Assembly: GCA_017412245.1 (NCBI GenBank)
Contig: JAFPYI010000023.1
Coordinates: forward strand, 12,288-76,287
DNA: 64,000 nt
Direction: 5' to 3'
From: Paludibacteraceae bacterium
GTDB lineage: Bacteria > Bacteroidota > Bacteroidia > Bacteroidales > Paludibacteraceae
Within the stretch, counting starts at the first letter, position 1. Every line of letters begins with the position of its first letter. The notes below the pieces were generated by a model that was not told where the DNA came from, ran no database searches, and was given only the letters and a program-made list of their open reading frames with translations. Position numbers and translations under genes: made by a program. This document shows positions 1 through 64,000 of this stretch, one piece after another.

Positions 1-217
1 TTCGCGCCAAATAGGTACAAATCTCCGCTTTATAAGTCTCTTCTTCTAACATTGAGACAGGCACCAATAATCGACGGAGCGGTTTGATTGTCATCGTATT
101 GGTAATAAATACATACGGCCGACGTTCATCTCTGCAATCGTTGAGATGATGCTGAATAGCGCGAGAATTATTCTCGCATTCGATAAGCCGTATATCTTCG
201 TTATTATCCCAAATCAT
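1..217 (-). CDS. hypothetical protein, first 72 codons only (gene runs off the left edge of the window)
   Basis: Hand translation of the minus strand from ATG 217..215 gives MIWDNNEDIRLIECENNSRAIQHHLNDCRDERRPYVFITNT... with no stop down to base 1. Its ATG overlaps the mltG stop (ATGA, 217..214), which suggests translational coupling. It is open-ended and so absent from the ORF track. No family recognised. Confidence 0.4.
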   Translation of the reverse strand, partial: MIWDNNEDIRLIECENNSRAIQHHLNDCRDERRPYVFITNTMTIKPLRRLLVPVSMLEEETYKAEICTYLAR

Positions 218-1260
218 TCTGTAATCTGCATTTGGTCCATGGTTTGCCGATATTCCGCAGCAGCCGCTGCATGGCCACTGAAAGAGGAAGAGAAAATATG
301 TGTTCCGCTCATGTCGGGATTGGCGCACATAAAGAGATAATTCGTTTTCGGTGCATTTAGTACCATATCCATCGTTTCAGGTGCCGGGCAACGAATAGGT
401 CCCGGTGGCAATCCCGGATATTTATAGGTATTATACGGATTATCAACTGCCAAATGACGATTGAGAATGCGTTTCAATTTGAAATCTCCCACAGCATATT
501 TAACAGTTGGACAAGCCTGTAGCAACATTCCTTTATGGACACGATTCAGATACAGGCTGGCAATAATCGGCATTTCTTTTGGATTATGACTCTCGCCTTC
601 CACAATAGACGCGATGATAGCCACTTCAACCGGCGTAACACCTATTGAATCGGCTTTGTGGCGACGAGTGGAGTTCCAAAACCTGTTGTATTCGTATTGC
701 ATACGCGCAAAAAGTTGGTCCGGTGTGATATTCCAAAGGACTTGATAAGTATTGGGAATAAACAAACAACGGCTGGTCTCCTTATTCAAACCGAATTGAG
801 CCATATACTCATTGCTATCCAGCAGTTGCAAGACTGTCAAACTGTCAATTTGTATATTACGCGTCACACGGCCGGCTAACTCTTCTCGAGTGCGCACATA
901 ATGATTCCAAGTAATATTAACCGGCGTCTGACGACCATATTTCAGTCGATCTATCAACTCTCGGTCACCTATTTGCGCAGGAAAAACATAATGTCCGGGT
1001 TCCGGATAATTGAACATCAGCATTCTTTTGTGCAAATAGAAATCATGCCGACTGCCTATATAATAATCGCTATCGAGCAATGCGAGCACCGAATCTATGC
1101 TTGCGCCTTTGTAGATGTTATAACTATGTTCTTTCCCGTCTTTGGAACGAAAATTACTTACCTGCAAACGGTAATACTGTTCAACAACAAAAGAGCCGGC
1201 TAATAGAATCAGCACACCAACACTCACCAATATGGTGCGAATGACATAACGTTTTTTCAT
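214..1260 (-). CDS. mltG: endolytic murein transglycosylase MltG (YceG-like)
   Basis: 348 aa. N-terminal membrane anchor (ILVSVGVLILLAGSFVV). Conserved C-terminal YceG signature ...NPYNTYKYPGLPPGPIRCPAPETMDMVLNAPKTNYLFMCA...GTHIFSSSFSGH. Confidence 0.9.
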   Translation of the reverse strand: MKKRYVIRTILVSVGVLILLAGSFVVEQYYRLQVSNFRSKDGKEHSYNIYKGASIDSVLALLDSDYYIGSRHDFYLHKRMLMFNYPEPGHYVFPAQIGDRELIDRLKYGRQTPVNITWNHYVRTREELAGRVTRNIQIDSLTVLQLLDSNEYMAQFGLNKETSRCLFIPNTYQVLWNITPDQLFARMQYEYNRFWNSTRRHKADSIGVTPVEVAIIASIVEGESHNPKEMPIIASLYLNRVHKGMLLQACPTVKYAVGDFKLKRILNRHLAVDNPYNTYKYPGLPPGPIRCPAPETMDMVLNAPKTNYLFMCANPDMSGTHIFSSSFSGHAAAAAEYRQTMDQMQITE

Positions 1261-1272
1261 AATTGTAAGGTT

Positions 1273-3882
1273 TTATTGTCCAACCAATCGTTTGATTTCC
1301 GATAATTTATTGAGTGCCTCCAATGGAGTCAAACTATTGATATCCAATGCTTTTACTTCGTCGCGTATTTGCTCCAATACCGGATCGTCCAGTTGGAAGA
1401 AACTCAATTGCATTCCTTCCCTATTCTCTCCGATAGCATCTATCGGTTTGGATATATGACCATCTTTGGCTGCATTCTCAAGGTCTGTCAATATCTGATT
1501 GGCACGTTCGATAATCGAATTCGGCATTCCGGCTAATTTGGCAACATGAATACCAAAACTATGTTCACTTCCACCACGAACCAGTTTGCGCAGGAAAATA
1601 ACCTTGCCGTTAACCTCCTTGACGGACACATTATAATTACGGATGCGTTCGAATGTCTTCTCCATCTCGTTCAGTTCGTGATAGTGAGTAGCGAATAGTG
1701 TCTTCGCATGACCTTTATTCTCATGAATATATTCCACTATTGCCCATGCAATCGAGATTCCGTCATATGTACTGGTTCCTCTTCCCAACTCATCGAACAG
1801 CACCAAACTGCGTTCGCTTAGATTATTAAGAATAGAAGCAGCCTCATTCATCTCTACCATAAACGTAGACTCACCCAAAGAGATATTATCGCTTGCTCCT
1901 ACACGGGTAAAAATCTTGTCTACCACACCTATCTGAGCGCTTTCTGCCGGAACAAAAGAACCCATTTGGGCCATCAGTACAATAAGTGCCGTCTGACGCA
2001 ACAACGCTGACTTACCGGCCATATTCGGACCGGTTATAATCACTATCTGCTGGCCGGAATTATCCAATAGCACATCATTCGCAATATATTGCTCGCCTGC
2101 TGGCAATTGTTGTTCTATCACAGGATGACGACCTTGACGAATATCGATTACCAGACTATCATTCACATCCGGACACACGTAACGGTTTTCGGTTGCCACA
2201 GTCGCGAAACTCAGCAAACAATCCAACTGCGCCAAGACTTGAGCATCCAATTGCATTTGCGGCACCCATTCGGAAAGTGCCAAAATGAGTTCCATGTACA
2301 ACCTATTTTCGATGATTTGAATCTGATCTTCTGCAGTAGTGATTTTCTCCTCATACTGTTTCAGTTCTTCAGTTATATATCGCTCTGCATTAACTAATGT
2401 TTGTTTACGAATCCACTCCGGCGGCACTTGCTCTTTGTACGCATTACGAACCTCCAAATAGTAGCCGAATACATTATTATATCCAATTTTAAGGCTCTGA
2501 ATTCCGGTTCGTTCACTCTCGCGTTGTTGAATTTGCAATAGATAATCCTTGCCATCGGTTTGAATAGCACGCAATTCATCCAATTCCGTATCTACTCCCC
2601 GTGCTATGATATTCGGTCTTCCTTGAGCAATCGGAGGATCAGGCATAATCTCTGTTTCTATGCGTCTACGCATCTCCGAACAAGCGTCTAACTCATCGGC
2701 GAGCAAAGAGAGATAAACATTGTCCTTGGCTTCACTACAGATTTGTTTGATAGGCACTACAGCTTTTAACGCGCGGCCCAATTGAACCATCTCACGCGGA
2801 TTAATTCGTCCCGTAGATACTTTGCTGACGATACGTTCAAAATCTCCGACTTCTTGCAATGCTTCCCGTAATGTCTCACGAGCTTCAGGATGACGATAGA
2901 GATGCTCCACAACGGTCTGTCGATTACGTATCGGACGCACTTCTTTGAGAGGAAACGCCATCCAACGGTGAAGCATACGTCCACCCATCGGAGTGATGGT
3001 TCTATCGATGATATCATATAAAGTACGGCTCTCTTCTGTTTGACCGTTCATCAATTCCAAATTACGAATCGTAAAGCGGTCCAACCACACATATTTATCT
3101 TCTTCTATTCGACTCAGATGTTGAATATGACCGGTCTGCAAATGTTGCGTCATATCCAAATACATCAATATACCTCCGGCGGCTGTCACACCAAAAGGAA
3201 TCTTCTCCAAACCGAGACCTTTAAGCGAATTCACGCCCCACAATTTTTGCAAACGCTCGCGGGCTGTGGATTCCACTAACATCCAGTCTTCCAACTCAAA
3301 GGTAAAGAATTTCGAGCCGAAGAGTTGTTCCATCATGGCTTTTTTACCACGCAAAATCAAAACCTCTTTCGGCGCAAAATTAGCTAACAATTTGTCGATA
3401 TAATCACTCTCTCCTTGCCCTGCTAAGAACTCTCCGGTGGAGATATCCAAAAAAGCAATACCTATTCCTTGTTTCTCAAAATGCAGACAAGCCACCCAAT
3501 TATTCTCTTTCTGCGTAAGAGTCGTGTCGGAATAACTGACACCCGGAGTAACTAATTCGGTTACACCACGCTTTACCAGTTTTTTAGTCAGTTTCGGATC
3601 TTCCAACTGGTCACAAATAGCCACACGCAAACCGGCACGAACTAATTTCGGCAGATAGGTGTCCAACGCATGGAACGGAAAACCGGCCATCTCGGAACTC
3701 TGCATACCACCGTTATTTCGGTGCGTAAGCGTTATTGCTAAAATTTTACTTGCCTTCACGGCATCCTCGCAATAGGTCTCATAGAAGTCACCGCAACGGA
3801 AAAGCAACATAGCATCAGGATATTGTTTCTTGATGTCATAAAACTGCTTCATCATCGGTGTTAATTCTTCTGTCTTTGCCAT
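1273..3882 (-). CDS. mutS: DNA mismatch repair protein MutS
   Basis: 869 aa. N-terminal mismatch-binding motif ([30 protein letters not shown]). Walker [14 protein letters not shown]. Motifs STFMVEMNE and [12 protein letters not shown]. Confidence 0.97.
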
Positions 3883-3884
3883 AT

Positions 3885-6338
3885 TTATCTCAAATCAATT
3901 GTTACTTTTAAATTATATCTCCGGCCGGTCAAATAATTCGGACTTGCCCATTGAAGATTATTTGCGTCAGCTACCCAAAAATAAGAGTTCACGTTCTTCC
4001 AACCTACAAGATTGAACACTTCAAACTGAATAGCCCATTGTTTCACATGTTTTGCACTCTCGGCGCGCATAAACTTTGCAGTCTTCTCGTTGAATGTATA
4101 GGTCGCTCCTATGTCGATACGTTTGTAAGTCGGCATACGACCCCATGATTGATTATTACGCGGCGCATAGAACGGTTGTCCCTCTGAGAATTGCATCTTC
4201 AAATGGAACTTCAACTGTGGCAATTGAGGTATATAGTCTTGGAACAACATCGAGAACGAATAGCGTTGTTCTTGAGGACTTGGAATCCATGCACTATTTC
4301 CTAATAACCGCTGTCGTGCAGTCATCGTTGAGAAAGAGATCCAACTATCTGCACCCGGCACCAGTTCTCCATACAGTTTCAAATCCAATCCGGCGGCATA
4401 ACCTTCCGAATCATTCACACCCGAATAACGCACACGCACATTGTCCACGCTGTAACTCTCCATCCGGTCGATATACTTGTAGTACGCCTCGGCCGTAAAC
4501 TTAAATGGTCTTCCCCATGCGCGGAAATAGTAGTCTCCACCCAATACAACATGCACGGAACGTTGTGCCTTGAGCGATTCATTCAAATCGATACGCGTGA
4601 TGCCATACTCATCCGTAATGGTGTCACGCAATTCTTTGTAGAATGGCGCTTGATAATAAAGTCCTGTCGCCAAACGGAAACAGAAATCACGTTTCCATCC
4701 GGGAATCCATTCTACGCTTGCACGAGGCGAAGGAAGCACTTCATTATTCCAACTCCACCATTGCAAACGACCGCCTACTGTCAATATCCATTGTCCCGAA
4801 CGAGTATTCCATTTATGCTGGTTTTGAATGTACGCTTGCACACGCGCAGAGCGAATCGTCGTATCGCCACGCATGGAATAATACAACTCCATGGATTTCT
4901 CGGTATTCGGAAGCGAATAACCGGCAGAATCGCGCCATTCCCATTCATTAATATGGTCTGCTATCAGTTCTGCCTGACCACTCACACCCCATGTAAGACT
5001 ATTCTGCCCGCGAGTCCATTCTCCGTTATGCGCCAATGTCACAACACCGGCTTGCAGACTGTTACGCGAGTGTTGATGAAAAACACCTATACCTAAAACG
5101 GAAGATTGACCTTCGGACGGATCTACCAATTCCGTATGCACATTACCAGCCGACTCACCATCCATAGACGCATTACTCAGCACATATTCACCCGTTATAT
5201 CGAAATTCTCACGCTCATTGGTATAAAAACCACTCACGTCAAAACCGATTTGCACCTCACGACTCACTTTGCCCTTAGCACTTAATGCCGCAAAAGCAGT
5301 CAAAAAACGGTCTTTCTCTTGGCCTTCGTAGTAGATATTCAGTCGTTTGGCATTTTGACCGCCAAAACTCTCACTCAAACTGTCCGGTTGGAAACGATAA
5401 TCATTCTGACTGACGTTTCCTAAAAATGACATTTGCCATGCAGGACCGGTTTTCCATGTAATAAAGGTCTGGTAATCAAAATAATTCGGTTGATAATTGC
5501 CGCTTGTAGCAAGTGCACCAAGCATATATCTGCTCGTCTTATAGCGAAAACCATGCATCATACTGTACGTACTGTCGCCATGGCCCACATATACTTGAGC
5601 GCCTAACAAACTGGCACTTAATGTCGCTTCAAATTTATCCGGACGCTTATAGGTTATATCCAAAACCGAAGACATCTTATCGCCATATTGTGCGCCATAA
5701 CCGCCGGCAGAAAAACTCACGTTCTCCACCATCTCCGGATTGACGAAACTCAATCCTTCCTGCTGACCGCTACGGATTAGCAACGGACGATGTACTTCTA
5801 TTCCGTTCACATAAACTTCATTCTCGTCAAACGAACCGCCGCGCACATTATATTGACTACTCAATTCATTCGTCTGACTCACTCCGGCAAAAGTAATCAG
5901 CAGACTCTCAATAGAACCGCCTGTGGCATCAGGCATCACGCGAGTAGCTTCTGCGTCAATTCTATCCATCGTACCTTGTGTGTGCTTGATTCCACGAACT
6001 TCAATCTCCGTCAGCAATTGTTCATCCGTCAGCAATTGCACATTCACATTAAGCACATCGCGCAAGTCGATAATTCGCTGCTGAACGCTCGTATAACCTA
6101 TCATCGAGAACGAAAGCACTACTGTATCGGACTCTTCTAACAGCAACTCATAATAACCGTTTTTGTTGGTACTCGTTCCTATCGGTTTATCTGCATTCAG
6201 CACAACCACGTTTGCCAATTCTATTCCGATATTATCTTGGTCTACCACATACCCATACACGCGTGCGTTGCGCGCGTACAAAGAAGCACACAAAAAAAGC
6301 AGCAACAAAAAGTTTACTATTTTTAAGATTTTGCTCAT
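3885..6338 (-). CDS. TonB-dependent outer-membrane receptor with N-terminal carboxypeptidase-regulatory-like domain
   Basis: 817 aa. Signal peptide, then the pattern YGYVVD...GIELANVVV...TNKNGYYEL typical of the CarboxypepD_reg fold. A plug-like region (GGSIESLL...[20 protein letters not shown]) follows, then a long barrel ending in an aromatic-rich C-terminus. Confidence 0.82.
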
Positions 6339-6345
6339 TTATAGG

Positions 6346-6404
6346 GTGAACGAAACTTTATCGGGGTTTGAACGTGGTTTGAACGTAGTTTAAACCTGGT
6401 TAAC
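6346..6404 (+). repeat. divergent copy (F) of the 11-bp-phased repeat element, in the leader/promoter region of the TonB-dependent receptor gene
   Basis: GTGAACG-aaacttTATCGgG followed by ggtttgaacgt / ggtttgaacgt / agtttaaacct / ggttaac. That is a left terminus resembling copies A and B, plus three and a half units of exactly 11 bp. The unit sequence differs from the TCGA consensus. Confidence 0.45.
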
Positions 6405-6427
6405 AAAACACAAAATATACACGATTA

Positions 6428-7066
6428 TTAAGATTTTCTGATTTCGGATGCTAAGTTTTGATTTATTTCTTCTATATACGCAATTAGTTCTTCTCCGCCC
6501 AAACGAGTCTCGGCAGAAGTAACAAAGACCGGTGGTAATTCTTCCCACTCTTCCAACAAACGGTTTTTATATGCCTCCACATTTTCCTTCAAACGAACTT
6601 TGCCTAATTTGTCACCTTTCGTAAACACTAAGGCAAAAGGCACACCATTCTCGCCCAACCAACTGATAAAATCCAAATCTATCTGCTGCGGTTCATGCCT
6701 GCAATCAATCAGCACAAACAAACACACCAATTGCTCACGCAGCAAACAATAGCGCTCTATCATCCGCCGTAATGCTTCTCGTTGTTTCTGACCCGCTTGC
6801 GCATAACCATAACCCGGCAAATCTACCAGATGCCATGTTTGACTGCCGACAGACGCCAATTCGCTTACAACTTCAAAATGATTGATTAGCAACGTCTTAC
6901 CGGGTTTTTGACTGGTCTTGGCTAATTTCGGATTACGGCACAGCATATTAATAAGGCTCGATTTACCAACATTACTGCGGCCAATAAACGCGTACTCCGG
7001 CAAACTGCTTTTCGGGCAACTTGCCACATCCGGATTGGAAATAATATATTGTGCGCTTTTAATCAT
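6428..7066 (-). CDS. engB: ribosome biogenesis GTP-binding protein EngB/YihA/YsxC
   Basis: 212 aa. G1 motif [12 protein letters not shown]. Motifs DLPGYGYA and TKGDK. The start overlaps the cstA stop by 4 nt. Confidence 0.92.
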
Positions 7067-8598
7067 TTATTTTTATTTTTCTGTCTTCTTGCCCAAGTCA
7101 GGAATCCAAAGAAACATCCAACAGTTACTAAACCGGCGATTAGATATCCTAACCAGCGTTTGTCGGGAGTAATATTCAATCCTTCCGGAGCTATCAAGAT
7201 ATAACTGCTGCACACCATCGTCATAAATAGTGCCGGTACCAAAGCAATCACATATCCAAAATGATGTTTTTTGTTCGGTTCTTGATCACTTATTCCTTTC
7301 TTGTATAACCATATAGTTCCCGCCCACAAAGTAAATACTGCCAATGTCTGGTTCGTCCACGCAAAATAACGCCATACAATATTAAAATCCACAAAGACCA
7401 TACCAAAAACGCAGGCAAAAAGCGGGATAGCTATCATAAGACGTTTGGGTATCGGACGTTGGTCTAAATTGAAATAATCCGCAACAATCAGTCGTGCACT
7501 TCTTAATGCTGTATCGCCACTCGTAATAGGCGCGGCTATAACTCCTACGATGGCTAAAATGCCACCAACCATTCCTAACCATGAACGACTCACTTTGTCA
7601 ATGACCAACGCTGCAATATTCTCTCCCGGATGTGCCGCAGCAAAAGCCTGCAATCCGTCTATGCCGTAAAGTCCTTTTTCCGGATCGGCAAAGAATGTTC
7701 CTGCTGCAGCGGCCCAGATAAGTGCCAAAATTCCTTCTGCCACCATCGCACCATAAAAAATCCAACGGCCTTGACGTTCATTCGTCACACAACGTGCCAT
7801 AATCGGACTTTGCGTGCCATGAAAACCGGAAATAGCGCCACAAGCAATACTAACGAACATCATCGGAAATAAGGGCAATCCATTTGTCTGTCGGTTATGC
7901 AAGCCATCAAACACTTCCGGCATTTCCGAACTATGCCAACCTAACATCGCAATCATGATTCCCACACCCATGAACAGCAATATTCCGCCAAAAATAGGAT
8001 AGAAACGACCTATCAGTTTATCCACAGGAAGAACAGTTGCTAAAGCGTAATAACCGAAAATTATCAACACCCACACAATAGGAATCTGATGAATAATCCC
8101 AGAACGTTCCAATCCGTACGAACCAAGCGGAGCAAGACCTTGCAGCAAAGTAGCAGGACCGCTCAAAAAAGTCGTTGTCAGTAATATTAGAAGCACTAAC
8201 GTCAAGACGCGAATAAACATCTTCAAGCCAGCTCCTTTTCCTAACTCATCACCAATGATGTTTGGAAGTGATACTCCGCCTTTGCGAATGGAAAGCATTC
8301 CACTCAAATAATCATGTACTCCTCCGGCAAAAATCGTTCCGAACACAATCCAGAGAAATGCAGCAGGACCATAGAATATTCCCATAATAGCTCCGAAAAT
8401 CGGACCTAATCCTGCTATATTCAAGAATTGAACCAGAAACACACGCCATGGAGCCATCGGCACAAAATCCACTCCATCCGTCTTCGTCAATGCCGGAGTT
8501 TTACGCTCCGGTTCTATGCCAAACACATGTTCTACTAAAGTGCCGTAGGTAAAAAATCCTACCACCAATAATATTAATGCGATAATAAATGTAATCAT
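7063..8598 (-). CDS. cstA: carbon starvation protein A (CstA family peptide/pyruvate transporter)
   Basis: About 511 aa polytopic membrane protein with the typical CstA N-terminus (...[12 protein letters not shown]...[10 protein letters not shown]...[21 protein letters not shown]). The track start 8607 is TTG. I prefer ATG 8598 (MITFIIAL...). Confidence 0.88.
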
Positions 8599-8617
8599 AG
8601 CACACAATTTTGCGCTG

Positions 8618-8649
8618 CAAAATTACTACAAAAAACTTGAATTTCCAAA
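8618..8649 (-). promoter_or_regulatory. Bacteroidota sigma-A type promoter for cstA-engB
   Basis: The minus strand reads TTTG(gaaattcaagttttttgtag)TAATTTTG. The -33 TTTG start and the -7 TAnnTTTG start are exactly 24 nt apart. The -7 box ends about 20 nt before ATG 8598. Confidence 0.6.
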
Positions 8650-8665
8650 TAAATTGGAAAAAAAA

Positions 8666-9286
8666 TTACAAGAAAAGGAGAAACATGGCTATCGTATGAC
8701 TCATCGACCCAAGAATGATGAAGACATGCCAAATAGCATGATAAAAAGCACGCTCTTCATCCAATCGAAAGAAATAAGCTCCGATAGTATAAAAAACTCC
8801 TTCTGCCACCACCCACCAGAAAGCAGAATGAGGCATCTCTCGCCACATAGGAACGATTATCAATAATGCGACCCATCCCATTATCAGATAAAGCGCTAAT
8901 GATAATTTAGGATGTTTTCCTAAAGCAACCATTTTCCCTACAATTCCGGCAATAACGCATAGCCATAGAAAGACAAACAAACTCCATCCTGCCCAACCGC
9001 CGACCACGGAAAGACAGATAGGAGAATAACTGCCGGCTATCATCACATAGATTGCAATATGGTCTAACACACGCAACCGGTATTTGTGAATCGGTTCGCT
9101 TACAGCATGATAAATCGTGGACGAAGCATACATCAATACTTGCCCCGCGAGAAATAAACATATTCCTATTATTGCCACTACCGATTGTGTACTGACCACC
9201 AACCGCAATAAAGGATAAATCACACCAACAGATGCAATCAATGCCGGTAGATGAGTATAAGTATTTGCACGTTCTTCTGCTGTCAT
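8666..9286 (-). CDS. hemolysin III / PAQR family membrane protein (TrhA-like)
   Basis: 206 aa with seven predicted TM segments. Family motifs N..TH (ERANTYTHLP), ASSTIYH, DHIAIY and HAIWHVFI. Confidence 0.85.
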   Translation of the reverse strand: MTAEERANTYTHLPALIASVGVIYPLLRLVVSTQSVVAIIGICLFLAGQVLMYASSTIYHAVSEPIHKYRLRVLDHIAIYVMIAGSYSPICLSVVGGWAGWSLFVFLWLCVIAGIVGKMVALGKHPKLSLALYLIMGWVALLIIVPMWREMPHSAFWWVVAEGVFYTIGAYFFRLDEERAFYHAIWHVFIILGSMSHTIAMFLLFL

Positions 9287-9302
9287 TCTGCAAAATTTGT
9301 TG

Positions 9303-9350
9303 CAAAATTACAAAAATGTTTGCATATATGCAAATTTTTTCGTACCTTTG
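9303..9350. promoter_or_regulatory. symmetric bidirectional promoter module (hlyIII-like gene leftward, galK operon rightward)
   Basis: CAAAATTA-caaaaatg-TTTGCATATATGCAAA-ttttttcg-TACCTTTG. A perfect 16-bp palindrome (9319-9334) supplies a -33 TTTG on each strand. Each TTTG lies exactly 24 nt from a -7 TAnnTTTG box (TAATTTTG on minus, TACCTTTG on plus). Confidence 0.65.
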
Positions 9351-9395
9351 TCCCGCAAATGTGTGCATTTAATTTAAAATAAAATATATTCTACT

Positions 9396-10577
9396 ATGAC
9401 AACACAAGAGTTGCAACAGGCTTTCGAACAAGCCTATGGCCGCAAGGCTGAGAAAATCTATTTTGCTCCCGGGCGCGTTAATCTAATTGGAGAACACACC
9501 GACTATAACGGAGGTTGCGTTTTTCCTTGTGCTTTAAGTTTCGGCGCATGGTTATTGATTGCTAAGAACAACGACAAAGTATTGCGTTTCCGTTCTCTCA
9601 ATATGCCGCAAGTGTACGAGATTGCCTTAGATGCCATCAAACCACAAGCAGACCGCGCGTGGTGCAATTATTCTCTCGGATGTATGGAAATCATCCATCG
9701 TCGTCATCCGGAGGCTAAACTCGAAAGCGGTTATGACTTGCTCTATTACGGAAATGTCCCGGCAGGAGCAGGACTGAGCAGTAGTGCTGCTATGGAAGTT
9801 GTTACAGCACGTGCGTTTACAGAAGAAATGGGTTGGAAAGATGCAGACGATAAGAAATATCGTACAGAATTAGCACTTATCGGTCAGGCTTGCGAGCATG
9901 AATATGCAGGTGTGATGTGCGGAATCATGGACCAATTCGCTTCGGCACAAGGCAAAAAAGATCATGCTATCTATCTCAACTGTGACACTCTCGACTTTGA
10001 GCACGTGCCGGTTAAACTGAATGGCATTAAAGTGGTTATCACCAATACACATAGTCCGCACCATTTGGATTCTGGCGCTTATAACGACCGTGTTCGTCAA
10101 TGCAAAACAGCAGTAGAGCAAATCTGCAAAGTAAAACCGATTAAGTTCTTAGCTGAACTTTCTCCTGAGGATTGGGAGACAGTAGAAAGCGCTATTACCG
10201 ATCCTATAGCAAAGAAGCGCGCGCGTCACGTGGTAGGAGAAGTAGCTCGTACTTCCGCTGCCGTAGAGGCATTAAAGAAAGGAGAAATCGAGTACTTTGG
10301 AGAATTGATGACTGCAAGTCATATTTCGCTTCGCGACGATTATGAAGTAACCGGTCCTGAATTAGACGCTCTGGCAGAAGCTGCATGGCAAGTGGACGGA
10401 GTTTTAGGAAGTCGTATGACCGGTGGTGGTTTTGGCGGATGTACCGTAAGTCTGGTGCGCGACGAAGCCATTGACGCATTTAAGAAATTCGTAGGAGAAG
10501 AGTACGAGAAGAAAACAGGTCTGAAAGCTGATTTCTACGTAGCAGAGATTGGTGATGGTGTTATGCGTTTAGCATAA
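9396..10577 (+). CDS. galK: galactokinase
   Basis: 393 aa. Galactokinase signature GRVNLIGEHTDYNGG. GHMP kinase motif PAGAGLSSSAA. C-terminal motif GSRMTGGGFGGC. Confidence 0.96.
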   Translation: MTTQELQQAFEQAYGRKAEKIYFAPGRVNLIGEHTDYNGGCVFPCALSFGAWLLIAKNNDKVLRFRSLNMPQVYEIALDAIKPQADRAWCNYSLGCMEIIHRRHPEAKLESGYDLLYYGNVPAGAGLSSSAAMEVVTARAFTEEMGWKDADDKKYRTELALIGQACEHEYAGVMCGIMDQFASAQGKKDHAIYLNCDTLDFEHVPVKLNGIKVVITNTHSPHHLDSGAYNDRVRQCKTAVEQICKVKPIKFLAELSPEDWETVESAITDPIAKKRARHVVGEVARTSAAVEALKKGEIEYFGELMTASHISLRDDYEVTGPELDALAEAAWQVDGVLGSRMTGGGFGGCTVSLVRDEAIDAFKKFVGEEYEKKTGLKADFYVAEIGDGVMRLA

Positions 10578-10589
10578 TTTAGATTGCTC

Positions 10590-11585
10590 ATGAAACAAAT
10601 ACAATTCTATACCATCCGCAGTAAAAGCGGACTGGTAGCTGAGATAAGCACTCTCGGAGCCAAAATAACCAAACTGATTGTTCCTAACGACAAAGGCGAG
10701 AAAAAAGATGTTGTTCTCGGGTTTAATACTGCAGAAGACTGGCAACAGAAAGAGACATACTTCAATGCCATTTGCGGACGAGTAGCTAATCGTATTAAGG
10801 ACGGCAAATTCAGCTTGGACGGGCGAAACTATCAGTTACCAATCAATAACGGCACAAACAGTTTGCACGGAGGAGTAGAAGGTTTTAATGCCAAATTATG
10901 GGATGTAACTGCACAAAGTCTCTTTGAGATAACACTTCATTACCGCGCTAAAGACGGTGAAGAAGGATATCCGGGCAATGTGGATATTTGGGTAACTTAT
11001 ACTGTCACCAAGGATAATTGTTTACGCATCCACTATGAGGCAAAAACAGACCAACCGACTTTGGTTGCCATGACTAACCATGCGTATTTCAATCTGGCAG
11101 GCGAAGATAGCGGTCGTGTGGATGAACATATTCTGCAGATTAATGCCGATTATTATACGCCTTTTGACGAAACAGCTTGTCCTACAGGCGAGATTTTGCC
11201 GGTAGACGGCACTCCTATGGACTGGAGAAAACCGGTACGAATTGGTGACAGAATTAACGATCCGTTTTTTGCTCCCGGAAGAGGAGTGGACAACAACTGG
11301 TGTTTATGCGAAGGCAATGCTCCAAAAGAATTGCGTCATGCAGCTACATTACAAGCTGACGGGCGAACAATGGAGTGTTGGACGACGATGAAAGGACTGC
11401 AAGTCTATACCGGCAATTGGGTAGAACAGAATATCGGCAAAGGCGGAAAGCTGTACGACATACAACACGCCGTTTGTTTAGAAGCGCAAAACTGGCCTGA
11501 TAGCATCAATCATGCCAACTTCCCGAACATTGTTCTTCGACCGGGTGAAAAACTTGACGAAACAACAGAATATCGGTTTGTATGA
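10590..11585 (+). CDS. galM: aldose 1-epimerase (galactose mutarotase)
   Basis: About 331 aa. Motifs NAICGRVANRIKDGKFSLDGRNYQL..NNG.NSLHGG and NHAYFNL. The track start 10584 is TTG; ATG 10590 (MKQIQF...) is preferred. The stop overlaps the next gene's ATG (ATGA). Confidence 0.9.
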   Translation: MKQIQFYTIRSKSGLVAEISTLGAKITKLIVPNDKGEKKDVVLGFNTAEDWQQKETYFNAICGRVANRIKDGKFSLDGRNYQLPINNGTNSLHGGVEGFNAKLWDVTAQSLFEITLHYRAKDGEEGYPGNVDIWVTYTVTKDNCLRIHYEAKTDQPTLVAMTNHAYFNLAGEDSGRVDEHILQINADYYTPFDETACPTGEILPVDGTPMDWRKPVRIGDRINDPFFAPGRGVDNNWCLCEGNAPKELRHAATLQADGRTMECWTTMKGLQVYTGNWVEQNIGKGGKLYDIQHAVCLEAQNWPDSINHANFPNIVLRPGEKLDETTEYRFV

Positions 11586-13981
11586 TTTCTCTTTTATTAG
11601 CAATAAGTACGCTCTTGACCAGTTGGCAATTTCGTCAAGAGCCGTCTGAACAGATGCCTAATGCCGATACCACTTGGCATGAAGTGCGTATTCCTCACGA
11701 TTGGTCCATTAGCGGTCCTTTTGACAGAGCGAACGATTTACAAGAAGTGATTGTCGTTCAAAACGGAGAGAAGGAACCAACGTGGAAAACCGGTCGTAGT
11801 GGTGGTCTGCCTTGGATGGGAAAAGGACACTATCGCACGCGTGTGAAAGTAAATAAGGAAAAATTCTACACGCTGGTCTTCGATGGCGCGATGAGTCATG
11901 CTGATGTGTATGTGAATGGCGAAGAAATGGTGTATTGGCCATACGGATACAATACATTCGATTGCTATATTCTGCCCCACCTCATCACAAGCGATAGTGT
12001 GGATATTGATGTCTTTTTAGAAAATAAACCACAACAAAGTCGTTGGTATCCGGGAGCCGGTTTATACAGAAATGTTCATTTAGTAGAGAGCCATCCTATT
12101 CATATTCCGACATTTGGCATAATGATTCGCACGCCAAAAGTAAGTCGCCATCAAGCACAAATCACCGTTGAAGTAGAATTACAAAACGGAGTGGATAGCA
12201 TCTCTGCGCAAGCAGCAGGAGTGGAGATCAAAACCGAAATTTGGCACGAAGGAGTGATTGTTGCCACAGCAATGGGACAAAAGGCTGTAACAGAAGTTAA
12301 TCTGCCGCAACTCTGGAGTCCGGAAACACCTAATTTATATACCGCTCGCACGCTTGTGATGCGTGACGGACAAATCTTAGATGAGCAAGAGACTCGATTT
12401 GGAATTCGTAGTATCAAATACACTCCGGAACACGGATTTCAGTTAAATGGTCAAACGCGCAAATTCAAAGGCGTTTGTCTGCATCATGATTTAGGTCCGC
12501 TCGGCGTTGCCGTCCATAAAGATGCATTACGCCATCAACTAACGATGCTCAAAAAGATGGGTTGTGATGCTATCCGCACCAGTCATAATATGCCGGCGCC
12601 GGAATTAGTGGAGTTATGCGACGAGATAGGAATGATGATGATGGTAGAACCATTTGACGTATGGAATCATGGCAAGACCGATAATGATTATCATGTAGAA
12701 TTCGACGATTGGTGGCGATGGGATATCACGAATATGGTAAAACACTATCGCAACAATGCGTCTGTAATGATGTGGTCAAGCGGAAACGAAGTATGGAATC
12801 AAGTATTGCCGGACGGAATAGAAATAGTCACACAACTACAAGACCTCTTCCATCAACTCGATCCTACTCGTCCTGTGACCAACGGAATGGACCAAGCCAT
12901 GCATATTATCCATAATGGTTTTGGCGCAGCTGTTGAATTGCCGGGACTGAATTATCGTACAGGTCGTTATTTGGAGGCATTCGAATTCCTACCGCAGAAA
13001 ATGATTTTAGGTAGCGAAACTGCCTCTACTGTTTCCAGTCGTGGTGTTTACAAGCTGCCTGTAGTCATTCGTCCGGACGCTATATACAACGACAATCAAT
13101 CATCCGGTTATGATGTGGAATATTGCGCATGGTCCGGCCTTCCGGAACAAGATTTTCAACTGCAAGATGACTATAATTGGACACTCGGACAGTTTGTTTG
13201 GACCGGTTTTGATTATTTAGGAGAACCGTCTCCGTACGACACGGACGCATGGCCAAGCCATAGTAGTTATTTCGGAATTATCGACTTAGCGTCTTTGCCT
13301 AAAGACCGTTACTGGCTCTACCGCAGTCAATGGAATACAGAAGAGCCAACATTACATATTTTACCGCATTGGAATTGGTCCAAAGGCGATATTGTGCCTG
13401 TGTTCTGCTATACCAATTATCCTGAGGCAGAATTGCGTGTAAACGGCAAGAAATACAGTCGTTTACGCCATGCCACAGCAGAAGAGAGTGAACGATTGGC
13501 ACAAGGCGAATCGATTAAGGGCGTAAGCGAAATGCCGCAAGTAGGCCAATTTGAGATACCTGAATGGGGTTCAGCTCCTCGTCCGGAATTATTGCCAAGA
13601 TACAGATTGATGTGGTTTAATGTGCCTTATAAGAAAGGAAAAATAGAAGTAATAGCGTATGACGAGAATGGCAAGAAAGTCGACAAACAAGTCATTCGCA
13701 CGGCCGGTAAACCGCACCATTTAGAAGTTATTTGGGCCAATGAGGACGAGAATCCGGAAGAATTATGCTATATGACAATAAGAGTTGTGGATAAGAAAGG
13801 GAATCTCTGTCCGTTTGCCGATAATTTAATTACATACGAAGGAGACGGTTTTGTGGCTGCTGCCAATGGAAATGCCGCTTGTTTAGACAGTTTTGGAGAA
13901 CCACGGATGCATGCTTTCGCAGGACAATGTACGTTTATCGTAAAGAAAGGCAGTAAGGGTTCCTTCCAACTGGTTAAATAG
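11582..13981 (+). CDS. glycoside hydrolase family 2 protein, probable beta-galactosidase
   Basis: 799 aa. GH2 sugar-binding, Ig-like and TIM-barrel order. Motifs GVCLHHDLGPLG...AIRTSHN and WSSGNEV (acid/base region). Operon context with galK and galM. Confidence 0.82.
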   Translation: MISLLLAISTLLTSWQFRQEPSEQMPNADTTWHEVRIPHDWSISGPFDRANDLQEVIVVQNGEKEPTWKTGRSGGLPWMGKGHYRTRVKVNKEKFYTLVFDGAMSHADVYVNGEEMVYWPYGYNTFDCYILPHLITSDSVDIDVFLENKPQQSRWYPGAGLYRNVHLVESHPIHIPTFGIMIRTPKVSRHQAQITVEVELQNGVDSISAQAAGVEIKTEIWHEGVIVATAMGQKAVTEVNLPQLWSPETPNLYTARTLVMRDGQILDEQETRFGIRSIKYTPEHGFQLNGQTRKFKGVCLHHDLGPLGVAVHKDALRHQLTMLKKMGCDAIRTSHNMPAPELVELCDEIGMMMMVEPFDVWNHGKTDNDYHVEFDDWWRWDITNMVKHYRNNASVMMWSSGNEVWNQVLPDGIEIVTQLQDLFHQLDPTRPVTNGMDQAMHIIHNGFGAAVELPGLNYRTGRYLEAFEFLPQKMILGSETASTVSSRGVYKLPVVIRPDAIYNDNQSSGYDVEYCAWSGLPEQDFQLQDDYNWTLGQFVWTGFDYLGEPSPYDTDAWPSHSSYFGIIDLASLPKDRYWLYRSQWNTEEPTLHILPHWNWSKGDIVPVFCYTNYPEAELRVNGKKYSRLRHATAEESERLAQGESIKGVSEMPQVGQFEIPEWGSAPRPELLPRYRLMWFNVPYKKGKIEVIAYDENGKKVDKQVIRTAGKPHHLEVIWANEDENPEELCYMTIRVVDKKGNLCPFADNLITYEGDGFVAAANGNAACLDSFGEPRMHAFAGQCTFIVKKGSKGSFQLVK

Positions 13982-14080
13982 AGACATTCAAAAATCACGG
14001 GATAATATACCATGTATATTATAGGTATAAGCGGGATACGTTAAAACCAGGTAATACATAGGTAACGCATAGCAAACAAA

Positions 14081-14112
14081 TAGCTCGGGCATTTCACCCG
14101 AGCTATTTTTTG
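14081..14112. terminator. bidirectional rho-independent terminator between the convergent GH2 and CBM-protein genes
   Basis: Stem TAGCTCGGG (14081-14089), loop CATTTCA, stem CCCGAGCTA (14097-14105), followed by TTTTTT on the plus strand. An A-rich run precedes the hairpin, which gives a T-rich tail on the minus strand. Confidence 0.6.
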
Positions 14113-14165
14113 TGAGCCTACCCCATCCCCTCCCTGAAGGGAAGGGCTGAAGTATAGCATTTTTT

Positions 14166-15458
14166 TTAGCGAACTTGTGTACCTTGAGCGTTGTACATCT
14201 TGTTGTCACGAATGATGTAGAGAACACCATCTACAACAACTTTCTGTGCTTTCTCGGTTAGAGTAACGTTCTCGATTCCTTGAGCTTCTACAGTCCATTT
14301 GTACAAATCAGGATCAGAGAGGTCAACTGTAGCCTCAGTACCTTCTGCAGTTGCTAAGAAGTCAACCATTTTGAGGTTACCCATAGCTTCCCATTCTTCA
14401 GAAGCATTAAGAACCATGATTTGGTTGTCCCAAGTGCCTTTTTGACGGAACTTGAAGCCATCTGTAGATCTTGCATTAGCTACAGTAACCGTCCATTCGC
14501 CCTCAGCAAATGTCATCTCGTCACCAGCCCAGCTATTCCAATCACCCATAGCCTCTATACCTTCAGCAGGAGCACCTTCCGGAGCGAGAAGTGTGATAGT
14601 GATGTTACGAGCCTCTTCAGGAGCGGTACATACAGTCCATTGATACTTGCCATCTTCCCAATATTCAAATACAAGAGTAGTATCTTTTGTTGCTACCGGT
14701 AATGGAATATTGCTGAAGTTCTTCCAACCATCGTTTTCTTCATCGTAATACTGCAACTCATTATTCCATTTCAAATTGAGATCGAAGAACTTAAACGCGT
14801 GCTCTTCTTCATCCTCAATTACATAGACGTAAGCTTCATCACCTTCATAAGTAGTTTTGTTCATCTCTGTACCAGCCCAACCATCAAAATTACCAACAAT
14901 AGCCGGAGTAACATACTCACACTCAGGAGCGAAGAGAACAATTGTGTACTTGTGCTTTGGTATTTCTACACAAGGAGTCTTATGAGCTTTCCAATAAGCA
15001 ATCTCATACACATAGAAACCTGCACTGGGGAATGTTACATTTGCTTCATTCTCATAGCCATCTTCAATGGTAGCAGTTCCTGTTCCGTCGCCACCTTTGT
15101 TGATCCAAGCATTTTTATCACCTGCTTGATAATCCCAACCGGAGAAGCTATTGTCTTTCAATTGGAGCGGTTTTGCTTGGAAATTAGCAGAATAAGTAGC
15201 AGAAGCCACATACCAACCATCATAGCCGGTTACAGCCTCGAACGTAGTACATTTAGTAGGGTCATCAGACCATTCGTTGTAGGAACCTGCGAGCACTACA
15301 TCGTTACACGGAGCAACATCGAAATAGCAGCAGAGGATAACATCGGTAGCCGCATTTCCATACTCAGACAGAACAGCCGTAGTAGGCACGGTTTCCAGAG
15401 ATGCAAACATGCTAACGCTCATGAGCGCAGCAGCCATAAATGCATAAATCTTTTTCAT
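14166..15458 (-). CDS. secreted glycan-binding protein with three CBM-like modules, in the SusE/F position of the PUL
   Basis: 430 aa. It has a signal peptide with no lipobox Cys. Three spaced G-x-[YFW]-[ND]-x-W modules (AGSYNEWSDD, GNFDGWAGTEM, GDWNSWAGDEM) resemble starch/glycogen-binding CBMs. It lies directly downstream of susD. It carries a short C-terminal tail KVVVDGVLYIIRDNKMYNAQGTQVR. Confidence 0.55.
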   Translation of the reverse strand: MKKIYAFMAAALMSVSMFASLETVPTTAVLSEYGNAATDVILCCYFDVAPCNDVVLAGSYNEWSDDPTKCTTFEAVTGYDGWYVASATYSANFQAKPLQLKDNSFSGWDYQAGDKNAWINKGGDGTGTATIEDGYENEANVTFPSAGFYVYEIAYWKAHKTPCVEIPKHKYTIVLFAPECEYVTPAIVGNFDGWAGTEMNKTTYEGDEAYVYVIEDEEEHAFKFFDLNLKWNNELQYYDEENDGWKNFSNIPLPVATKDTTLVFEYWEDGKYQWTVCTAPEEARNITITLLAPEGAPAEGIEAMGDWNSWAGDEMTFAEGEWTVTVANARSTDGFKFRQKGTWDNQIMVLNASEEWEAMGNLKMVDFLATAEGTEATVDLSDPDLYKWTVEAQGIENVTLTEKAQKVVVDGVLYIIRDNKMYNAQGTQVR

Positions 15459-15560
15459 AGGTTAAAAAATTAAATGTTAATAATGATAATGATTTTAATT
15501 AAATTTTGTTGATTAATATTATATTAATTGCATCAAAACTGACGTTTTGGATGTTTCTTA

Positions 15561-17231
15561 TTATTGAGCATAGGTATAACCGTCTCCGCCTTCCAATTGG
15601 GAAACCGACAAGACTTGTGTTTTGAAGTTCGGGTTCACACGCTTGTCATCTGACGGGATTGGGAACCAGTTCCATTTTTCGTCCATAGGTTTGAACGTAG
15701 GCGAGCCTGCACGTCCTTCCCATTGATAACTATTCTCATCAGCTTTCGGTCCTGCAAAGCGGTGGAAACGGATGAGGTCTGTACGACGACGTCCTTCTCC
15801 CCAGAACTCGCGGCTCCACTCATCACAGAGTACTCCCAAATCGATAGACGTAAGCGGAGTTGCTTTTGCTCTTTTTCTGATAGTGGTGTTAATCAGATTC
15901 ATCGCGCCTTGCTCATCACCGGTACGGAACATAGCTTCTGCTTTGGTGAGGTAAGCCTCAGCAATACGCATGAACGGGATATCTGTATCCGCCCACTCAG
16001 AGTGTGAACCTTTTACTTGGCTGAGACTATCGGATGTTGAATAAACCGCTGTGAATTTCGGGCAAGCCCAAGAAGCATAGAAATCAGCAGCAGAACCGCC
16101 TGACAATTTCCATTTATTCGGATTGCCTTCTACATAAGAGCAAAGGATAGCTCGGTCATCACCTGCCAGAGCCGGCATTTCATATTCATTCGCCTTGATA
16201 GACGTAGCAGCTGATACATTGAAGAATTTACCGACGAGTTCCGGCGAAGAGCGGAAACATTTCCAGTTCATAGAACATCCCCAAGGTGTCATACCACCAT
16301 CACGCATAGCAGCAATCACAAACGGAGAACCGCAATAAGAGATACAATAGTTACCATCTTGGTAGATGAGCAGAACAGCTTCTTGTTGTGCACCATTGAC
16401 ATCATTGTCACCCATAAAGAGTTGTTGATATGCCGAGAAACGTGTGCCATCCGGACAAACTACATCCTTTTCATAAAGTGAATAACCACCTTTGATAGCA
16501 TTATCTGCAGCCGCTAAAGCCTCCGGCCATTTAGCAGTACCCGTATAAATCTCTGCATTCAAATAGAGACGAGCCAAAAGCAACCACGCTGCTGTTTGGT
16601 CAACGCGATAGAGTTGCAAACGCGTAGCCGGAAGAGCCGTTGTCAAGTCTTTCAGTTCAGTTTCCAACCAAGTGAACAACTGAGTACGAGAAACAAACTC
16701 CGGATAATCAAAACTCTCCTTATCCTGGAATGGGATATACTTGAACATATCAATCATATACCAGTAGTTCAGCGCACGGATGAAACGAACCTCAGCCGCT
16801 TGTTGCATTCCTTTTGTATCTGATTGGTCTGCATACTCAAGGAAGTGATTGCAATACTTAATCACGATGATGAAACGGTCGTAGAGCATTTTGACAAGTG
16901 CGTTATCGCCATTCCATGACATAATCTTAGCCTCAGCTACACCTGCATCATCCCAAATCCACCAACCTTCATCAGTTGGGAATTCGTTCAGTTCCCACAT
17001 CACGCGATAGAATCCAGATGCACCTTCGTCCGCTCCGGAGATATCCGGTGAACCTGCAGAACCTTGCTGACCCGTTGTAGCGAGTGTTGCATAGATTTTG
17101 GTAAATAATGCATCTTGATTGAAACCGGTTGTGGAGTGCTTATCAATAGGCGTTGTGTTCAAATCTTGTACACATGAAGCCATCGTAACGGCTACAAAAG
17201 CCAGAGCCACATATTTTACTATATTTTTCAT
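15561..17231 (-). CDS. susD: SusD/RagB family nutrient-binding outer-membrane lipoprotein
   Basis: 556 aa. Lipoprotein signal (VAVTMASC). SusD-like TPR core (ALNYWYMIDMF, RLYLNAEIYTG, AEAYLTKAEAMFRTGD, EFWGEGRRRTDLIRF). Immediately downstream of susC. Confidence 0.92.
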   Translation of the reverse strand: MKNIVKYVALAFVAVTMASCVQDLNTTPIDKHSTTGFNQDALFTKIYATLATTGQQGSAGSPDISGADEGASGFYRVMWELNEFPTDEGWWIWDDAGVAEAKIMSWNGDNALVKMLYDRFIIVIKYCNHFLEYADQSDTKGMQQAAEVRFIRALNYWYMIDMFKYIPFQDKESFDYPEFVSRTQLFTWLETELKDLTTALPATRLQLYRVDQTAAWLLLARLYLNAEIYTGTAKWPEALAAADNAIKGGYSLYEKDVVCPDGTRFSAYQQLFMGDNDVNGAQQEAVLLIYQDGNYCISYCGSPFVIAAMRDGGMTPWGCSMNWKCFRSSPELVGKFFNVSAATSIKANEYEMPALAGDDRAILCSYVEGNPNKWKLSGGSAADFYASWACPKFTAVYSTSDSLSQVKGSHSEWADTDIPFMRIAEAYLTKAEAMFRTGDEQGAMNLINTTIRKRAKATPLTSIDLGVLCDEWSREFWGEGRRRTDLIRFHRFAGPKADENSYQWEGRAGSPTFKPMDEKWNWFPIPSDDKRVNPNFKTQVLSVSQLEGGDGYTYAQ

Positions 17232-17272
17232 ATTATTATGAGTTTTCAGTTTTTAGTAATCCGTTATCAACT

Positions 17273-20200
17273 TTAGAATTGTAGATTAACACCTAATACA
17301 GTAGTCATAGAACGCGGATAGATGTTGTTGTCTATACCACCGAACACCTCAGGATCCAATCCTGAATAACGAGAGATGACAAACGGGTTGCTGACCGTAC
17401 AGAATACACGACCAGAAACAACCGGGCGTTTGAATGACCAACCTAACGTGATATTATCACAACGAAGGAATGACGCATTCTCTACGAAATAATCAGTAGC
17501 ATACCACTCTCCAAACTTCTGTGTACCTGCTTCATCAGAATAAAGTCCATCTGTACGCATGTTGTCCACATAATAAGTTGTGAAGCACTCACGTAAGATT
17601 CCGGACATATAATTATTCTTATTAAAGTTGTCACGTGTGAGGTTCTGCAGACTGCTTGCCTTAACATCGTTGTAAACATAGTTGCCAATGTTCGCACGGA
17701 ATGACATACCAAGGTCGAAATCATAGAATTGGAATTTCATCTGGAATCCCATTGTGACAGGAGCAGCCGGATTGTGGTAATGATACTTATCATTCTCATC
17801 AATCTTTCCATCATTATTGCGATCTACAACATACCAATATTTGGTACCATCCTCACGATAGTTGCATGCCGATTCATAAACATAGAACGAAGACGCAGCA
17901 TGACCTTTGGCGTGTTGCTGTACAGTATTACCCATACCGGAACTGATTCCACCCGTGTTAACAGGAGCTTCATCTTCTCCGTTGTTCAAACGGATAATTC
18001 TGTTTTGATTCCAAGTAACATTGTATCCAAGGTCCCATTTGAATTTACGTCCTAAGTCAAGAACAACAGCATTCAGCGAGAACTCAATACCTTGGTTCGA
18101 AAGAGCACCAACGTTAGACATAATATAGTTACTAAAGTTTGTACCTGCGGCTACACGAACGCTATTGAGCAAATCGTCTGTTTGACGATAGTAGTAATCA
18201 ATAGCACCGGAAACACGGTTGTTGAGGAAGGAGAAATCAATACCGGCGTTATAAGTCGTTGTTTTCTCCCAAGTCAAACTATGATTGTATCCTTCCGGAC
18301 GATAGCTATAATAAAGGACATTTCCGTTTTGGTCAATCACATATTGTCCCTCCGCCGGATTCAGGACATTTGCGTCCTTATCTTCCGTAGCATAGTTGTC
18401 TCCACCTACAGGATAGTAAGCTCCGTAATTGATAGTTTTGGTATATTTAGCCAAGTACGGGTAATCACCAATACCTTCTTGCTGACCTGTGATACCATAA
18501 CCAAGACGAAGTTTGAAATCATCCAACCAGTTAACATCCTTGAAGAAAGTCTCTTTGATCTTCCAACCTAATGCTACAGAAGGGAAATAGCCCCATCTAT
18601 TCTCTTTGGCAAAACGAGACGAACCATCAGCACGGAAAGTTGCGGTAATCATCAATTGGTTCCAACCGATATAATTGATACGGCCGAAGAAGGAAACCAG
18701 ATAACTCTCTGTTTTGCTTTCACCTGTTTGGAAGTTAAATTGTGTTCCTGCAAGAGGATTGCCTTCTTTATCCAGTTTTGTACAAGTAGGTTGATATAAA
18801 CCATTACCTTCGCTGAAGTAATCATTGTAGAAATGTTGCCACTCATAACCAATCATCGCATCGAAATGCTGATTCTCATTGAAATCTTTATAGTATTGAG
18901 CGGTTGCGTTGAATTGGAGGTTATATTTATGCTTTACTTCATAACCTTCCCATCCATAATAGTGGTTTGCAGCACCCGTCGGCAAATTGCGTGATACTTG
19001 TTTACCACAGGAATAATCTGCACCAAAATTAGCATGGAGACGCAAGTCTTCAAAACCATGAATCTTATAATCTGCCTCGATGTTTCCAACAAAGGCACCG
19101 GAATTAGCGATGGATGATTGCTGGTTGAGCGCAGACACAGGGTTCATCGTTGTATTGTCCTTCGGTTTGAGTGTCCAGAAAGGATCACTATAAGCAGCCT
19201 CTGATGTAGGTTGGAAATAACCGCCGAACATATTCTGCGAATCTTCGTCAGAGAGAAGTACATCTCCGTAAATTCCCGTTGAACCGCCTCTAACAGGTTG
19301 TGTCGGGTCCATAGAAAGAGAAGCACCAACCACTCCCGGTTCGTAACTATTATAGATATACATTCCCTTTGCATTCAAATTGAATGTCAAGTGATTATCA
19401 AGGAACGAAGGATTAAGATTGAGCGCTGCAGTAACACGCTGCATTTGCGAAGACTTGATAGTACCATTATTGAGCGTATAACCAATGGATGCGCGATAAG
19501 GCATATGTTTGGTACCACCCATGAGCGAGATATTATGGTCCGTAGAAACCGCTGTGCGGTATACTTGGTCTTGCCAATTGGTGTTGGCTGTTCCAAGATA
19601 TTTCATTTCTTCCTTAGAATAACCGAGTGCCATAGCATAAGCGCGTACTTCATCTCCTGTAAGTGTTTGGAGTTTGTTAGTAAGCGTACCGAAAGAGACA
19701 TTACCATCATAAGTCACTTTCAGTTTTTGTCCTGCGGAACCTTTCTTCGTTGTAATGATGATGACACCATTGGAAGCACGCGAACCATAAATAGCGGTAG
19801 CGGAAGCATCCTTGAGGACCGTAAAGGTTTCAATATCCGAAGGGTTGACCATTGAAAGCGGGTTTGCAGCACCCGGAATACCATTATTATCCATTGCCAG
19901 ACCATCGATGACGATAAGCGGGCTGTTGGATGCATTCAAAGATGAACCACCACGAATACGGATAGTAGAACCACCACCCGGTGTACCACCATCGCTTGTT
20001 ACAGCCACACCGGCAATCTTACCGGAAATCATCTCTTGTGCGTTGGTTTGCAGACCTTTGTTCATGTCATCAGGTTTGATAGCTGTTACAGAACCGGTAG
20101 CATCGTTCTTTCGAACAACACCATAACCGACAACAACTACTTCATCCAATAACTCTGAGTCCTCGCCCAAACGAACATTCATAGACGGCGCAGCATCGAG

Positions 20201-20455
20201 TTCCTGTGTTTTGTATCCCATGTACGAGATTTGCAGTTTTGCTCCGCTCTGTACATTAAGTGTAAAATTACCGTCAAAATCAGTAATTGTACCATTGGTA
20301 GTACCTATTTCCAAAATAGAAGCTCCAATGATAGGTTCGCCATTGGCTGCGTCAGTAACAACACCTTTCACAGCCACTTGTGCGTAAGTAGTCATGCCTA
20401 ACAAAAGCAAGGCAGACATCAATAAGGCGCGTAAATTAAGCATATCTTTTTTCAT
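17273..20455 (-). CDS. susC: SusC/RagA family TonB-linked outer-membrane transporter
   Basis: 1060 aa. Signal peptide, then a carboxypeptidase-regulatory-like domain (VKGVVTDAANGEPIIGASI). SusC plug signature (ISGKIAGV...IRIRGGSSLNASNSPLIVIDG...NPSDIETFTVLKDASATAIYGSRASNGVIIITTKKG). Terminal ...LGVNLQF. Confidence 0.95.
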   Translation of the reverse strand: MKKDMLNLRALLMSALLLLGMTTYAQVAVKGVVTDAANGEPIIGASILEIGTTNGTITDFDGNFTLNVQSGAKLQISYMGYKTQELDAAPSMNVRLGEDSELLDEVVVVGYGVVRKNDATGSVTAIKPDDMNKGLQTNAQEMISGKIAGVAVTSDGGTPGGGSTIRIRGGSSLNASNSPLIVIDGLAMDNNGIPGAANPLSMVNPSDIETFTVLKDASATAIYGSRASNGVIIITTKKGSAGQKLKVTYDGNVSFGTLTNKLQTLTGDEVRAYAMALGYSKEEMKYLGTANTNWQDQVYRTAVSTDHNISLMGGTKHMPYRASIGYTLNNGTIKSSQMQRVTAALNLNPSFLDNHLTFNLNAKGMYIYNSYEPGVVGASLSMDPTQPVRGGSTGIYGDVLLSDEDSQNMFGGYFQPTSEAAYSDPFWTLKPKDNTTMNPVSALNQQSSIANSGAFVGNIEADYKIHGFEDLRLHANFGADYSCGKQVSRNLPTGAANHYYGWEGYEVKHKYNLQFNATAQYYKDFNENQHFDAMIGYEWQHFYNDYFSEGNGLYQPTCTKLDKEGNPLAGTQFNFQTGESKTESYLVSFFGRINYIGWNQLMITATFRADGSSRFAKENRWGYFPSVALGWKIKETFFKDVNWLDDFKLRLGYGITGQQEGIGDYPYLAKYTKTINYGAYYPVGGDNYATEDKDANVLNPAEGQYVIDQNGNVLYYSYRPEGYNHSLTWEKTTTYNAGIDFSFLNNRVSGAIDYYYRQTDDLLNSVRVAAGTNFSNYIMSNVGALSNQGIEFSLNAVVLDLGRKFKWDLGYNVTWNQNRIIRLNNGEDEAPVNTGGISSGMGNTVQQHAKGHAASSFYVYESACNYREDGTKYWYVVDRNNDGKIDENDKYHYHNPAAPVTMGFQMKFQFYDFDLGMSFRANIGNYVYNDVKASSLQNLTRDNFNKNNYMSGILRECFTTYYVDNMRTDGLYSDEAGTQKFGEWYATDYFVENASFLRCDNITLGWSFKRPVVSGRVFCTVSNPFVISRYSGLDPEVFGGIDNNIYPRSMTTVLGVNLQF

Positions 20456-20461
20456 GGCATA

Positions 20462-21625
20462 TTAGTCGTTTTTAAGGTTATATGTTTCTCCTTGATAATC
20501 TACCACACCTTTGCTGATAACAAATCCGGAGAGCGAAAGAGTCTGGAAATCTTTTTCCGTATCTTTTTGTTCGTTTGTGACTTCAACTCCGGCTTTCTCT
20601 TCAGTATATTTGAGAGTAGAAGCGCCTGAAAGAAGAACATCAAATGTACGTCCGTTAATAATAGACTGGATAGTCCATTCTACTTCCGGCATGGTAAAAG
20701 TAGAGTCTTTCACGATAGCTTTATTGCTAGTAGGATCTGTATAAACCTCTTCCGTCAATTCTACATAACGATAAGCGAACGAACCGATATTTCTAGTTCC
20801 TTCTCTTTTGAGAGCAATCGTACCACGTGCTACATTCAGCGGACCTACGTTTCTCATTTCTACAATCGTGTCCACAGAGGAAACGAGGAAAGTAATACCA
20901 TGTTTACCTGCATTTTTACCACGTTTGGCAGCTATGGTATCTACTATCACCAAGTCCACTAATTCGCCTGTAACGGAGTCTATGTGTGCGCTTGCTACGT
21001 TACCGAACTTACGAATATACCATTTGATGGTATCGGAATATGCTGCCAAATCGCTGAGATATTGTGCTTTTGCCGAAGCTGTATCTTCCGGCGCATAATA
21101 AGCCACATCCGATGTCCACTTGAGATAAGGAATAGAATCCTCTCTCTGGTAGTAAAGGGTGTCGTCTAAGATGAATGTGACATCTTGCAAACTCTCATCC
21201 AACGTAGCAGAGGTTGTAGCGGTTGAATTTGCCACTTTAACCGTAGCGTAAGAAGGAAGATACAAGACTCCGTCCGTCCACAAAAGATTTTCCGTGGTGG
21301 CATCCTCAAACGTAACCGTAACATCCATTCCCAAATTGATTTCGGACATTGACGAATTCCACGTTAATGTTTTTTTGTTGTCTTGAACAGTACCATTTCC
21401 CGTTGTACGTTGTTGGTAGTAACCTGTTCCATCCTTTGCGAGATTCCATTCATAGAAAGTGGTACTCATCGTTGTTGAGTCTACAGCCGTGTAGACATAA
21501 GTTCCCACCAGTGTTTTTTGCGCCAATTGCTCATCGACAGCAAACAGATCGGTTTTATCCTTTCTGCATCCTACCATGCCGAAGAGCGCCAAAGCACATA
21601 CACATACAAGTAGTTTGTTTCTCAT
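20462..21625 (-). CDS. lipoprotein of unknown function encoded between the MFS transporter and susC
   Basis: 387 aa. Lipoprotein signal MRNKLLVCVCALALFGMVGC. Thr/Ser/Asp-rich. No family recognised. It ends 6 nt before the susC start. Confidence 0.55.
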   Translation of the reverse strand: MRNKLLVCVCALALFGMVGCRKDKTDLFAVDEQLAQKTLVGTYVYTAVDSTTMSTTFYEWNLAKDGTGYYQQRTTGNGTVQDNKKTLTWNSSMSEINLGMDVTVTFEDATTENLLWTDGVLYLPSYATVKVANSTATTSATLDESLQDVTFILDDTLYYQREDSIPYLKWTSDVAYYAPEDTASAKAQYLSDLAAYSDTIKWYIRKFGNVASAHIDSVTGELVDLVIVDTIAAKRGKNAGKHGITFLVSSVDTIVEMRNVGPLNVARGTIALKREGTRNIGSFAYRYVELTEEVYTDPTSNKAIVKDSTFTMPEVEWTIQSIINGRTFDVLLSGASTLKYTEEKAGVEVTNEQKDTEKDFQTLSLSGFVISKGVVDYQGETYNLKND

Positions 21626-21665
21626 AAATAGATTTATTTTTAGTTAATTATTTATGCTTTTGATT

Positions 21666-23012
21666 TTATTCTTTTCTTTCTTTAATCAAGAATACCGACG
21701 CAGCGCCAAGGACGAGTAAAACGCCTGCTATAACTAACATTCCGGCTTGCGTGCCTGCGCACACATATTTAAGGAGAAGTCCTCCACACAGCGCAGCAAC
21801 GATTTGCGGAATACAAATGGTACAATTGAAGAGTCCGAGGTAATAACCCATATTTCCACCCTTGATAGCATTGGTGACGATTGTAAACGGCAATGCTAAC
21901 ATTGCAGCCCAAGCAGCACCGATAAGTGCATAACTGAACCAAAGAATATACTGATTGGTGACAAACCAAATTGAGATAAATCCTATTGCGCCAACCAATA
22001 ATGAGATTGCGTATGCACCTTTGTTTCCTGTCCATTTTTCCAACAGCGGAAGAACCATTGCCCATAAGAGCGATCCAATGGCTTGTACACAGAACACTAC
22101 TCCAACCCATCCTCCTGCATTTTGGAAGGCTGCGTCTGCCGCATTCACTCCGTCCCATCCAAAACAATTGATGGCGATTGCACCATTGGAATAAGTCCAC
22201 ATATACATAAATGCTGCCCAACAGAAGAATTGTACCAATCCGACAGTCCAGAAAGCAGAAGGAGCTTCAATCAGCAATTGGATGAAACCTTTCTCCTCTT
22301 TGTTTTCCTCTTTTTTCTTGAGGTCGATTCCGTGGAAGGCTGCATATTCTTCCGGATTCATCTCTTTGACCGTTGCGAACGTATACAGGCAGCAGAGAAT
22401 CAGTATTGCTGCGCCTGCATAGAACGACCATTTAACCGAATCAGGAATAACGCCGTCCGGCGCAGTATTTGCGATTCCGATCCATGTAAAGCAAATCGGG
22501 AAAAGATAACCAACAACCGAACCTGCATTACACAATGCAGATTGAATAGCATACGCCGTTCCTTTTTGCTCTTCATTTACCATATCGCCGACCATCATTT
22601 TGAACGGCTGCATAGCGATATTAATAGACGTATCCAAGAACATCAGACTGAACACGCCAAACCACATGGCCGCATTCAATCCCAGAAAAGCAGATTGCGC
22701 GAAAGTAAAATTACCGGCATTCGGCAAGAGAACCATTACAGCAACAGCAATCAGCGCGCCTACGATTAGATAAGGCATACGTCGTCCGAGACGTGTCCAC
22801 GTCTTGTCCGAATACTTACCAACCAAAGGTTGAACGATCATTCCCATCAACGGCGGAAGGATCCAAAAGAAAGATAACTGATGAGGATCAGCACCGAGGG
22901 TTGCAAAAATACGGGAAATATTGGCGCTTTGTAGTGCATAAGCAATCTGCACTCCGAAAAAGCCGAAACTCAAGTTAAAGAGTTGTGCAAAAGACAAATT
23001 TCGTTTTTGCAT
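21666..23012 (-). CDS. MFS/GPH-type sugar:cation symporter (SLC45/maltose-sucrose transporter-like)
   Basis: About 448 aa from ATG 23012 (MQKRNLSFAQLFNLSFGFFGVQIAYALQ...). Motif VGKYSDKTWTRLGRRMPY. 12 TM segments. The 43-codon extension in the track (to 23141) runs through the predicted promoter and is rejected. Confidence 0.85.
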   Translation of the reverse strand: MQKRNLSFAQLFNLSFGFFGVQIAYALQSANISRIFATLGADPHQLSFFWILPPLMGMIVQPLVGKYSDKTWTRLGRRMPYLIVGALIAVAVMVLLPNAGNFTFAQSAFLGLNAAMWFGVFSLMFLDTSINIAMQPFKMMVGDMVNEEQKGTAYAIQSALCNAGSVVGYLFPICFTWIGIANTAPDGVIPDSVKWSFYAGAAILILCCLYTFATVKEMNPEEYAAFHGIDLKKKEENKEEKGFIQLLIEAPSAFWTVGLVQFFCWAAFMYMWTYSNGAIAINCFGWDGVNAADAAFQNAGGWVGVVFCVQAIGSLLWAMVLPLLEKWTGNKGAYAISLLVGAIGFISIWFVTNQYILWFSYALIGAAWAAMLALPFTIVTNAIKGGNMGYYLGLFNCTICIPQIVAALCGGLLLKYVCAGTQAGMLVIAGVLLVLGAASVFLIKERKE

Positions 23013-23066
23013 GGTATTTATGTGATTTTCTATTGGATATTTATATCCATTTCGGTTAAGCGGGTG

Positions 23067-23098
23067 CAAAATTACTGCTTTTTTTTCGAATGTGCAAG
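23067..23098 (-). promoter_or_regulatory. Bacteroidota-type promoter of the MFS-lipoprotein-susCD operon
   Basis: The minus strand has -7 TAATTTTG (23074..23067). A -33-like CTTG sits at the canonical 24-nt offset (23098..23095). The spacer tactgctttttttt is nearly identical to that of the promoter at 54971. Confidence 0.5.
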
Positions 23099-23274
23099 AG
23101 AAAATAAATATTTTTTTCATTTTTTTCGTTTTTTTTCTCAATTTTCGACATTTAGGGCATATTTCGAAAAAATTCCAGTGCAGAAATCAACAAGAAATTA
23201 GTCCAAAAAACAACGCATCGAAATGTTGTATATTTCCTCTATTTTCAGGCAGATTTTTAAGACAACGTTTTAAC

Positions 23275-23327
23275 CACGTAATTGGTTCGAGATTCGTTCA
23301 AGATTGTCTCGATATCGACTCGATCAC
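23275..23327 (-). repeat. copy E of the 11-bp-phased TCGA element (intergenic, decayed)
   Basis: The sense (minus) strand reads GTGATCGAGTCGATATCGAG-acaatcttgaa-cgaatctcgaa-ccaattacgtg. It has the same left terminus and the same last unit (ccaattacg) as copy B. One unit is mutated from TCGA to TTGA. Confidence 0.8.
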
Positions 23328-23496
23328 AAATTTCAAAACCATAGGTTTATGTATTATATTGATAATAAACGATTAAGTTTTTTGAGTTCTTTCAACTCGA
23401 ACATTTCTTAACTTTTCAACAGAACACTTCAAAAGATTCAATGTTCAATTTTTCTAAAGGCTAAAATTAAGAATTTTGAAAATAATTAAGAAAAAA

Positions 23497-23528
23497 TTTG
23501 CATATGTTCATTTTTTGTAGTATCTTTG
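23497..23528 (+). promoter_or_regulatory. Bacteroidota-type promoter of recQ
   Basis: TTTGCATATG... at 23497 and TATCTTTG at 23521, with the same 24-nt offset. The half-site TTTGCATAT is identical to the palindromic modules at 9319 and 48498. Confidence 0.55.
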
Positions 23529-23598
23529 CACTCGCTTAGGTTAAAAACCTAATTTATTTTTTTGTAACAAACGAGATTAAAATCGACAAAAATACTAT

Positions 23599-25782
23599 AT
23601 GGAAGTAACACACGAGGAATTGATTAAAGCTCTTCAGACCTATTTCGGTTTTGACACATTCAAGGGCAATCAAGAAGCAATTATTCGTAACATTGTAGAG
23701 GGAAACGACACATTTGTGCTGATGCCGACCGGTGGTGGTAAAAGTCTTTGCTACCAGTTACCGTCATTAATCATGGACGGCGTAGCGATTGTGATTTCTC
23801 CTTTGATTGCACTTATGAAGAATCAGGTTGATGCGATGCGTAACTATTCGGAGGAAGAAGGAGTGGCGCATTTCATCAATTCGTCGTTAAGTCGTGGAGA
23901 GATTAATGCCGTTAAGGAAGATGTGTTGGCCGGCAAGACCAAACTGCTGTATTTGGCGCCGGAGAGTTTGCAGAAAAACGAGAATGTGGACTTTTTGCAA
24001 GGCGTGAAGATCAGTTTTTACGCTGTAGATGAGGCGCATTGTATTTCCGAATGGGGACACGATTTCCGTCCTGAATATAGTCAGATTCGTTCGATGGTTC
24101 AACGAATTGGTAAAGCGCCAATCATTGCTTTGACCGCTACCGCCACGCCGAAAGTGCAGAAAGATATTCAGAAGAACTTAGGCATGCCGGATGCGATTGT
24201 ATTCAAATCCAGTTTCAATCGTCCGAACCTTTATTACGAAGTACGTCCGAAAACCGATGATGTTGATAAAGATTTGGTACGTTATATCCGTTCGATGGAA
24301 GGCAAGTCCGGCATTGTCTATTGCTTGGCTCGCAAAGAAGTGGAAGATTTGGCACAAGTGCTTCAAGTTAACGGAATCTCTGCGCGTGCTTATCACGCAG
24401 GCATGGACGCAGCGACACGAAGCGCCAACCAAGATGCATTCTTGATGGAAGAGATTCAAGTGATTGTCGCTACCATCGCTTTCGGAATGGGAATCGATAA
24501 ACCGGATGTTCGTTTTGTGGTGCATTACGATATTCCAAAATCGCTGGAAGGCTACTATCAAGAGACAGGTCGCGCCGGTCGTGACGGAGGAGAAGGGCAA
24601 TGTATCTGTTACTATTCTCCGGATGATATTGAACGTTTGCGAAAGTTCCAGCAAGGCAAGACACCAAAGGAAATAGGCATCGGCAATCAGTTGCTTTTCG
24701 AGACACAGAGTTACGCAGAATCGACTATTTGCCGGCGCAAACTGCTGCTGCACTATTTCGGAGAAGATTATACCGAAGAGAATTGCGGCAACTGCGATAA
24801 CTGCCGTAAGACTTACAAGATGATTGACGAAAGCGAATTGCTGCAGATCACCTTGGAAACGATTCAACAAGTCAACGAAAAGCATAAAGCCGAACATATT
24901 GTAGATATACTGCACGGAAACAGCACCAGCGAAGTGATGAGTTATCATCACGACGATTTGGAATATTTCGGCGCTGCGAGCGATGAAGAAGAATCGACGC
25001 TGCATGCTATTATTCGTCAAGCATTATTGGTCGGCATGCTCAAAAAAGATGTCGATTCGTACGGAGATTTGAAGCTGACAAGCGATGGCAAGAAATTTAT
25101 TCGCAAACCTGTTAAGTTCGAAGTTCCAATCGAGATTCCGGATGACGAAGAAGAAATGATTGAAGGTGCCGGTGCTACTTGTGCCGCAGCAGATGAAGTA
25201 CTCTTCTCTATTCTCAAAGATATTCGTCGCAAATTGGCGAAGAAATGCGATGTGCCGCCGTTTGTTATTTTCCAAGACCCATCTCTGGAAGCAATGGCAA
25301 CCACCTATCCTATTACGATGGAAGAGTTGTTGACTATTCCGGGAGTCGGCGTTGCTAAAGCAAAACGTTACGGTGATGAGTTCTTGCGTGTGATTAAGGA
25401 ATACGTGGAAGAAAACGAGATTATACGACCGGACGATATGCGTATTCGTACCGTCGCCAAGAAATCTACACGTAAGAAACAGATTATTCAAGCAATAGAC
25501 AGACGAGTTGATTTGGACGATTTGGCCGAATCATGCGGAATGTCCATGGACGAGATGCTCGAAGAACTGGAAGCAATCGTCTTCAGCGGGACAAAGATAG
25601 ACATCAATTATTTCATCCAAGAGGTATTGGATCCGGACGAAGAAGAGGAAATTTATGAATATTTCCGTGAGGCAGAGAGCGACAATATCAAAAAAGCGAT
25701 GGAAGAACTGGGCGAAGACTACTACGACGAGATGCACGTACGATTAGTGCGTATCAAGTTCCACTGTGATTTGGGAAATTAA
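23599..25782 (+). CDS. recQ: ATP-dependent DNA helicase RecQ
   Basis: 727 aa. Motifs FGFDTFKGNQEAII, MPTGGGKSLCYQLP and DEAHCISEWGHDFRPEY. Zn-binding CRRKLLLHYFGE...CGNCDNC. C-terminal HRDC-like region. Confidence 0.96.
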   Translation: MEVTHEELIKALQTYFGFDTFKGNQEAIIRNIVEGNDTFVLMPTGGGKSLCYQLPSLIMDGVAIVISPLIALMKNQVDAMRNYSEEEGVAHFINSSLSRGEINAVKEDVLAGKTKLLYLAPESLQKNENVDFLQGVKISFYAVDEAHCISEWGHDFRPEYSQIRSMVQRIGKAPIIALTATATPKVQKDIQKNLGMPDAIVFKSSFNRPNLYYEVRPKTDDVDKDLVRYIRSMEGKSGIVYCLARKEVEDLAQVLQVNGISARAYHAGMDAATRSANQDAFLMEEIQVIVATIAFGMGIDKPDVRFVVHYDIPKSLEGYYQETGRAGRDGGEGQCICYYSPDDIERLRKFQQGKTPKEIGIGNQLLFETQSYAESTICRRKLLLHYFGEDYTEENCGNCDNCRKTYKMIDESELLQITLETIQQVNEKHKAEHIVDILHGNSTSEVMSYHHDDLEYFGAASDEEESTLHAIIRQALLVGMLKKDVDSYGDLKLTSDGKKFIRKPVKFEVPIEIPDDEEEMIEGAGATCAAADEVLFSILKDIRRKLAKKCDVPPFVIFQDPSLEAMATTYPITMEELLTIPGVGVAKAKRYGDEFLRVIKEYVEENEIIRPDDMRIRTVAKKSTRKKQIIQAIDRRVDLDDLAESCGMSMDEMLEELEAIVFSGTKIDINYFIQEVLDPDEEEEIYEYFREAESDNIKKAMEELGEDYYDEMHVRLVRIKFHCDLGN

Positions 25783-27116
25783 TGACGCAAAGCATGAATA
25801 TTGGCGAGATAGACTTTATCACACTCGGCTGTTCGAAGAACTTAGTGGACGCAGAGCGCATCATGCGGCAGTTAGAAACCGCAGGATGGCATTGTGTGCA
25901 TGACGCAGAGGAACCGAAAGGAGAGATTTGCGTCATCAACACCTGCGGATTCATCGGCGATGCCAAAGAGGAAAGCATAAATATGATTCTACAAATGGCG
26001 GAGAGAAAGAAGAAGAAAAAACTGCGCCAATTGATTGTCATGGGATGCCTGAGTGAACGCTATCGAGCAGAACTCGAGACCGAAATACCGGAAGTTGATG
26101 CCTACTATGGCAAGTTCGATTTCGAACGGATGAAAGATTTAATCGGAACGAGGATTTTACCTGGTAATCCTAGACAATACAGCGGATTCGAACGGTATCT
26201 GACCACTCCTAGACATTATGCCTATTTGAAGATTTCGGAAGGCTGCAACAGGATGTGTTCCTATTGCGCCATTCCGCTTATCACGGGACGGCATACCAGT
26301 CGGCCGAAAAAAGAGATTTTGGACGAAGTGCGGTGGTTAGTAAGTCAAGGCGTGAAGGAATTGAATGTTATTGCGCAAGACTTGAGCAGTTATGGACTCG
26401 ATTTGGAGAAAAGGCACTTGCTGCCTGAACTCATCGATGAAATGGCGCAAATCAAAGGCGTTGAATGGATTCGACTGCATTATGCCTACCCGACGGATTT
26501 TCCGGAAGAATTGCTTGAAGTGATGGCTCGACATGAGAATGTCTGCAAATATATGGATATTGCTCTGCAGCATTGCACAGACCATATGCTCAGTCTCATG
26601 CGAAGACACATCACGCAAGCAGAACAAGATGCACTTATTGCCAAGATTCGCGAACGCGTTCCGGGAATTTGTATCAGAACAACGCTGTTAGTAGGACATC
26701 CCGGTGAGACGGAAGAAGATTTTGAGGCATTGAAAGAATGGGTGCGACAGATGCGATTTGACCGAATGGGTTGTTTTACCTATTCCGATGAAGAAGGAAC
26801 ATACGCTCATAAGCACTACCACGACGACATTCCTCAAGAAGTCAAAAAACGCCGTGCAAGCGAACTGATGGCTATTCAACAAGAAATAAGCGGTCAACTT
26901 TTGCACGCGCGCGTAGGAGCACGTGAAAAAGTGATTATTGACCGTGAAGAAGGCGAATATTTCATCGGCAGAACGCAATACGACAGTCCGGAAGTGGATT
27001 GCGAAGTGCTGATTGACAAATCATCCGCTAAAAACAAGATTCAAATAGGAGAATTCTATAATGTCCGTATCACACGAGCAGAAGAATTTGATATGTACGC
27101 AACTATTGAACCATAA
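25782..27116 (+). CDS. rimO: ribosomal protein S12 methylthiotransferase RimO
   Basis: 444 aa. MTTase N-domain (ITLGCSKN...NTCGFI). Radical-SAM CNRMCSYCAIP. C-terminal TRAM domain. The start overlaps the recQ stop (TAATG). Confidence 0.93.
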   Translation: MTQSMNIGEIDFITLGCSKNLVDAERIMRQLETAGWHCVHDAEEPKGEICVINTCGFIGDAKEESINMILQMAERKKKKKLRQLIVMGCLSERYRAELETEIPEVDAYYGKFDFERMKDLIGTRILPGNPRQYSGFERYLTTPRHYAYLKISEGCNRMCSYCAIPLITGRHTSRPKKEILDEVRWLVSQGVKELNVIAQDLSSYGLDLEKRHLLPELIDEMAQIKGVEWIRLHYAYPTDFPEELLEVMARHENVCKYMDIALQHCTDHMLSLMRRHITQAEQDALIAKIRERVPGICIRTTLLVGHPGETEEDFEALKEWVRQMRFDRMGCFTYSDEEGTYAHKHYHDDIPQEVKKRRASELMAIQQEISGQLLHARVGAREKVIIDREEGEYFIGRTQYDSPEVDCEVLIDKSSAKNKIQIGEFYNVRITRAEEFDMYATIEP

Positions 27117-27131
27117 GAAAAACAAAATACT

Positions 27132-27410
27132 ATGCTTACAAAAGATTTAATCAGTCTGATAGCAGAAAAAACAGGACTGAGTAAGAAAAAAGTGGAGCAG
27201 TTGCTCACAACAAACAATGCCATTTTGCGAGAAAACCTGATGGCCGGCAAAGCCATTCAGATGCAAGGATTAGGCACATTTGAGATCAAAGAGCGCAAAG
27301 AACGGACTATCGTGCATCCACGCACCGGAGAAAGAACACTCGTTCCAAGCAAAAGTCAATTGGTATTTAGACCGGTGACAAACTTAAAAGAAGAACTAAA
27401 AAAGATTTAA
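27132..27410 (+). CDS. HU family DNA-binding protein
   Basis: 92 aa. HU/IHF fold pattern (LTKDLISLIAEKTGLSKKKVEQLL...GLGTFEIKERKERTIVHPRTGE...FRP). Confidence 0.85.
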   Translation: MLTKDLISLIAEKTGLSKKKVEQLLTTNNAILRENLMAGKAIQMQGLGTFEIKERKERTIVHPRTGERTLVPSKSQLVFRPVTNLKEELKKI

Positions 27411-27413
27411 ACC

Positions 27414-28586
27414 ATGGCAAATAACAAACTTACTTGGACCGAATTGCGCCGTCTGTTAGCTTCTCGCGCAGGAGTCAAAGAAAGCGAAGCCAATGCGTTC
27501 CTTTCCACACTTAATGAGCAACTCATAGAAGCACTCAAGAAAGATAAACAAGTGAAAATCAACGGATTGGGGACTTTCCGTCTGCAATCTGTTGCGCCAC
27601 GCCGTAGTGTAAGCGTCAGCTCAGGACAAGAAATGACGATAGAAGGATACAATAAAATTGTATTCACACCGGAATCCGGAGTAAAAGAACTTGTCATTAA
27701 TGCGCCTGTTGCGGCTAAAAATGCGGATGCAAACGAAGAAATCAATCCTTTGAAGAAATTGGGTGACCAAGCAGAGGAAATTGTTGATATTCTTGCAGAT
27801 TTAGGGCAAGCTCCGAAAACAGAGAAAGAACCGAAAGAAGAGAAACCTAAGAAAAAGATTGTTAAGAAAAAAGTGGTCGTTAAGCCGCAACCTGTGACAC
27901 CGGAACCGATTAAGATTGAAGAACCGGAGCCAGTCAAAGTCGAAGAGCCCGGACCCGTAAAAGCAGAAGAGCCAAAACCGGTAGAGATTGCGACTCCTGT
28001 TGAACCGGAGAAACCGGCAAAACCGGAACAACCTGAGAAACCGAAGAAAAAATATCATTTCTTGCGCGACACATTGATTTGTGTCATTTGCTTGCTGTTG
28101 TTATTACTTATCGGGTATTTCTTCCTGCGCAATCAGTTGACATCTTTAATCAATTCCATTGGCAAAGACAAACCCGTTCAAACCGAATTGGTTGAACCAA
28201 AGGCACAGCAAACGGACACGTTACCTGCCAATATCGAGGGAACTTCGAACCAATCTCGAACCTATTTCGAGTCTGATACCGTTCTGAAGGAAACAGAGAA
28301 GGAGACTCCAAAAGAAATCGTTTATGACAACCTGATTACTACTGAGCCCATGCATGAAGCAAGTCGTTTGACATGGATGGCAAAACGTTACTATGGCAGC
28401 AAAGATTATTGGCCGTATTTGTATGACGCGAACAAAGATCGTATAACTAACCCTAATAAAATTACTGTCGGCACGCCTATTCGTGTTCCAAAACTGACTG
28501 CAGAACAGATGGACACGACCATTGAGAGTTCGCGTCTGACACTTCATCGTTTGCGTGAAGAAGCAGAAGCAGCGTGCAAAAAATAA
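27414..28586 (+). CDS. HU-fold domain / Pro-Glu-Lys-rich linker / TM helix / LysM-like domain protein
   Basis: 390 aa. N-terminal HU-like domain (ELRRLLASRAGVKESEANAFLSTLNEQLIEALKKDKQVKINGLGTF). Linker with EEPxPVK repeats. One TM (LICVICLLLLLLIGYFFL). C-terminal LysM-like segment (RLTWMAKRYYGSKDYWPYLYDANKDRITNPNKITVGTPIRVP). Confidence 0.72.
   Translation: MANNKLTWTELRRLLASRAGVKESEANAFLSTLNEQLIEALKKDKQVKINGLGTFRLQSVAPRRSVSVSSGQEMTIEGYNKIVFTPESGVKELVINAPVAAKNADANEEINPLKKLGDQAEEIVDILADLGQAPKTEKEPKEEKPKKKIVKKKVVVKPQPVTPEPIKIEEPEPVKVEEPGPVKAEEPKPVEIATPVEPEKPAKPEQPEKPKKKYHFLRDTLICVICLLLLLLIGYFFLRNQLTSLINSIGKDKPVQTELVEPKAQQTDTLPANIEGTSNQSRTYFESDTVLKETEKETPKEIVYDNLITTEPMHEASRLTWMAKRYYGSKDYWPYLYDANKDRITNPNKITVGTPIRVPKLTAEQMDTTIESSRLTLHRLREEAEAACKK
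28228..28274 (+). repeat. copy C of the 11-bp-phased TCGA element, in frame inside the HU/LysM gene
   Basis: CCAATATCGAG-ggaacttcgaa-ccaatctcgaa-cctatttcgag-TCT. Four TCGA sites spaced 11 bp apart. It is translated as ..ANIEGTSNQSRTYFESD.. in the extracytoplasmic linker. Confidence 0.8.
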
Positions 28587-31325
28587 ATGCAGGAAGATAT
28601 CATTCGCATAGAAGGTGCTGACACTCACAACCTCAAACACGTAACGGTAGATATTCCGCGAAATAAATTAGTTGCGGTGACAGGTGTTAGCGGCAGCGGC
28701 AAATCGTCGTTGGCGTTTGATACCTTGTATGCCGAAGGACAGAGACGATACGTAGAAAGCCTCAGCGCTTATGCACGCCAGTTTATGGGACGAATGCAAA
28801 AGCCTGAAGTAGAGAAGATTGAAGGCATTCCGCCTGCTATTGCCATTCAGCAAAAAGTCAGCAGTCGCAATCCGCGTTCTACCGTAGGAACTGTCACGGA
28901 GATTTATGACTATCTAAAACTCCTTTACGCGCGCATAGGCAAGACGTACTCGCCCGTGAGCGGAAAAGAAGTGAAACGCCACACCATTCGGGACGTGGTC
29001 AATTATATGGAGCAACAACCTCAAGGCACGCGTTTATACTTGCTCAGTCCGATTATTTTACCGGAAGGACGCACTCTTGAGGAACAATTTGACATCTGGA
29101 AAAGCCAAGGTTTCAGCCGTCTGTTAGTGGACGGAGATACTGTTCGTTTGGACAATGACGCATGGAAATCAGCGAAAGGACACGAGGCGTACCTCTTGGT
29201 CGATAGAATTATTGTGGACCATGAGCAAGCGACAAGTAATCGATTCGCAGATTCCGTTCAAACGGCTTTCTTTGAAGGACAAGGAGAATGTCGCATATGG
29301 GTTGACAAAAAAGAAAAAGTCTTCTCCGAGCGATATGAAATGGATGGAATAAAATTTGTCGAGCCAAACGAGCATTTATTTGATTTTAACAATCCTATTG
29401 GTGCTTGTCCGACTTGCAAAGGCATTGGAACTATCGTCGGAATCGATGCAGATTTAGTAGTGCCTGACAAATCAAAATCCATTTACGAAGAAGCTATTGC
29501 TTGTTGGCAAGGGGAAAGAATGAAACCGTGGTTGGATGCTTTGATTTACAATGCAGCCAAATTCAATTTCCCGATTCATACTCCATTCTATGCACTAACA
29601 CCGGAACAAAAACAACTCATTTGGACCGGAAACGCATATTTCAAAGGACTGAATGATTTCTTCAAAGAACTCGAAGAAAAGCAATACAACAAAATCCAAT
29701 ATCGCGTTCTTCTTGCACGTTATAGAGGAAAAACGACTTGTCCGGATTGTAATGGATTCCGTTTACGCAAAGAGTCGGAATATGTCCTTATAAATGGACA
29801 AAGCATCCAGCAATTATGCGCTATGCCTGTATCGGAATTAGCAGAGTGGTTTCAAAACATTCAACTGACTGACACAGAGCAAAAAACAGCAGAAATGCTA
29901 TTACTGGAAATCCGAAATCGTTTGCAGTTTATGCAAGATGTAGGACTTAGTTATCTCACGCTCAACCGAATGAGTAACACTTTATCCGGAGGAGAGAGTC
30001 AACGAATCAATCTTGCGAAATCGTTAGGAAGCAGTCTTGTTGGTTCGCTCTATGTCTTAGATGAGCCGTCCATCGGTTTGCATCCTCGTGATACAGAGCG
30101 ATTGATACATGTCTTGAAGGAATTGCGAGATTTAGGGAATACGATTGTAGTCGTTGAACATGATGAAGATATCATCGCTGCTGCGGATCACATCATAGAA
30201 ATCGGTCCTATGGCTGGCAGAAACGGAGGAAAGATTGTCTATGCCGGCAAACCGAAAACAGATGAGTTCACCTATCATATCCCATCTCAACGACGCAAAT
30301 GGAATAGTTATATTGAGATTGACGGAGCGTGCGAGAATAATTTGAAAAACCTGACTGTTCGTTTCCCATTGCACGTAATGACAGTTGTAACAGGAGTGAG
30401 CGGAAGCGGCAAATCCAGTTTGGTAAGCAAAGTACTCTACCCTGCTCTAAAAAAGCACTATGGAGGTGTTTTCGCAGAGCATACAGGTGATTTCGGTCAT
30501 ATTAGCGGAAGTACACATTTGATGAACGATATTGAGTTTGTTGACCAGAATCCTCTCAGTCGTTCCTCTCGAAGTAATCCCGTTACATATTTGAAAGCAT
30601 ACGATGAGATACGTCGTCTTTTTGCGGAACAACCGCTCAGCAAACAATTGGGACTGACACCTGCTCATTTCTCTTTCAACACTCCGGGCGGACGTTGTGA
30701 ACAGTGTCAAGGAGAAGGAACATTAACGATTGAGATGCAATTCATGGCAGATTTGATATTGCAATGCGAACAATGCCATGGTCGACGGTTCAAACAAGAT
30801 ATTTTGGATGTTCACTATCGCGGAAAATCCATCTATGATATTCTTTGTATGACTGTTAATCAAGCCGTCGAGTTCTTCTCTCAAGATAAAGAATGTCAAA
30901 AGATTGTAAAACGTCTCAAACCGCTACAAGATGTCGGAATAGGTTATATCCAATTAGGACAAAGCAGCAGCACACTATCAGGTGGAGAGAGTCAACGCGT
31001 CAAATTAGCATCCTTCCTTGCGCAAGAAGACTCCAAACCTACTATCTTTGTGTTTGACGAACCGACAACAGGTCTTCATCATAAAGACATCGATGTTCTA
31101 CTTGACGCGCTCAATCGACTCATCAGCAAAGGACACACGGTGATTATTATTGAGCATAATCCGGCAGTCATCTTAGCTGCAGATCATGTTATTGATTTAG
31201 GACGAGAAGGTGGAAAAGAAGGAGGAAATATCGTTTGTACCGGCACACCGGAACAAATTGCACAATGCAAAGAAAGTTACACAGGCAAATACCTTGCACA
31301 TATTATAGAAAAACATGAAAAATAA
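28587..31325 (+). CDS. uvrA: excinuclease ABC subunit A (UvrA family; zinc-module-1 ligands absent)
   Basis: 912 aa. Two ABC ATPase modules (GVSGSGKSSLAFDTLYAEGQRRYVESLSAYARQF; LSGGESQRINLA; second GVSGSGKSSL...LSGGESQRVKLA). Zn motifs GACPTCKG, CPDCNG and CEQCQGEG...CEQCHG are retained. Confidence 0.9.
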   Translation: MQEDIIRIEGADTHNLKHVTVDIPRNKLVAVTGVSGSGKSSLAFDTLYAEGQRRYVESLSAYARQFMGRMQKPEVEKIEGIPPAIAIQQKVSSRNPRSTVGTVTEIYDYLKLLYARIGKTYSPVSGKEVKRHTIRDVVNYMEQQPQGTRLYLLSPIILPEGRTLEEQFDIWKSQGFSRLLVDGDTVRLDNDAWKSAKGHEAYLLVDRIIVDHEQATSNRFADSVQTAFFEGQGECRIWVDKKEKVFSERYEMDGIKFVEPNEHLFDFNNPIGACPTCKGIGTIVGIDADLVVPDKSKSIYEEAIACWQGERMKPWLDALIYNAAKFNFPIHTPFYALTPEQKQLIWTGNAYFKGLNDFFKELEEKQYNKIQYRVLLARYRGKTTCPDCNGFRLRKESEYVLINGQSIQQLCAMPVSELAEWFQNIQLTDTEQKTAEMLLLEIRNRLQFMQDVGLSYLTLNRMSNTLSGGESQRINLAKSLGSSLVGSLYVLDEPSIGLHPRDTERLIHVLKELRDLGNTIVVVEHDEDIIAAADHIIEIGPMAGRNGGKIVYAGKPKTDEFTYHIPSQRRKWNSYIEIDGACENNLKNLTVRFPLHVMTVVTGVSGSGKSSLVSKVLYPALKKHYGGVFAEHTGDFGHISGSTHLMNDIEFVDQNPLSRSSRSNPVTYLKAYDEIRRLFAEQPLSKQLGLTPAHFSFNTPGGRCEQCQGEGTLTIEMQFMADLILQCEQCHGRRFKQDILDVHYRGKSIYDILCMTVNQAVEFFSQDKECQKIVKRLKPLQDVGIGYIQLGQSSSTLSGGESQRVKLASFLAQEDSKPTIFVFDEPTTGLHHKDIDVLLDALNRLISKGHTVIIIEHNPAVILAADHVIDLGREGGKEGGNIVCTGTPEQIAQCKESYTGKYLAHIIEKHEK

Positions 31326-33267
31326 ACTTAGTGAATTACGAAATTCGGATATGCTGTCACATCTGCCACAGATAAGTTATCTGCCGCGTTGGGGAGTATT
31401 GATTGTTGATTTAATACTCTGCACCATCGCATTTTGGTTAAGTGTGTGGATTGGAGGTGGTGTCTTTGATTATCATGATCTTGAGGCGCAACCTATGTCT
31501 TTGTGGCAACAATGTATGGTTGTTTTGTTTGTCCAACTGATCGCATTTTGGGCATTCCATACGTATTCCGGCATCTTGCGGTATTCAACATTTATTGACA
31601 CCATTAAAGTTCTTTTGGCTAATCTCACCACGGGAATTTTCTTGGTTGCCGTGAATATGATTATCAGTTGGACAACCGGTCTGCATCCGATGTTAAACAC
31701 CGCATTGTTTATCTACGTACCAACAGCGTTTTTCTTACTTTTTACACTCCGAGTTGGTGTTAAAACGATTAGCGAATTCTTCCAACAAGGACAGGCAAGT
31801 CCAAAAGTATTGATTTACGGCACACAATCCGCAGGAATTGCAATTGCCAAGATGCTTCGTTCTGCAGGAAACACGCCTTATCGCCCCGTAGGTTTCATCT
31901 GCAATGCCGACCAACGTTCGGGATATGAATTAGCCGGTTTGCGTGTACGTCCCATTGGAGAGAAACTGTTTGATTGGATGAAAGCACGCGGCATTCAACA
32001 CGTGATTGTTTCGCCTCTCAAGATGCGTGAAATTAATCCGGCAAAAGATTTGCAAGTCTTTATTGACCATAATATCCGCATTCTCGCCACTCCGTATTTC
32101 ACACAGTTTGATAACACAGACGATATTGATGCACAACGCATCGGACGTATTGATTCCATACGTATTGAGGATTTACTGGAAAGACCGAAAATTGAGATCA
32201 ACACGGAAAATGTGCGGCAGATCTTGAACAATAAAGTGGTACTCATTACCGGCGCGGCAGGAAGTATTGGTAGCGAACTAGTAAGACAAGTTCAGCGTTA
32301 TGAACCACAAGTAACAATCCTGTTAGAGATGGCTGAATCGCCCTTGCATGACTTGACATTGGATTTGCATTACCGGTTCCCAAAAGCACGATTCATTCCT
32401 ATTATTGCCGATGTACGCAATCGCGAACGAATTGAGCAAATCTTCAACGAACTGCGTCCGGATATCGTTTATCACGCTGCCGCATACAAGCATGTGCCAT
32501 TGATGGAAGACCATCCGAACGAAGCGGTACAAGCAAATGTCCTCGGCACAAAAAACATGGCTGATATGGCTGTCAAATATCATGTTGAACGATTTGTGAT
32601 GATTTCGACAGACAAAGCCGTCAATCCAACAAATATCATGGGAACCAGCAAGCGCATTGCTGAAATATATGTGCAATCTCTGTTTAGAAAACTACAAGCA
32701 GAAAATCCCGATTGTACAAAATTCATCACAACGCGATTTGGTAATGTCTTAGGAAGCAATGGTTCAGTCATTCCATATTTCCAAAAACAGATTGCAGCTG
32801 GCGGTCCGGTTACAGTAACACACCCGGATATCATTCGGTATTTCATGACCATTCCTGAAGCATGTTGTCTGGTAATGGAAGCAAGCACACTTGGCAAAGG
32901 TGGAGAAATATTCATCTTTGACATGGGCAAACCGGTTAAGATTCTCGATTTAGCACGAAATATGATTCGTCTAGCCGGTTATACTCCGGGAAAGGATATT
33001 CCAATTATTTTCACAGGACTGCGTCCGGGCGAAAAACTATATGAAGAATTACTGAATCAAAAAGAAACTACGCTACCGACGGACAATCCTAAAATCATGA
33101 TTGCTCGTGTACGGGAGTTTGATTTTGATCAAGTAAGCACACTAATCGACGCACTTATTGACATCACTCGGCAGAATAAGCCATTCACCACAGTTCGTCT
33201 CATGAAACAACTGGTGCCGGAATATACGAGTAAGAATTCAATTTATGAGCAATTAGACCAACAATGA
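31315..33267 (+). CDS. membrane-anchored polysaccharide biosynthesis protein, CapD/WbpM/PglF-type nucleotide-sugar 4,6-dehydratase
   Basis: 650 aa. Four or five N-terminal TM segments, then an SDR domain: Rossmann GAAGSIGSEL, catalytic YKHVP and STDKAVNPTNIMGTSKRIAE. It overlaps the uvrA stop by 11 nt. Confidence 0.88.
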   Translation: MKNKLSELRNSDMLSHLPQISYLPRWGVLIVDLILCTIAFWLSVWIGGGVFDYHDLEAQPMSLWQQCMVVLFVQLIAFWAFHTYSGILRYSTFIDTIKVLLANLTTGIFLVAVNMIISWTTGLHPMLNTALFIYVPTAFFLLFTLRVGVKTISEFFQQGQASPKVLIYGTQSAGIAIAKMLRSAGNTPYRPVGFICNADQRSGYELAGLRVRPIGEKLFDWMKARGIQHVIVSPLKMREINPAKDLQVFIDHNIRILATPYFTQFDNTDDIDAQRIGRIDSIRIEDLLERPKIEINTENVRQILNNKVVLITGAAGSIGSELVRQVQRYEPQVTILLEMAESPLHDLTLDLHYRFPKARFIPIIADVRNRERIEQIFNELRPDIVYHAAAYKHVPLMEDHPNEAVQANVLGTKNMADMAVKYHVERFVMISTDKAVNPTNIMGTSKRIAEIYVQSLFRKLQAENPDCTKFITTRFGNVLGSNGSVIPYFQKQIAAGGPVTVTHPDIIRYFMTIPEACCLVMEASTLGKGGEIFIFDMGKPVKILDLARNMIRLAGYTPGKDIPIIFTGLRPGEKLYEELLNQKETTLPTDNPKIMIARVREFDFDQVSTLIDALIDITRQNKPFTTVRLMKQLVPEYTSKNSIYEQLDQQ

Positions 33268-34349
33268 TACAATCTTTTTTCATACAACATGCATACCTTA
33301 TCGGTGTTGTCAGTTTTCTTTTAGGACTGATTGGTATGCCGATTGTCATTCGCATTGCGAAGGCCAAGGGTTTTGTCGTACGACCTAACAAACGCATGAG
33401 TCACGAAGGTGATATTCCGAATATCGGAGGACTGAATATTTGTTTCAGTTTCATGCTCACCTACTTGTTTTTCGAATTCAACCAAATGACTCAAAACCAA
33501 TTCTTCATCATTGGCTTTTTTGCTATCATGGCTGTTGGTTTTATTGATGATGTATTGGTTTTGACTCCAACGGCAAAATTGTTTGGCGAAACATTGGCAG
33601 GATTGGCGTTGATTGGGTTTGCAGATATGCGAATCACGCATTTGCATGGCATTTTCGGCATTAATGAATTAGGAATTATTCCCAGTTATATCATCTCGCT
33701 ATTTGTACTCATTGCTATCATTAACGCCATTAACCTGATTGACGGAATAGATGGTCTTGCCAGTGGATTAGGAATTCTCTATTGCTTGTTTTTCGCTATC
33801 TATTTCGGCTTGGTGCAAGAACGCAATTGGGCGATTCTTGCTATTTGTATGATTGGTTCATTAGCGGTATTCTTTATCTATAATGTCTTTGGCAGACGGG
33901 AAAAAATCTTTATGGGAGATTCCGGAAGTTTGTTGCTTGGATATCTGCTTACTGCTTTTGTCTTCCATTTTTGTGAGATTAACGCATACCACCAAGTGCC
34001 GGAGATTTTCCACATGAATGCTGCGCCTGCTGTTGCTATTTGTGTGTTGACTGTTCCTATCTTTGATACAATTCGTGTCAGCCTCACACGTATCAAACAA
34101 CATCGTTCGCCATTCCAACCGGATAAAAACCACATTCACCATCTGCTTTTGCGCACAGGACTCAATCATATTCAAACCACGTGCGTTTTGCTGTCTATTA
34201 GTTTACTGTTTATTGGTTGGGCAATATTAGGAAGGAATTGGAACATTTGGTTACTATTGATAACAGATTTTGCTATTGCCACAGGATTGACTTTAATCCT
34301 TTGGCGTGTCATCAATCACAAACTCTACGGTACGAATGCTAAGCATTGA
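33264..34349 (+). CDS. MraY/WecA family polyprenyl-phosphate N-acetylhexosamine-1-phosphate transferase
   Basis: 361 aa polytopic protein. Motifs GFIDDV, NAINLIDGIDGLA, MGDSGSLLLGY and FQPDKNHIHH. 4-nt overlap with the upstream gene. Confidence 0.88.
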   Translation: MIQSFFIQHAYLIGVVSFLLGLIGMPIVIRIAKAKGFVVRPNKRMSHEGDIPNIGGLNICFSFMLTYLFFEFNQMTQNQFFIIGFFAIMAVGFIDDVLVLTPTAKLFGETLAGLALIGFADMRITHLHGIFGINELGIIPSYIISLFVLIAIINAINLIDGIDGLASGLGILYCLFFAIYFGLVQERNWAILAICMIGSLAVFFIYNVFGRREKIFMGDSGSLLLGYLLTAFVFHFCEINAYHQVPEIFHMNAAPAVAICVLTVPIFDTIRVSLTRIKQHRSPFQPDKNHIHHLLLRTGLNHIQTTCVLLSISLLFIGWAILGRNWNIWLLLITDFAIATGLTLILWRVINHKLYGTNAKH

Positions 34350-36150
34350 ACATCTCACAATGGAATTTGCGTCGCGGCCCGTCCTCGATGACATCACTTT
34401 CCTTATTAATCGCAAAGAGAAAATTGCGTTAGTAGGAAAGAATGGTGCGGGCAAGACAACTCTTATGCGTTTGATTGCAGGAGAATATACGCCTACTGCC
34501 GGACGCATCAGTCGTGAGACGGATATGACTATTGGGTATCTGCCGCAAGTAATGTTGCATCAAGACGGTCGCACTCTGCGCGAAGAAGTGATGACGGTTT
34601 TTGCACACATTCCGGAGGAAGAACAAGCACGACATATAGCTGAGATGGATAGAACCATCATTGGTTTAGGATTCGAACGAAAAGATTTTGAAAGACCTTG
34701 CAGCGCATTCTCCGGCGGCTGGAGAATGCGTATCGAATTAGCAAAAATTCTCTTACGCCATCCGGATTTATTACTGTTAGACGAACCAACAAACCATCTC
34801 GACATTGAGTCTATCCAATGGTTGGAGGATTTTCTCAAAACGAGCCAAAGTGCTGTTCTTATCGTGAGTCACGACCGCGCATTTATCGATAATGTCTGCA
34901 ACCGAACCATTGAAATCACACTCGGACGCATCTATGATTACAACGTCAACTATAGTCATTTCGTAGAACTGCGCAAAGAACGTCACGAACAGCAAGTACG
35001 AGCGTACATGAATCAGCAAAAGATGATTCAAGAAACCGAAGAATTTATCGAACGATTCAGATACAAAGCGACAAAAGCCGTACAAGTACAAAGCCGCATT
35101 AAACAATTGGAAAAATTAGAAAGGCTCGAAGTGGATTTGGAAGATACCAGTCGTTTGAATCTACGGTTTCCACCTGCACCACGAAGTGGCGATTTTCCGC
35201 TTATATTGGAAGACGTACGAAAAGATTTCGGCGAGCATAATGTCTTTCATGACGTCACTTTCACGATTCGCCGTGGAGAGAAAGTAGCGTTTGTCGGCAA
35301 AAACGGAGAAGGAAAAACCACGCTTGTCAAATGCATCATGGGACAATTGGATTATTTGGGGAATCTGAAAATCGGGCATAATGTCAAGATTGGTTATTTT
35401 GCGCAAAACCAAGCAGCTTTGTTAGACGAAAATCTCACAGTTTTTGAGACAATTGATTATGTTGCTGTTGGAGATATTCGCACCAAAATTCGCGACATAT
35501 TAGGTGCATTCATGTTTGGTGGGGAAGCGAGCGACAAGAAAGTGAAAGTCCTTTCCGGTGGAGAAAGAAGTCGTTTGGCGATGATTCGATTGTTGCTCGA
35601 ACCTTGTAATCTATTGATTCTGGACGAGCCGACAAACCATTTGGATATGCAGTCGAAAGATGTGCTAAAAGAAGCATTAAAAGATTTCAACGGCACTTTG
35701 ATTTGCGTGAGTCATGATAGAGATTTTCTCAATGGTTTGGTAAGCAAAGTTTATGAATTTGGCGGAGGACGTGTGAAAGAACATCTTGGTGGCATTTATG
35801 ATTTCTTGCGGGCCAAAAAGATTGATAATTTGCAAGAGTTGGAACGCAAAGTTCCCACAAAGAGTGAACGGGTCGATATCGAGTCAATCTCGAGCCAATC
35901 TCGAACCAATCTCGAGTCTAAACTGGATTATGCGGCACAAAAAGCAGAAGCCGCAGCACGACGAAAAAAGGAGAAACAAATTGCAGAGACTGAGGCTGCT
36001 ATCGCGGAATTGGAAGCACAACAAGCAGAAATAGAACAACTGCTTGCTTCTCAGGAAAATCAAACAGCAGAATTGTTCCAGAAATACGAATCGGTCAAAC
36101 ACTCTATTGAGCAAAAACTATACGAGTGGGAAATACTTAGTGAAAACTGA
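34336..36150 (+). CDS. ABC-F family ATPase (translation-associated, no TM domain)
   Basis: About 604 aa from ATG 34336 (MLSIEHLTMEF...). Two ABC cassettes (GKNGAGKTTL / LSGGWRMRIELA...LLLLDEPTNHLD; GKNGEGKTTL / LSGGERSRLAM...LLILDEPTNHLD) joined by the ABC-F linker. C-terminal coiled coil. Confidence 0.92.
   Translation: MLSIEHLTMEFASRPVLDDITFLINRKEKIALVGKNGAGKTTLMRLIAGEYTPTAGRISRETDMTIGYLPQVMLHQDGRTLREEVMTVFAHIPEEEQARHIAEMDRTIIGLGFERKDFERPCSAFSGGWRMRIELAKILLRHPDLLLLDEPTNHLDIESIQWLEDFLKTSQSAVLIVSHDRAFIDNVCNRTIEITLGRIYDYNVNYSHFVELRKERHEQQVRAYMNQQKMIQETEEFIERFRYKATKAVQVQSRIKQLEKLERLEVDLEDTSRLNLRFPPAPRSGDFPLILEDVRKDFGEHNVFHDVTFTIRRGEKVAFVGKNGEGKTTLVKCIMGQLDYLGNLKIGHNVKIGYFAQNQAALLDENLTVFETIDYVAVGDIRTKIRDILGAFMFGGEASDKKVKVLSGGERSRLAMIRLLLEPCNLLILDEPTNHLDMQSKDVLKEALKDFNGTLICVSHDRDFLNGLVSKVYEFGGGRVKEHLGGIYDFLRAKKIDNLQELERKVPTKSERVDIESISSQSRTNLESKLDYAAQKAEAAARRKKEKQIAETEAAIAELEAQQAEIEQLLASQENQTAELFQKYESVKHSIEQKLYEWEILSEN
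35864..35919 (+). repeat. copy A of the 11-bp-phased TCGA element, in frame inside the ABC-F gene
   Basis: GTGAACGGGTCGATATCGAG-tcaatctcgag-ccaatctcgaa-ccaatctcgag-TCT. Five TCGA sites. It is translated as ..SERVDIESISSQSRTNLESK.. between the second ABC cassette and the C-terminal coiled coil. Confidence 0.85.
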
Positions 36151-36161
36151 AAGGTAAAAGA

Positions 36162-37310
36162 ATGAAGGAAATTATCGACTACATCATCACGTGGCTCTGT
36201 TATGGAGATGAAGAAGCCGCTCAGCGCGTAGCGTACACAGCGGACGAATGTGCCTTGGAATCGCACGACGTGATTATCGTGCCCAATGGTCATTTAGGCA
36301 AAGATATTGTCGTGCCGGATTTCACCAAACCGGTTATAGAACAACCGACAAAAGGTAAGACCATCATCCGTACGGATATCGTGTATGCTACTTTCTTTTA
36401 TACTTCGCGCGCAGAAGAAGTAATCAACACACAGCGCGACGAGCACGGACGTTTTGCTGCCAAATACTCCGTTTTATCGCAAAAGAGCCGTTTGCTCATT
36501 CCGCGATTGGATGAATATGCGCGTTTGGTCTTGAAACAACTCAATTTACCGGTTCCCGATTCAGGTTTTGACCATATTTATTTGACGCACGATGTCGATT
36601 CTATAGCGCAATATCGCTCGTTTAGAGGCGCTATTGGTGGTATCTTGAGAGGCGAATCAAAACAAGTCTTTTCTGCTCTGCGTGAAATTCACAAAGATCC
36701 GATTTACACTTTCCCGTGGCTGATTGAGCAAGATGAACGCGTGCCGCACGCTGATGCAATCTATTTTGTTAAACGCACAAAGGGAAAAGGTTATGACTAT
36801 CCGCAATATCCGCTTTGGGGAAGAGATTATAAACGACTGAAAAAACTGATACGTCATAATAATGCATATTTAGGTGTTCATGGCAGTTATTACGGAGATA
36901 TTCCAAAAATCAAATATAGCAAGATGTTCCGCGCGCACTATTTGCGTGCAGATATCGACCAGTTGCAACGACTTGCTGATGCCGGTTATACGGATGATTT
37001 CACAATGGGATTTGCTGATCAACCCGGTTTTCGTCTTCAGACTTCACGCGCTGTGAGATGGATTAATCCGAAAACGATGCAACTCACGCCACTCACACTT
37101 CATCCGCTTATCATCATGGATAACACGCTCAGTAACGAAAACTATATGAATCTGGATGAAGAAGAAGCATATTTCCTTTGTGAAAGACTAATTGACAAAG
37201 TAAGAATGCATCACGGCGACTTATGTTTGTTATGGCATAACACCAGTTTTACATCCGAAAAATACCATCGCTCGCTATATCCGAAATTGTTAGACTTATT
37301 ACATGACTAA
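36162..37310 (+). CDS. hypothetical protein, possibly polysaccharide deacetylase-like (HDVD motif)
   Basis: 382 aa, no signal peptide. The IYLTHDVDS motif and later H-containing motifs (GVHGSY, LLWHN) are reminiscent of divergent CE4-type deacetylases found in glycan loci. Assignment is from memory of motifs only. Confidence 0.35.
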   Translation: MKEIIDYIITWLCYGDEEAAQRVAYTADECALESHDVIIVPNGHLGKDIVVPDFTKPVIEQPTKGKTIIRTDIVYATFFYTSRAEEVINTQRDEHGRFAAKYSVLSQKSRLLIPRLDEYARLVLKQLNLPVPDSGFDHIYLTHDVDSIAQYRSFRGAIGGILRGESKQVFSALREIHKDPIYTFPWLIEQDERVPHADAIYFVKRTKGKGYDYPQYPLWGRDYKRLKKLIRHNNAYLGVHGSYYGDIPKIKYSKMFRAHYLRADIDQLQRLADAGYTDDFTMGFADQPGFRLQTSRAVRWINPKTMQLTPLTLHPLIIMDNTLSNENYMNLDEEEAYFLCERLIDKVRMHHGDLCLLWHNTSFTSEKYHRSLYPKLLDLLHD

Positions 37311-38421
37311 ACGTATTCTCATAGTATCTGATCCGTTTGCTGCACCCGGTTATTTGCCACGGGTAAGATATTTGTGCGATTATCTGTCGCGCAAAGGATA
37401 CGTTGTCACTTTATTAACTGAACAATATCAACCTTTAGATTTTGCGCATGATTATCCGATTGTTACGATTCCGATGTATAGTGGAAGTACGTGTGATTGG
37501 ATAATAAAAACGATTTGGACATTATTGACCAATTGGCACGATCGCGTATTTGCTAAACGAGCGGTAAAAGCATTAGACCAGCAACAGAAATTTGATGTAA
37601 TTGTATGTTCTGCATTCGCCGAATTTCCGTTAGGAGCAGCAAAAATACTATCACATTATTACCATGCTCCGCTATTATGCGATATTAGAGATTTGGATGA
37701 ACAAGTGGACGATTCGCGCTACCAATACAAGCATAACTCCTTAGCAATCAAGCCTTTACGCAATTTATACAAAAGGATTCATCATTCGCGGAGAAACAAA
37801 GTATTGCGAAGCGCAAATGCCATTACGACCATTTCACCATGGCACGTAGAGTTTATAAAAAAATTTAATCCAAACACACATTTGGTGTACAATGGTTACG
37901 ACCCGAAACAATTTTACACAGAGAATATCTCGTCCAAAGAATTTAAGATAACCTATATCGGAAGTCTTTTTGAATGGCAGAAACCGGGATTAGACATAGT
38001 AAAACAAAGTATTGATCAATTAGATCTACCGATTATATTAGATATCCACACGCCGCAAAATCAACCGATTGCATATACAGAATTGGGAAATACGATTCGT
38101 CAGAGTTCTATCATGTTAGTCCTTACCAATAATCGCGCTCACGGGATGATGACTACAAAATTCTACGAAGCACTCGGATGCGACAAACCGATATTATGTG
38201 TGCCTTCCGATAACGGAGAATTGGCAAAATTGATTGCTGATACCCATGCAGGAATTGCAACAGAAAACATCGAACAGATAAAATCATTTATTACAAACAA
38301 ATATAATGAGTGGAAACAAAATGGTTATACCACGCAACATACACTCAATCGGGAACAATTCTCACGAGAAACACAATGCGAACAAATTGAACAAATCATT
38401 CTATCAATAGCCTATGATTAG
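37303..38421 (+). CDS. glycosyltransferase, GT-B fold (GT4-like)
   Basis: 372 aa. N-terminal KRILIVSDPFAAPGY. C-terminal half has the nucleotide-sugar-binding pattern (...KITYIGSL...MMTTKFYEALGCDKPILCV...G). 8-nt overlaps with both neighbouring genes. Confidence 0.6.
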   Translation: MTKRILIVSDPFAAPGYLPRVRYLCDYLSRKGYVVTLLTEQYQPLDFAHDYPIVTIPMYSGSTCDWIIKTIWTLLTNWHDRVFAKRAVKALDQQQKFDVIVCSAFAEFPLGAAKILSHYYHAPLLCDIRDLDEQVDDSRYQYKHNSLAIKPLRNLYKRIHHSRRNKVLRSANAITTISPWHVEFIKKFNPNTHLVYNGYDPKQFYTENISSKEFKITYIGSLFEWQKPGLDIVKQSIDQLDLPIILDIHTPQNQPIAYTELGNTIRQSSIMLVLTNNRAHGMMTTKFYEALGCDKPILCVPSDNGELAKLIADTHAGIATENIEQIKSFITNKYNEWKQNGYTTQHTLNREQFSRETQCEQIEQIILSIAYD

Positions 38422-39166
38422 TATTATTATTCCTATATATAACGCCGAGCAGTATTTAAGTGCTTGTTTGGATTCGATAATTGCACAAATTACCGACCAT
38501 CCGTTACAACTCATTCTCGTGGATGATGGCAGTACGGACAATAGTCTCACTATTGCCAAACGCTATGCAGAACGTTACGGAGAAGATGCCAAACGTCAAG
38601 TCTTACTTTTTACTCAAGAGCATGCAGGACAATCCGCTGCACGAAATCTCGGTTTGAAACATGTGCAAGGAGAATATATTGCTTTTGTGGATGCTGATGA
38701 TCGTTTAGCGCCCAATTGGTGTGAAAAACACCTGAAAGCCATCGATGGTGTGGATTATGTACAAAGCGGATATCGCCGTACTTCGATAAAGCAAGAAGAA
38801 AGCGGATGGCATATTGGTATCCAACGATTGCCAAAAAATAGATATCAATTTACAATGGCTTACGCACGACTCTATCGCAGAGACTGTATAGAGAAATATC
38901 ACTTGCGTTTCCCGGAAGGAATGATTTATGAGGATGTGGTCTTTTCTGTCGATTTATGGCTAACTCCGGCTACTTGTCGTATGTTGAAACATACCGGTTA
39001 TCTATACACTCGTAATCCGAATAGTACTACTGCCAAAGTACAACTCAAAGCACAACAGCGTTTAGCACAAGAATTGCGCAGCAAACTGCCACATCAATCC
39101 TTCAAAGGAAAAATGATTATTTATTATACACTTATCCGTTTGTATTTTCACTTCAAAAAACAATAA
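38414..39166 (+). CDS. glycosyltransferase family 2
   Basis: 250 aa. Classic GT2 N-terminus ISIIIPIYNAEQYLSACLDSI...LILVDDGSTDNS...YIAFVDADD. Confidence 0.9.
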   Translation: MISIIIPIYNAEQYLSACLDSIIAQITDHPLQLILVDDGSTDNSLTIAKRYAERYGEDAKRQVLLFTQEHAGQSAARNLGLKHVQGEYIAFVDADDRLAPNWCEKHLKAIDGVDYVQSGYRRTSIKQEESGWHIGIQRLPKNRYQFTMAYARLYRRDCIEKYHLRFPEGMIYEDVVFSVDLWLTPATCRMLKHTGYLYTRNPNSTTAKVQLKAQQRLAQELRSKLPHQSFKGKMIIYYTLIRLYFHFKKQ

Positions 39167-39167
39167 T

Positions 39168-41282
39168 ATGAAACATTCGCTTTCACTTCTCACACTTTTG
39201 TTGTGTGTAACATTGGTAAATGCCACCACATTCTACGCTTCTCCTTCCGGAAACGGGAATGGTAATTCATATACATCACCTACCAGTTTCAGTAATGGTG
39301 TGTCCAAATTATCCTCTCCGGGCGACACTTTGTATATATTAGGAGGAACTTATGAATTTACTGATAAATTTAGTATCAACAAACAAGGTTCCGCTTCCAA
39401 ACGCATCGTAATTTCCGGTTTCCCGGGAGAGAAAGCCATTTTGGACTTTCACAAAGTAGCATATGGAGTAAGAGGCATTACCATTCATGAGAATTCGCTT
39501 TATATACATATCAAAAATCTCTCCATTGCTTACTCCGGGAAAAATAATCTATACTGCGAAGGTTCGTATTGTCTCTTTGAGAATCTGGATATCTATGGGT
39601 CGGCAGATACTGGTTGTCAGATGAAGAAAGGCGGTAATAATACCATTCTGAATGTGGACAGCCATGATAATTTCGACTATAAAACCATGTCCGGCACACA
39701 AGCCAATTTCGGCGGAAATGCAGATGGTTTTGCAGACAAACAATTTACCGGAGCCGGAAACCATTATATCGGTTGTCGTGCATGGGGAAATAGCGATGAC
39801 GGATGGGATTTCTATGATCGAAAGAGCAGTAGCCAAACAATTATAGAAAACTGTATCTGCTACCAAAACGGTCCTGCTACCTATAACATGAAAAATCATC
39901 CTCGTTATGAGGTAGATAAAACATGGTTCGACAGCAAAGTGGGCACAACGATGACTGACCGTTATGGTAATACAATTACCATCACACTGGAACAATATCC
40001 ATGTCAAGGCAATGGAAATGGTTTCAAGATGGGAGGAAACTATTCTGACCACCAGATTCTTATCCATCATTGTTTGTCGGTAGCCAATAACAAACGCGGT
40101 TTTGACCAAAACAATAATGGTGGTACGATGTGGGTGTATAACAACACGGCATATGACAATGGTCCTAATTATGGTTTTACGACCAGTTATGGAACTAACA
40201 CCATTCAAAATTGCATCAGTTATAAAAGCAAGAGTTCTGATAGTTATCGTTCTAAAAATGTGGCAGTTATTGACCATAACTCGTGGAATGGTTTTACTCT
40301 TTCCAACAGCGATTTTGTATCATTAGACACCACACAGATTTTGGCAGCTCGTCAATTAGACGGAAGTCTTCCGGAAAGTACTTGTTTGCATTTAGCAAGC
40401 GGTTCATCTCTAATCGATGCAGGTGTGGATATCAATCTTGGTTATAACGGCAACGCTCCGGATTTGGGATGCTATGAAACAGATGGAGAACACCACGACC
40501 CGATTGATGATGATACCATTCCTGATATTCAACCGGAAGGAAGTCATCGTGTAGCATTTGTGACTACTCTCAATGCTCCGGCCGACAAAGCATTATTAGC
40601 ACATTTGAAAACAAATGATTCTTTGTATGTAGTTCAAACTGAAGCCATAGATGCAGATGTGGACTATAGCGATTACGAAGTGATTGTTTTAGGAAGCGTT
40701 CCTAATAGTGGAGCTGCAGGATTTGCAGCGCTAAAAGGTTATAACAAGCCAATGCTGATGCTCAAACCATTCTTACTCAAAAATACTGTTTGGGATTGGG
40801 GTTCTGCCGTTAACACAACTGATTTAAGTGTAAAAGTAGTTAATGCCAATCATCCTATATTTCAACATTTAACCATTACGGATGGTGAGTTACAATTATT
40901 CAGTAAATGCACAACCAATGCTGTAACAGCCATCAGTACTTGGACGAATACTACGGGTTTTGAATTATTAGGTACTCCTGTTTCTCAAGAGACATACACA
41001 ACTATTGCTGATTTTGCGCCCGAAACGAATTGTAACGGAACCATTCTTCCGCAACGATTAGTTATGATTGGCGTGAGCGAATATTCAACGGCAGACTTAA
41101 CTTACGACGGCAAACGTCTCATAGAGAATGCCATTTGCTATTTGTTGGGAATTCCTATGCCTACAGCCATTGAGCAAACTAATATTAATCCGAAATCATC
41201 TGCAACCAAATTTATACACAATGGACACATTTACATTCGCGTTGGTACGCAAATTTTTGATTGTACCGGTCGTTCTTTGTAG
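39168..41282 (+). CDS. secreted right-handed parallel beta-helix protein (pectate-lyase-like, PL9-type motifs) with extra C-terminal domain and short sorting-like tail
   Basis: 704 aa with a signal peptide. Beta-helix motifs NADGFADK, AWGNSDDGWDFY and GNGNGFKMGGN. After about residue 440 there is an unrelated alpha/beta-looking domain. It ends ..ATKFIHNGHIYIRVGTQIFDCTGRSL. Confidence 0.6.
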   Translation: MKHSLSLLTLLLCVTLVNATTFYASPSGNGNGNSYTSPTSFSNGVSKLSSPGDTLYILGGTYEFTDKFSINKQGSASKRIVISGFPGEKAILDFHKVAYGVRGITIHENSLYIHIKNLSIAYSGKNNLYCEGSYCLFENLDIYGSADTGCQMKKGGNNTILNVDSHDNFDYKTMSGTQANFGGNADGFADKQFTGAGNHYIGCRAWGNSDDGWDFYDRKSSSQTIIENCICYQNGPATYNMKNHPRYEVDKTWFDSKVGTTMTDRYGNTITITLEQYPCQGNGNGFKMGGNYSDHQILIHHCLSVANNKRGFDQNNNGGTMWVYNNTAYDNGPNYGFTTSYGTNTIQNCISYKSKSSDSYRSKNVAVIDHNSWNGFTLSNSDFVSLDTTQILAARQLDGSLPESTCLHLASGSSLIDAGVDINLGYNGNAPDLGCYETDGEHHDPIDDDTIPDIQPEGSHRVAFVTTLNAPADKALLAHLKTNDSLYVVQTEAIDADVDYSDYEVIVLGSVPNSGAAGFAALKGYNKPMLMLKPFLLKNTVWDWGSAVNTTDLSVKVVNANHPIFQHLTITDGELQLFSKCTTNAVTAISTWTNTTGFELLGTPVSQETYTTIADFAPETNCNGTILPQRLVMIGVSEYSTADLTYDGKRLIENAICYLLGIPMPTAIEQTNINPKSSATKFIHNGHIYIRVGTQIFDCTGRSL

Positions 41283-43014
41283 CCTACTCTGTTTTGGAGA
41301 AGAGGCTTATTATCAAGATGTACGATACACGCTTGACAACAATTATTTAACGGCTGAAGTTGCTTCAAACCCAAAATTATCCGGCGAGGTTTTGATTCCT
41401 GAAACGATCGTTGCCGGACAGAACACATATACCGTTATTGCTATCAGCGACAAAGCATTCAAAGGTTGTAAAAAACTGACCAATATCGTGTTGCCGAAAA
41501 CTCTGCAACGTGTTTATCGTTCGGCTTTTGACGGAACAGGTATTATGTCCAATCCAAATAATTGGAACGAAGGATGTCTATGGATAGACAGTGTGCTTAT
41601 AGCAACGGATAAAACCATTAAACCTCGTTTTGAAGTGCCTGCAAGCACTCGTTTGATTGCAGCCGGAGCATTTCAAGGCAACAAGACCATCATTCGTGTA
41701 GAATTGCCTAATACGCTTACACGTATTGACCATGAGACTTTCCGCGATTGCAAGAATCTTGAGAAAGTTGAAATTCCTACGTCTGTGACTTCTATCGGCG
41801 AGGACGCTTTTACCGGCAGTGGTATATATTTTAATGAAAACAAATGGAAGAAAGGAGCATTGATTATTGATGATTGTGTCGTTGCAACCAATGACGAGAT
41901 TCCATCCAAATATATATTCAAGAACAAGACTCCGATACGTTTGATTGCCGAGAAAGCATTTGCCGGTCGTACCGGTTTGCATTCGGTAACTATTCCTTCC
42001 TCCATTACTGTTATTCCTACGGCTGCATTCTATAATTGTTTGAACTTGACGGATGTGATTATTCCTGCGGAAGTAAAAGAAGTAGGCAATTTTGCATTCT
42101 ATGGTTGCGAGCGTTTGCGTTTTGCCACTCTGCCACGTGATTTACAACGCTTAGGAATGGGAGCATTCTATGGTTGCGGGAATTTGAAAGAACAAGTGCT
42201 GAGCGACAATTTGGAAGTATTGGAACAAGGCGTGTTGTTCATGTGTCATAGTCTTAAACAATTGCAATTTCCGGCTCATCTGCGTCGTATTGACAATGGT
42301 GCGTTGGCCGGTTGCTCTTCGATAGAAACACTTAAATTACCGGAGACATTAGAGTTCATTGGTGAAAAAGCTTTTGCCGGCTGTTCCATCATCCGCGAGT
42401 TGACTCTTCCGCCATTGGTAAATTCCGTTCCGAAACAGATGTGTCAAGGCTGTTCGCGATTATATCGTGTCAACTTGCCGGATGGTTTATATGCCATTGG
42501 CGATGAAGCCTTTGAAGGTTGTTTGGCACTTGAGAGAGTTTATATGCCGGAGACAACATTCCGTATTGGTCAACGCGCATTCCGCAACTGTCAGCAGCTG
42601 CGAAAAATATACTTGGTGGACCATATTCACTTGTTAGAGACCGGCGCGTTTATGGAATGCAAGATGTTAGAAGAGATTGCCCTTCCCGCTAATTTGGATG
42701 TACTGCAACCGGAAGTTTTCAACCAATGCGTCAACTTGACGAAGATAACTTTCAATTCGGGATTGCTTGAAATCAAGAAAGGTGCATTCCGTCATTGTCG
42801 CAGTCTACGTGAAGTCCAAATGAACGACTCCTTACGCATCATCGGTGAAGAAGCGTTTATGGGTTGCAAGAATCTTCGCAAAGTAGCTTTCCCGCGTTTA
42901 CTTAATCGGATTGGCAACAGCGCCTTCCAAGATTGCGAGAGTTTCCTTCAACCTCTGTTCCCACCGGAGGTCAAAATCGGGAAAAATGCTTTCAAAGGCA
43001 CACGGAAACCATGA
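41221..43014 (+). CDS. BspA-type leucine-rich repeat surface protein
   Basis: About 597 aa from ATG 41221 (MDTFTFALVRKFLIVPVVLCSLLCFG = signal peptide). It has over 15 repeats of the pattern AF.GC..L..V.LP..L..IG..AF..C. The track start 41128 lies inside the previous gene. Confidence 0.85.
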   Translation: MDTFTFALVRKFLIVPVVLCSLLCFGEEAYYQDVRYTLDNNYLTAEVASNPKLSGEVLIPETIVAGQNTYTVIAISDKAFKGCKKLTNIVLPKTLQRVYRSAFDGTGIMSNPNNWNEGCLWIDSVLIATDKTIKPRFEVPASTRLIAAGAFQGNKTIIRVELPNTLTRIDHETFRDCKNLEKVEIPTSVTSIGEDAFTGSGIYFNENKWKKGALIIDDCVVATNDEIPSKYIFKNKTPIRLIAEKAFAGRTGLHSVTIPSSITVIPTAAFYNCLNLTDVIIPAEVKEVGNFAFYGCERLRFATLPRDLQRLGMGAFYGCGNLKEQVLSDNLEVLEQGVLFMCHSLKQLQFPAHLRRIDNGALAGCSSIETLKLPETLEFIGEKAFAGCSIIRELTLPPLVNSVPKQMCQGCSRLYRVNLPDGLYAIGDEAFEGCLALERVYMPETTFRIGQRAFRNCQQLRKIYLVDHIHLLETGAFMECKMLEEIALPANLDVLQPEVFNQCVNLTKITFNSGLLEIKKGAFRHCRSLREVQMNDSLRIIGEEAFMGCKNLRKVAFPRLLNRIGNSAFQDCESFLQPLFPPEVKIGKNAFKGTRKP

Positions 43015-43050
43015 CAAAACCACGTGTAAAGTCTAGGATAACCCCGATGC

Positions 43051-43114
43051 AGACTCGAAAATGACTCGTAAACGGCTCGAGATTGGTTCGAAATTGACTC
43101 GAGAACGATTCGAG
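43051..43114 (-). repeat. copy D of the 11-bp-phased TCGA element (convergent intergenic, expanded to 5-6 units)
   Basis: The plus strand reads aga-ctcgaaaatga-ctcgtaaacgg-ctcgagattgg-ttcgaaattga-ctcgagaacga-ttcgag, in perfectly kept 11-bp phase. The sense strand ends ..TTTTCGAG-TCT like copies A and C. It starts 7 nt after the stop of the metallophosphoesterase gene. Confidence 0.8.
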
Positions 43115-43121
43115 TGATGAG

Positions 43122-44012
43122 TTATGGCTGTTGCGGATAATCAATATAATGGTAGACAATGCTTTCCGACATGTCTGCAATCATATAGGATTGACCTTTT
43201 TCGCTATCTTTTGTTGCGTTAAGAACGAGGTACTGCACTCCTTTGAAAATAACTGATTGGCGTGCATGTTGATGGCCGCTCCAAACGAATTCTACGCCGT
43301 ATTTTGACAGTAACGACGTCAGTTCGTAAGTTGCTTCCAACGCGTAATTGCTGGTATGTCCTTGCGATGCATCCAGTTTCCACAAGTGCGTGTGCGTGAA
43401 GACAATAATGTGTCGATAGCCTTCTTTCGATTTCTCTTCCAAAAGCGTCTTCAACCAATTGGTTTGATCAACACCTAAATCTCCTTCCGCGCTATCCAAA
43501 CAAATAAAAAGGTCTAATTTCTTAGAGCCATTATTGGTGTCAAACCAATAAACCGAAGTCTTGAAATAATCACGATAAATAGGCCATTGCTTGAAATAGA
43601 TATCATGGTTTCCGGGCGTAATAAACAAAGTGTCATCAATAGCCCTTTCGCCTAATCGCAACACACTATCGGCACAAGGAAAATTCTTTTGCGCATCAAT
43701 CAAATCGCCCAAATGCAATGCCAATTTCGGACTGGAAGCGTTCTCATATTGATTGACAAAATAGGCAAGATTACGATGGCTGGTTCGTGTTATATGGCTG
43801 TCCGTGCAGACATAAATAGCATAGTCATCTTGCGCCATGTCCAGATGAATTTCGGACCGTGACTCATTATATAACATCGACTGAGCGAAACGCGCTTTAA
43901 TCGTCTCTCCTTGCGGAGAAAACATACCTGCGATATCCAAAGTGCTGTCTTCACTACATGCTGAGAACAGCAAAGAAACCAAAAATATATACGAAATTTT
44001 CTTCATAATCAT
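43122..44012 (-). CDS. metallophosphoesterase lipoprotein (calcineurin-like)
   Basis: 296 aa. Lipobox LLFSAC. Phosphoesterase motifs CTDSH, LGDLID, GNHD, FTHTH and SGHQH. The start could also be ATG 44006. Confidence 0.88.
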   Translation of the reverse strand: MIMKKISYIFLVSLLFSACSEDSTLDIAGMFSPQGETIKARFAQSMLYNESRSEIHLDMAQDDYAIYVCTDSHITRTSHRNLAYFVNQYENASSPKLALHLGDLIDAQKNFPCADSVLRLGERAIDDTLFITPGNHDIYFKQWPIYRDYFKTSVYWFDTNNGSKKLDLFICLDSAEGDLGVDQTNWLKTLLEEKSKEGYRHIIVFTHTHLWKLDASQGHTSNYALEATYELTSLLSKYGVEFVWSGHQHARQSVIFKGVQYLVLNATKDSEKGQSYMIADMSESIVYHYIDYPQQP

Positions 44013-44015
44013 ACT

Positions 44016-44747
44016 TTATTTATCAAATCTATAACTAAATCCAACACGCGCCGTAGCACCATAGAAAGTTGCATCCAAATGGAACATTCCTGTCGGCTTG
44101 CATTGCGCGCCGAAATTAAGTCTCCAGTTATCCGTCACATCATACCAAGCGCCAATTGAAAACAACGGTTGCCACATACGCTCCATTTGATAATCGTCCA
44201 CATTGCTAAACATAAATGATAAGTTCCACGGGTTATTTTGCGGACGGCAGAAAACTTCCAAACGGTACAACACATTAAACGGCTCCACGATATAACTCTC
44301 ATCGGTATACCACGAACGATCCCAGTCCTCAATAACACGGCCGAAAACGCCAAGTGTTACTGATACATAATCCATTCGATAACCAATTCCCAAAGCCGCT
44401 GTCAAATCGCTGATACGGTTTCGTGCCAATGCTTTGAACATCACATCCGTCTCAATAAATAATTCTCCTACAGGCAGTTCAAATTTCGGTCGCATCTGCA
44501 GAGCACCCGTATAAACATTGGCCGTGGAGAATTGCAGTTTAGCCTCCATCTCGAAATGCGGATTGAACGGCATAAGTGCTTGCACATCTAAGTTGGCATG
44601 GTGCGACCAAGTCGTGTTATAACTATACTCCGCCATGCCGGTTATTGTATAACGGCGAGTGCCAAATCCCGGTTGGTGTTCAGCCGCAAACAAACCTACT
44701 CCACACCATCCTAAAAAAAGGAAAATAAGTAAAAATTTTCGTTTCAT
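44016..44747 (-). CDS. outer-membrane beta-barrel protein (unknown family)
   Basis: 243 aa with a signal peptide. Alternating amphipathic beta-strand pattern. C-terminal ..VGFSYRF-DK. Confidence 0.5.
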   Translation of the reverse strand: MKRKFLLIFLFLGWCGVGLFAAEHQPGFGTRRYTITGMAEYSYNTTWSHHANLDVQALMPFNPHFEMEAKLQFSTANVYTGALQMRPKFELPVGELFIETDVMFKALARNRISDLTAALGIGYRMDYVSVTLGVFGRVIEDWDRSWYTDESYIVEPFNVLYRLEVFCRPQNNPWNLSFMFSNVDDYQMERMWQPLFSIGAWYDVTDNWRLNFGAQCKPTGMFHLDATFYGATARVGFSYRFDK

Positions 44748-44767
44748 ATAATTATTCTTTCTTTGTC

Positions 44768-47098
44768 TTATAAATACACAATTGTCAGTCCGGCTCCGCC
44801 ATGATTGACATCTCCATCGCCAAAATCCAATGCTACTTGTCCGCGTTTGCGTCGCTGATGATTGAGGTTATTGAGATAATCACGCGTGAGTTGTTTGAGC
44901 GCTCCTGTTCCTGTGCCATGCAAAATAGTCACTTCGCCTGCTCCAACCATAAGCGCATCATCCATATACGCGATTAAACGCTCCAATGCTTCGTCTGCTC
45001 GCAGGCCGCGGATGTCCAATGTACGCTTGAAAGAGAGTGTGCGTTGACGAACAGTACTACGTACCGATGGTTGTTGCACAGGAGAAGAAGGCGCAGTTTC
45101 GACATTGCCTTTAAGCACCCGCAAGTCTTTGAAATCTTTAAGCACTCTGCGACCTGAAGGTTGATTTTTCTCTTTTTCTTGCGCAGTCGATTGAGGATTT
45201 GCTTTCACTTTGGTTTTCAAAGTCTCAACCTTTGCACGGGCTTTCTTGGTGCGCTCTTTATCTGCTTTCGACTCTTTAATTTCGCGTATCGTCCGCTCAA
45301 TGGTAGCATTACTTTGTGCTAAAAGTTCAGCCGCTTGCTGACGAGCCTCTTCCAAGATTTCTTTTCTCTTTTGTTTGACGCTTCCCAACTGTTCATCCAA
45401 CTGCGCGATACGTGCTTCCAAATCCTTTTCATGTTGACGGATTTGCTGACGTTTTCGTTCCCAATAACGTTTATCACGTGCTATATCTTGTAATTGACGG
45501 TCGTAATCAATATGCTCCTCACCCACTAATTCCGTTGCATATTGGATAATCGGTTCACTTACTCCTGTTTGGCGAGCAATCTCGATAGCGAAACTACTTC
45601 CTGCCTGACCGATAGACAATTGGAACAACGGTCGCATAGCGCCTCTATCGTATAGCATAGCGCCATTAACCACTCCGACGGTCTGTTCTGCAAAATGCTT
45701 TAGATTCGTATAATGTGTTGTTACGAGTCCAAAGGCTTTTTTGTTTACCAATTCGCGTAAAATAGCTTCAGCCAACGCACCTCCGATTAACGGCTCTGTA
45801 CCGCTTCCCATCTCATCTATCAAGAAAAGTGTTTGCGCATTCGCCTCACGCAAAAAAGTCTTCATATTACGCAGATGAGACGAATAAGTGGACAATTCAT
45901 CTTGAATGGATTGCTCATCGCCGATATCAATCATCATCTGTTCAAAGATACCTGCTTCACTTTGTTCCCCGACCGGCACTAACAATCCACATTGAGTCAT
46001 ATATTGCAATAGCGCTACAGTCTTTAGGCAGACTGATTTGCCACCTGCATTCGGGCCGGAAATAACCAACACTCGATTCTCTTCTATGCGCAAACGTACA
46101 CTCATCGGAACAACGGTTTTCCCTTGCGGTTCATAGTGTAGCAGTAGTACGGGATGCCGTGCATCTGCCCAACCTAACATCGGCTTATTATTGATATTCG
46201 GGCGGATAGCATGAAGTGTTTGCGCCAAAGACACTTTAGCAATCAGGAAATCCATCTCGCCCAAAAACTCATGCATCTGAAGAATTATCGATAGTTGCGG
46301 ACGGATTATTTCTGTCGTAGCTTGTAAGATTCGTATGCGTTCACGTCGTTCTGCGCCTTCCAATTCACGCACATGATTATTTGCTTCAACCACTTGTTGT
46401 GGTTCAATAAATACCGTCTTTCCGGTTGCCGACTCGTCATGCACTATACCGCCTATCTTGCGTTTGTATGCCGGTGGAACAGGAATTACCAAACGCCCTT
46501 CACGAATAGTTGGTGCAGCATCTGCATCTACCAATCCATCTGCTTTGGCTTGACGAAGAATAGAAGCTAACGTTCGTCCAACACTTCCTTGCAAAGAAAT
46601 TATCTCGCGACGAATACGCGCCAATTCCGGCGATGCGTGATCTACCAAGCGCCCATAACGGTCCAAAATTGCATCGATAGCATGAATCGTCTCTCCTAAA
46701 TCTTTTCCGTCCTCATATTGATTCGCCAGACACTTCAAATCAGGGTATTTCGTTTCATCCAAGCCACGCAAGAAATGCTCTAATGCAACCACATATGCCA
46801 TTGAATGACGCAAGGCGTCCAGTTCTGCTTCATCTAAAAACAAACCCTCTACGTGAATCCGACTCATTGCTTCACGCACATCGAAAATCTCGCCACGAGG
46901 AAAAGAAAGAGAAGTATCTTCCAACGCCAATCGTAATTGATCTGTTTGTGCTAAAAGGCGACAGATTGTTTCACAATCCGTTTCCCAATGCATTGCCTCC
47001 ACTCGTTCACGACCTAATGGAGAAGAACAACGACGATTCAACTCTTCACGCAGAAGTGAAAAGTCAATTTTTTGCTCTATATTGGAAGGATAGACCAT
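44768..47098 (-). CDS. mutS2: endonuclease MutS2 (MutS domain + coiled coil + Smr domain)
   Basis: About 776 aa from ATG 47098 (MVYPSNIEQKIDF...; the track start 47116 is TTG). Walker A GPNAGGKSVCLKT. Motif DEMGSGTEP. C-terminal Smr (LDIRGLRADEALERL...ILHGTGTGALK). The ATG overlaps the upstream stop (TGATG). Confidence 0.93.
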   Translation of the reverse strand: MVYPSNIEQKIDFSLLREELNRRCSSPLGRERVEAMHWETDCETICRLLAQTDQLRLALEDTSLSFPRGEIFDVREAMSRIHVEGLFLDEAELDALRHSMAYVVALEHFLRGLDETKYPDLKCLANQYEDGKDLGETIHAIDAILDRYGRLVDHASPELARIRREIISLQGSVGRTLASILRQAKADGLVDADAAPTIREGRLVIPVPPAYKRKIGGIVHDESATGKTVFIEPQQVVEANNHVRELEGAERRERIRILQATTEIIRPQLSIILQMHEFLGEMDFLIAKVSLAQTLHAIRPNINNKPMLGWADARHPVLLLHYEPQGKTVVPMSVRLRIEENRVLVISGPNAGGKSVCLKTVALLQYMTQCGLLVPVGEQSEAGIFEQMMIDIGDEQSIQDELSTYSSHLRNMKTFLREANAQTLFLIDEMGSGTEPLIGGALAEAILRELVNKKAFGLVTTHYTNLKHFAEQTVGVVNGAMLYDRGAMRPLFQLSIGQAGSSFAIEIARQTGVSEPIIQYATELVGEEHIDYDRQLQDIARDKRYWERKRQQIRQHEKDLEARIAQLDEQLGSVKQKRKEILEEARQQAAELLAQSNATIERTIREIKESKADKERTKKARAKVETLKTKVKANPQSTAQEKEKNQPSGRRVLKDFKDLRVLKGNVETAPSSPVQQPSVRSTVRQRTLSFKRTLDIRGLRADEALERLIAYMDDALMVGAGEVTILHGTGTGALKQLTRDYLNNLNHQRRKRGQVALDFGDGDVNHGGAGLTIVYL

Positions 47099-47388
47099 CA
47101 ACCTAAAATACGGCAATCACGAATAACAGGCGAACCAACCGCTTCATTGAGTCGGCGGACCAGTTCAAAACGATTTTCAAATAATTGCGCTTTAAGCGCC
47201 GCACTCGTTACACGCACGATGAGCATACCATCCTTGACCTCAACGCTTTTGGTCATTTCGGTAACGATATTTCCCATCACTTGCGGCCATGCGTCCACCA
47301 CTTGCTGCTCCAAGACCGATTGCTCCAATCCGCTTTCGCGCAAGAACTGTACTAATGCTTCGCCTATCGATATTGCACTATTGGCCAT
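47098..47388 (-). CDS. DUF721 domain protein (DciA-like)
   Basis: 96 aa. DUF721 pattern (..W..V.G......T.......G.L.V.V.S.A....L......L...LN......V..I). Translationally coupled on both sides (TAATG and TGATG overlaps). Confidence 0.7.
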   Translation of the reverse strand: MANSAISIGEALVQFLRESGLEQSVLEQQVVDAWPQVMGNIVTEMTKSVEVKDGMLIVRVTSAALKAQLFENRFELVRRLNEAVGSPVIRDCRILG

Positions 47389-48464
47389 TATTTCTGTTCC
47401 TTTACTTTTGCCAAATAAATCTTCTGCCGCGTACGAAACACTTGCAACGAAGGTTCGAAACCATTATACTTCTGCACGGCTTTCATTTGCACGCCTTCCC
47501 GTTGACAGATATCCCAAAGTGTTTCTCCGGGATGCACCCACATCAACTCTTTTTCCTTGGGTGCAGCGGTGCGTTTTTTGCTTAAGAAAATGCGTTCTCC
47601 AATTTTAAGTTCACGTCCCAATGCATCATTATTCTCTCTTAAGGTACGCTCGCGCACATTTAAGCGAAAAGCCACATTCGCATACGTATCGCCCTCACGC
47701 GCTTCAACATAAGTCACACCATTGCATTTTTTCTTTGGATGATTCAAAAAAAACTGCTCTTCCTCTTGTACTGCGGTCAATGGAGCAATATATTCAGGCT
47801 CCGGATCTCGATTGATTATTTTTATTGGTTCTGTCATTTTAACTACAGTAGCTTTTTTTGCCGTTCCTTGCGACACTACTTCGGGTTTTGGACGAGCAGC
47901 GGACAATGGCTTTGCTTCCGGTCCGGGAGTATAAGGAGTGCCGGCAACTGAACCATTAGCCAACGTATCCAAACGATAATCTTCTATCAGTTTAATCAAT
48001 TTCTGAGCATACGTCTTGTCCGTCGCATAACCACATTGTTTTAACCGATATGCCCAACCATCATAATCTTCAACTGCAATCTCAAAACACGAAGCATATC
48101 GCGGACGTTGTAAAAACAAAGCATGGTCCTTGAAACTCTCTGCCGCATCGTAATACTGACGGAAACACTCTCCTTCACTATCATCATCATGATAATATAC
48201 ACCACCGAACCAATCGCCGGTGCATTTAATACCAAAATGATTTTTAGCGTTTACGGCTAATTCACTCTTTCCCGCGCCTGATTCCAATAAGGCCTGCGCC
48301 ATGATGATAGAAGCCGGAATACCGTAATCCTGTTGATTTTGAACCGCCACGCCTTTCCATTGCTCAATATACGACAAATAGTCTGCATTTTGTTTCTGTG
48401 CAAACACACTAACGCTCAGCAAAAGAGCAAAAATAATAACTGTTTTCTTCATTTTAATAATCAT
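47388..48464 (-). CDS. peptidoglycan hydrolase: N-acetylglucosaminidase domain + two LysM domains
   Basis: 358 aa with a signal peptide. Glucosaminidase signature IPASIIMAQALLESGAGKSELAVNAKNHFGIK. Two LysM-like segments (YVEAREGDTYANVAFRLNV..; WVHPGETLWDICQREGVQMKAVQKYN). Confidence 0.88.
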   Translation of the reverse strand: MIIKMKKTVIIFALLLSVSVFAQKQNADYLSYIEQWKGVAVQNQQDYGIPASIIMAQALLESGAGKSELAVNAKNHFGIKCTGDWFGGVYYHDDDSEGECFRQYYDAAESFKDHALFLQRPRYASCFEIAVEDYDGWAYRLKQCGYATDKTYAQKLIKLIEDYRLDTLANGSVAGTPYTPGPEAKPLSAARPKPEVVSQGTAKKATVVKMTEPIKIINRDPEPEYIAPLTAVQEEEQFFLNHPKKKCNGVTYVEAREGDTYANVAFRLNVRERTLRENNDALGRELKIGERIFLSKKRTAAPKEKELMWVHPGETLWDICQREGVQMKAVQKYNGFEPSLQVFRTRQKIYLAKVKEQK

Positions 48465-48481
48465 TTACGCAAATTATCGTG

Positions 48482-48529
48482 CAAAAATACTAAAAAGTTT
48501 GCATATATGCAAAAAAAGTAGTACTTTTG
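48482..48529. promoter_or_regulatory. second symmetric bidirectional promoter module (glucosaminidase operon leftward, lipoprotein/DAHP synthase rightward)
   Basis: CAAAAATA-ctaaaaag-TTTGCATATATGCAAA-aaaagtag-TACTTTTG. The same 16-bp palindrome (48498-48513) and the same 8+8+16+8+8 geometry as at 9303-9350. Confidence 0.65.
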
Positions 48530-48549
48530 CAGCGTAAAATTTTATTTTT

Positions 48550-49008
48550 ATGAAAAAAATCATATTTATTGCGCTTTTAGCAATGGTTAGTTTTGGATTT
48601 TTCAGTTGTGAAAGAAACCAAGAACCTTGCAAATTCCACGCACAGACGTTGGACCTTACTGTTAAACAAGCTGATTGGCAGTGGGATGAGAATACTGAGC
48701 AGTTCTATTTTCATTTTGATGTGCCTGAACTGACTTGGGATATCTACGATTACGGAAACTGGACCATCTGCCGTGAGTATAATTATGGTACAGCAGATGC
48801 ATACCAAGTGGCATTGCCGGAAAGTTCCTATATGTGGGAAAACGTAGAGGACTCTGTTACACACCAGGTAACTACAATCTACTACACGCAGCACATCGAT
48901 TATCGCATTGGAGTAGGTTATGTAGAAATCCAGTTGACCAACTCAGACTACACCTACACTGCTGAGAATCCGGAGACCATGCATTTCCGCTTACAACTGA
49001 TTTATTAA
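48550..49008 (+). CDS. small lipoprotein of unknown function
   Basis: 152 aa. Lipoprotein signal MKKIIFIALLAMVSFGFFSC. Trp/Tyr-rich. No family recognised. Confidence 0.6.
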   Translation: MKKIIFIALLAMVSFGFFSCERNQEPCKFHAQTLDLTVKQADWQWDENTEQFYFHFDVPELTWDIYDYGNWTICREYNYGTADAYQVALPESSYMWENVEDSVTHQVTTIYYTQHIDYRIGVGYVEIQLTNSDYTYTAENPETMHFRLQLIY

Positions 49009-50059
49009 GGCACTAATCAGCAATCGTAAATTTTATATTGCAGGTTCCTGTAGCGCCGAATCGCGCGAACAGGTCTTACTCACCGCACGCTTAATTCAAC
49101 AAGCAGGCGGTGAGTTGCCGATTATTTTTCGCGCAGGCGTGTGGAAACCGAGAACCAGTCCAAACACGTTCCAAGGCGCCGGAGAGCAAGCATTGGCATG
49201 GCTTCAAGAAGTTAAAAAGACATTCGGAATGGAGATAGCTACAGAAGTGGCGACTCCCGAACATGTTCAAAAAGCACTTGATGCATGCATTGACTATCTC
49301 TGGTTAGGAGCAAGAACGACAGCGAATCCTATTGCTGTGCAAGAATTGGCGGATGCTATTGTTGCCCATTCCCATAAACCAAAAGCAATTCTCGTCAAAA
49401 ATCCTGTGCATAACGATCCTGAGTTATGGATAGGCGATTTGGAACGTTTGGAAGCGAAAGGCTTGTCTGTTATTGCCGTGCATCGCGGATGTAATCACAA
49501 ACCTTGTTGGGCAATGGCGCATCATTTGCGAGAAAAAAGACCGGACATCCCATTGCTTATCGATCCGAGTCATATGAGCGGAAATGCGCAATACATCTCC
49601 GCATTGCTTGCGAAAGCGGCAGAACTGCAATACGATGGTTCGATGATTGAAGTGCATCCGTGTCCGGGAAACGCACTTTCTGACTCCAAACAGCAGATTA
49701 CGCCTGACCAATACAAACAAATTGTGAACGGGTCAATATCGAGCCAATCTCGAACCAATCTCGAACCAATTACGAGAGATAAGGCTGAACAGAAAGACAA
49801 CTCTACTCTACTCTGGTTACGCGCAGAAATTGACGAGTTGGACGACCAACTATGGCAAACGATTGCAGACCGGATGAAAGTCAGTCAACGTATCGGAGAA
49901 TGGAAAAAAGCCAATCATATTGCTCCACTCCAACCACAGCGATATGCACAGATTTTAGCAGAAAGATTGCAATGGGCGGAACAAAACGGACTTTCTCAGG
50001 AACTCATTCAGCATATTTTTGATGCCATTCACAAGGAGAGCCTCAAAAAGCAAGAATAA
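49001..50059 (+). CDS. bifunctional 3-deoxy-7-phosphoheptulonate (DAHP) synthase type I-beta / chorismate mutase (AroQ); start codon unresolved
   Basis: Maximal open frame. DAHP synthase motifs FYIAGSCSAES, IFRAGVWKPRTSP..FQG, LGARTT and IDPSH. C-terminal AroQ helix pattern LLWLRAEIDELDDQLWQTIADRMKVSQRIGEWK. The first canonical start (TTG 49115) lies downstream of the conserved N-terminal motif. Confidence 0.88.
   Translation, partial: FIKALISNRKFYIAGSCSAESREQVLLTARLIQQAGGELPIIFRAGVWKPRTSPNTFQGAGEQALAWLQEVKKTFGMEIATEVATPEHVQKALDACIDYLWLGARTTANPIAVQELADAIVAHSHKPKAILVKNPVHNDPELWIGDLERLEAKGLSVIAVHRGCNHKPCWAMAHHLREKRPDIPLLIDPSHMSGNAQYISALLAKAAELQYDGSMIEVHPCPGNALSDSKQQITPDQYKQIVNGSISSQSRTNLEPITRDKAEQKDNSTLLWLRAEIDELDDQLWQTIADRMKVSQRIGEWKKANHIAPLQPQRYAQILAERLQWAEQNGLSQELIQHIFDAIHKESLKKQE
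49724..49776 (+). repeat. copy B of the 11-bp-phased TCGA element, in frame at the DAHP synthase / chorismate mutase junction
   Basis: GTGAACGGGTCAATATCGAG-ccaatctcgaa-ccaatctcgaa-ccaattacgag. It is translated as ..IVNGSISSQSRTNLEPITRD.. in the interdomain linker. Confidence 0.85.
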
Positions 50060-50061
50060 AC

Positions 50062-52917
50062 GTGCGGAAACGACTCCTGTACATATTTTTTCTTGTCTGC
50101 GCTACAATAACTTGGGCGCAAGAGACATCTGTGCAAAGAACAGGTATCTCCGGAACTGTCGTCGATGCGGATACAGGAGAGACATTACCTTTCGTACAGA
50201 TATACTTCCTCAAATCCACCAACGACCGAGGAATGGTTCCTTCTGCGGTAGGTACGACATCGGATTTGGACGGTAAATTTCAAATCAGCAACACCGAAGG
50301 ATATACCACTTTGCATTTCCAGATGATGGGTTATAAGACGGAAATGCTCACACTCCGCAAAGGTCAAAACCGCAAGGATGTCAAAGTAAAAATGACACCT
50401 GATGTGTACGGATTGCAAGATATCGTGGTTACTCCGAAGCATCGCAAACGCGAATATAAGCGCAAAGGCAATCCGGCTGTTGAGTTGATAAAGAACGTTA
50501 TTGCACACAAGGATTCGTTCTGTGTCACCACTTCTGACCAATATACCGCACAGACTTATTCGCGAATGTCTTTTGCGTTGGATAATCTCAAAATGAATTT
50601 CAAAAAAGGCTTCTGGAAAAGTTTTGATTTTATTGAGAAATACATCGACACAACAGGAACCTATCCGAATCTGACAGTCAGCATTCGCGAACATTTGGGT
50701 GAAGAATATTACCAACGCAAACCACACCGTGAGAAGAAAATCCTGATGAAGAAACGTATTTTCGGTGTGGAAGATGTGCTTTCTTCCGGAACATTGAAAC
50801 AAACGACAGAAGCGGTCTTTCGAGATGTAGATATCAACGATAATAGCATGAATCTGCTCTTCAATCGTTTTGTCTCTCCTTTGTCTTCCACATTGGCAGT
50901 TACGTTCTATCAATACTATATTATGGATACCATCATGGTGGACGGCTATCCTTGTATAGATTTAGCTTTCGTGCCTGTTAACTCCGAGAGTTATGGATTT
51001 ACGGGACACTTGTATATTGTTAACGATTCCACTTTCCGGCTGAAAAAATATGCCATTAACGTACCACCGGATATCAACTTAAATTTCGTTAGCAACTACT
51101 CGTTGGAACATAGTTACAAACAATTGGAAAATGGTCTATGGGCACCAGATAGAACGACTACTTATGCTAAATTCTATATACTGAACAACAAACGTGGTTT
51201 GTTAGCTCGGCAGACGAAAATCTATACCGATTGGGATTTAGAAACACCTATTTCCAAAGAGACGTTCTCCAGTTTAACACCGACAGATGAATCCTCTGCA
51301 ATAGAGACCAACGACTCGTCGGCAGTACGTATTGCCTCGAAAGATTGGGACAACCTGCGTCCTGAACCTTTGACAAAAGCAGAGAGTTCCGTTGTGGACT
51401 TAGTAAACGAATTTACTTCCACACCGAAATTCAATAGTCTTGCTCTATTTGCAAACGCTATCTCTACGCAATACGTACCAACCAAACCTTCGCGTATCAT
51501 GAACGAGAGCAAGTTTGATATCGGACCGATATACAACTTCTTGAGTTGGAATATGCTGGAAGGTGTTCGTCTTCGTTTTGGTGGTATGACCACCGCAAAA
51601 CTGCACCCGCAAATATATGCTCGTGGTTATGTTGCGTTTGGTACAACTGATTTGCGCCCTAAATACGAAGCCACGCTTATTTATACTTTCGACAAGCATA
51701 AGTCACAACCTTTTGATGGCATCCGTCATCATTTGCAATGGACGGCAATGTACGATGTTGAGGAACCTGGAAAAGATGTTGACATGATTCGTCGTGACCA
51801 TATCTTAATGTCTATTCCTACCAGCAAACCTGTTATCGGATTTAATCAATATGTTTTCCATGCTAAAATGGAATACATGAAGGAATGGCGCAATAATTTG
51901 TCCTTACGCGCATCTTTTGATTTCACGAATAACGAAGCCGCAGGAGCATTGAAATACAATCGCATTGATTGGAATATGAATAGCGATTCCACATGGACTT
52001 CCAGCCTTACAAATATCGGTTCGTATCGTTGTTACGAAGGAATGTTGGAGTTACAATACATGCCCGGAACACGTTTGTATATCAATCGAATGGGTTATTC
52101 CAGTCCGTTTGCATTAGACACAGATGCACCTACTATCAAATTAACACACTATGTAGGATATTTGGACGACCGACATAACGGAGGTACCGGATTTATCTAC
52201 AACCGTACGGAATTCCTTTTTGACAAACGTTTCTGGTTCTCGGCTTTCGGACACTTAGACCTGCGCGTGCAAACCGGTATGGTTTGGCAAAAAGTGCCGT
52301 TCACTAAACTGTTTATCCCGAATACTTCTACCAGCATTTTACTCGCCATGCGTTCGTTCAACCAGATGAAACCTATGGAATTCATCATGGATGAGTATGT
52401 TGCACTTTATGCCACCTATTATTTCAAAGGCTGGCTTCTAAATCGTATTCCGGGTATCAACAAACTGAAGCTCCGTGGTGTAGTTAGTTTCGCCGGAGTA
52501 TATGGCGGTTTGAGCAAAAAGAACAACCCTTATTTGGAAACCGGTAATGGTTTGTATGAATTCCCACACTCAGATTTCGGACCAATAACCGACAACGCGT
52601 TTGACCATAATGGTTATCTTCAGGACGGTTATCGCACGGCATCTCCTATTGGCAAACTGCCTTATATGGAAGTAACAGCAGGATTTGAGAATATCTTCAA
52701 ATTCATCCGTATCGATTATATCCGTCGTATCACATACAATGATTATGAACTGCCATATCTAATCCAAAAGATGGAACCCATCGATGCTAATAAACCTACA
52801 CTTGGTTTCCGTCCTGCGGTAGACGAAAATGGCGATCCTGTAATGATTCATGGTCGTCGAAAAATCGGCGCATGGGGACGAAACGGAGTAAAAATAACCA
52901 TACGAATAGCCTTATAA
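50062..52917 (+). CDS. outer-membrane protein with N-terminal carboxypeptidase-regulatory-like domain (DUF5686-like)
   Basis: 951 aa with a GTG start. Signal peptide, then ISGTVVDADTGETLPFVQIYF...DGKFQI...LHFQMMGY (CarboxypepD_reg pattern). A long beta-rich region follows. No clear TonB plug motif seen. Confidence 0.6.
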   Translation: MRKRLLYIFFLVCATITWAQETSVQRTGISGTVVDADTGETLPFVQIYFLKSTNDRGMVPSAVGTTSDLDGKFQISNTEGYTTLHFQMMGYKTEMLTLRKGQNRKDVKVKMTPDVYGLQDIVVTPKHRKREYKRKGNPAVELIKNVIAHKDSFCVTTSDQYTAQTYSRMSFALDNLKMNFKKGFWKSFDFIEKYIDTTGTYPNLTVSIREHLGEEYYQRKPHREKKILMKKRIFGVEDVLSSGTLKQTTEAVFRDVDINDNSMNLLFNRFVSPLSSTLAVTFYQYYIMDTIMVDGYPCIDLAFVPVNSESYGFTGHLYIVNDSTFRLKKYAINVPPDINLNFVSNYSLEHSYKQLENGLWAPDRTTTYAKFYILNNKRGLLARQTKIYTDWDLETPISKETFSSLTPTDESSAIETNDSSAVRIASKDWDNLRPEPLTKAESSVVDLVNEFTSTPKFNSLALFANAISTQYVPTKPSRIMNESKFDIGPIYNFLSWNMLEGVRLRFGGMTTAKLHPQIYARGYVAFGTTDLRPKYEATLIYTFDKHKSQPFDGIRHHLQWTAMYDVEEPGKDVDMIRRDHILMSIPTSKPVIGFNQYVFHAKMEYMKEWRNNLSLRASFDFTNNEAAGALKYNRIDWNMNSDSTWTSSLTNIGSYRCYEGMLELQYMPGTRLYINRMGYSSPFALDTDAPTIKLTHYVGYLDDRHNGGTGFIYNRTEFLFDKRFWFSAFGHLDLRVQTGMVWQKVPFTKLFIPNTSTSILLAMRSFNQMKPMEFIMDEYVALYATYYFKGWLLNRIPGINKLKLRGVVSFAGVYGGLSKKNNPYLETGNGLYEFPHSDFGPITDNAFDHNGYLQDGYRTASPIGKLPYMEVTAGFENIFKFIRIDYIRRITYNDYELPYLIQKMEPIDANKPTLGFRPAVDENGDPVMIHGRRKIGAWGRNGVKITIRIAL

Positions 52918-52926
52918 CGAATAGAT

Positions 52927-53721
52927 ATGAAACACATCGGATTAACTATTTTATGCCTTTGGGCGTCACTCAGCATTACGGCGCAAGTGAATATCAACGA
53001 AGCTGTCCAACGCAATTTGGAAGAAGCAAGGCTTAGGTTGGAAGATTTCAACAAAGAGCGATTGTTAGATTCGTTGGATCAGAAAGACCTGCCTAAATTA
53101 GTTTCAGGTGGTATATTAGGATTTGCGGATATGAGTAATTATATCATTACTCGTAGCCACAATACGATGAGTTCACACATGCGTGTAGGAGGAGAATTAG
53201 GCGGTTTCTTGGATTTCTCGCTTCACCAGCATTTCGCTATTCAACCGCAAATCATCTTTACCGCTCAGCAAAATCATTTTGAAGCCACAGATACAACTAA
53301 CCATCTTTGGTCATTCGGCGTGGATATTCCTATCTATTTCTTAGGAAGGTTTGGTAATATGCAGAAAGGTTACATTCAGTTTGGAGCTGGTATTTTCACC
53401 CACTTCACCTTTGCTTCAAATATCGCCAATAAGTTTGAAAACGTAGATCAGCCCGAAGGTGTCACGCCAAGCAGTATTCCGCAAAAAGAAGCGGAAAATA
53501 GTTACGACTATAGTCGTTTGTACACGCTCCATAATAACCACTTCGGTGTCTGTGCAACGGTTGGATATGAGTTTCCCATCGGCATTCAGATCAATGCGCA
53601 ATATAAAGTCAGTCTATCCGACATTGCGGGATTCTATAGTGAGATGAAGGGAAAAGAAATAGCCGATGCACTTATTTATCCTCAATCGGTTTCTTTAGGT
53701 ATCGGCTATAGATGGAAATAA
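52927..53721 (+). CDS. outer-membrane beta-barrel (porin-family) protein
   Basis: 264 aa with a signal peptide. Alternating beta-strand pattern. Terminal ..SVSLGIGYRWK. Confidence 0.55.
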   Translation: MKHIGLTILCLWASLSITAQVNINEAVQRNLEEARLRLEDFNKERLLDSLDQKDLPKLVSGGILGFADMSNYIITRSHNTMSSHMRVGGELGGFLDFSLHQHFAIQPQIIFTAQQNHFEATDTTNHLWSFGVDIPIYFLGRFGNMQKGYIQFGAGIFTHFTFASNIANKFENVDQPEGVTPSSIPQKEAENSYDYSRLYTLHNNHFGVCATVGYEFPIGIQINAQYKVSLSDIAGFYSEMKGKEIADALIYPQSVSLGIGYRWK

Positions 53722-53733
53722 GATAATTTTTCT

Positions 53734-54204
53734 TTACTCTTCCGGTTTCTCCGGCTCTTTAGGTTTTGGCAGTCGTTTCTTAGAGAATACGACTCTTTCG
53801 TTGAGGAAGAAGTTTAGTAGTCCAGAGAAACAGAGTGCTACGATATTACAAAGTAGTACATGCCAGTGGAACACACTTTCCAACAAAAGCAGAATAGCCA
53901 TCTTAACTGAAAAAGCACTTACGCACGAGAGGTTATAACCTCCAAAATGCCGCAAAAAAGATAAGGTGGAAATGTGAGATATTCTATCTTGCCAGACAAA
54001 GAAATAAGCAATCGTAAAATTGGTCAGCACAGCACATTCAAACGACAAGAACGGTGCTAACAAATACTCAGCCCAATAAGTCTTAGGCAATAATATATCC
54101 GAGCATAACCATAGTACGAACATGTCCACTGCCGTACCGGCTAAGGTAGAGGCAGCGAACTTAACGTAGCGTACTAATAAGGTAAATGCCGTTTGCTTAT
54201 TCAT
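53734..54204 (-). CDS. GtrA family membrane protein
   Basis: 156 aa with four TM helices. GtrA-like N-terminus (YVKFAASTLAGTAVDMFVLWL) and ..NFFLNERVVF. Confidence 0.78.
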   Translation of the reverse strand: MNKQTAFTLLVRYVKFAASTLAGTAVDMFVLWLCSDILLPKTYWAEYLLAPFLSFECAVLTNFTIAYFFVWQDRISHISTLSFLRHFGGYNLSCVSAFSVKMAILLLLESVFHWHVLLCNIVALCFSGLLNFFLNERVVFSKKRLPKPKEPEKPEE

Positions 54205-54213
54205 TCCGTTATC

Positions 54214-54927
54214 TTATTCTTTATCCTCTTTCTTAGGAAGCGGGTCACGTTCTGCGAACCAACGGAGATCCGAGAAGAAACTATGAATATAGATGACTAC
54301 CAGTATTAACAAGATAGCTAATCCCACCAAATCCAATGTTCCAAGAACCACCGTTCTACCCATAATCGGCAATGACAGATGGAACTGTGTTAAGAATGGC
54401 ACGTACATCAGGATGATACATGCAATTGCGATGATTACACGGAACTCCGTGGGACCAAGTTTGCCGTAGGTCAGTTTGAACTCACTCTTGATGTGTGCAT
54501 TAATACTGACATAGACAGTCATCGCCAGATATGCAGCATATATAGCAAGCGAAACACTCATGTGCATCAAGGGAGAGAGACCTGCACCAATAAACATCAT
54601 AGCCTCTGTGATAACGTCCATGTTATGGTCCAGATAATAACCATAGAGCGGGCGTTGCTGCTCTCTCACACGCGCGATAGTACCATCCGTAGAGTCGCCA
54701 AGCCAGTGAATAAACAGACCTCCGACAGTAAGCCAAAGCCAATAGATGCTATACCATGTAAGCGCAAATCCCAGACCACAGAGAAGAGCGCCAAAGACGC
54801 CCAACCAAGTCATCATATCACTGGTAACCCATTTCGGGAAATGGTTGGCCAGCCAAACCAGAACTTTCTTTTCAGAAGCGTTTAGAATAGAAGTTTGTAT
54901 TCTAACAGATTGTTTTTTTTCTTCCAT
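54214..54927 (-). CDS. CDP-alcohol phosphatidyltransferase family protein
   Basis: 237 aa polytopic protein. Motif DGTIAR-x9-G-x3-D-x3-D (DSTDGTIARVREQQRPLYGYYLDHNMD). Confidence 0.85.
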   Translation of the reverse strand: MEEKKQSVRIQTSILNASEKKVLVWLANHFPKWVTSDMMTWLGVFGALLCGLGFALTWYSIYWLWLTVGGLFIHWLGDSTDGTIARVREQQRPLYGYYLDHNMDVITEAMMFIGAGLSPLMHMSVSLAIYAAYLAMTVYVSINAHIKSEFKLTYGKLGPTEFRVIIAIACIILMYVPFLTQFHLSLPIMGRTVVLGTLDLVGLAILLILVVIYIHSFFSDLRWFAERDPLPKKEDKE

Positions 54928-54970
54928 TGTATATTTATTAAATAATGTATGTTAAACGAAAAAAATCGTG

Positions 54971-55002
54971 CAAAGGTACTGCTTTTTTTTGAATTATGCA
55001 AT
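54971..55002 (-). promoter_or_regulatory. Bacteroidota-type promoter of the CDP-alcohol transferase/GtrA operon
   Basis: The minus strand has -7 TACCTTTG (54978..54971). A -33-like ATTG(CATA) sits at the 24-nt offset. Confidence 0.5.
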
Positions 55003-55051
55003 TCTAAATCTTAAAAAGTGTGTATCTCATTCAAAATAATCGTAAATAAAA

Positions 55052-55083
55052 CAAAAAAGAGGCAATTTGAAAACTGCCTCTCT
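55052..55083 (-). terminator. rho-independent terminator of the giant surface-protein gene
   Basis: Minus strand: stem AGAGGCA, 10-nt loop, stem TGCCTCT (plus-strand 55058-55064 / 55075-55081), followed by TTTTTTG. It lies about 25 nt after the stop. Confidence 0.65.
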
Positions 55084-55108
55084 TTCTAAATATTTACCCA
55101 CTATAGGA

Positions 55109-58100
55109 TTATGGTACTGCAATGAATTTGCCGGATTTAATCTTCTTCTTACCTTGTGAGTAGAAGGAGTAGAAATAAATCTGGTTTGGAAGAATATCAA
55201 TAATCAATCCTGAACGTTCATCAATTACTTTATTCAAGCGATCTTTATTATCTGCATCAGAGATAACTTCTACATCGTTCGGATCTGAAACCGGCACTGT
55301 AGCATTATAAAGCATATGTCCATTCTGATCATAGAGTACGATTGATACGTCTTTACGAATGGTAGCAGCGAGCAATTGGAACGTACCCGGTATGCGCTTC
55401 AGCAGAACATCGTTCTCTGTCGGCAGAAGAGCATCGTTCAATGTAGAAACTGCGAAGTAAATATAATATCTGCGTTCCGTACCATCTGCTGCGGTACAAA
55501 TGATTGTACAGGTATCACCGGCTGCAACCTCACGGATACTAACTTCAGCGTTTTCTGAATGTGGAATTGCATCTACTGCAGGCGGATTGATACCTTCCAT
55601 CAAGTAATAGGTATAGAAGGTCTCTTCCGGATCAAATCCACGAAGTGAATCCTCACCTAAGAAGATGGAAATCAAAGAGCAGTCATTATCTTTACCAATG
55701 ATTTGACGAATGATATAATTCAGTTCTGTCTCACCATCTTGTGCAATAACCTGAATAAAGATTACGCCGCTCTCGTCTACCCAAACTTTGCTAACAGCCA
55801 ATTCATCACTCAGGAGATACGTAATTGCATCTGCATCAAAGAAATCATCAGATGTCGAACCATAAGGCCATACATAATCATACTCAGTTACCTTGCTATC
55901 AAATCCCGGCAGCAGTACTTCATTCAAATAAATTGCCTTCAGAGTTGCATCATTATTCTTCACGAAGTGGAAGGTAAGCGAATACTCTGCTTGGTCTTCG
56001 CCATTAGGCGCGGTAACGAAGAGTGATACCTGAACATCTCCATTAGGCAATTCCGTTTCTATTCTCTCAACCGATTGTTGCGGATCTTCGAGTATAGTCT
56101 CAATTGCCGGAATTGGTTCGGCGTCCTCAGCATTGTAAGGAATATTGATAGTATATTCGTAATCTTTCGATCGGAAAGCAAAGATTGAAGTTGGTAATGT
56201 CGCACCACTATCGTCTGTGATGATAATGTCACGGAGCGTCGTGATGGATGACTTCTGACGGTCGAAGACAAGTGTATAGGTTTGCGTGTACTCTACATTT
56301 TCTGCGAATACTTCTACCAACACTGTATCTTCCAGCACTCGGATCTCATATGTCTGTGCATCTTCTTTCTTGACTACAGAGACAACAGGAACTGAAGCTT
56401 CCATGTCAATCTCTACCTTATAGTTGAAGCGTTCTGCGTCGTAGTTACTGATTGGTTTACCGCCTATCATAATCATATTCAGCGTTGCGTTGGTAGAGAG
56501 TTCTACAGGATAATGGATTGTGTATGTACGTGTTGCACCGGTTGCGGCTGTAACAGTGATAACCGATTTATATCCAAGTGATTTACCGCTCAGGGAGTCG
56601 GTTGCTTGAGTAACAGAGACCGTTTGATATTCATCTCCGGCGATGTACTCTACTTCTGGCGTCAATCCACTCAATCCACTTGCTTGCGCAGCAGAAAGTG
56701 TATACGAGTATTCGGTTTGTTCTGCATTGAAGCCCGGCAAAGCACGTTGGTCAATGTAAATCATCTGGAGTGTATCAATAGCCGATTTGCGGATTGTGTA
56801 AGAAACAGTATAAGTGCTCTTCTTTCCACTTTCGGCTGTCACATGAATCTGACGTATCATCGAATTTTCATTTGCCAACACTGTATCCATCGTGATGGTT
56901 TGCCATTGGTCTTTTTCTTCCCAACTAAGGTCCGGGAATACCTGTGTGCCTACTGCCAACGAATCATTGTAATAGAATGTATGTGGAGTAAAGTTCTCCA
57001 ATCCTACACCGTCGGCATAAATCATCATCAGGGTATCTGCATTGGATTGAGAATAATGGAATACCACTACATACGTACTGAGACGTGTCGTTGTGTCTTC
57101 TGCTTGCACTTTGATGGTAGCTTGCAGTTTATTGTAATCCATCTCAATCGGCAGAATAGTCTGAGAACTCTCTCCCTTTTGAGCAGCTACGTCAGGCAGT
57201 GAATGTACTCCTTCCGGAAGCGTGACTTGATAGAAGTAATAATCCGGGGTAAAGCCTTCTAATGGATCACCATCGAGGAAGATCATACTCAAATCGGCAT
57301 TCTTTGACAATGGTACTACGAAATGCAATGTATAGGTATTCGGTGTACCATCTACGGCTGTAACGTGCAACAGAACCGAGTTCGTCTGTTGCTCGATAAG
57401 TACACTCTGACCATTCATCTTCAGTTGTGCACTAACCTCAGGTAAAGTTGTTGTACCTGCCGGCAGAATAATGGTGTAATTGTTATTGCCTTCATCGTAA
57501 GTAAGGGTCGGGTTCAAAGCACGTTCGAAGTCCACAAAGTCCTTACCGTCAAGGGTAATATTCTTCAACTTGTTATCAGATGATTGGTTCTCAACGAAGA
57601 TCTCAATCTGGTAATCCGAAGTAGTAACATTATCCTCTGCCATTACATGCAACGTATAGATGTAATATTGGTCAGGTCTTACTTCTTCGCCTTTCTGAGT
57701 TACCGTCAAGAAACGGTCATCTGCCGCATAGTCGATTACCACTTCACGAGTCTTCAAAGAAACAGAATAGAAGTGACGGCCGGACTCGAAATGTTCAATT
57801 ACCTCACCATTAACAGTGATACCTGTCAAGTCTACACAATGGCTCGGTTCTGCTTCTACCTTCAGGTAATAATAGTTCTTATCATTACGATCTTCACTAT
57901 TAACCTCAATGGTAGTAGTCTCACCTAACAATCCCGGTTCAACCTCAATTGTCTGTCCTTCGTGTCCTGCAAGATAGGTTACAGAAGGCATCTTCGGTTG
58001 TGCTATCTTAATCGCCGGAGCAGGAATTGTAACCACATAATTCATGCTATCAGCACGGAAACCATTGACGAGCACACCGTCTAAGAAGAGTCCTGCTAAC

Positions 58101-61100
58101 GTAGCATCGTTGCTTTGCGGACGAACAACTTTAACTGTATAGGTTTTCTTAGTGCTACCATCAGCTGCTGTAACAATAGCTTGATACTCTACTCCACCTG
58201 CAATTTGGCTTTGTGTAATAGATATCGACTGTTCAGCCTCGGCTGCAATCATTTGAACCAATACCGTTCTGTCTGTCGTAACGGTATATTCATTGTATTC
58301 AGGATCGAAACCTTCCAGACTCTTACCGCCAACCAAAATATCACTCAAACGAGCGTTATTCGATTTTGTCGTAGGATAGTTATATACATACGTATGGTTC
58401 TCTGTTCCGTACACTTGCCACTCCATCTTCGTTTGTGATTGTACAAAGACGATTGAGTCACTATCATACTGACGTTTTACGAAGATTGCTTCTTCTGGTT
58501 TCTTGTCTGTACACTCATAAGTCTCTTTGCCTAACTTAGTGTAAACATTCGTACCGATAGAGAACTCATCTACCTTACCGGACGTAATGACTTCTTCCAT
58601 CGTGCGATTGATTGTATAAACGCGTTGGGTTGTTCCATCAACTGCAGTAACAGTAATAGTAGCACCCGTAGCATTGTATTTGAGTTCTGCTACTTGACCT
58701 AAATCTTTATCATCCACTGAACGTTGTTTAGCGAAGGAGAAGATAGGCATTTGTTCTGCCAAAACAGAATACTCTAATGTATTGGCATCGAAAGCAGGTG
58801 TCAACTCAATATTCGCGCCCTTAGCATCTTTTGCTGTAATCGAAGAGAGTGCAGCATTGTTCGATTTCGTCTCGCGGAAAGCATAAACGGTAGTAGCGGA
58901 ACTGCCATCTTCTGCTGTCACAACGACTTTGATATTCTTACCTACCTTCGTGATAGCGAAGTTCTGGTGAACAGATGCAGGAGTGATAGTCATATCCGGC
59001 ACTGCTTGCGTTGCGAACGGCAGGTTGACAAATGTAGTATCACCGGAGGCCGTCATTGGATATGTACCAAACGCAGCTGTGTACTCCAACGAGGTTACAG
59101 GATTACGATGGAGTACGACCGTATAAACGGTGTTGTCCAAGGAGTTCTCACCATAGTTGGTTACTTTCGCCTGAAGGTTACCATCAATCCATTCGCCGTT
59201 ATTGAGCCACTCAATAGTTTGTGTTTGGTCATGAACCTTTCCTACAAACTTCAGTTTGGGTGTACCAACATAATTATCATCTACATTGATAGTAAATGTA
59301 TTTCCGTTCTTGGTGGCCTCTACTCCGTCCACATACGCAGCGGTCAGTTCAGAGTTGTAGGCAAGGTGCATATTTTGGAGAAGAAGACGAGAACTTTGCG
59401 TATCATTTAAGCCTCCCATATCATTGATATTCTCCGTTGCGCAAGAGTTGAGCGTTGCATTGATTTGCGCCACATTACCAGAAGGATAATTCAGCGTAAT
59501 CGATCCATTCTTCAGTCCAGCTCCTTCGTTGTAGTTTTTGGAATACGAAGCTACAGATCCCAACGCAGAGCCATTACTCATCCACACTTTGATACTCCAC
59601 GTACTAATACCCGAAGCGCTCAGTGGATTATACTGGAAGGTCAAGAGCTCCGGTGTATTACGGAAACGAGCACCATTTGTAGCATTTACTGTAACAGAGG
59701 AAGAAGAGTTACATCCGAATAAACTACCATCTGCAACCGTTACACTCATATCACCGAGCGTCATCATTCCCGGGATGGAAGCACGGATTGCCGCTTGGCG
59801 GATAGTAGATAGCATTACTGCATTCTCTCCACTCTGCGACACTTCCAATCCGGAAGTATATGGGATAGGATATCCGGCAATTTTATAGGTGTGTCCTGAG
59901 GTTTTATCTGCCACTGTTACCCAGTCGGCAGAAGGTTTAGAACCAGTAGAACCAGCAGATACCCAAACACCAGAGAAGTCAAACGGATCTTTGTCATTCT
60001 CGTAGTACCAGCAGACGGAATAGGTCTCTCCGCCTTCTACAGTAAAGGTGATTTGTTTCTTCTTCGCATCAAGAGAAGAAGGCGTAACCGTCTTACCGTC
60101 GTATGCTACGTATGTAAAGTTTGCCACTGTAGGTTGGGTGGTAACGTTAATCATATAATTATATACATCCGGGCTCCATTTCGGTACAAGCGCACCATTG
60201 AACTTCAGTTCTTTCAGTTTGCCGGTAGTATCAAAAGCAGGCATCTGCGGAATAATCGTGTATACTGCATCTTCTTCTCCCTCACGGTTAGCCGCAGCGA
60301 TAACAGTAGCGCCACGACGAATTCCTCCGTTATAGAAGATTACTGTCTGCTCTTTGTAGTTCTTGTAAACCGAGTCAACGGTAAATGATTTCGAACCGAT
60401 AGGCAGGTCCACAATGTTTTCTCCCAGAGCAGGAGTAATAGTGCCTGTAATCGTTTCGTCGGCAGCGTTGACGTAACTATAATCTACCTTTGTGATGATA
60501 TTTGCTCCTTCCGGAGTAGCAATGCTATAACGGATGGAGTACGTGCGTGTATCGCCATTCTCGGCATGAACGATGAGTTTGGTAACGCCAGTAATCGGGG
60601 CGGAAATATAATCAACTGTTTGTACCGCCTCCGCTTTGGTGTATGCAATTTCGTAAGGCTCGGTAGTGCCGAACGGCAGGACGAAATTGAACTCCGTCTC
60701 ATTCACATCCTTCATATCACCATTGATCATCAACTCACCTAATCTTGTGTTAGTCGATTGCTCAACAGGGAAAGCGATTGTGTATTGCGCTTTCGTACCG
60801 TCCTGTGCCTCTACCTCAATCAAAGTCGTTCCGTTAGGACGGCTGAAATAAGTAGTGATTGTTTGGTTCTCTAATTGTGCCATAGGATAGATATTCGGCA
60901 CCACAGTAGTCCCCTTCGGCAGTGTAATGCTATAGTTGAAACTATCCGGACGGAAGCGATACAAACTCTCACCTTCAATCAAGATATCTGCCAACAGAGC
61001 ATTACCACTCTGTACGCGCGTATAATTAATATAATAGGTCTTCGTTGCACCGCTTTCGGCTGTAACCACTACTTGTTGGTGGTTTTCGTCAACAACGTAT

Positions 61101-64000
61101 GAAACAACGGTTTGACCTTCTTTAGCGGTTGCAATTACATCCGGCAGAACCGCACCTTCATCAATAGTGATGCTATAGTTCTCTTCTTCCGGATTGAATG
61201 CTATAGAATGACCTACAACCTCCAGATTAACAAGATTTACATCATTGTACGGAAGAATGCTGAACGCAATAGTATAGGTCTGACTGGTACCATCTTCAGC
61301 TGCTACAGAAATTCCCCATTTGCCGTCTTCCAACTGACCGAAGAAGACGATTTGGGTATTATCCTCTGCAATATACCCTACTTGCGGATAACTGCTACCT
61401 GCAGCCAGTGTGCTGTCGTAATTGAGAATCGTCGGATTGAACGAAGGCAATGGTGTTCCGTCTAACAAGATAGTTCTCAGACGTTTGTCGCCGGACAATT
61501 GACGACTAAAAGTAATACTATAAGCAGCTTTATTACCCATAGCATCTAGCACATGAATCCATGCTACCTCACCTTTCCACAGCAGAGAAACAGTTTGGTC
61601 TGCTGCACCTTTTTCCCATGTAACTTCAGGCAGAGCACCTGCGTACTGTTGAGTGTAATGCAAGGTGGCCGGTTGGAAACCTTCCAAATCATTTCCATCA
61701 AGGAAGATATTCTTCAATTGTGCGCTCTCGGCAGCCGCAGCAACAAACTCAATTCGATAGGTATTCGATGCGCCTTGCTCGGGCTGAACAAGAATATAGG
61801 CTGTTCCTACTGCGTAAGGAGCCGTGATAGTCACTTGTTGGCCTGCTTCTTTAGCTACTGTGATAAGAGGACAAGTAGCGGACTTTAATTCAACGGTATA
61901 ATTCAGCTCCTCTTTGTCAAAACCTTCCAACTCAACACCATCGAGGTAAATCATATCGAGGTAAGCATTCTTGGAAACCTGTATAATGAATGTAACTCTA
62001 TACTCCCGCTTATCACCGCTTTCGGCTGTAACGGTAATGATTTGTGTCTTGTCCTCCAACACGCTTAATACACGTTGCGAGTTCTCTGATTTCAAATAGG
62101 TTACATTAGGAATCGTGCTTACACCTGCCGGAAGAGTAATCTCATAATCGGTCGTACCCGGTGCAAAACCTTCTAATTCCTCGCCATCGATATAAATCAT
62201 CGCCAATGCAACGTTCGAGGAGGTTGCTACGGTGAAATGAATAATATATGTACGGCTGGCACCACTTTGTGGGCGAACGGTAATCTTATAATCACCACTC
62301 AATCCGGAAATGGAACGAACGCTAACGGTCTGGAAATCAGTGCTCTGCAACTCGTAGGTAACGCTCGGCAAAGCAGTGGTTCCTTGTGGCAGATTAACCG
62401 TATATTCGTTCGTCTCAGGTTCAAAGCCTTCAATCAGTGTGCCATCCAGATAAATTCCTTTCAAAGTATTGTCGGTGTAGGTCTGTACGGAGAAAGCAAT
62501 GACATAAATCGTCGTGCTTCCGTTACCTGCTGTAACCGTAATACGGGTCTTTCCGTTCACACCGCCCGGAGTGATATTTATCGACTGATACTCATCACCG
62601 GGAATAGGTTCAATCTCAGGCAGCTCAGTGGTTCCTACAGGCAATGCCCAGGTATAAGAAGTGCTATCTGCGCGGAAATCAGCAATAGCTTGTCCGCCAA
62701 TCTTAATGCCTTGGAGCATAGAATTCTCTGATTTCTCAGTCGATACAACAATCTTATAAACAGCTTGGTCGCCATTGCCGGCAGTAACAATAACACGGGT
62801 TGTCCCGTCTAAACCGGCAGGAACAATTTCTACACTTTGGAACTGATCACCTTTCTCGTAAGTAATCTCCGGCAGTTCGGTGGTTCCCAATGGCAGGTTG
62901 ACATAATAAGTCATCTGCGTAGGCTGGAAGTTATGAATCCAACCGCCTGCCATCTCTAAATTATTCAGATAGATATACGAGGAGGCCTCTAATTTGAAAT
63001 TCAGTTTATATACTTTAGCAACCGGATTTCCTTTCGTTGTCACACTGATACTATAAGTACCTCCATCGAGGACAGAAGGAGCGGTATAAACTATTGTCTG
63101 TTCGCCTTCTGCATAAGCGGAAACGGCTTGAACGGTTGGCATCTCGGTCGTTCCTACTGGCAGAGAAACCTTATAAATCGTCTGCGAAGGAGTGAAACCC
63201 GGTATAGGAGAACCGTTTACCAAGATATTTTGCAGCGTGTTATCCGTCAAATCGGCCACGGAGAAAGTAAGATTATACGTACTCTTTGCTTCGCCGTTTG
63301 CTGCAGTAACAACTATCGTCGCATTTCCGGTAGGGGAAGTAGGTTGAGTAATACTGATGGTTTGGTCGTCCTCCTGACCTTCTGCACCTACTACAGGAGC
63401 GGTCGTTGTTCCATAAGGCAGAGCCACATTTGGATAGTTGTATTTAGCAGGGCTAAAACCAACCATCGGCTCGCCGTTGATGGTAATTCCAGCTAATTTA
63501 GAGTTCGAACTCTTAGCTTTAACGAATTGAATCTTGTAAACCATCGTTTTCTTGCCATCCTCTGATTTGACGGTAATGGTCGTAGGAGTGCTGACAAGGT
63601 CGCCGTTTACTACGGTTATCTCACTTCCGCTCAATGTACGTCCTGGGAAAGGAACGGTTGTGCCGTGAGCATTGGTTATCGAACCTGCGCCACGGATAGC
63701 TTCGATAGTGGGGATCTCCGTAGCACTCTCGCCCAGCGCATAGACCTGCACATCCGTGCTGTTGGAGTCAAAGCCTTTCCACTCCTTACCGCCGACGTAG
63801 AGTTTTTGGATGGAAGCCGAATAAATCAGTTCTACGTCATCGACGTAGAGCGAGTTGCCCTCGTACAGACCATCGTTGGCGCGGAAGTTAGGATAGTTGG
63901 AAGCCGAGAAGATGATATTCATCATCGTGGGCACCGTGTTGTTTATATAATAAATAGGAACGCGTATGTTGGTCCACGAGCTATAAGTCTTTTTCTCTCG
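55109..64000 (-). CDS. giant cell-surface protein: PCMD-like domain + cadherin-like beta-sandwich repeats + second PCMD-like domain + more repeats + T9SS C-terminal sorting domain (5' end outside the window)
   Basis: The frame is open from 64000 to the stop at 55109, more than 2,960 codons. Hand translation upstream of the track start 63934 continues REKKTYSSWTNIRVPIYYINNTV.. without a stop. I counted about 28 repeats of about 85 aa by eye, using the conserved end ..G.....Y.[IVL].[FVY] preceded by L..I.[LV].G..[LI].GF.P....Y. The C-terminus VSIVLYDQNGHMLY...IYFYSFYSQGKKKIKSGKFIAVP is typical of a T9SS type A CTD. Confidence 0.85.
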   Translation of the reverse strand, partial: REKKTYSSWTNIRVPIYYINNTVPTMMNIIFSASNYPNFRANDGLYEGNSLYVDDVELIYSASIQKLYVGGKEWKGFDSNSTDVQVYALGESATEIPTIEAIRGAGSITNAHGTTVPFPGRTLSGSEITVVNGDLVSTPTTITVKSEDGKKTMVYKIQFVKAKSSNSKLAGITINGEPMVGFSPAKYNYPNVALPYGTTTAPVVGAEGQEDDQTISITQPTSPTGNATIVVTAANGEAKSTYNLTFSVADLTDNTLQNILVNGSPIPGFTPSQTIYKVSLPVGTTEMPTVQAVSAYAEGEQTIVYTAPSVLDGGTYSISVTTKGNPVAKVYKLNFKLEASSYIYLNNLEMAGGWIHNFQPTQMTYYVNLPLGTTELPEITYEKGDQFQSVEIVPAGLDGTTRVIVTAGNGDQAVYKIVVSTEKSENSMLQGIKIGGQAIADFRADSTSYTWALPVGTTELPEIEPIPGDEYQSINITPGGVNGKTRITVTAGNGSTTIYVIAFSVQTYTDNTLKGIYLDGTLIEGFEPETNEYTVNLPQGTTALPSVTYELQSTDFQTVSVRSISGLSGDYKITVRPQSGASRTYIIHFTVATSSNVALAMIYIDGEELEGFAPGTTDYEITLPAGVSTIPNVTYLKSENSQRVLSVLEDKTQIITVTAESGDKREYRVTFIIQVSKNAYLDMIYLDGVELEGFDKEELNYTVELKSATCPLITVAKEAGQQVTITAPYAVGTAYILVQPEQGASNTYRIEFVAAAAESAQLKNIFLDGNDLEGFQPATLHYTQQYAGALPEVTWEKGAADQTVSLLWKGEVAWIHVLDAMGNKAAYSITFSRQLSGDKRLRTILLDGTPLPSFNPTILNYDSTLAAGSSYPQVGYIAEDNTQIVFFGQLEDGKWGISVAAEDGTSQTYTIAFSILPYNDVNLVNLEVVGHSIAFNPEEENYSITIDEGAVLPDVIATAKEGQTVVSYVVDENHQQVVVTAESGATKTYYINYTRVQSGNALLADILIEGESLYRFRPDSFNYSITLPKGTTVVPNIYPMAQLENQTITTYFSRPNGTTLIEVEAQDGTKAQYTIAFPVEQSTNTRLGELMINGDMKDVNETEFNFVLPFGTTEPYEIAYTKAEAVQTVDYISAPITGVTKLIVHAENGDTRTYSIRYSIATPEGANIITKVDYSYVNAADETITGTITPALGENIVDLPIGSKSFTVDSVYKNYKEQTVIFYNGGIRRGATVIAAANREGEEDAVYTIIPQMPAFDTTGKLKELKFNGALVPKWSPDVYNYMINVTTQPTVANFTYVAYDGKTVTPSSLDAKKKQITFTVEGGETYSVCWYYENDKDPFDFSGVWVSAGSTGSKPSADWVTVADKTSGHTYKIAGYPIPYTSGLEVSQSGENAVMLSTIRQAAIRASIPGMMTLGDMSVTVADGSLFGCNSSSSVTVNATNGARFRNTPELLTFQYNPLSASGISTWSIKVWMSNGSALGSVASYSKNYNEGAGLKNGSITLNYPSGNVAQINATLNSCATENINDMGGLNDTQSSRLLLQNMHLAYNSELTAAYVDGVEATKNGNTFTINVDDNYVGTPKLKFVGKVHDQTQTIEWLNNGEWIDGNLQAKVTNYGENSLDNTVYTVVLHRNPVTSLEYTAAFGTYPMTASGDTTFVNLPFATQAVPDMTITPASVHQNFAITKVGKNIKVVVTAEDGSSATTVYAFRETKSNNAALSSITAKDAKGANIELTPAFDANTLEYSVLAEQMPIFSFAKQRSVDDKDLGQVAELKYNATGATITVTAVDGTTQRVYTINRTMEEVITSGKVDEFSIGTNVYTKLGKETYECTDKKPEEAIFVKRQYDSDSIVFVQSQTKMEWQVYGTENHTYVYNYPTTKSNNARLSDILVGGKSLEGFDPEYNEYTVTTDRTVLVQMIAAEAEQSISITQSQIAGGVEYQAIVTAADGSTKKTYTVKVVRPQSNDATLAGLFLDGVLVNGFRADSMNYVVTIPAPAIKIAQPKMPSVTYLAGHEGQTIEVEPGLLGETTTIEVNSEDRNDKNYYYLKVEAEPSHCVDLTGITVNGEVIEHFESGRHFYSVSLKTREVVIDYAADDRFLTVTQKGEEVRPDQYYIYTLHVMAEDNVTTSDYQIEIFVENQSSDNKLKNITLDGKDFVDFERALNPTLTYDEGNNNYTIILPAGTTTLPEVSAQLKMNGQSVLIEQQTNSVLLHVTAVDGTPNTYTLHFVVPLSKNADLSMIFLDGDPLEGFTPDYYFYQVTLPEGVHSLPDVAAQKGESSQTILPIEMDYNKLQATIKVQAEDTTTRLSTYVVVFHYSQSNADTLMMIYADGVGLENFTPHTFYYNDSLAVGTQVFPDLSWEEKDQWQTITMDTVLANENSMIRQIHVTAESGKKSTYTVSYTIRKSAIDTLQMIYIDQRALPGFNAEQTEYSYTLSAAQASGLSGLTPEVEYIAGDEYQTVSVTQATDSLSGKSLGYKSVITVTAATGATRTYTIHYPVELSTNATLNMIMIGGKPISNYDAERFNYKVEIDMEASVPVVSVVKKEDAQTYEIRVLEDTVLVEVFAENVEYTQTYTLVFDRQKSSITTLRDIIITDDSGATLPTSIFAFRSKDYEYTINIPYNAEDAEPIPAIETILEDPQQSVERIETELPNGDVQVSLFVTAPNGEDQAEYSLTFHFVKNNDATLKAIYLNEVLLPGFDSKVTEYDYVWPYGSTSDDFFDADAITYLLSDELAVSKVWVDESGVIFIQVIAQDGETELNYIIRQIIGKDNDCSLISIFLGEDSLRGFDPEETFYTYYLMEGINPPAVDAIPHSENAEVSIREVAAGDTCTIICTAADGTERRYYIYFAVSTLNDALLPTENDVLLKRIPGTFQLLAATIRKDVSIVLYDQNGHMLYNATVPVSDPNDVEVISDADNKDRLNKVIDERSGLIIDILPNQIYFYSFYSQGKKKIKSGKFIAVP

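Follow-up and report, generated by a model that had tools for sequence, protein, structure and literature searches.

A mostly five-unit module of 11-bp-phased direct repeats, dispersed between and within genes of a Paludibacteraceae genome and bearing signs of concerted evolution

The window, the whole 64-kb stretch of DNA that was analysed, belongs to an uncultured gut or rumen Bacteroidales bacterium. Across 74 kb (the 64-kb window and a 10-kb extension), a short array of 11-bp units recurs at a density of about 1 per 10 kb. Its members, with extents set by phase alignment, are as follows.

Copy A, 35864-35922, plus strand: GTGA and five units, ACGGGTCGATA TCGAGTCAATC TCGAGCCAATC TCGAACCAATC TCGAGTCTAAA (HMM E=5e-18); in frame within an ABC-F gene (ORF 34306-36150), where it separates the second ABC domain from the C-terminal one.
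Copy B, 49724-49782, plus strand: canonical full module, GTGA and ACGGGTCAATA TCGAGCCAATC TCGAACCAATC TCGAACCAATT ACGAGAGATAA (HMM E=6e-18); in frame within the inter-domain linker of a DAHP synthase-chorismate mutase (ORF 49115-50059).
Copy C, 28223-28277, plus strand: five units lacking GTGA, ACCTGCCAATA TCGAGGGAACT TCGAACCAATC TCGAACCTATT TCGAGTCTGAT (HMM E=3e-13); in frame within the disordered linker of an HU-domain/TM protein (ORF 27414-28586).
Copy D, 43037-43113, minus strand: seven units in a convergent intergenic gap, beginning 8 nt past the stop codon of a metallophosphoesterase gene (43122-44012, minus strand).
Copy E, 23269-23327, minus strand: GTGA and five units, TCGAGTCGATA TCGAGACAATC TTGAACGAATC TCGAACCAATT ACGTGGTTAAA (HMM E=1e-14); between divergent genes, 134 bp ahead of the start (23141) of a same-strand MFS gene.
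Copy F, 6346-6404, plus strand: divergent, GTGA and five units of an ACGTGG subtype, ACGAAACTTTA TCGGGGTTTGA ACGTGGTTTGA ACGTAGTTTAA ACCTGGTTAAC; intergenic, antisense to both neighbours (3885-6338 and 6428-7066, both minus strand).
Copy G, 0.9 kb beyond the window: canonical and of the same length as B; intergenic, 126 bp upstream of a same-strand gene.

Six of these places had been recognised in the first-pass annotation, whose coordinates fall slightly short at the ends, the phase-aligned extents being somewhat longer. Its expectation of further copies is met by G and by members in other Paludibacteraceae assemblies. Copies E and B share 89% identity along 53 nt. Both BLAST and the element HMM miss copy F, so that its membership rests on cap, phase and five-unit length; the GTGA and five phased units agree with its earlier description as a divergent copy.

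The repeat family is real and lies far above chance expectation. A two-unit 20-mer, allowing up to 3 mismatches, matches the window 10 times against an expectation of 0.01, and every match falls inside copies A-E. Period-11 arrays are called by TRF at all six places (A-F). Spacings between TCGA tetranucleotides in the window peak at 11 bp (n=15), 22 bp (n=9) and 33 bp (n=5), no other spacing exceeding 3 occurrences. At an 11-bp phase the window's CG dinucleotides line up into 5 chains with 4 or more units each, and the lags of 7-10, 12 and 14 give no chain of that length. The 20-mer scan, TRF calls and spacing peaks together bear out the original description of a family of 11-bp-phased TCGA units. 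Recovery of identical copies in independent assemblies rules out an assembly artefact.

Phase alignment resolves the module into a GTGA cap followed by five 11-bp units, each beginning NCG, for a total of 59 bp; copies span 55-77 bp, with a mode of 59 bp. GTGA followed by exactly five units is found in A, B, E, F and G and at the ABC-F site of L043. Both the first unit (ACGGGTCRATA) and the last (ACGAGAGATAA or TCGAGTCTAAA) are conserved and distinct from the core units. The array is for the most part fixed at five units and bears distinct caps; it is not the free tandem of 3-6 units that had been proposed. The 20-nt left terminus reported with it is exact in A and B and present with 2 mismatches in E, and is absent from C and D. 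Because the units are 11 bp long, one NCGAR-N-CAAT motif is presented per helical turn.

The module contains no inverted repeats or stem-loop. Its ends (GTGAACGGG... and ...CGAGAGATAA) share a loose GAGWKAAC motif and are not mutual inverted copies. Predicted folds of A-E are no better than those of shuffled sequence (z-scores +0.34 to -2.38), leading to rejection of RNA structure as the basis of the element, and a search of Rfam matched no family. RPEs and bacterial MITEs are approximately 100-200 bp long, with terminal inverted repeats and long stem-loops (PMC2229807). The present module is like them in being a small dispersed repeat that is found in intergenic DNA and also fused in frame in conserved genes, the ORF running through; it differs in its 59-bp length, its five direct 11-bp units and its lack of TIRs or a significant fold. 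Of the analogy with RPEs drawn earlier, in-frame tolerance is thus retained and the palindromic, TIR-bounded structure is not.

Copies A, B and C each fall between Pfam domains of the host protein. The host assignments to ABC-F, DAHP synthase/chorismate mutase and HU are confirmed, and the LysM domain also assigned to the HU protein is undetected by Pfam. All three copies support the claim of in-frame tolerance in conserved genes. The core encodes the same hydrophilic 11-mer in all three forward frames, and the peptide contributed by copy A is ERVDIESISSQSRTNLESK. The unit had been considered stop-free in six frames, which holds for CCAATCTCGAR taken by itself and fails for TCAATCTCGAR, where the reverse strand reads TGA. 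Since TGA arises from the GTGA cap, too, in one forward frame, and TAA from the ...GATAA end, no real copy is open in every frame on both strands.

The peptides, and the difference in frame between A and B at the left terminus, are as first described. Because identical bases are read in different frames, the family exists at the level of nucleotides and not of protein, as had been suggested. A conserved linker motif (QSR...N..E) under amino-acid selection, with likeness at the DNA level as its by-product, would account for the similar peptide S-x-Q-S-R-x-N-L-E in three proteins. That explanation is effectively refuted by the shared terminus being read in different frames, by the four to five copies that are non-coding, by the variation of linker peptides among close orthologues, and by codons (CAA, CGA) that are fixed while synonymous sites elsewhere are saturated. 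An old protein motif is likewise not what occupies these sites, where orthologues bear different peptides, and the 78 distinct linker variants among ABC-F proteins at least 85% identical speak for an absence of constraint on the protein.

Orientation bears on a further possibility, that the array works at the level of the transcript, perhaps as a Rho site or as a target of an RNA-binding protein. Genic copies are all in the sense direction, in five independent genes (ABC-F, DAHPS-CM, HU-TM, the L010/L014 gene and the L020 gene), and D, E and G lie on the same strand as an adjacent gene, as an RNA-level element would predict. The genic bias is explained, however, by the stops and the W/F-rich peptides of the reverse strand. 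Copy F is antisense to its neighbours, L012 carries a long array of 10 units lying antisense to the following gene, and neither predicted structure nor an Rfam match is in evidence, making a transcript-level role very improbable.

Several of the sites are also occupied in relatives. Phased arrays are present at the ABC-F linker site in L017, L042, L043 and L044, and at the DAHPS-CM linker site in L046, L053 and L057. These arrays carry the unit type of their own genome, and the synonymous sites of these relatives are saturated; the reading of simple in-frame insertion is thus only partly right, and A and B are not recent clean insertions. Sites C and D are occupied solely in the window and in the G17 clade (G17, GCA_016286205.1), which points to lineage-specific gain, and L057 has an ordinary terminator at the position of D. 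Comparison for clean presence/absence indels, as suggested at first pass, yields no clean empty allele among the relatives, the linkers at site C being too diverged, and no target-site duplication was found at the copies examined. Copy density varies several-fold among syntenic genomes.

Comparison of array sequences points clearly to concerted evolution, in which arrays are alike within a genome and unlike their orthologues in other genomes. Local alignment of the window genome's copies with one another scores 28-43 for pairs drawn from A, B, D and E and 23-31 where C is one of the pair; the corresponding range within G17 is 13-32, and orthologous array pairs reach just 8-20. At each of the four sites that allow the comparison, an array is more similar to its paralogues than to its orthologues, and the ABC-F and DAHPS-CM arrays of G17 share an identical tract of 28 nt.

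Alignment of near-identical strains further indicates that copies are open to overwriting. L047 matches the window at 98.9% identity, and copy D alone has been rewritten: the D region carries 34 differences per 500 bp, against 0-4 in its flanks, and the array has 7 units in the window and 6 in L047. The window allele is complete in L050 and L052 and also present in the truncated contig L051, and the alternative allele is known from the single assembly L047; L047 and L050 stem from ruminant samples (SAMN158xxxxx and SAMN188xxxxx). An imported recombination tract is excluded as the source of the difference by the identity of the flanks. A DGR-like mechanism is excluded as well, the allelic differences being mixed transitions and transversions at all bases with no A-bias; the window contains no reverse transcriptase. 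Unit number is constant at A, B and C across 5-8 conspecific variants, and stability within genes, with only intergenic D differing, excludes phase variation or a contingency VNTR. Activity is low, since A, B and C differ only by point changes among conspecific strains.

The pattern of change over longer distances is informative about constraint. Fourfold sites of the ABC-F orthologues have reached saturation, at 31-40% identity. Even so, nine lineage groups retain TCGAGCCAATC as the core consensus, in which positions 2, 3, 7 and 10 never vary and positions 1, 5 and 6 do; several of the copies from other genomes in this comparison carry an ascertainment bias, having been found by scanning with the window's own unit, and the unbiased set is the five syntenic lineages. 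TCGA is exchanged for ACGAG, TCGG or ACGTG in other lineages or copies, leaving the phased CG alone invariant; the earlier idea of TCGA methylation is weakened accordingly, and has been dropped as a unifying feature. To judge from these alignments, lineages with saturated neutral sites still share the conserved family consensus and its caps. Neutral drift with gene conversion appears insufficient because the TCGAGCCAATC core is held across lineages, and from this conservation we infer that the module is recognised by a protein.

These observations weigh on the interpretation of the family as a passive minisatellite, that is, an old tandem repeat seeded at several sites and homogenised by slippage and RecA-dependent ectopic conversion, with no dedicated factor or function. 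Such an origin would fit the tandem 11-bp structure, the within-genome similarity with mosaic tracts of identity, the 10-unit L012 array and the one-unit difference between D alleles, as well as the absence of an associated gene from the searched region. Free slippage is not expected, though, to give a fixed five units with distinct conserved caps, or to leave unit number invariant at A, B and C among conspecific strains. Conversion does not slow the divergence of a consensus, yet this one has been held while fourfold sites saturated, and copies of 55-60 bp at ~90% identity are poor substrates for RecA. A passive origin is accordingly considered unlikely. Among known tandem repeats, the cyanobacterial STRR units are 7 bp and the mycobacterial MIRU units 46-101 bp, with copy numbers that vary between strains, and MIRUs keep reading frames open over operon junctions. 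The present arrays resemble both in consisting of short tandem units scattered over many chromosomal loci, and differ in being mostly fixed at five units, in their distinct caps and in a period of one helical turn.

A second possibility is that the five-turn array serves the cell as a platform for a DNA-binding protein that oligomerises head to tail, such as a regulator, a nucleoid protein or a factor reading an uptake or segregation signal, so that use maintains the copies and the units co-evolve with the protein. PHO boxes, bound by regulators of the OmpR/PhoB family, are composed of direct repeat units of 11 nt (PMC7866108). The module shares with them a format of several head-to-tail 11-bp direct repeats, and its conserved core with variable positions 1, 5 and 6 resembles a binding logo. 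The persistence of sites A and B through deep divergence and the placement of E and G upstream of same-strand genes are also consistent with a host function. PHO boxes, however, mark the promoters of a regulon; they are neither scattered through ORF linkers nor subject to concerted evolution as a copied family. With regard to operator-like location, E and G precede genes, A, B and C are inside ORFs, and D follows a stop codon; with F and the L012 array antisense, and with copies in linkers of unrelated housekeeping proteins, no common promoter geometry emerges. Relatives differ in whether sites C and D hold a copy, with a terminator at D in L057, and syntenic genomes differ several-fold in copy density. 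That several copies share the same changes at variable positions implies copying, not independent selection. On balance, a platform maintained for cellular use seems rather improbable.

The reading preferred here, tentatively and at somewhat less than an even chance, is that of a non-autonomous copy-and-paste module policed by a putative sequence-specific factor, akin to REP/RAYT systems in logic and not in structure. The modules would be cis-sites for a trans-acting protein encoded elsewhere in the genome, which may make one contact per turn of the helix, all on the same face of the DNA. By mobilising the module or through break-induced ectopic conversion, this putative protein would carry out or trigger copy-and-paste from site to site, and the family would thereby behave as a non-autonomous replicator. 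The copies are scattered over positions tolerant of extra DNA, in inter-domain linkers and intergenic gaps. Genic copies could persist because the core gives the same hydrophilic 11-mer in each of its three forward frames, all of them open, so that selection would purge only harmful insertions.

REP elements are imperfect palindromes that are extragenic and form inverted pairs. As REPs and REPINs, they are genome-specific, occur in many alike copies and are long-lived at orthologous positions, with a consensus presumably held by one trans-acting protein. The module is similarly short, putatively non-autonomous, genome-specific in sequence and homogeneous within a genome; it differs in having no palindrome and in its presence inside ORFs, and no RAYT (IS200/IS605-like TnpA) gene is found within the 64-kb window or the 10-kb extension. 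Uptake sequences offer another precedent: the USS and DUS of Pasteurellaceae and Neisseriaceae have cores of 9-12 bp at ~1 per kb and are subject to molecular drive via a sequence-specific protein. Species-specific dialects and many dispersed copies, including some in tolerant parts of ORFs, are common to these signals and the module, from which they are distinguished by its 59-bp, five-unit form and its density of ~1 per 10 kb.

Searches for partners and relatives of the module covered genes, other replicons, proteins and the literature. Transposase, reverse transcriptase, recombinase and nuclease genes were found neither in the window nor adjoining any copy examined. BLAST against plasmids and phages gave no match, and the exact-pattern scan of viral contigs gave 0. 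A peptide search with the synthetic array translation returned nothing, and the copy B peptide had a single match among 1.84 billion protein representatives, to an irrelevant repetitive protein. A scan for sigma-70 promoters and terminators was uninformative, sigma-70 being the wrong promoter type for Bacteroidota. The literature, searched for the module sequence or an equivalent element, held nothing relevant. Exact-pattern scans, of collections from which the window's own genome is absent, recovered 16 loci in GTDB genomes and 24 in JGI metagenomes, of which only ~10 are from Bacteroidales; the matches are mostly unrelated tandem repeats of Vibrio or cyanobacteria, or chance. Sphingobacterium L007 has phased arrays of similar form, possibly homologous.

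A wider and more doubtful proposal is that Paludibacteraceae, possibly with other Bacteroidota, harbour an undescribed homogenising system in which a sequence-specific protein bound over five successive helical turns drives copy-and-paste or overwriting at dozens to hundreds of sites, including some in essential genes. If it exists, such a system would be a new REPIN-like class of within-genome replicator, in which phased direct repeats stand in for hairpins. To our knowledge, nearly every small dispersed repeat yet described from bacteria is a palindrome (REP, MITE, RPE, Correia). A module that lacks a palindrome, is phased to the helix, keeps a fixed length and evolves in concert, with a consensus outliving neutral divergence, would imply a different mechanism of recognition and propagation, and with it a new protein partner in a phylum prominent in gut and rumen. 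The module also illustrates a route by which housekeeping enzymes gain and retain hypervariable linker peptides. The lineage-specific indels and apparent hypervariable spots that it makes in core genes call for caution in MAG phylogeny and strain typing.

DNA with an 11-bp period is present at all six places named in the first-pass annotation, and a lag-autocorrelation scan identifies 11 as the sole strongly enriched period in the window. The two-unit probe CAATCTCGARCCAATCTCGA, allowing ≤3 mismatches, gives 10 matches, every one in copies A–E of the repeat module, compared with 0.01 in shuffles. Spacings between TCGA tetranucleotides peak at 11 bp (15 pairs), 22 bp (9), and 33 bp (5), with ≤3 pairs at all others. 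Chains of ≥4 CG dinucleotides at exact 11-bp phase occur five times (copies A, B, C, D, and F), with none at lags of 7–10, 12, or 14 in the same scan of the window. Alignment of all copies on the phased CG, used to define their anatomy, places the true ends a few bases further out than had been reported.

Copy A, 35864..35922, plus strand: ABC-F gene (ORF 34306-36150), between the second ABC domain and the C-terminal domain
Copy B, 49724..49782, plus strand: DAHPS-CM gene (ORF 49115-50059), between the DAHP-synthase and chorismate-mutase domains
Copy C, 28223..28277, plus strand: HU-domain protein gene (ORF 27414-28586), disordered stretch past the membrane helix
Copy D, 43037..43113, minus strand: convergent gap, starting 8 nt downstream of a stop codon
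Copy E, 23269..23327, minus strand: divergent gap
Copy F, 6346..6404, plus strand: between two minus-strand genes
Copy G, 0.9 kb outside the window: intergenic, 126 bp upstream of a same-strand gene

The domain placement of A, B, and C agrees with the host genes proposed from the sequence; the ABC-F protein is MBQ3673365.1, from a Paludibacteraceae MAG. Copy G, with two canonical ends and the length of B, was found in a 10-kb extension past the window's left end, and the copies are dispersed over 74 kb at a density of ~1 per 10 kb. No additional hidden members were detected in the window by a profile HMM of the copies; gene content there is housekeeping only, and no transposase, reverse transcriptase, or recombinase gene is present. 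The HU-domain protein additionally carries coding 9-bp and 24-bp tandem repeats (27821-28049, a PEP/KPE-rich spacer) upstream of its membrane helix, which differ in length between orthologues.

The architecture of the module is discrete. A typical member consists of (TT/GA)GTGA followed by five 11-mers, each with an NCG start, for a total of 59 bp. The first unit is ACGGGTCRATA, core units are TCGARYCAATC, and the last is one of a few cap types: ACGAGAGATAA (B, G, the ABC-F sites of relatives L043 and G17, and loci L010, L012, L014, L020, and L034), TCGAGTCTAAA-like (A, C, D, and relative L044), or ACGTGGTTAAA or ACCTGGTTAAC (E and F). Unit number is exactly five in A, B, E, F, and G, five without the GTGA cap in C, and seven in D. 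The 20-nt left terminus initially ascribed to every copy is present in A, B, and, with 2 mismatches, E, but in no other. Freedom from stops in all six frames is a property of the CCAATCTCGAR unit alone; stops come in with the TCAAT variant, with the GTGA cap, and with the GATAA end. No inverted repeat was found in the module, its single-strand folds are no better than those of shuffles (z-scores +0.3 to -2.4), and an Rfam search gave no match. All genic copies, in five independent genes, lie in sense and are tolerated in frame. Of the copies between genes, one (G) is sense and two (F and L012) are antisense, with D and E ambiguous. Stops in the reverse strand, and the peptides rich in tryptophan and phenylalanine that it encodes, account for the genic bias, so no RNA-level role is needed, and an RNA element is very improbable.

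Related arrays occur in other ruminant and gut Bacteroidales contigs: directly past a signal peptide (L010 and L014, one gene), within an open reading frame (L020), and as a 10-unit intergenic array (L012). These loci come from a scan with the window's own unit, and the set is therefore biased towards it. ABC-F orthologues of 85–92% identity have a linker hypervariable in length and sequence (78 distinct variants). In the DNA of five syntenic relatives, this site contains an array of window type (L044), GTGA plus ACGAGACAAAG ACGAGACTTTA TCGAGACAATC ACGAGAGATAA (L017, GCA_016286205.1, here G17), a five-unit module colinear with copy B rather than copy A (L043), CGGTCCAAT units (L042), or no clear 11-bp array (L045). 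In the last, CG is phased at 9 bp (11483-11563, CCGGTAATC CCGAGAAAT CCGTAGATT CCGG), as though units had been cut down to whole codons. The DAHPS-CM linker also bears arrays in G17, L057 (65% protein identity), and L053 (60%). Because both linkers are occupied in relatives, neither A nor B is a recent clean insertion. Arrays at sites C and D are limited to the clade of the window and G17, indicating occasional gain of new sites; L057 has an ordinary terminator hairpin at the D site. The best relatives of the DAHPS-CM protein itself are just 61–65% identical, even in a genome with a 92%-identical ABC-F, and the gene is thus much faster-evolving or replaced. Gene callers place its start differently (276 vs 314 aa); its match to Pfam DAHP_synth_1 begins at profile position 51.

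The copies evolve in concert. Local alignment scores are higher for within-genome pairs (28–43 among A, B, D, and E; 23–31 for pairs with C; 13–32 for all pairs in G17) than for orthologous pairs between the window and G17 (8–20). Identity in the window is 94% between A and B (over 47 nt) and 89% between B and E (over 53 nt); in G17, the ABC-F and DAHPS-CM arrays have an identical 28-nt tract, ACGAGACTTTATCGAGACAATCACGAGA, in common. Cap type at the ABC-F site varies by lineage: the window and L044 have the A-type cap, L043 and G17 the B-type, which suggests that one family member was overwritten by another.

The family consensus is conserved past neutral expectation. Fourfold-degenerate ABC-F sites are saturated between the window and L017, L042, L043, and L044 (31–40% identity), a distance at which an unconstrained linker should be randomised, and the phased array is retained in every one of these relatives. 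The core consensus is nearly uniform, TCGAGCCAATC, with positions 2, 3, 7, and 10 invariant and 1, 5, and 6 variable in nine lineage groups, and the same cap units are found, unaltered, at other sites in other genomes. Selection on a protein motif is effectively excluded, as one and the same sequence is read in more than one frame, several copies are non-coding, and the linker peptides vary freely. Gene conversion alone would homogenise copies without halting drift of the consensus, and we infer a sequence-specific trans-acting factor that limits what a working copy looks like. Conservation of this kind could also reflect a binding platform for a host function, in the format of the PHO box (PMC7866108), though we consider this unlikely.

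Strain-level replacement is visible among conspecific assemblies ~99% identical to the window. Copy A is identical in these and C has a one-base change; B and C show a few amino-acid substitutions and constant unit number. At D, L047 has another sequence, one unit shorter, in place of ~66 bp of array, between flanks that hardly differ (34 differences in the array's 500-bp bin vs 0–4 nearby). The window allele is complete in L050 and L052 and also seen in truncated contig L051; the alternative is a single sighting. The differences carry no mutational signature and no adenine bias. A passive minisatellite, for which the tandem units and the one-unit length difference at D might speak, is a doubtful account of a module with fixed unit number and caps. 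Elsewhere, strains that are otherwise 99% identical diverge strongly over 39196-40916, within the ORF of a Pel9A-like beta-helix protein (39168-41282), with as many as 174 differences in 500 bp; this part of the gene resembles a surface- or glycan-related segment that is recombined or diversifying.

The best-supported reading, held tentatively, is a non-autonomous copy-and-paste DNA module. A putative protein would recognise it at every helical turn for five turns, mobilisation or provoked ectopic conversion would maintain within-genome likeness, and selection would filter modules to linkers and intergenic DNA. The module belongs among the small dispersed bacterial repeats. Like RPEs and other ORF-tolerated MITEs, it is tolerated in frame, but it has none of the TIRs, stem-loops, and 100–200 bp size that define those elements (PMC2229807). 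The logic of REP/REPIN-RAYT systems is alike, whereas their palindromes are absent here; STRR and MIRU are likewise dispersed short tandem units, with fixed unit number and caps the module's own. No description of the element was found in the searchable literature, and the possibility that a new mechanism lies behind it is a real one.

Other phased arrays were also noted. At 14038-14092 of the window, a convergent intergenic gap holds AGGTAAYRCAT x3, whose reverse strand ends CCTGGTTTTAACGT, similar to the right ends of E and F; this array escapes the element HMM and may be a decayed family member. Intergenic 11-bp arrays with other units in related genomes (L029 ~280-330, TACGTGTCGTT x4; L057 925-970, TCGGnnGTAAG x5; L044 21205-21275, CCRTAGGATCA x4; L045 16716-16793, TCAGCATATAT x3 plus AACCAGGTGGA x2) suggest that 11-bp phasing is a wider habit of these genomes. 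Several adjoining phased arrays in one intergenic region of Sphingobacterium haloxyli (L007 1500-1800; CTTCGGGnnnn x4-5, CGAACCAATCT x3, and 10-bp AAGTCCnnnn x4) may represent the same phenomenon in another Bacteroidota class or a coincidence of the pattern scan. In six Vibrio loci (L001, L002, L006, L008, L015, and L018), a TCAATCTCGAA tandem array of 2–6 units lies directly past a terminator-like hairpin, apparently at one orthologous site; this is a variable-number repeat with a unit sequence shared by chance. Several cyanobacterial matches resemble them.
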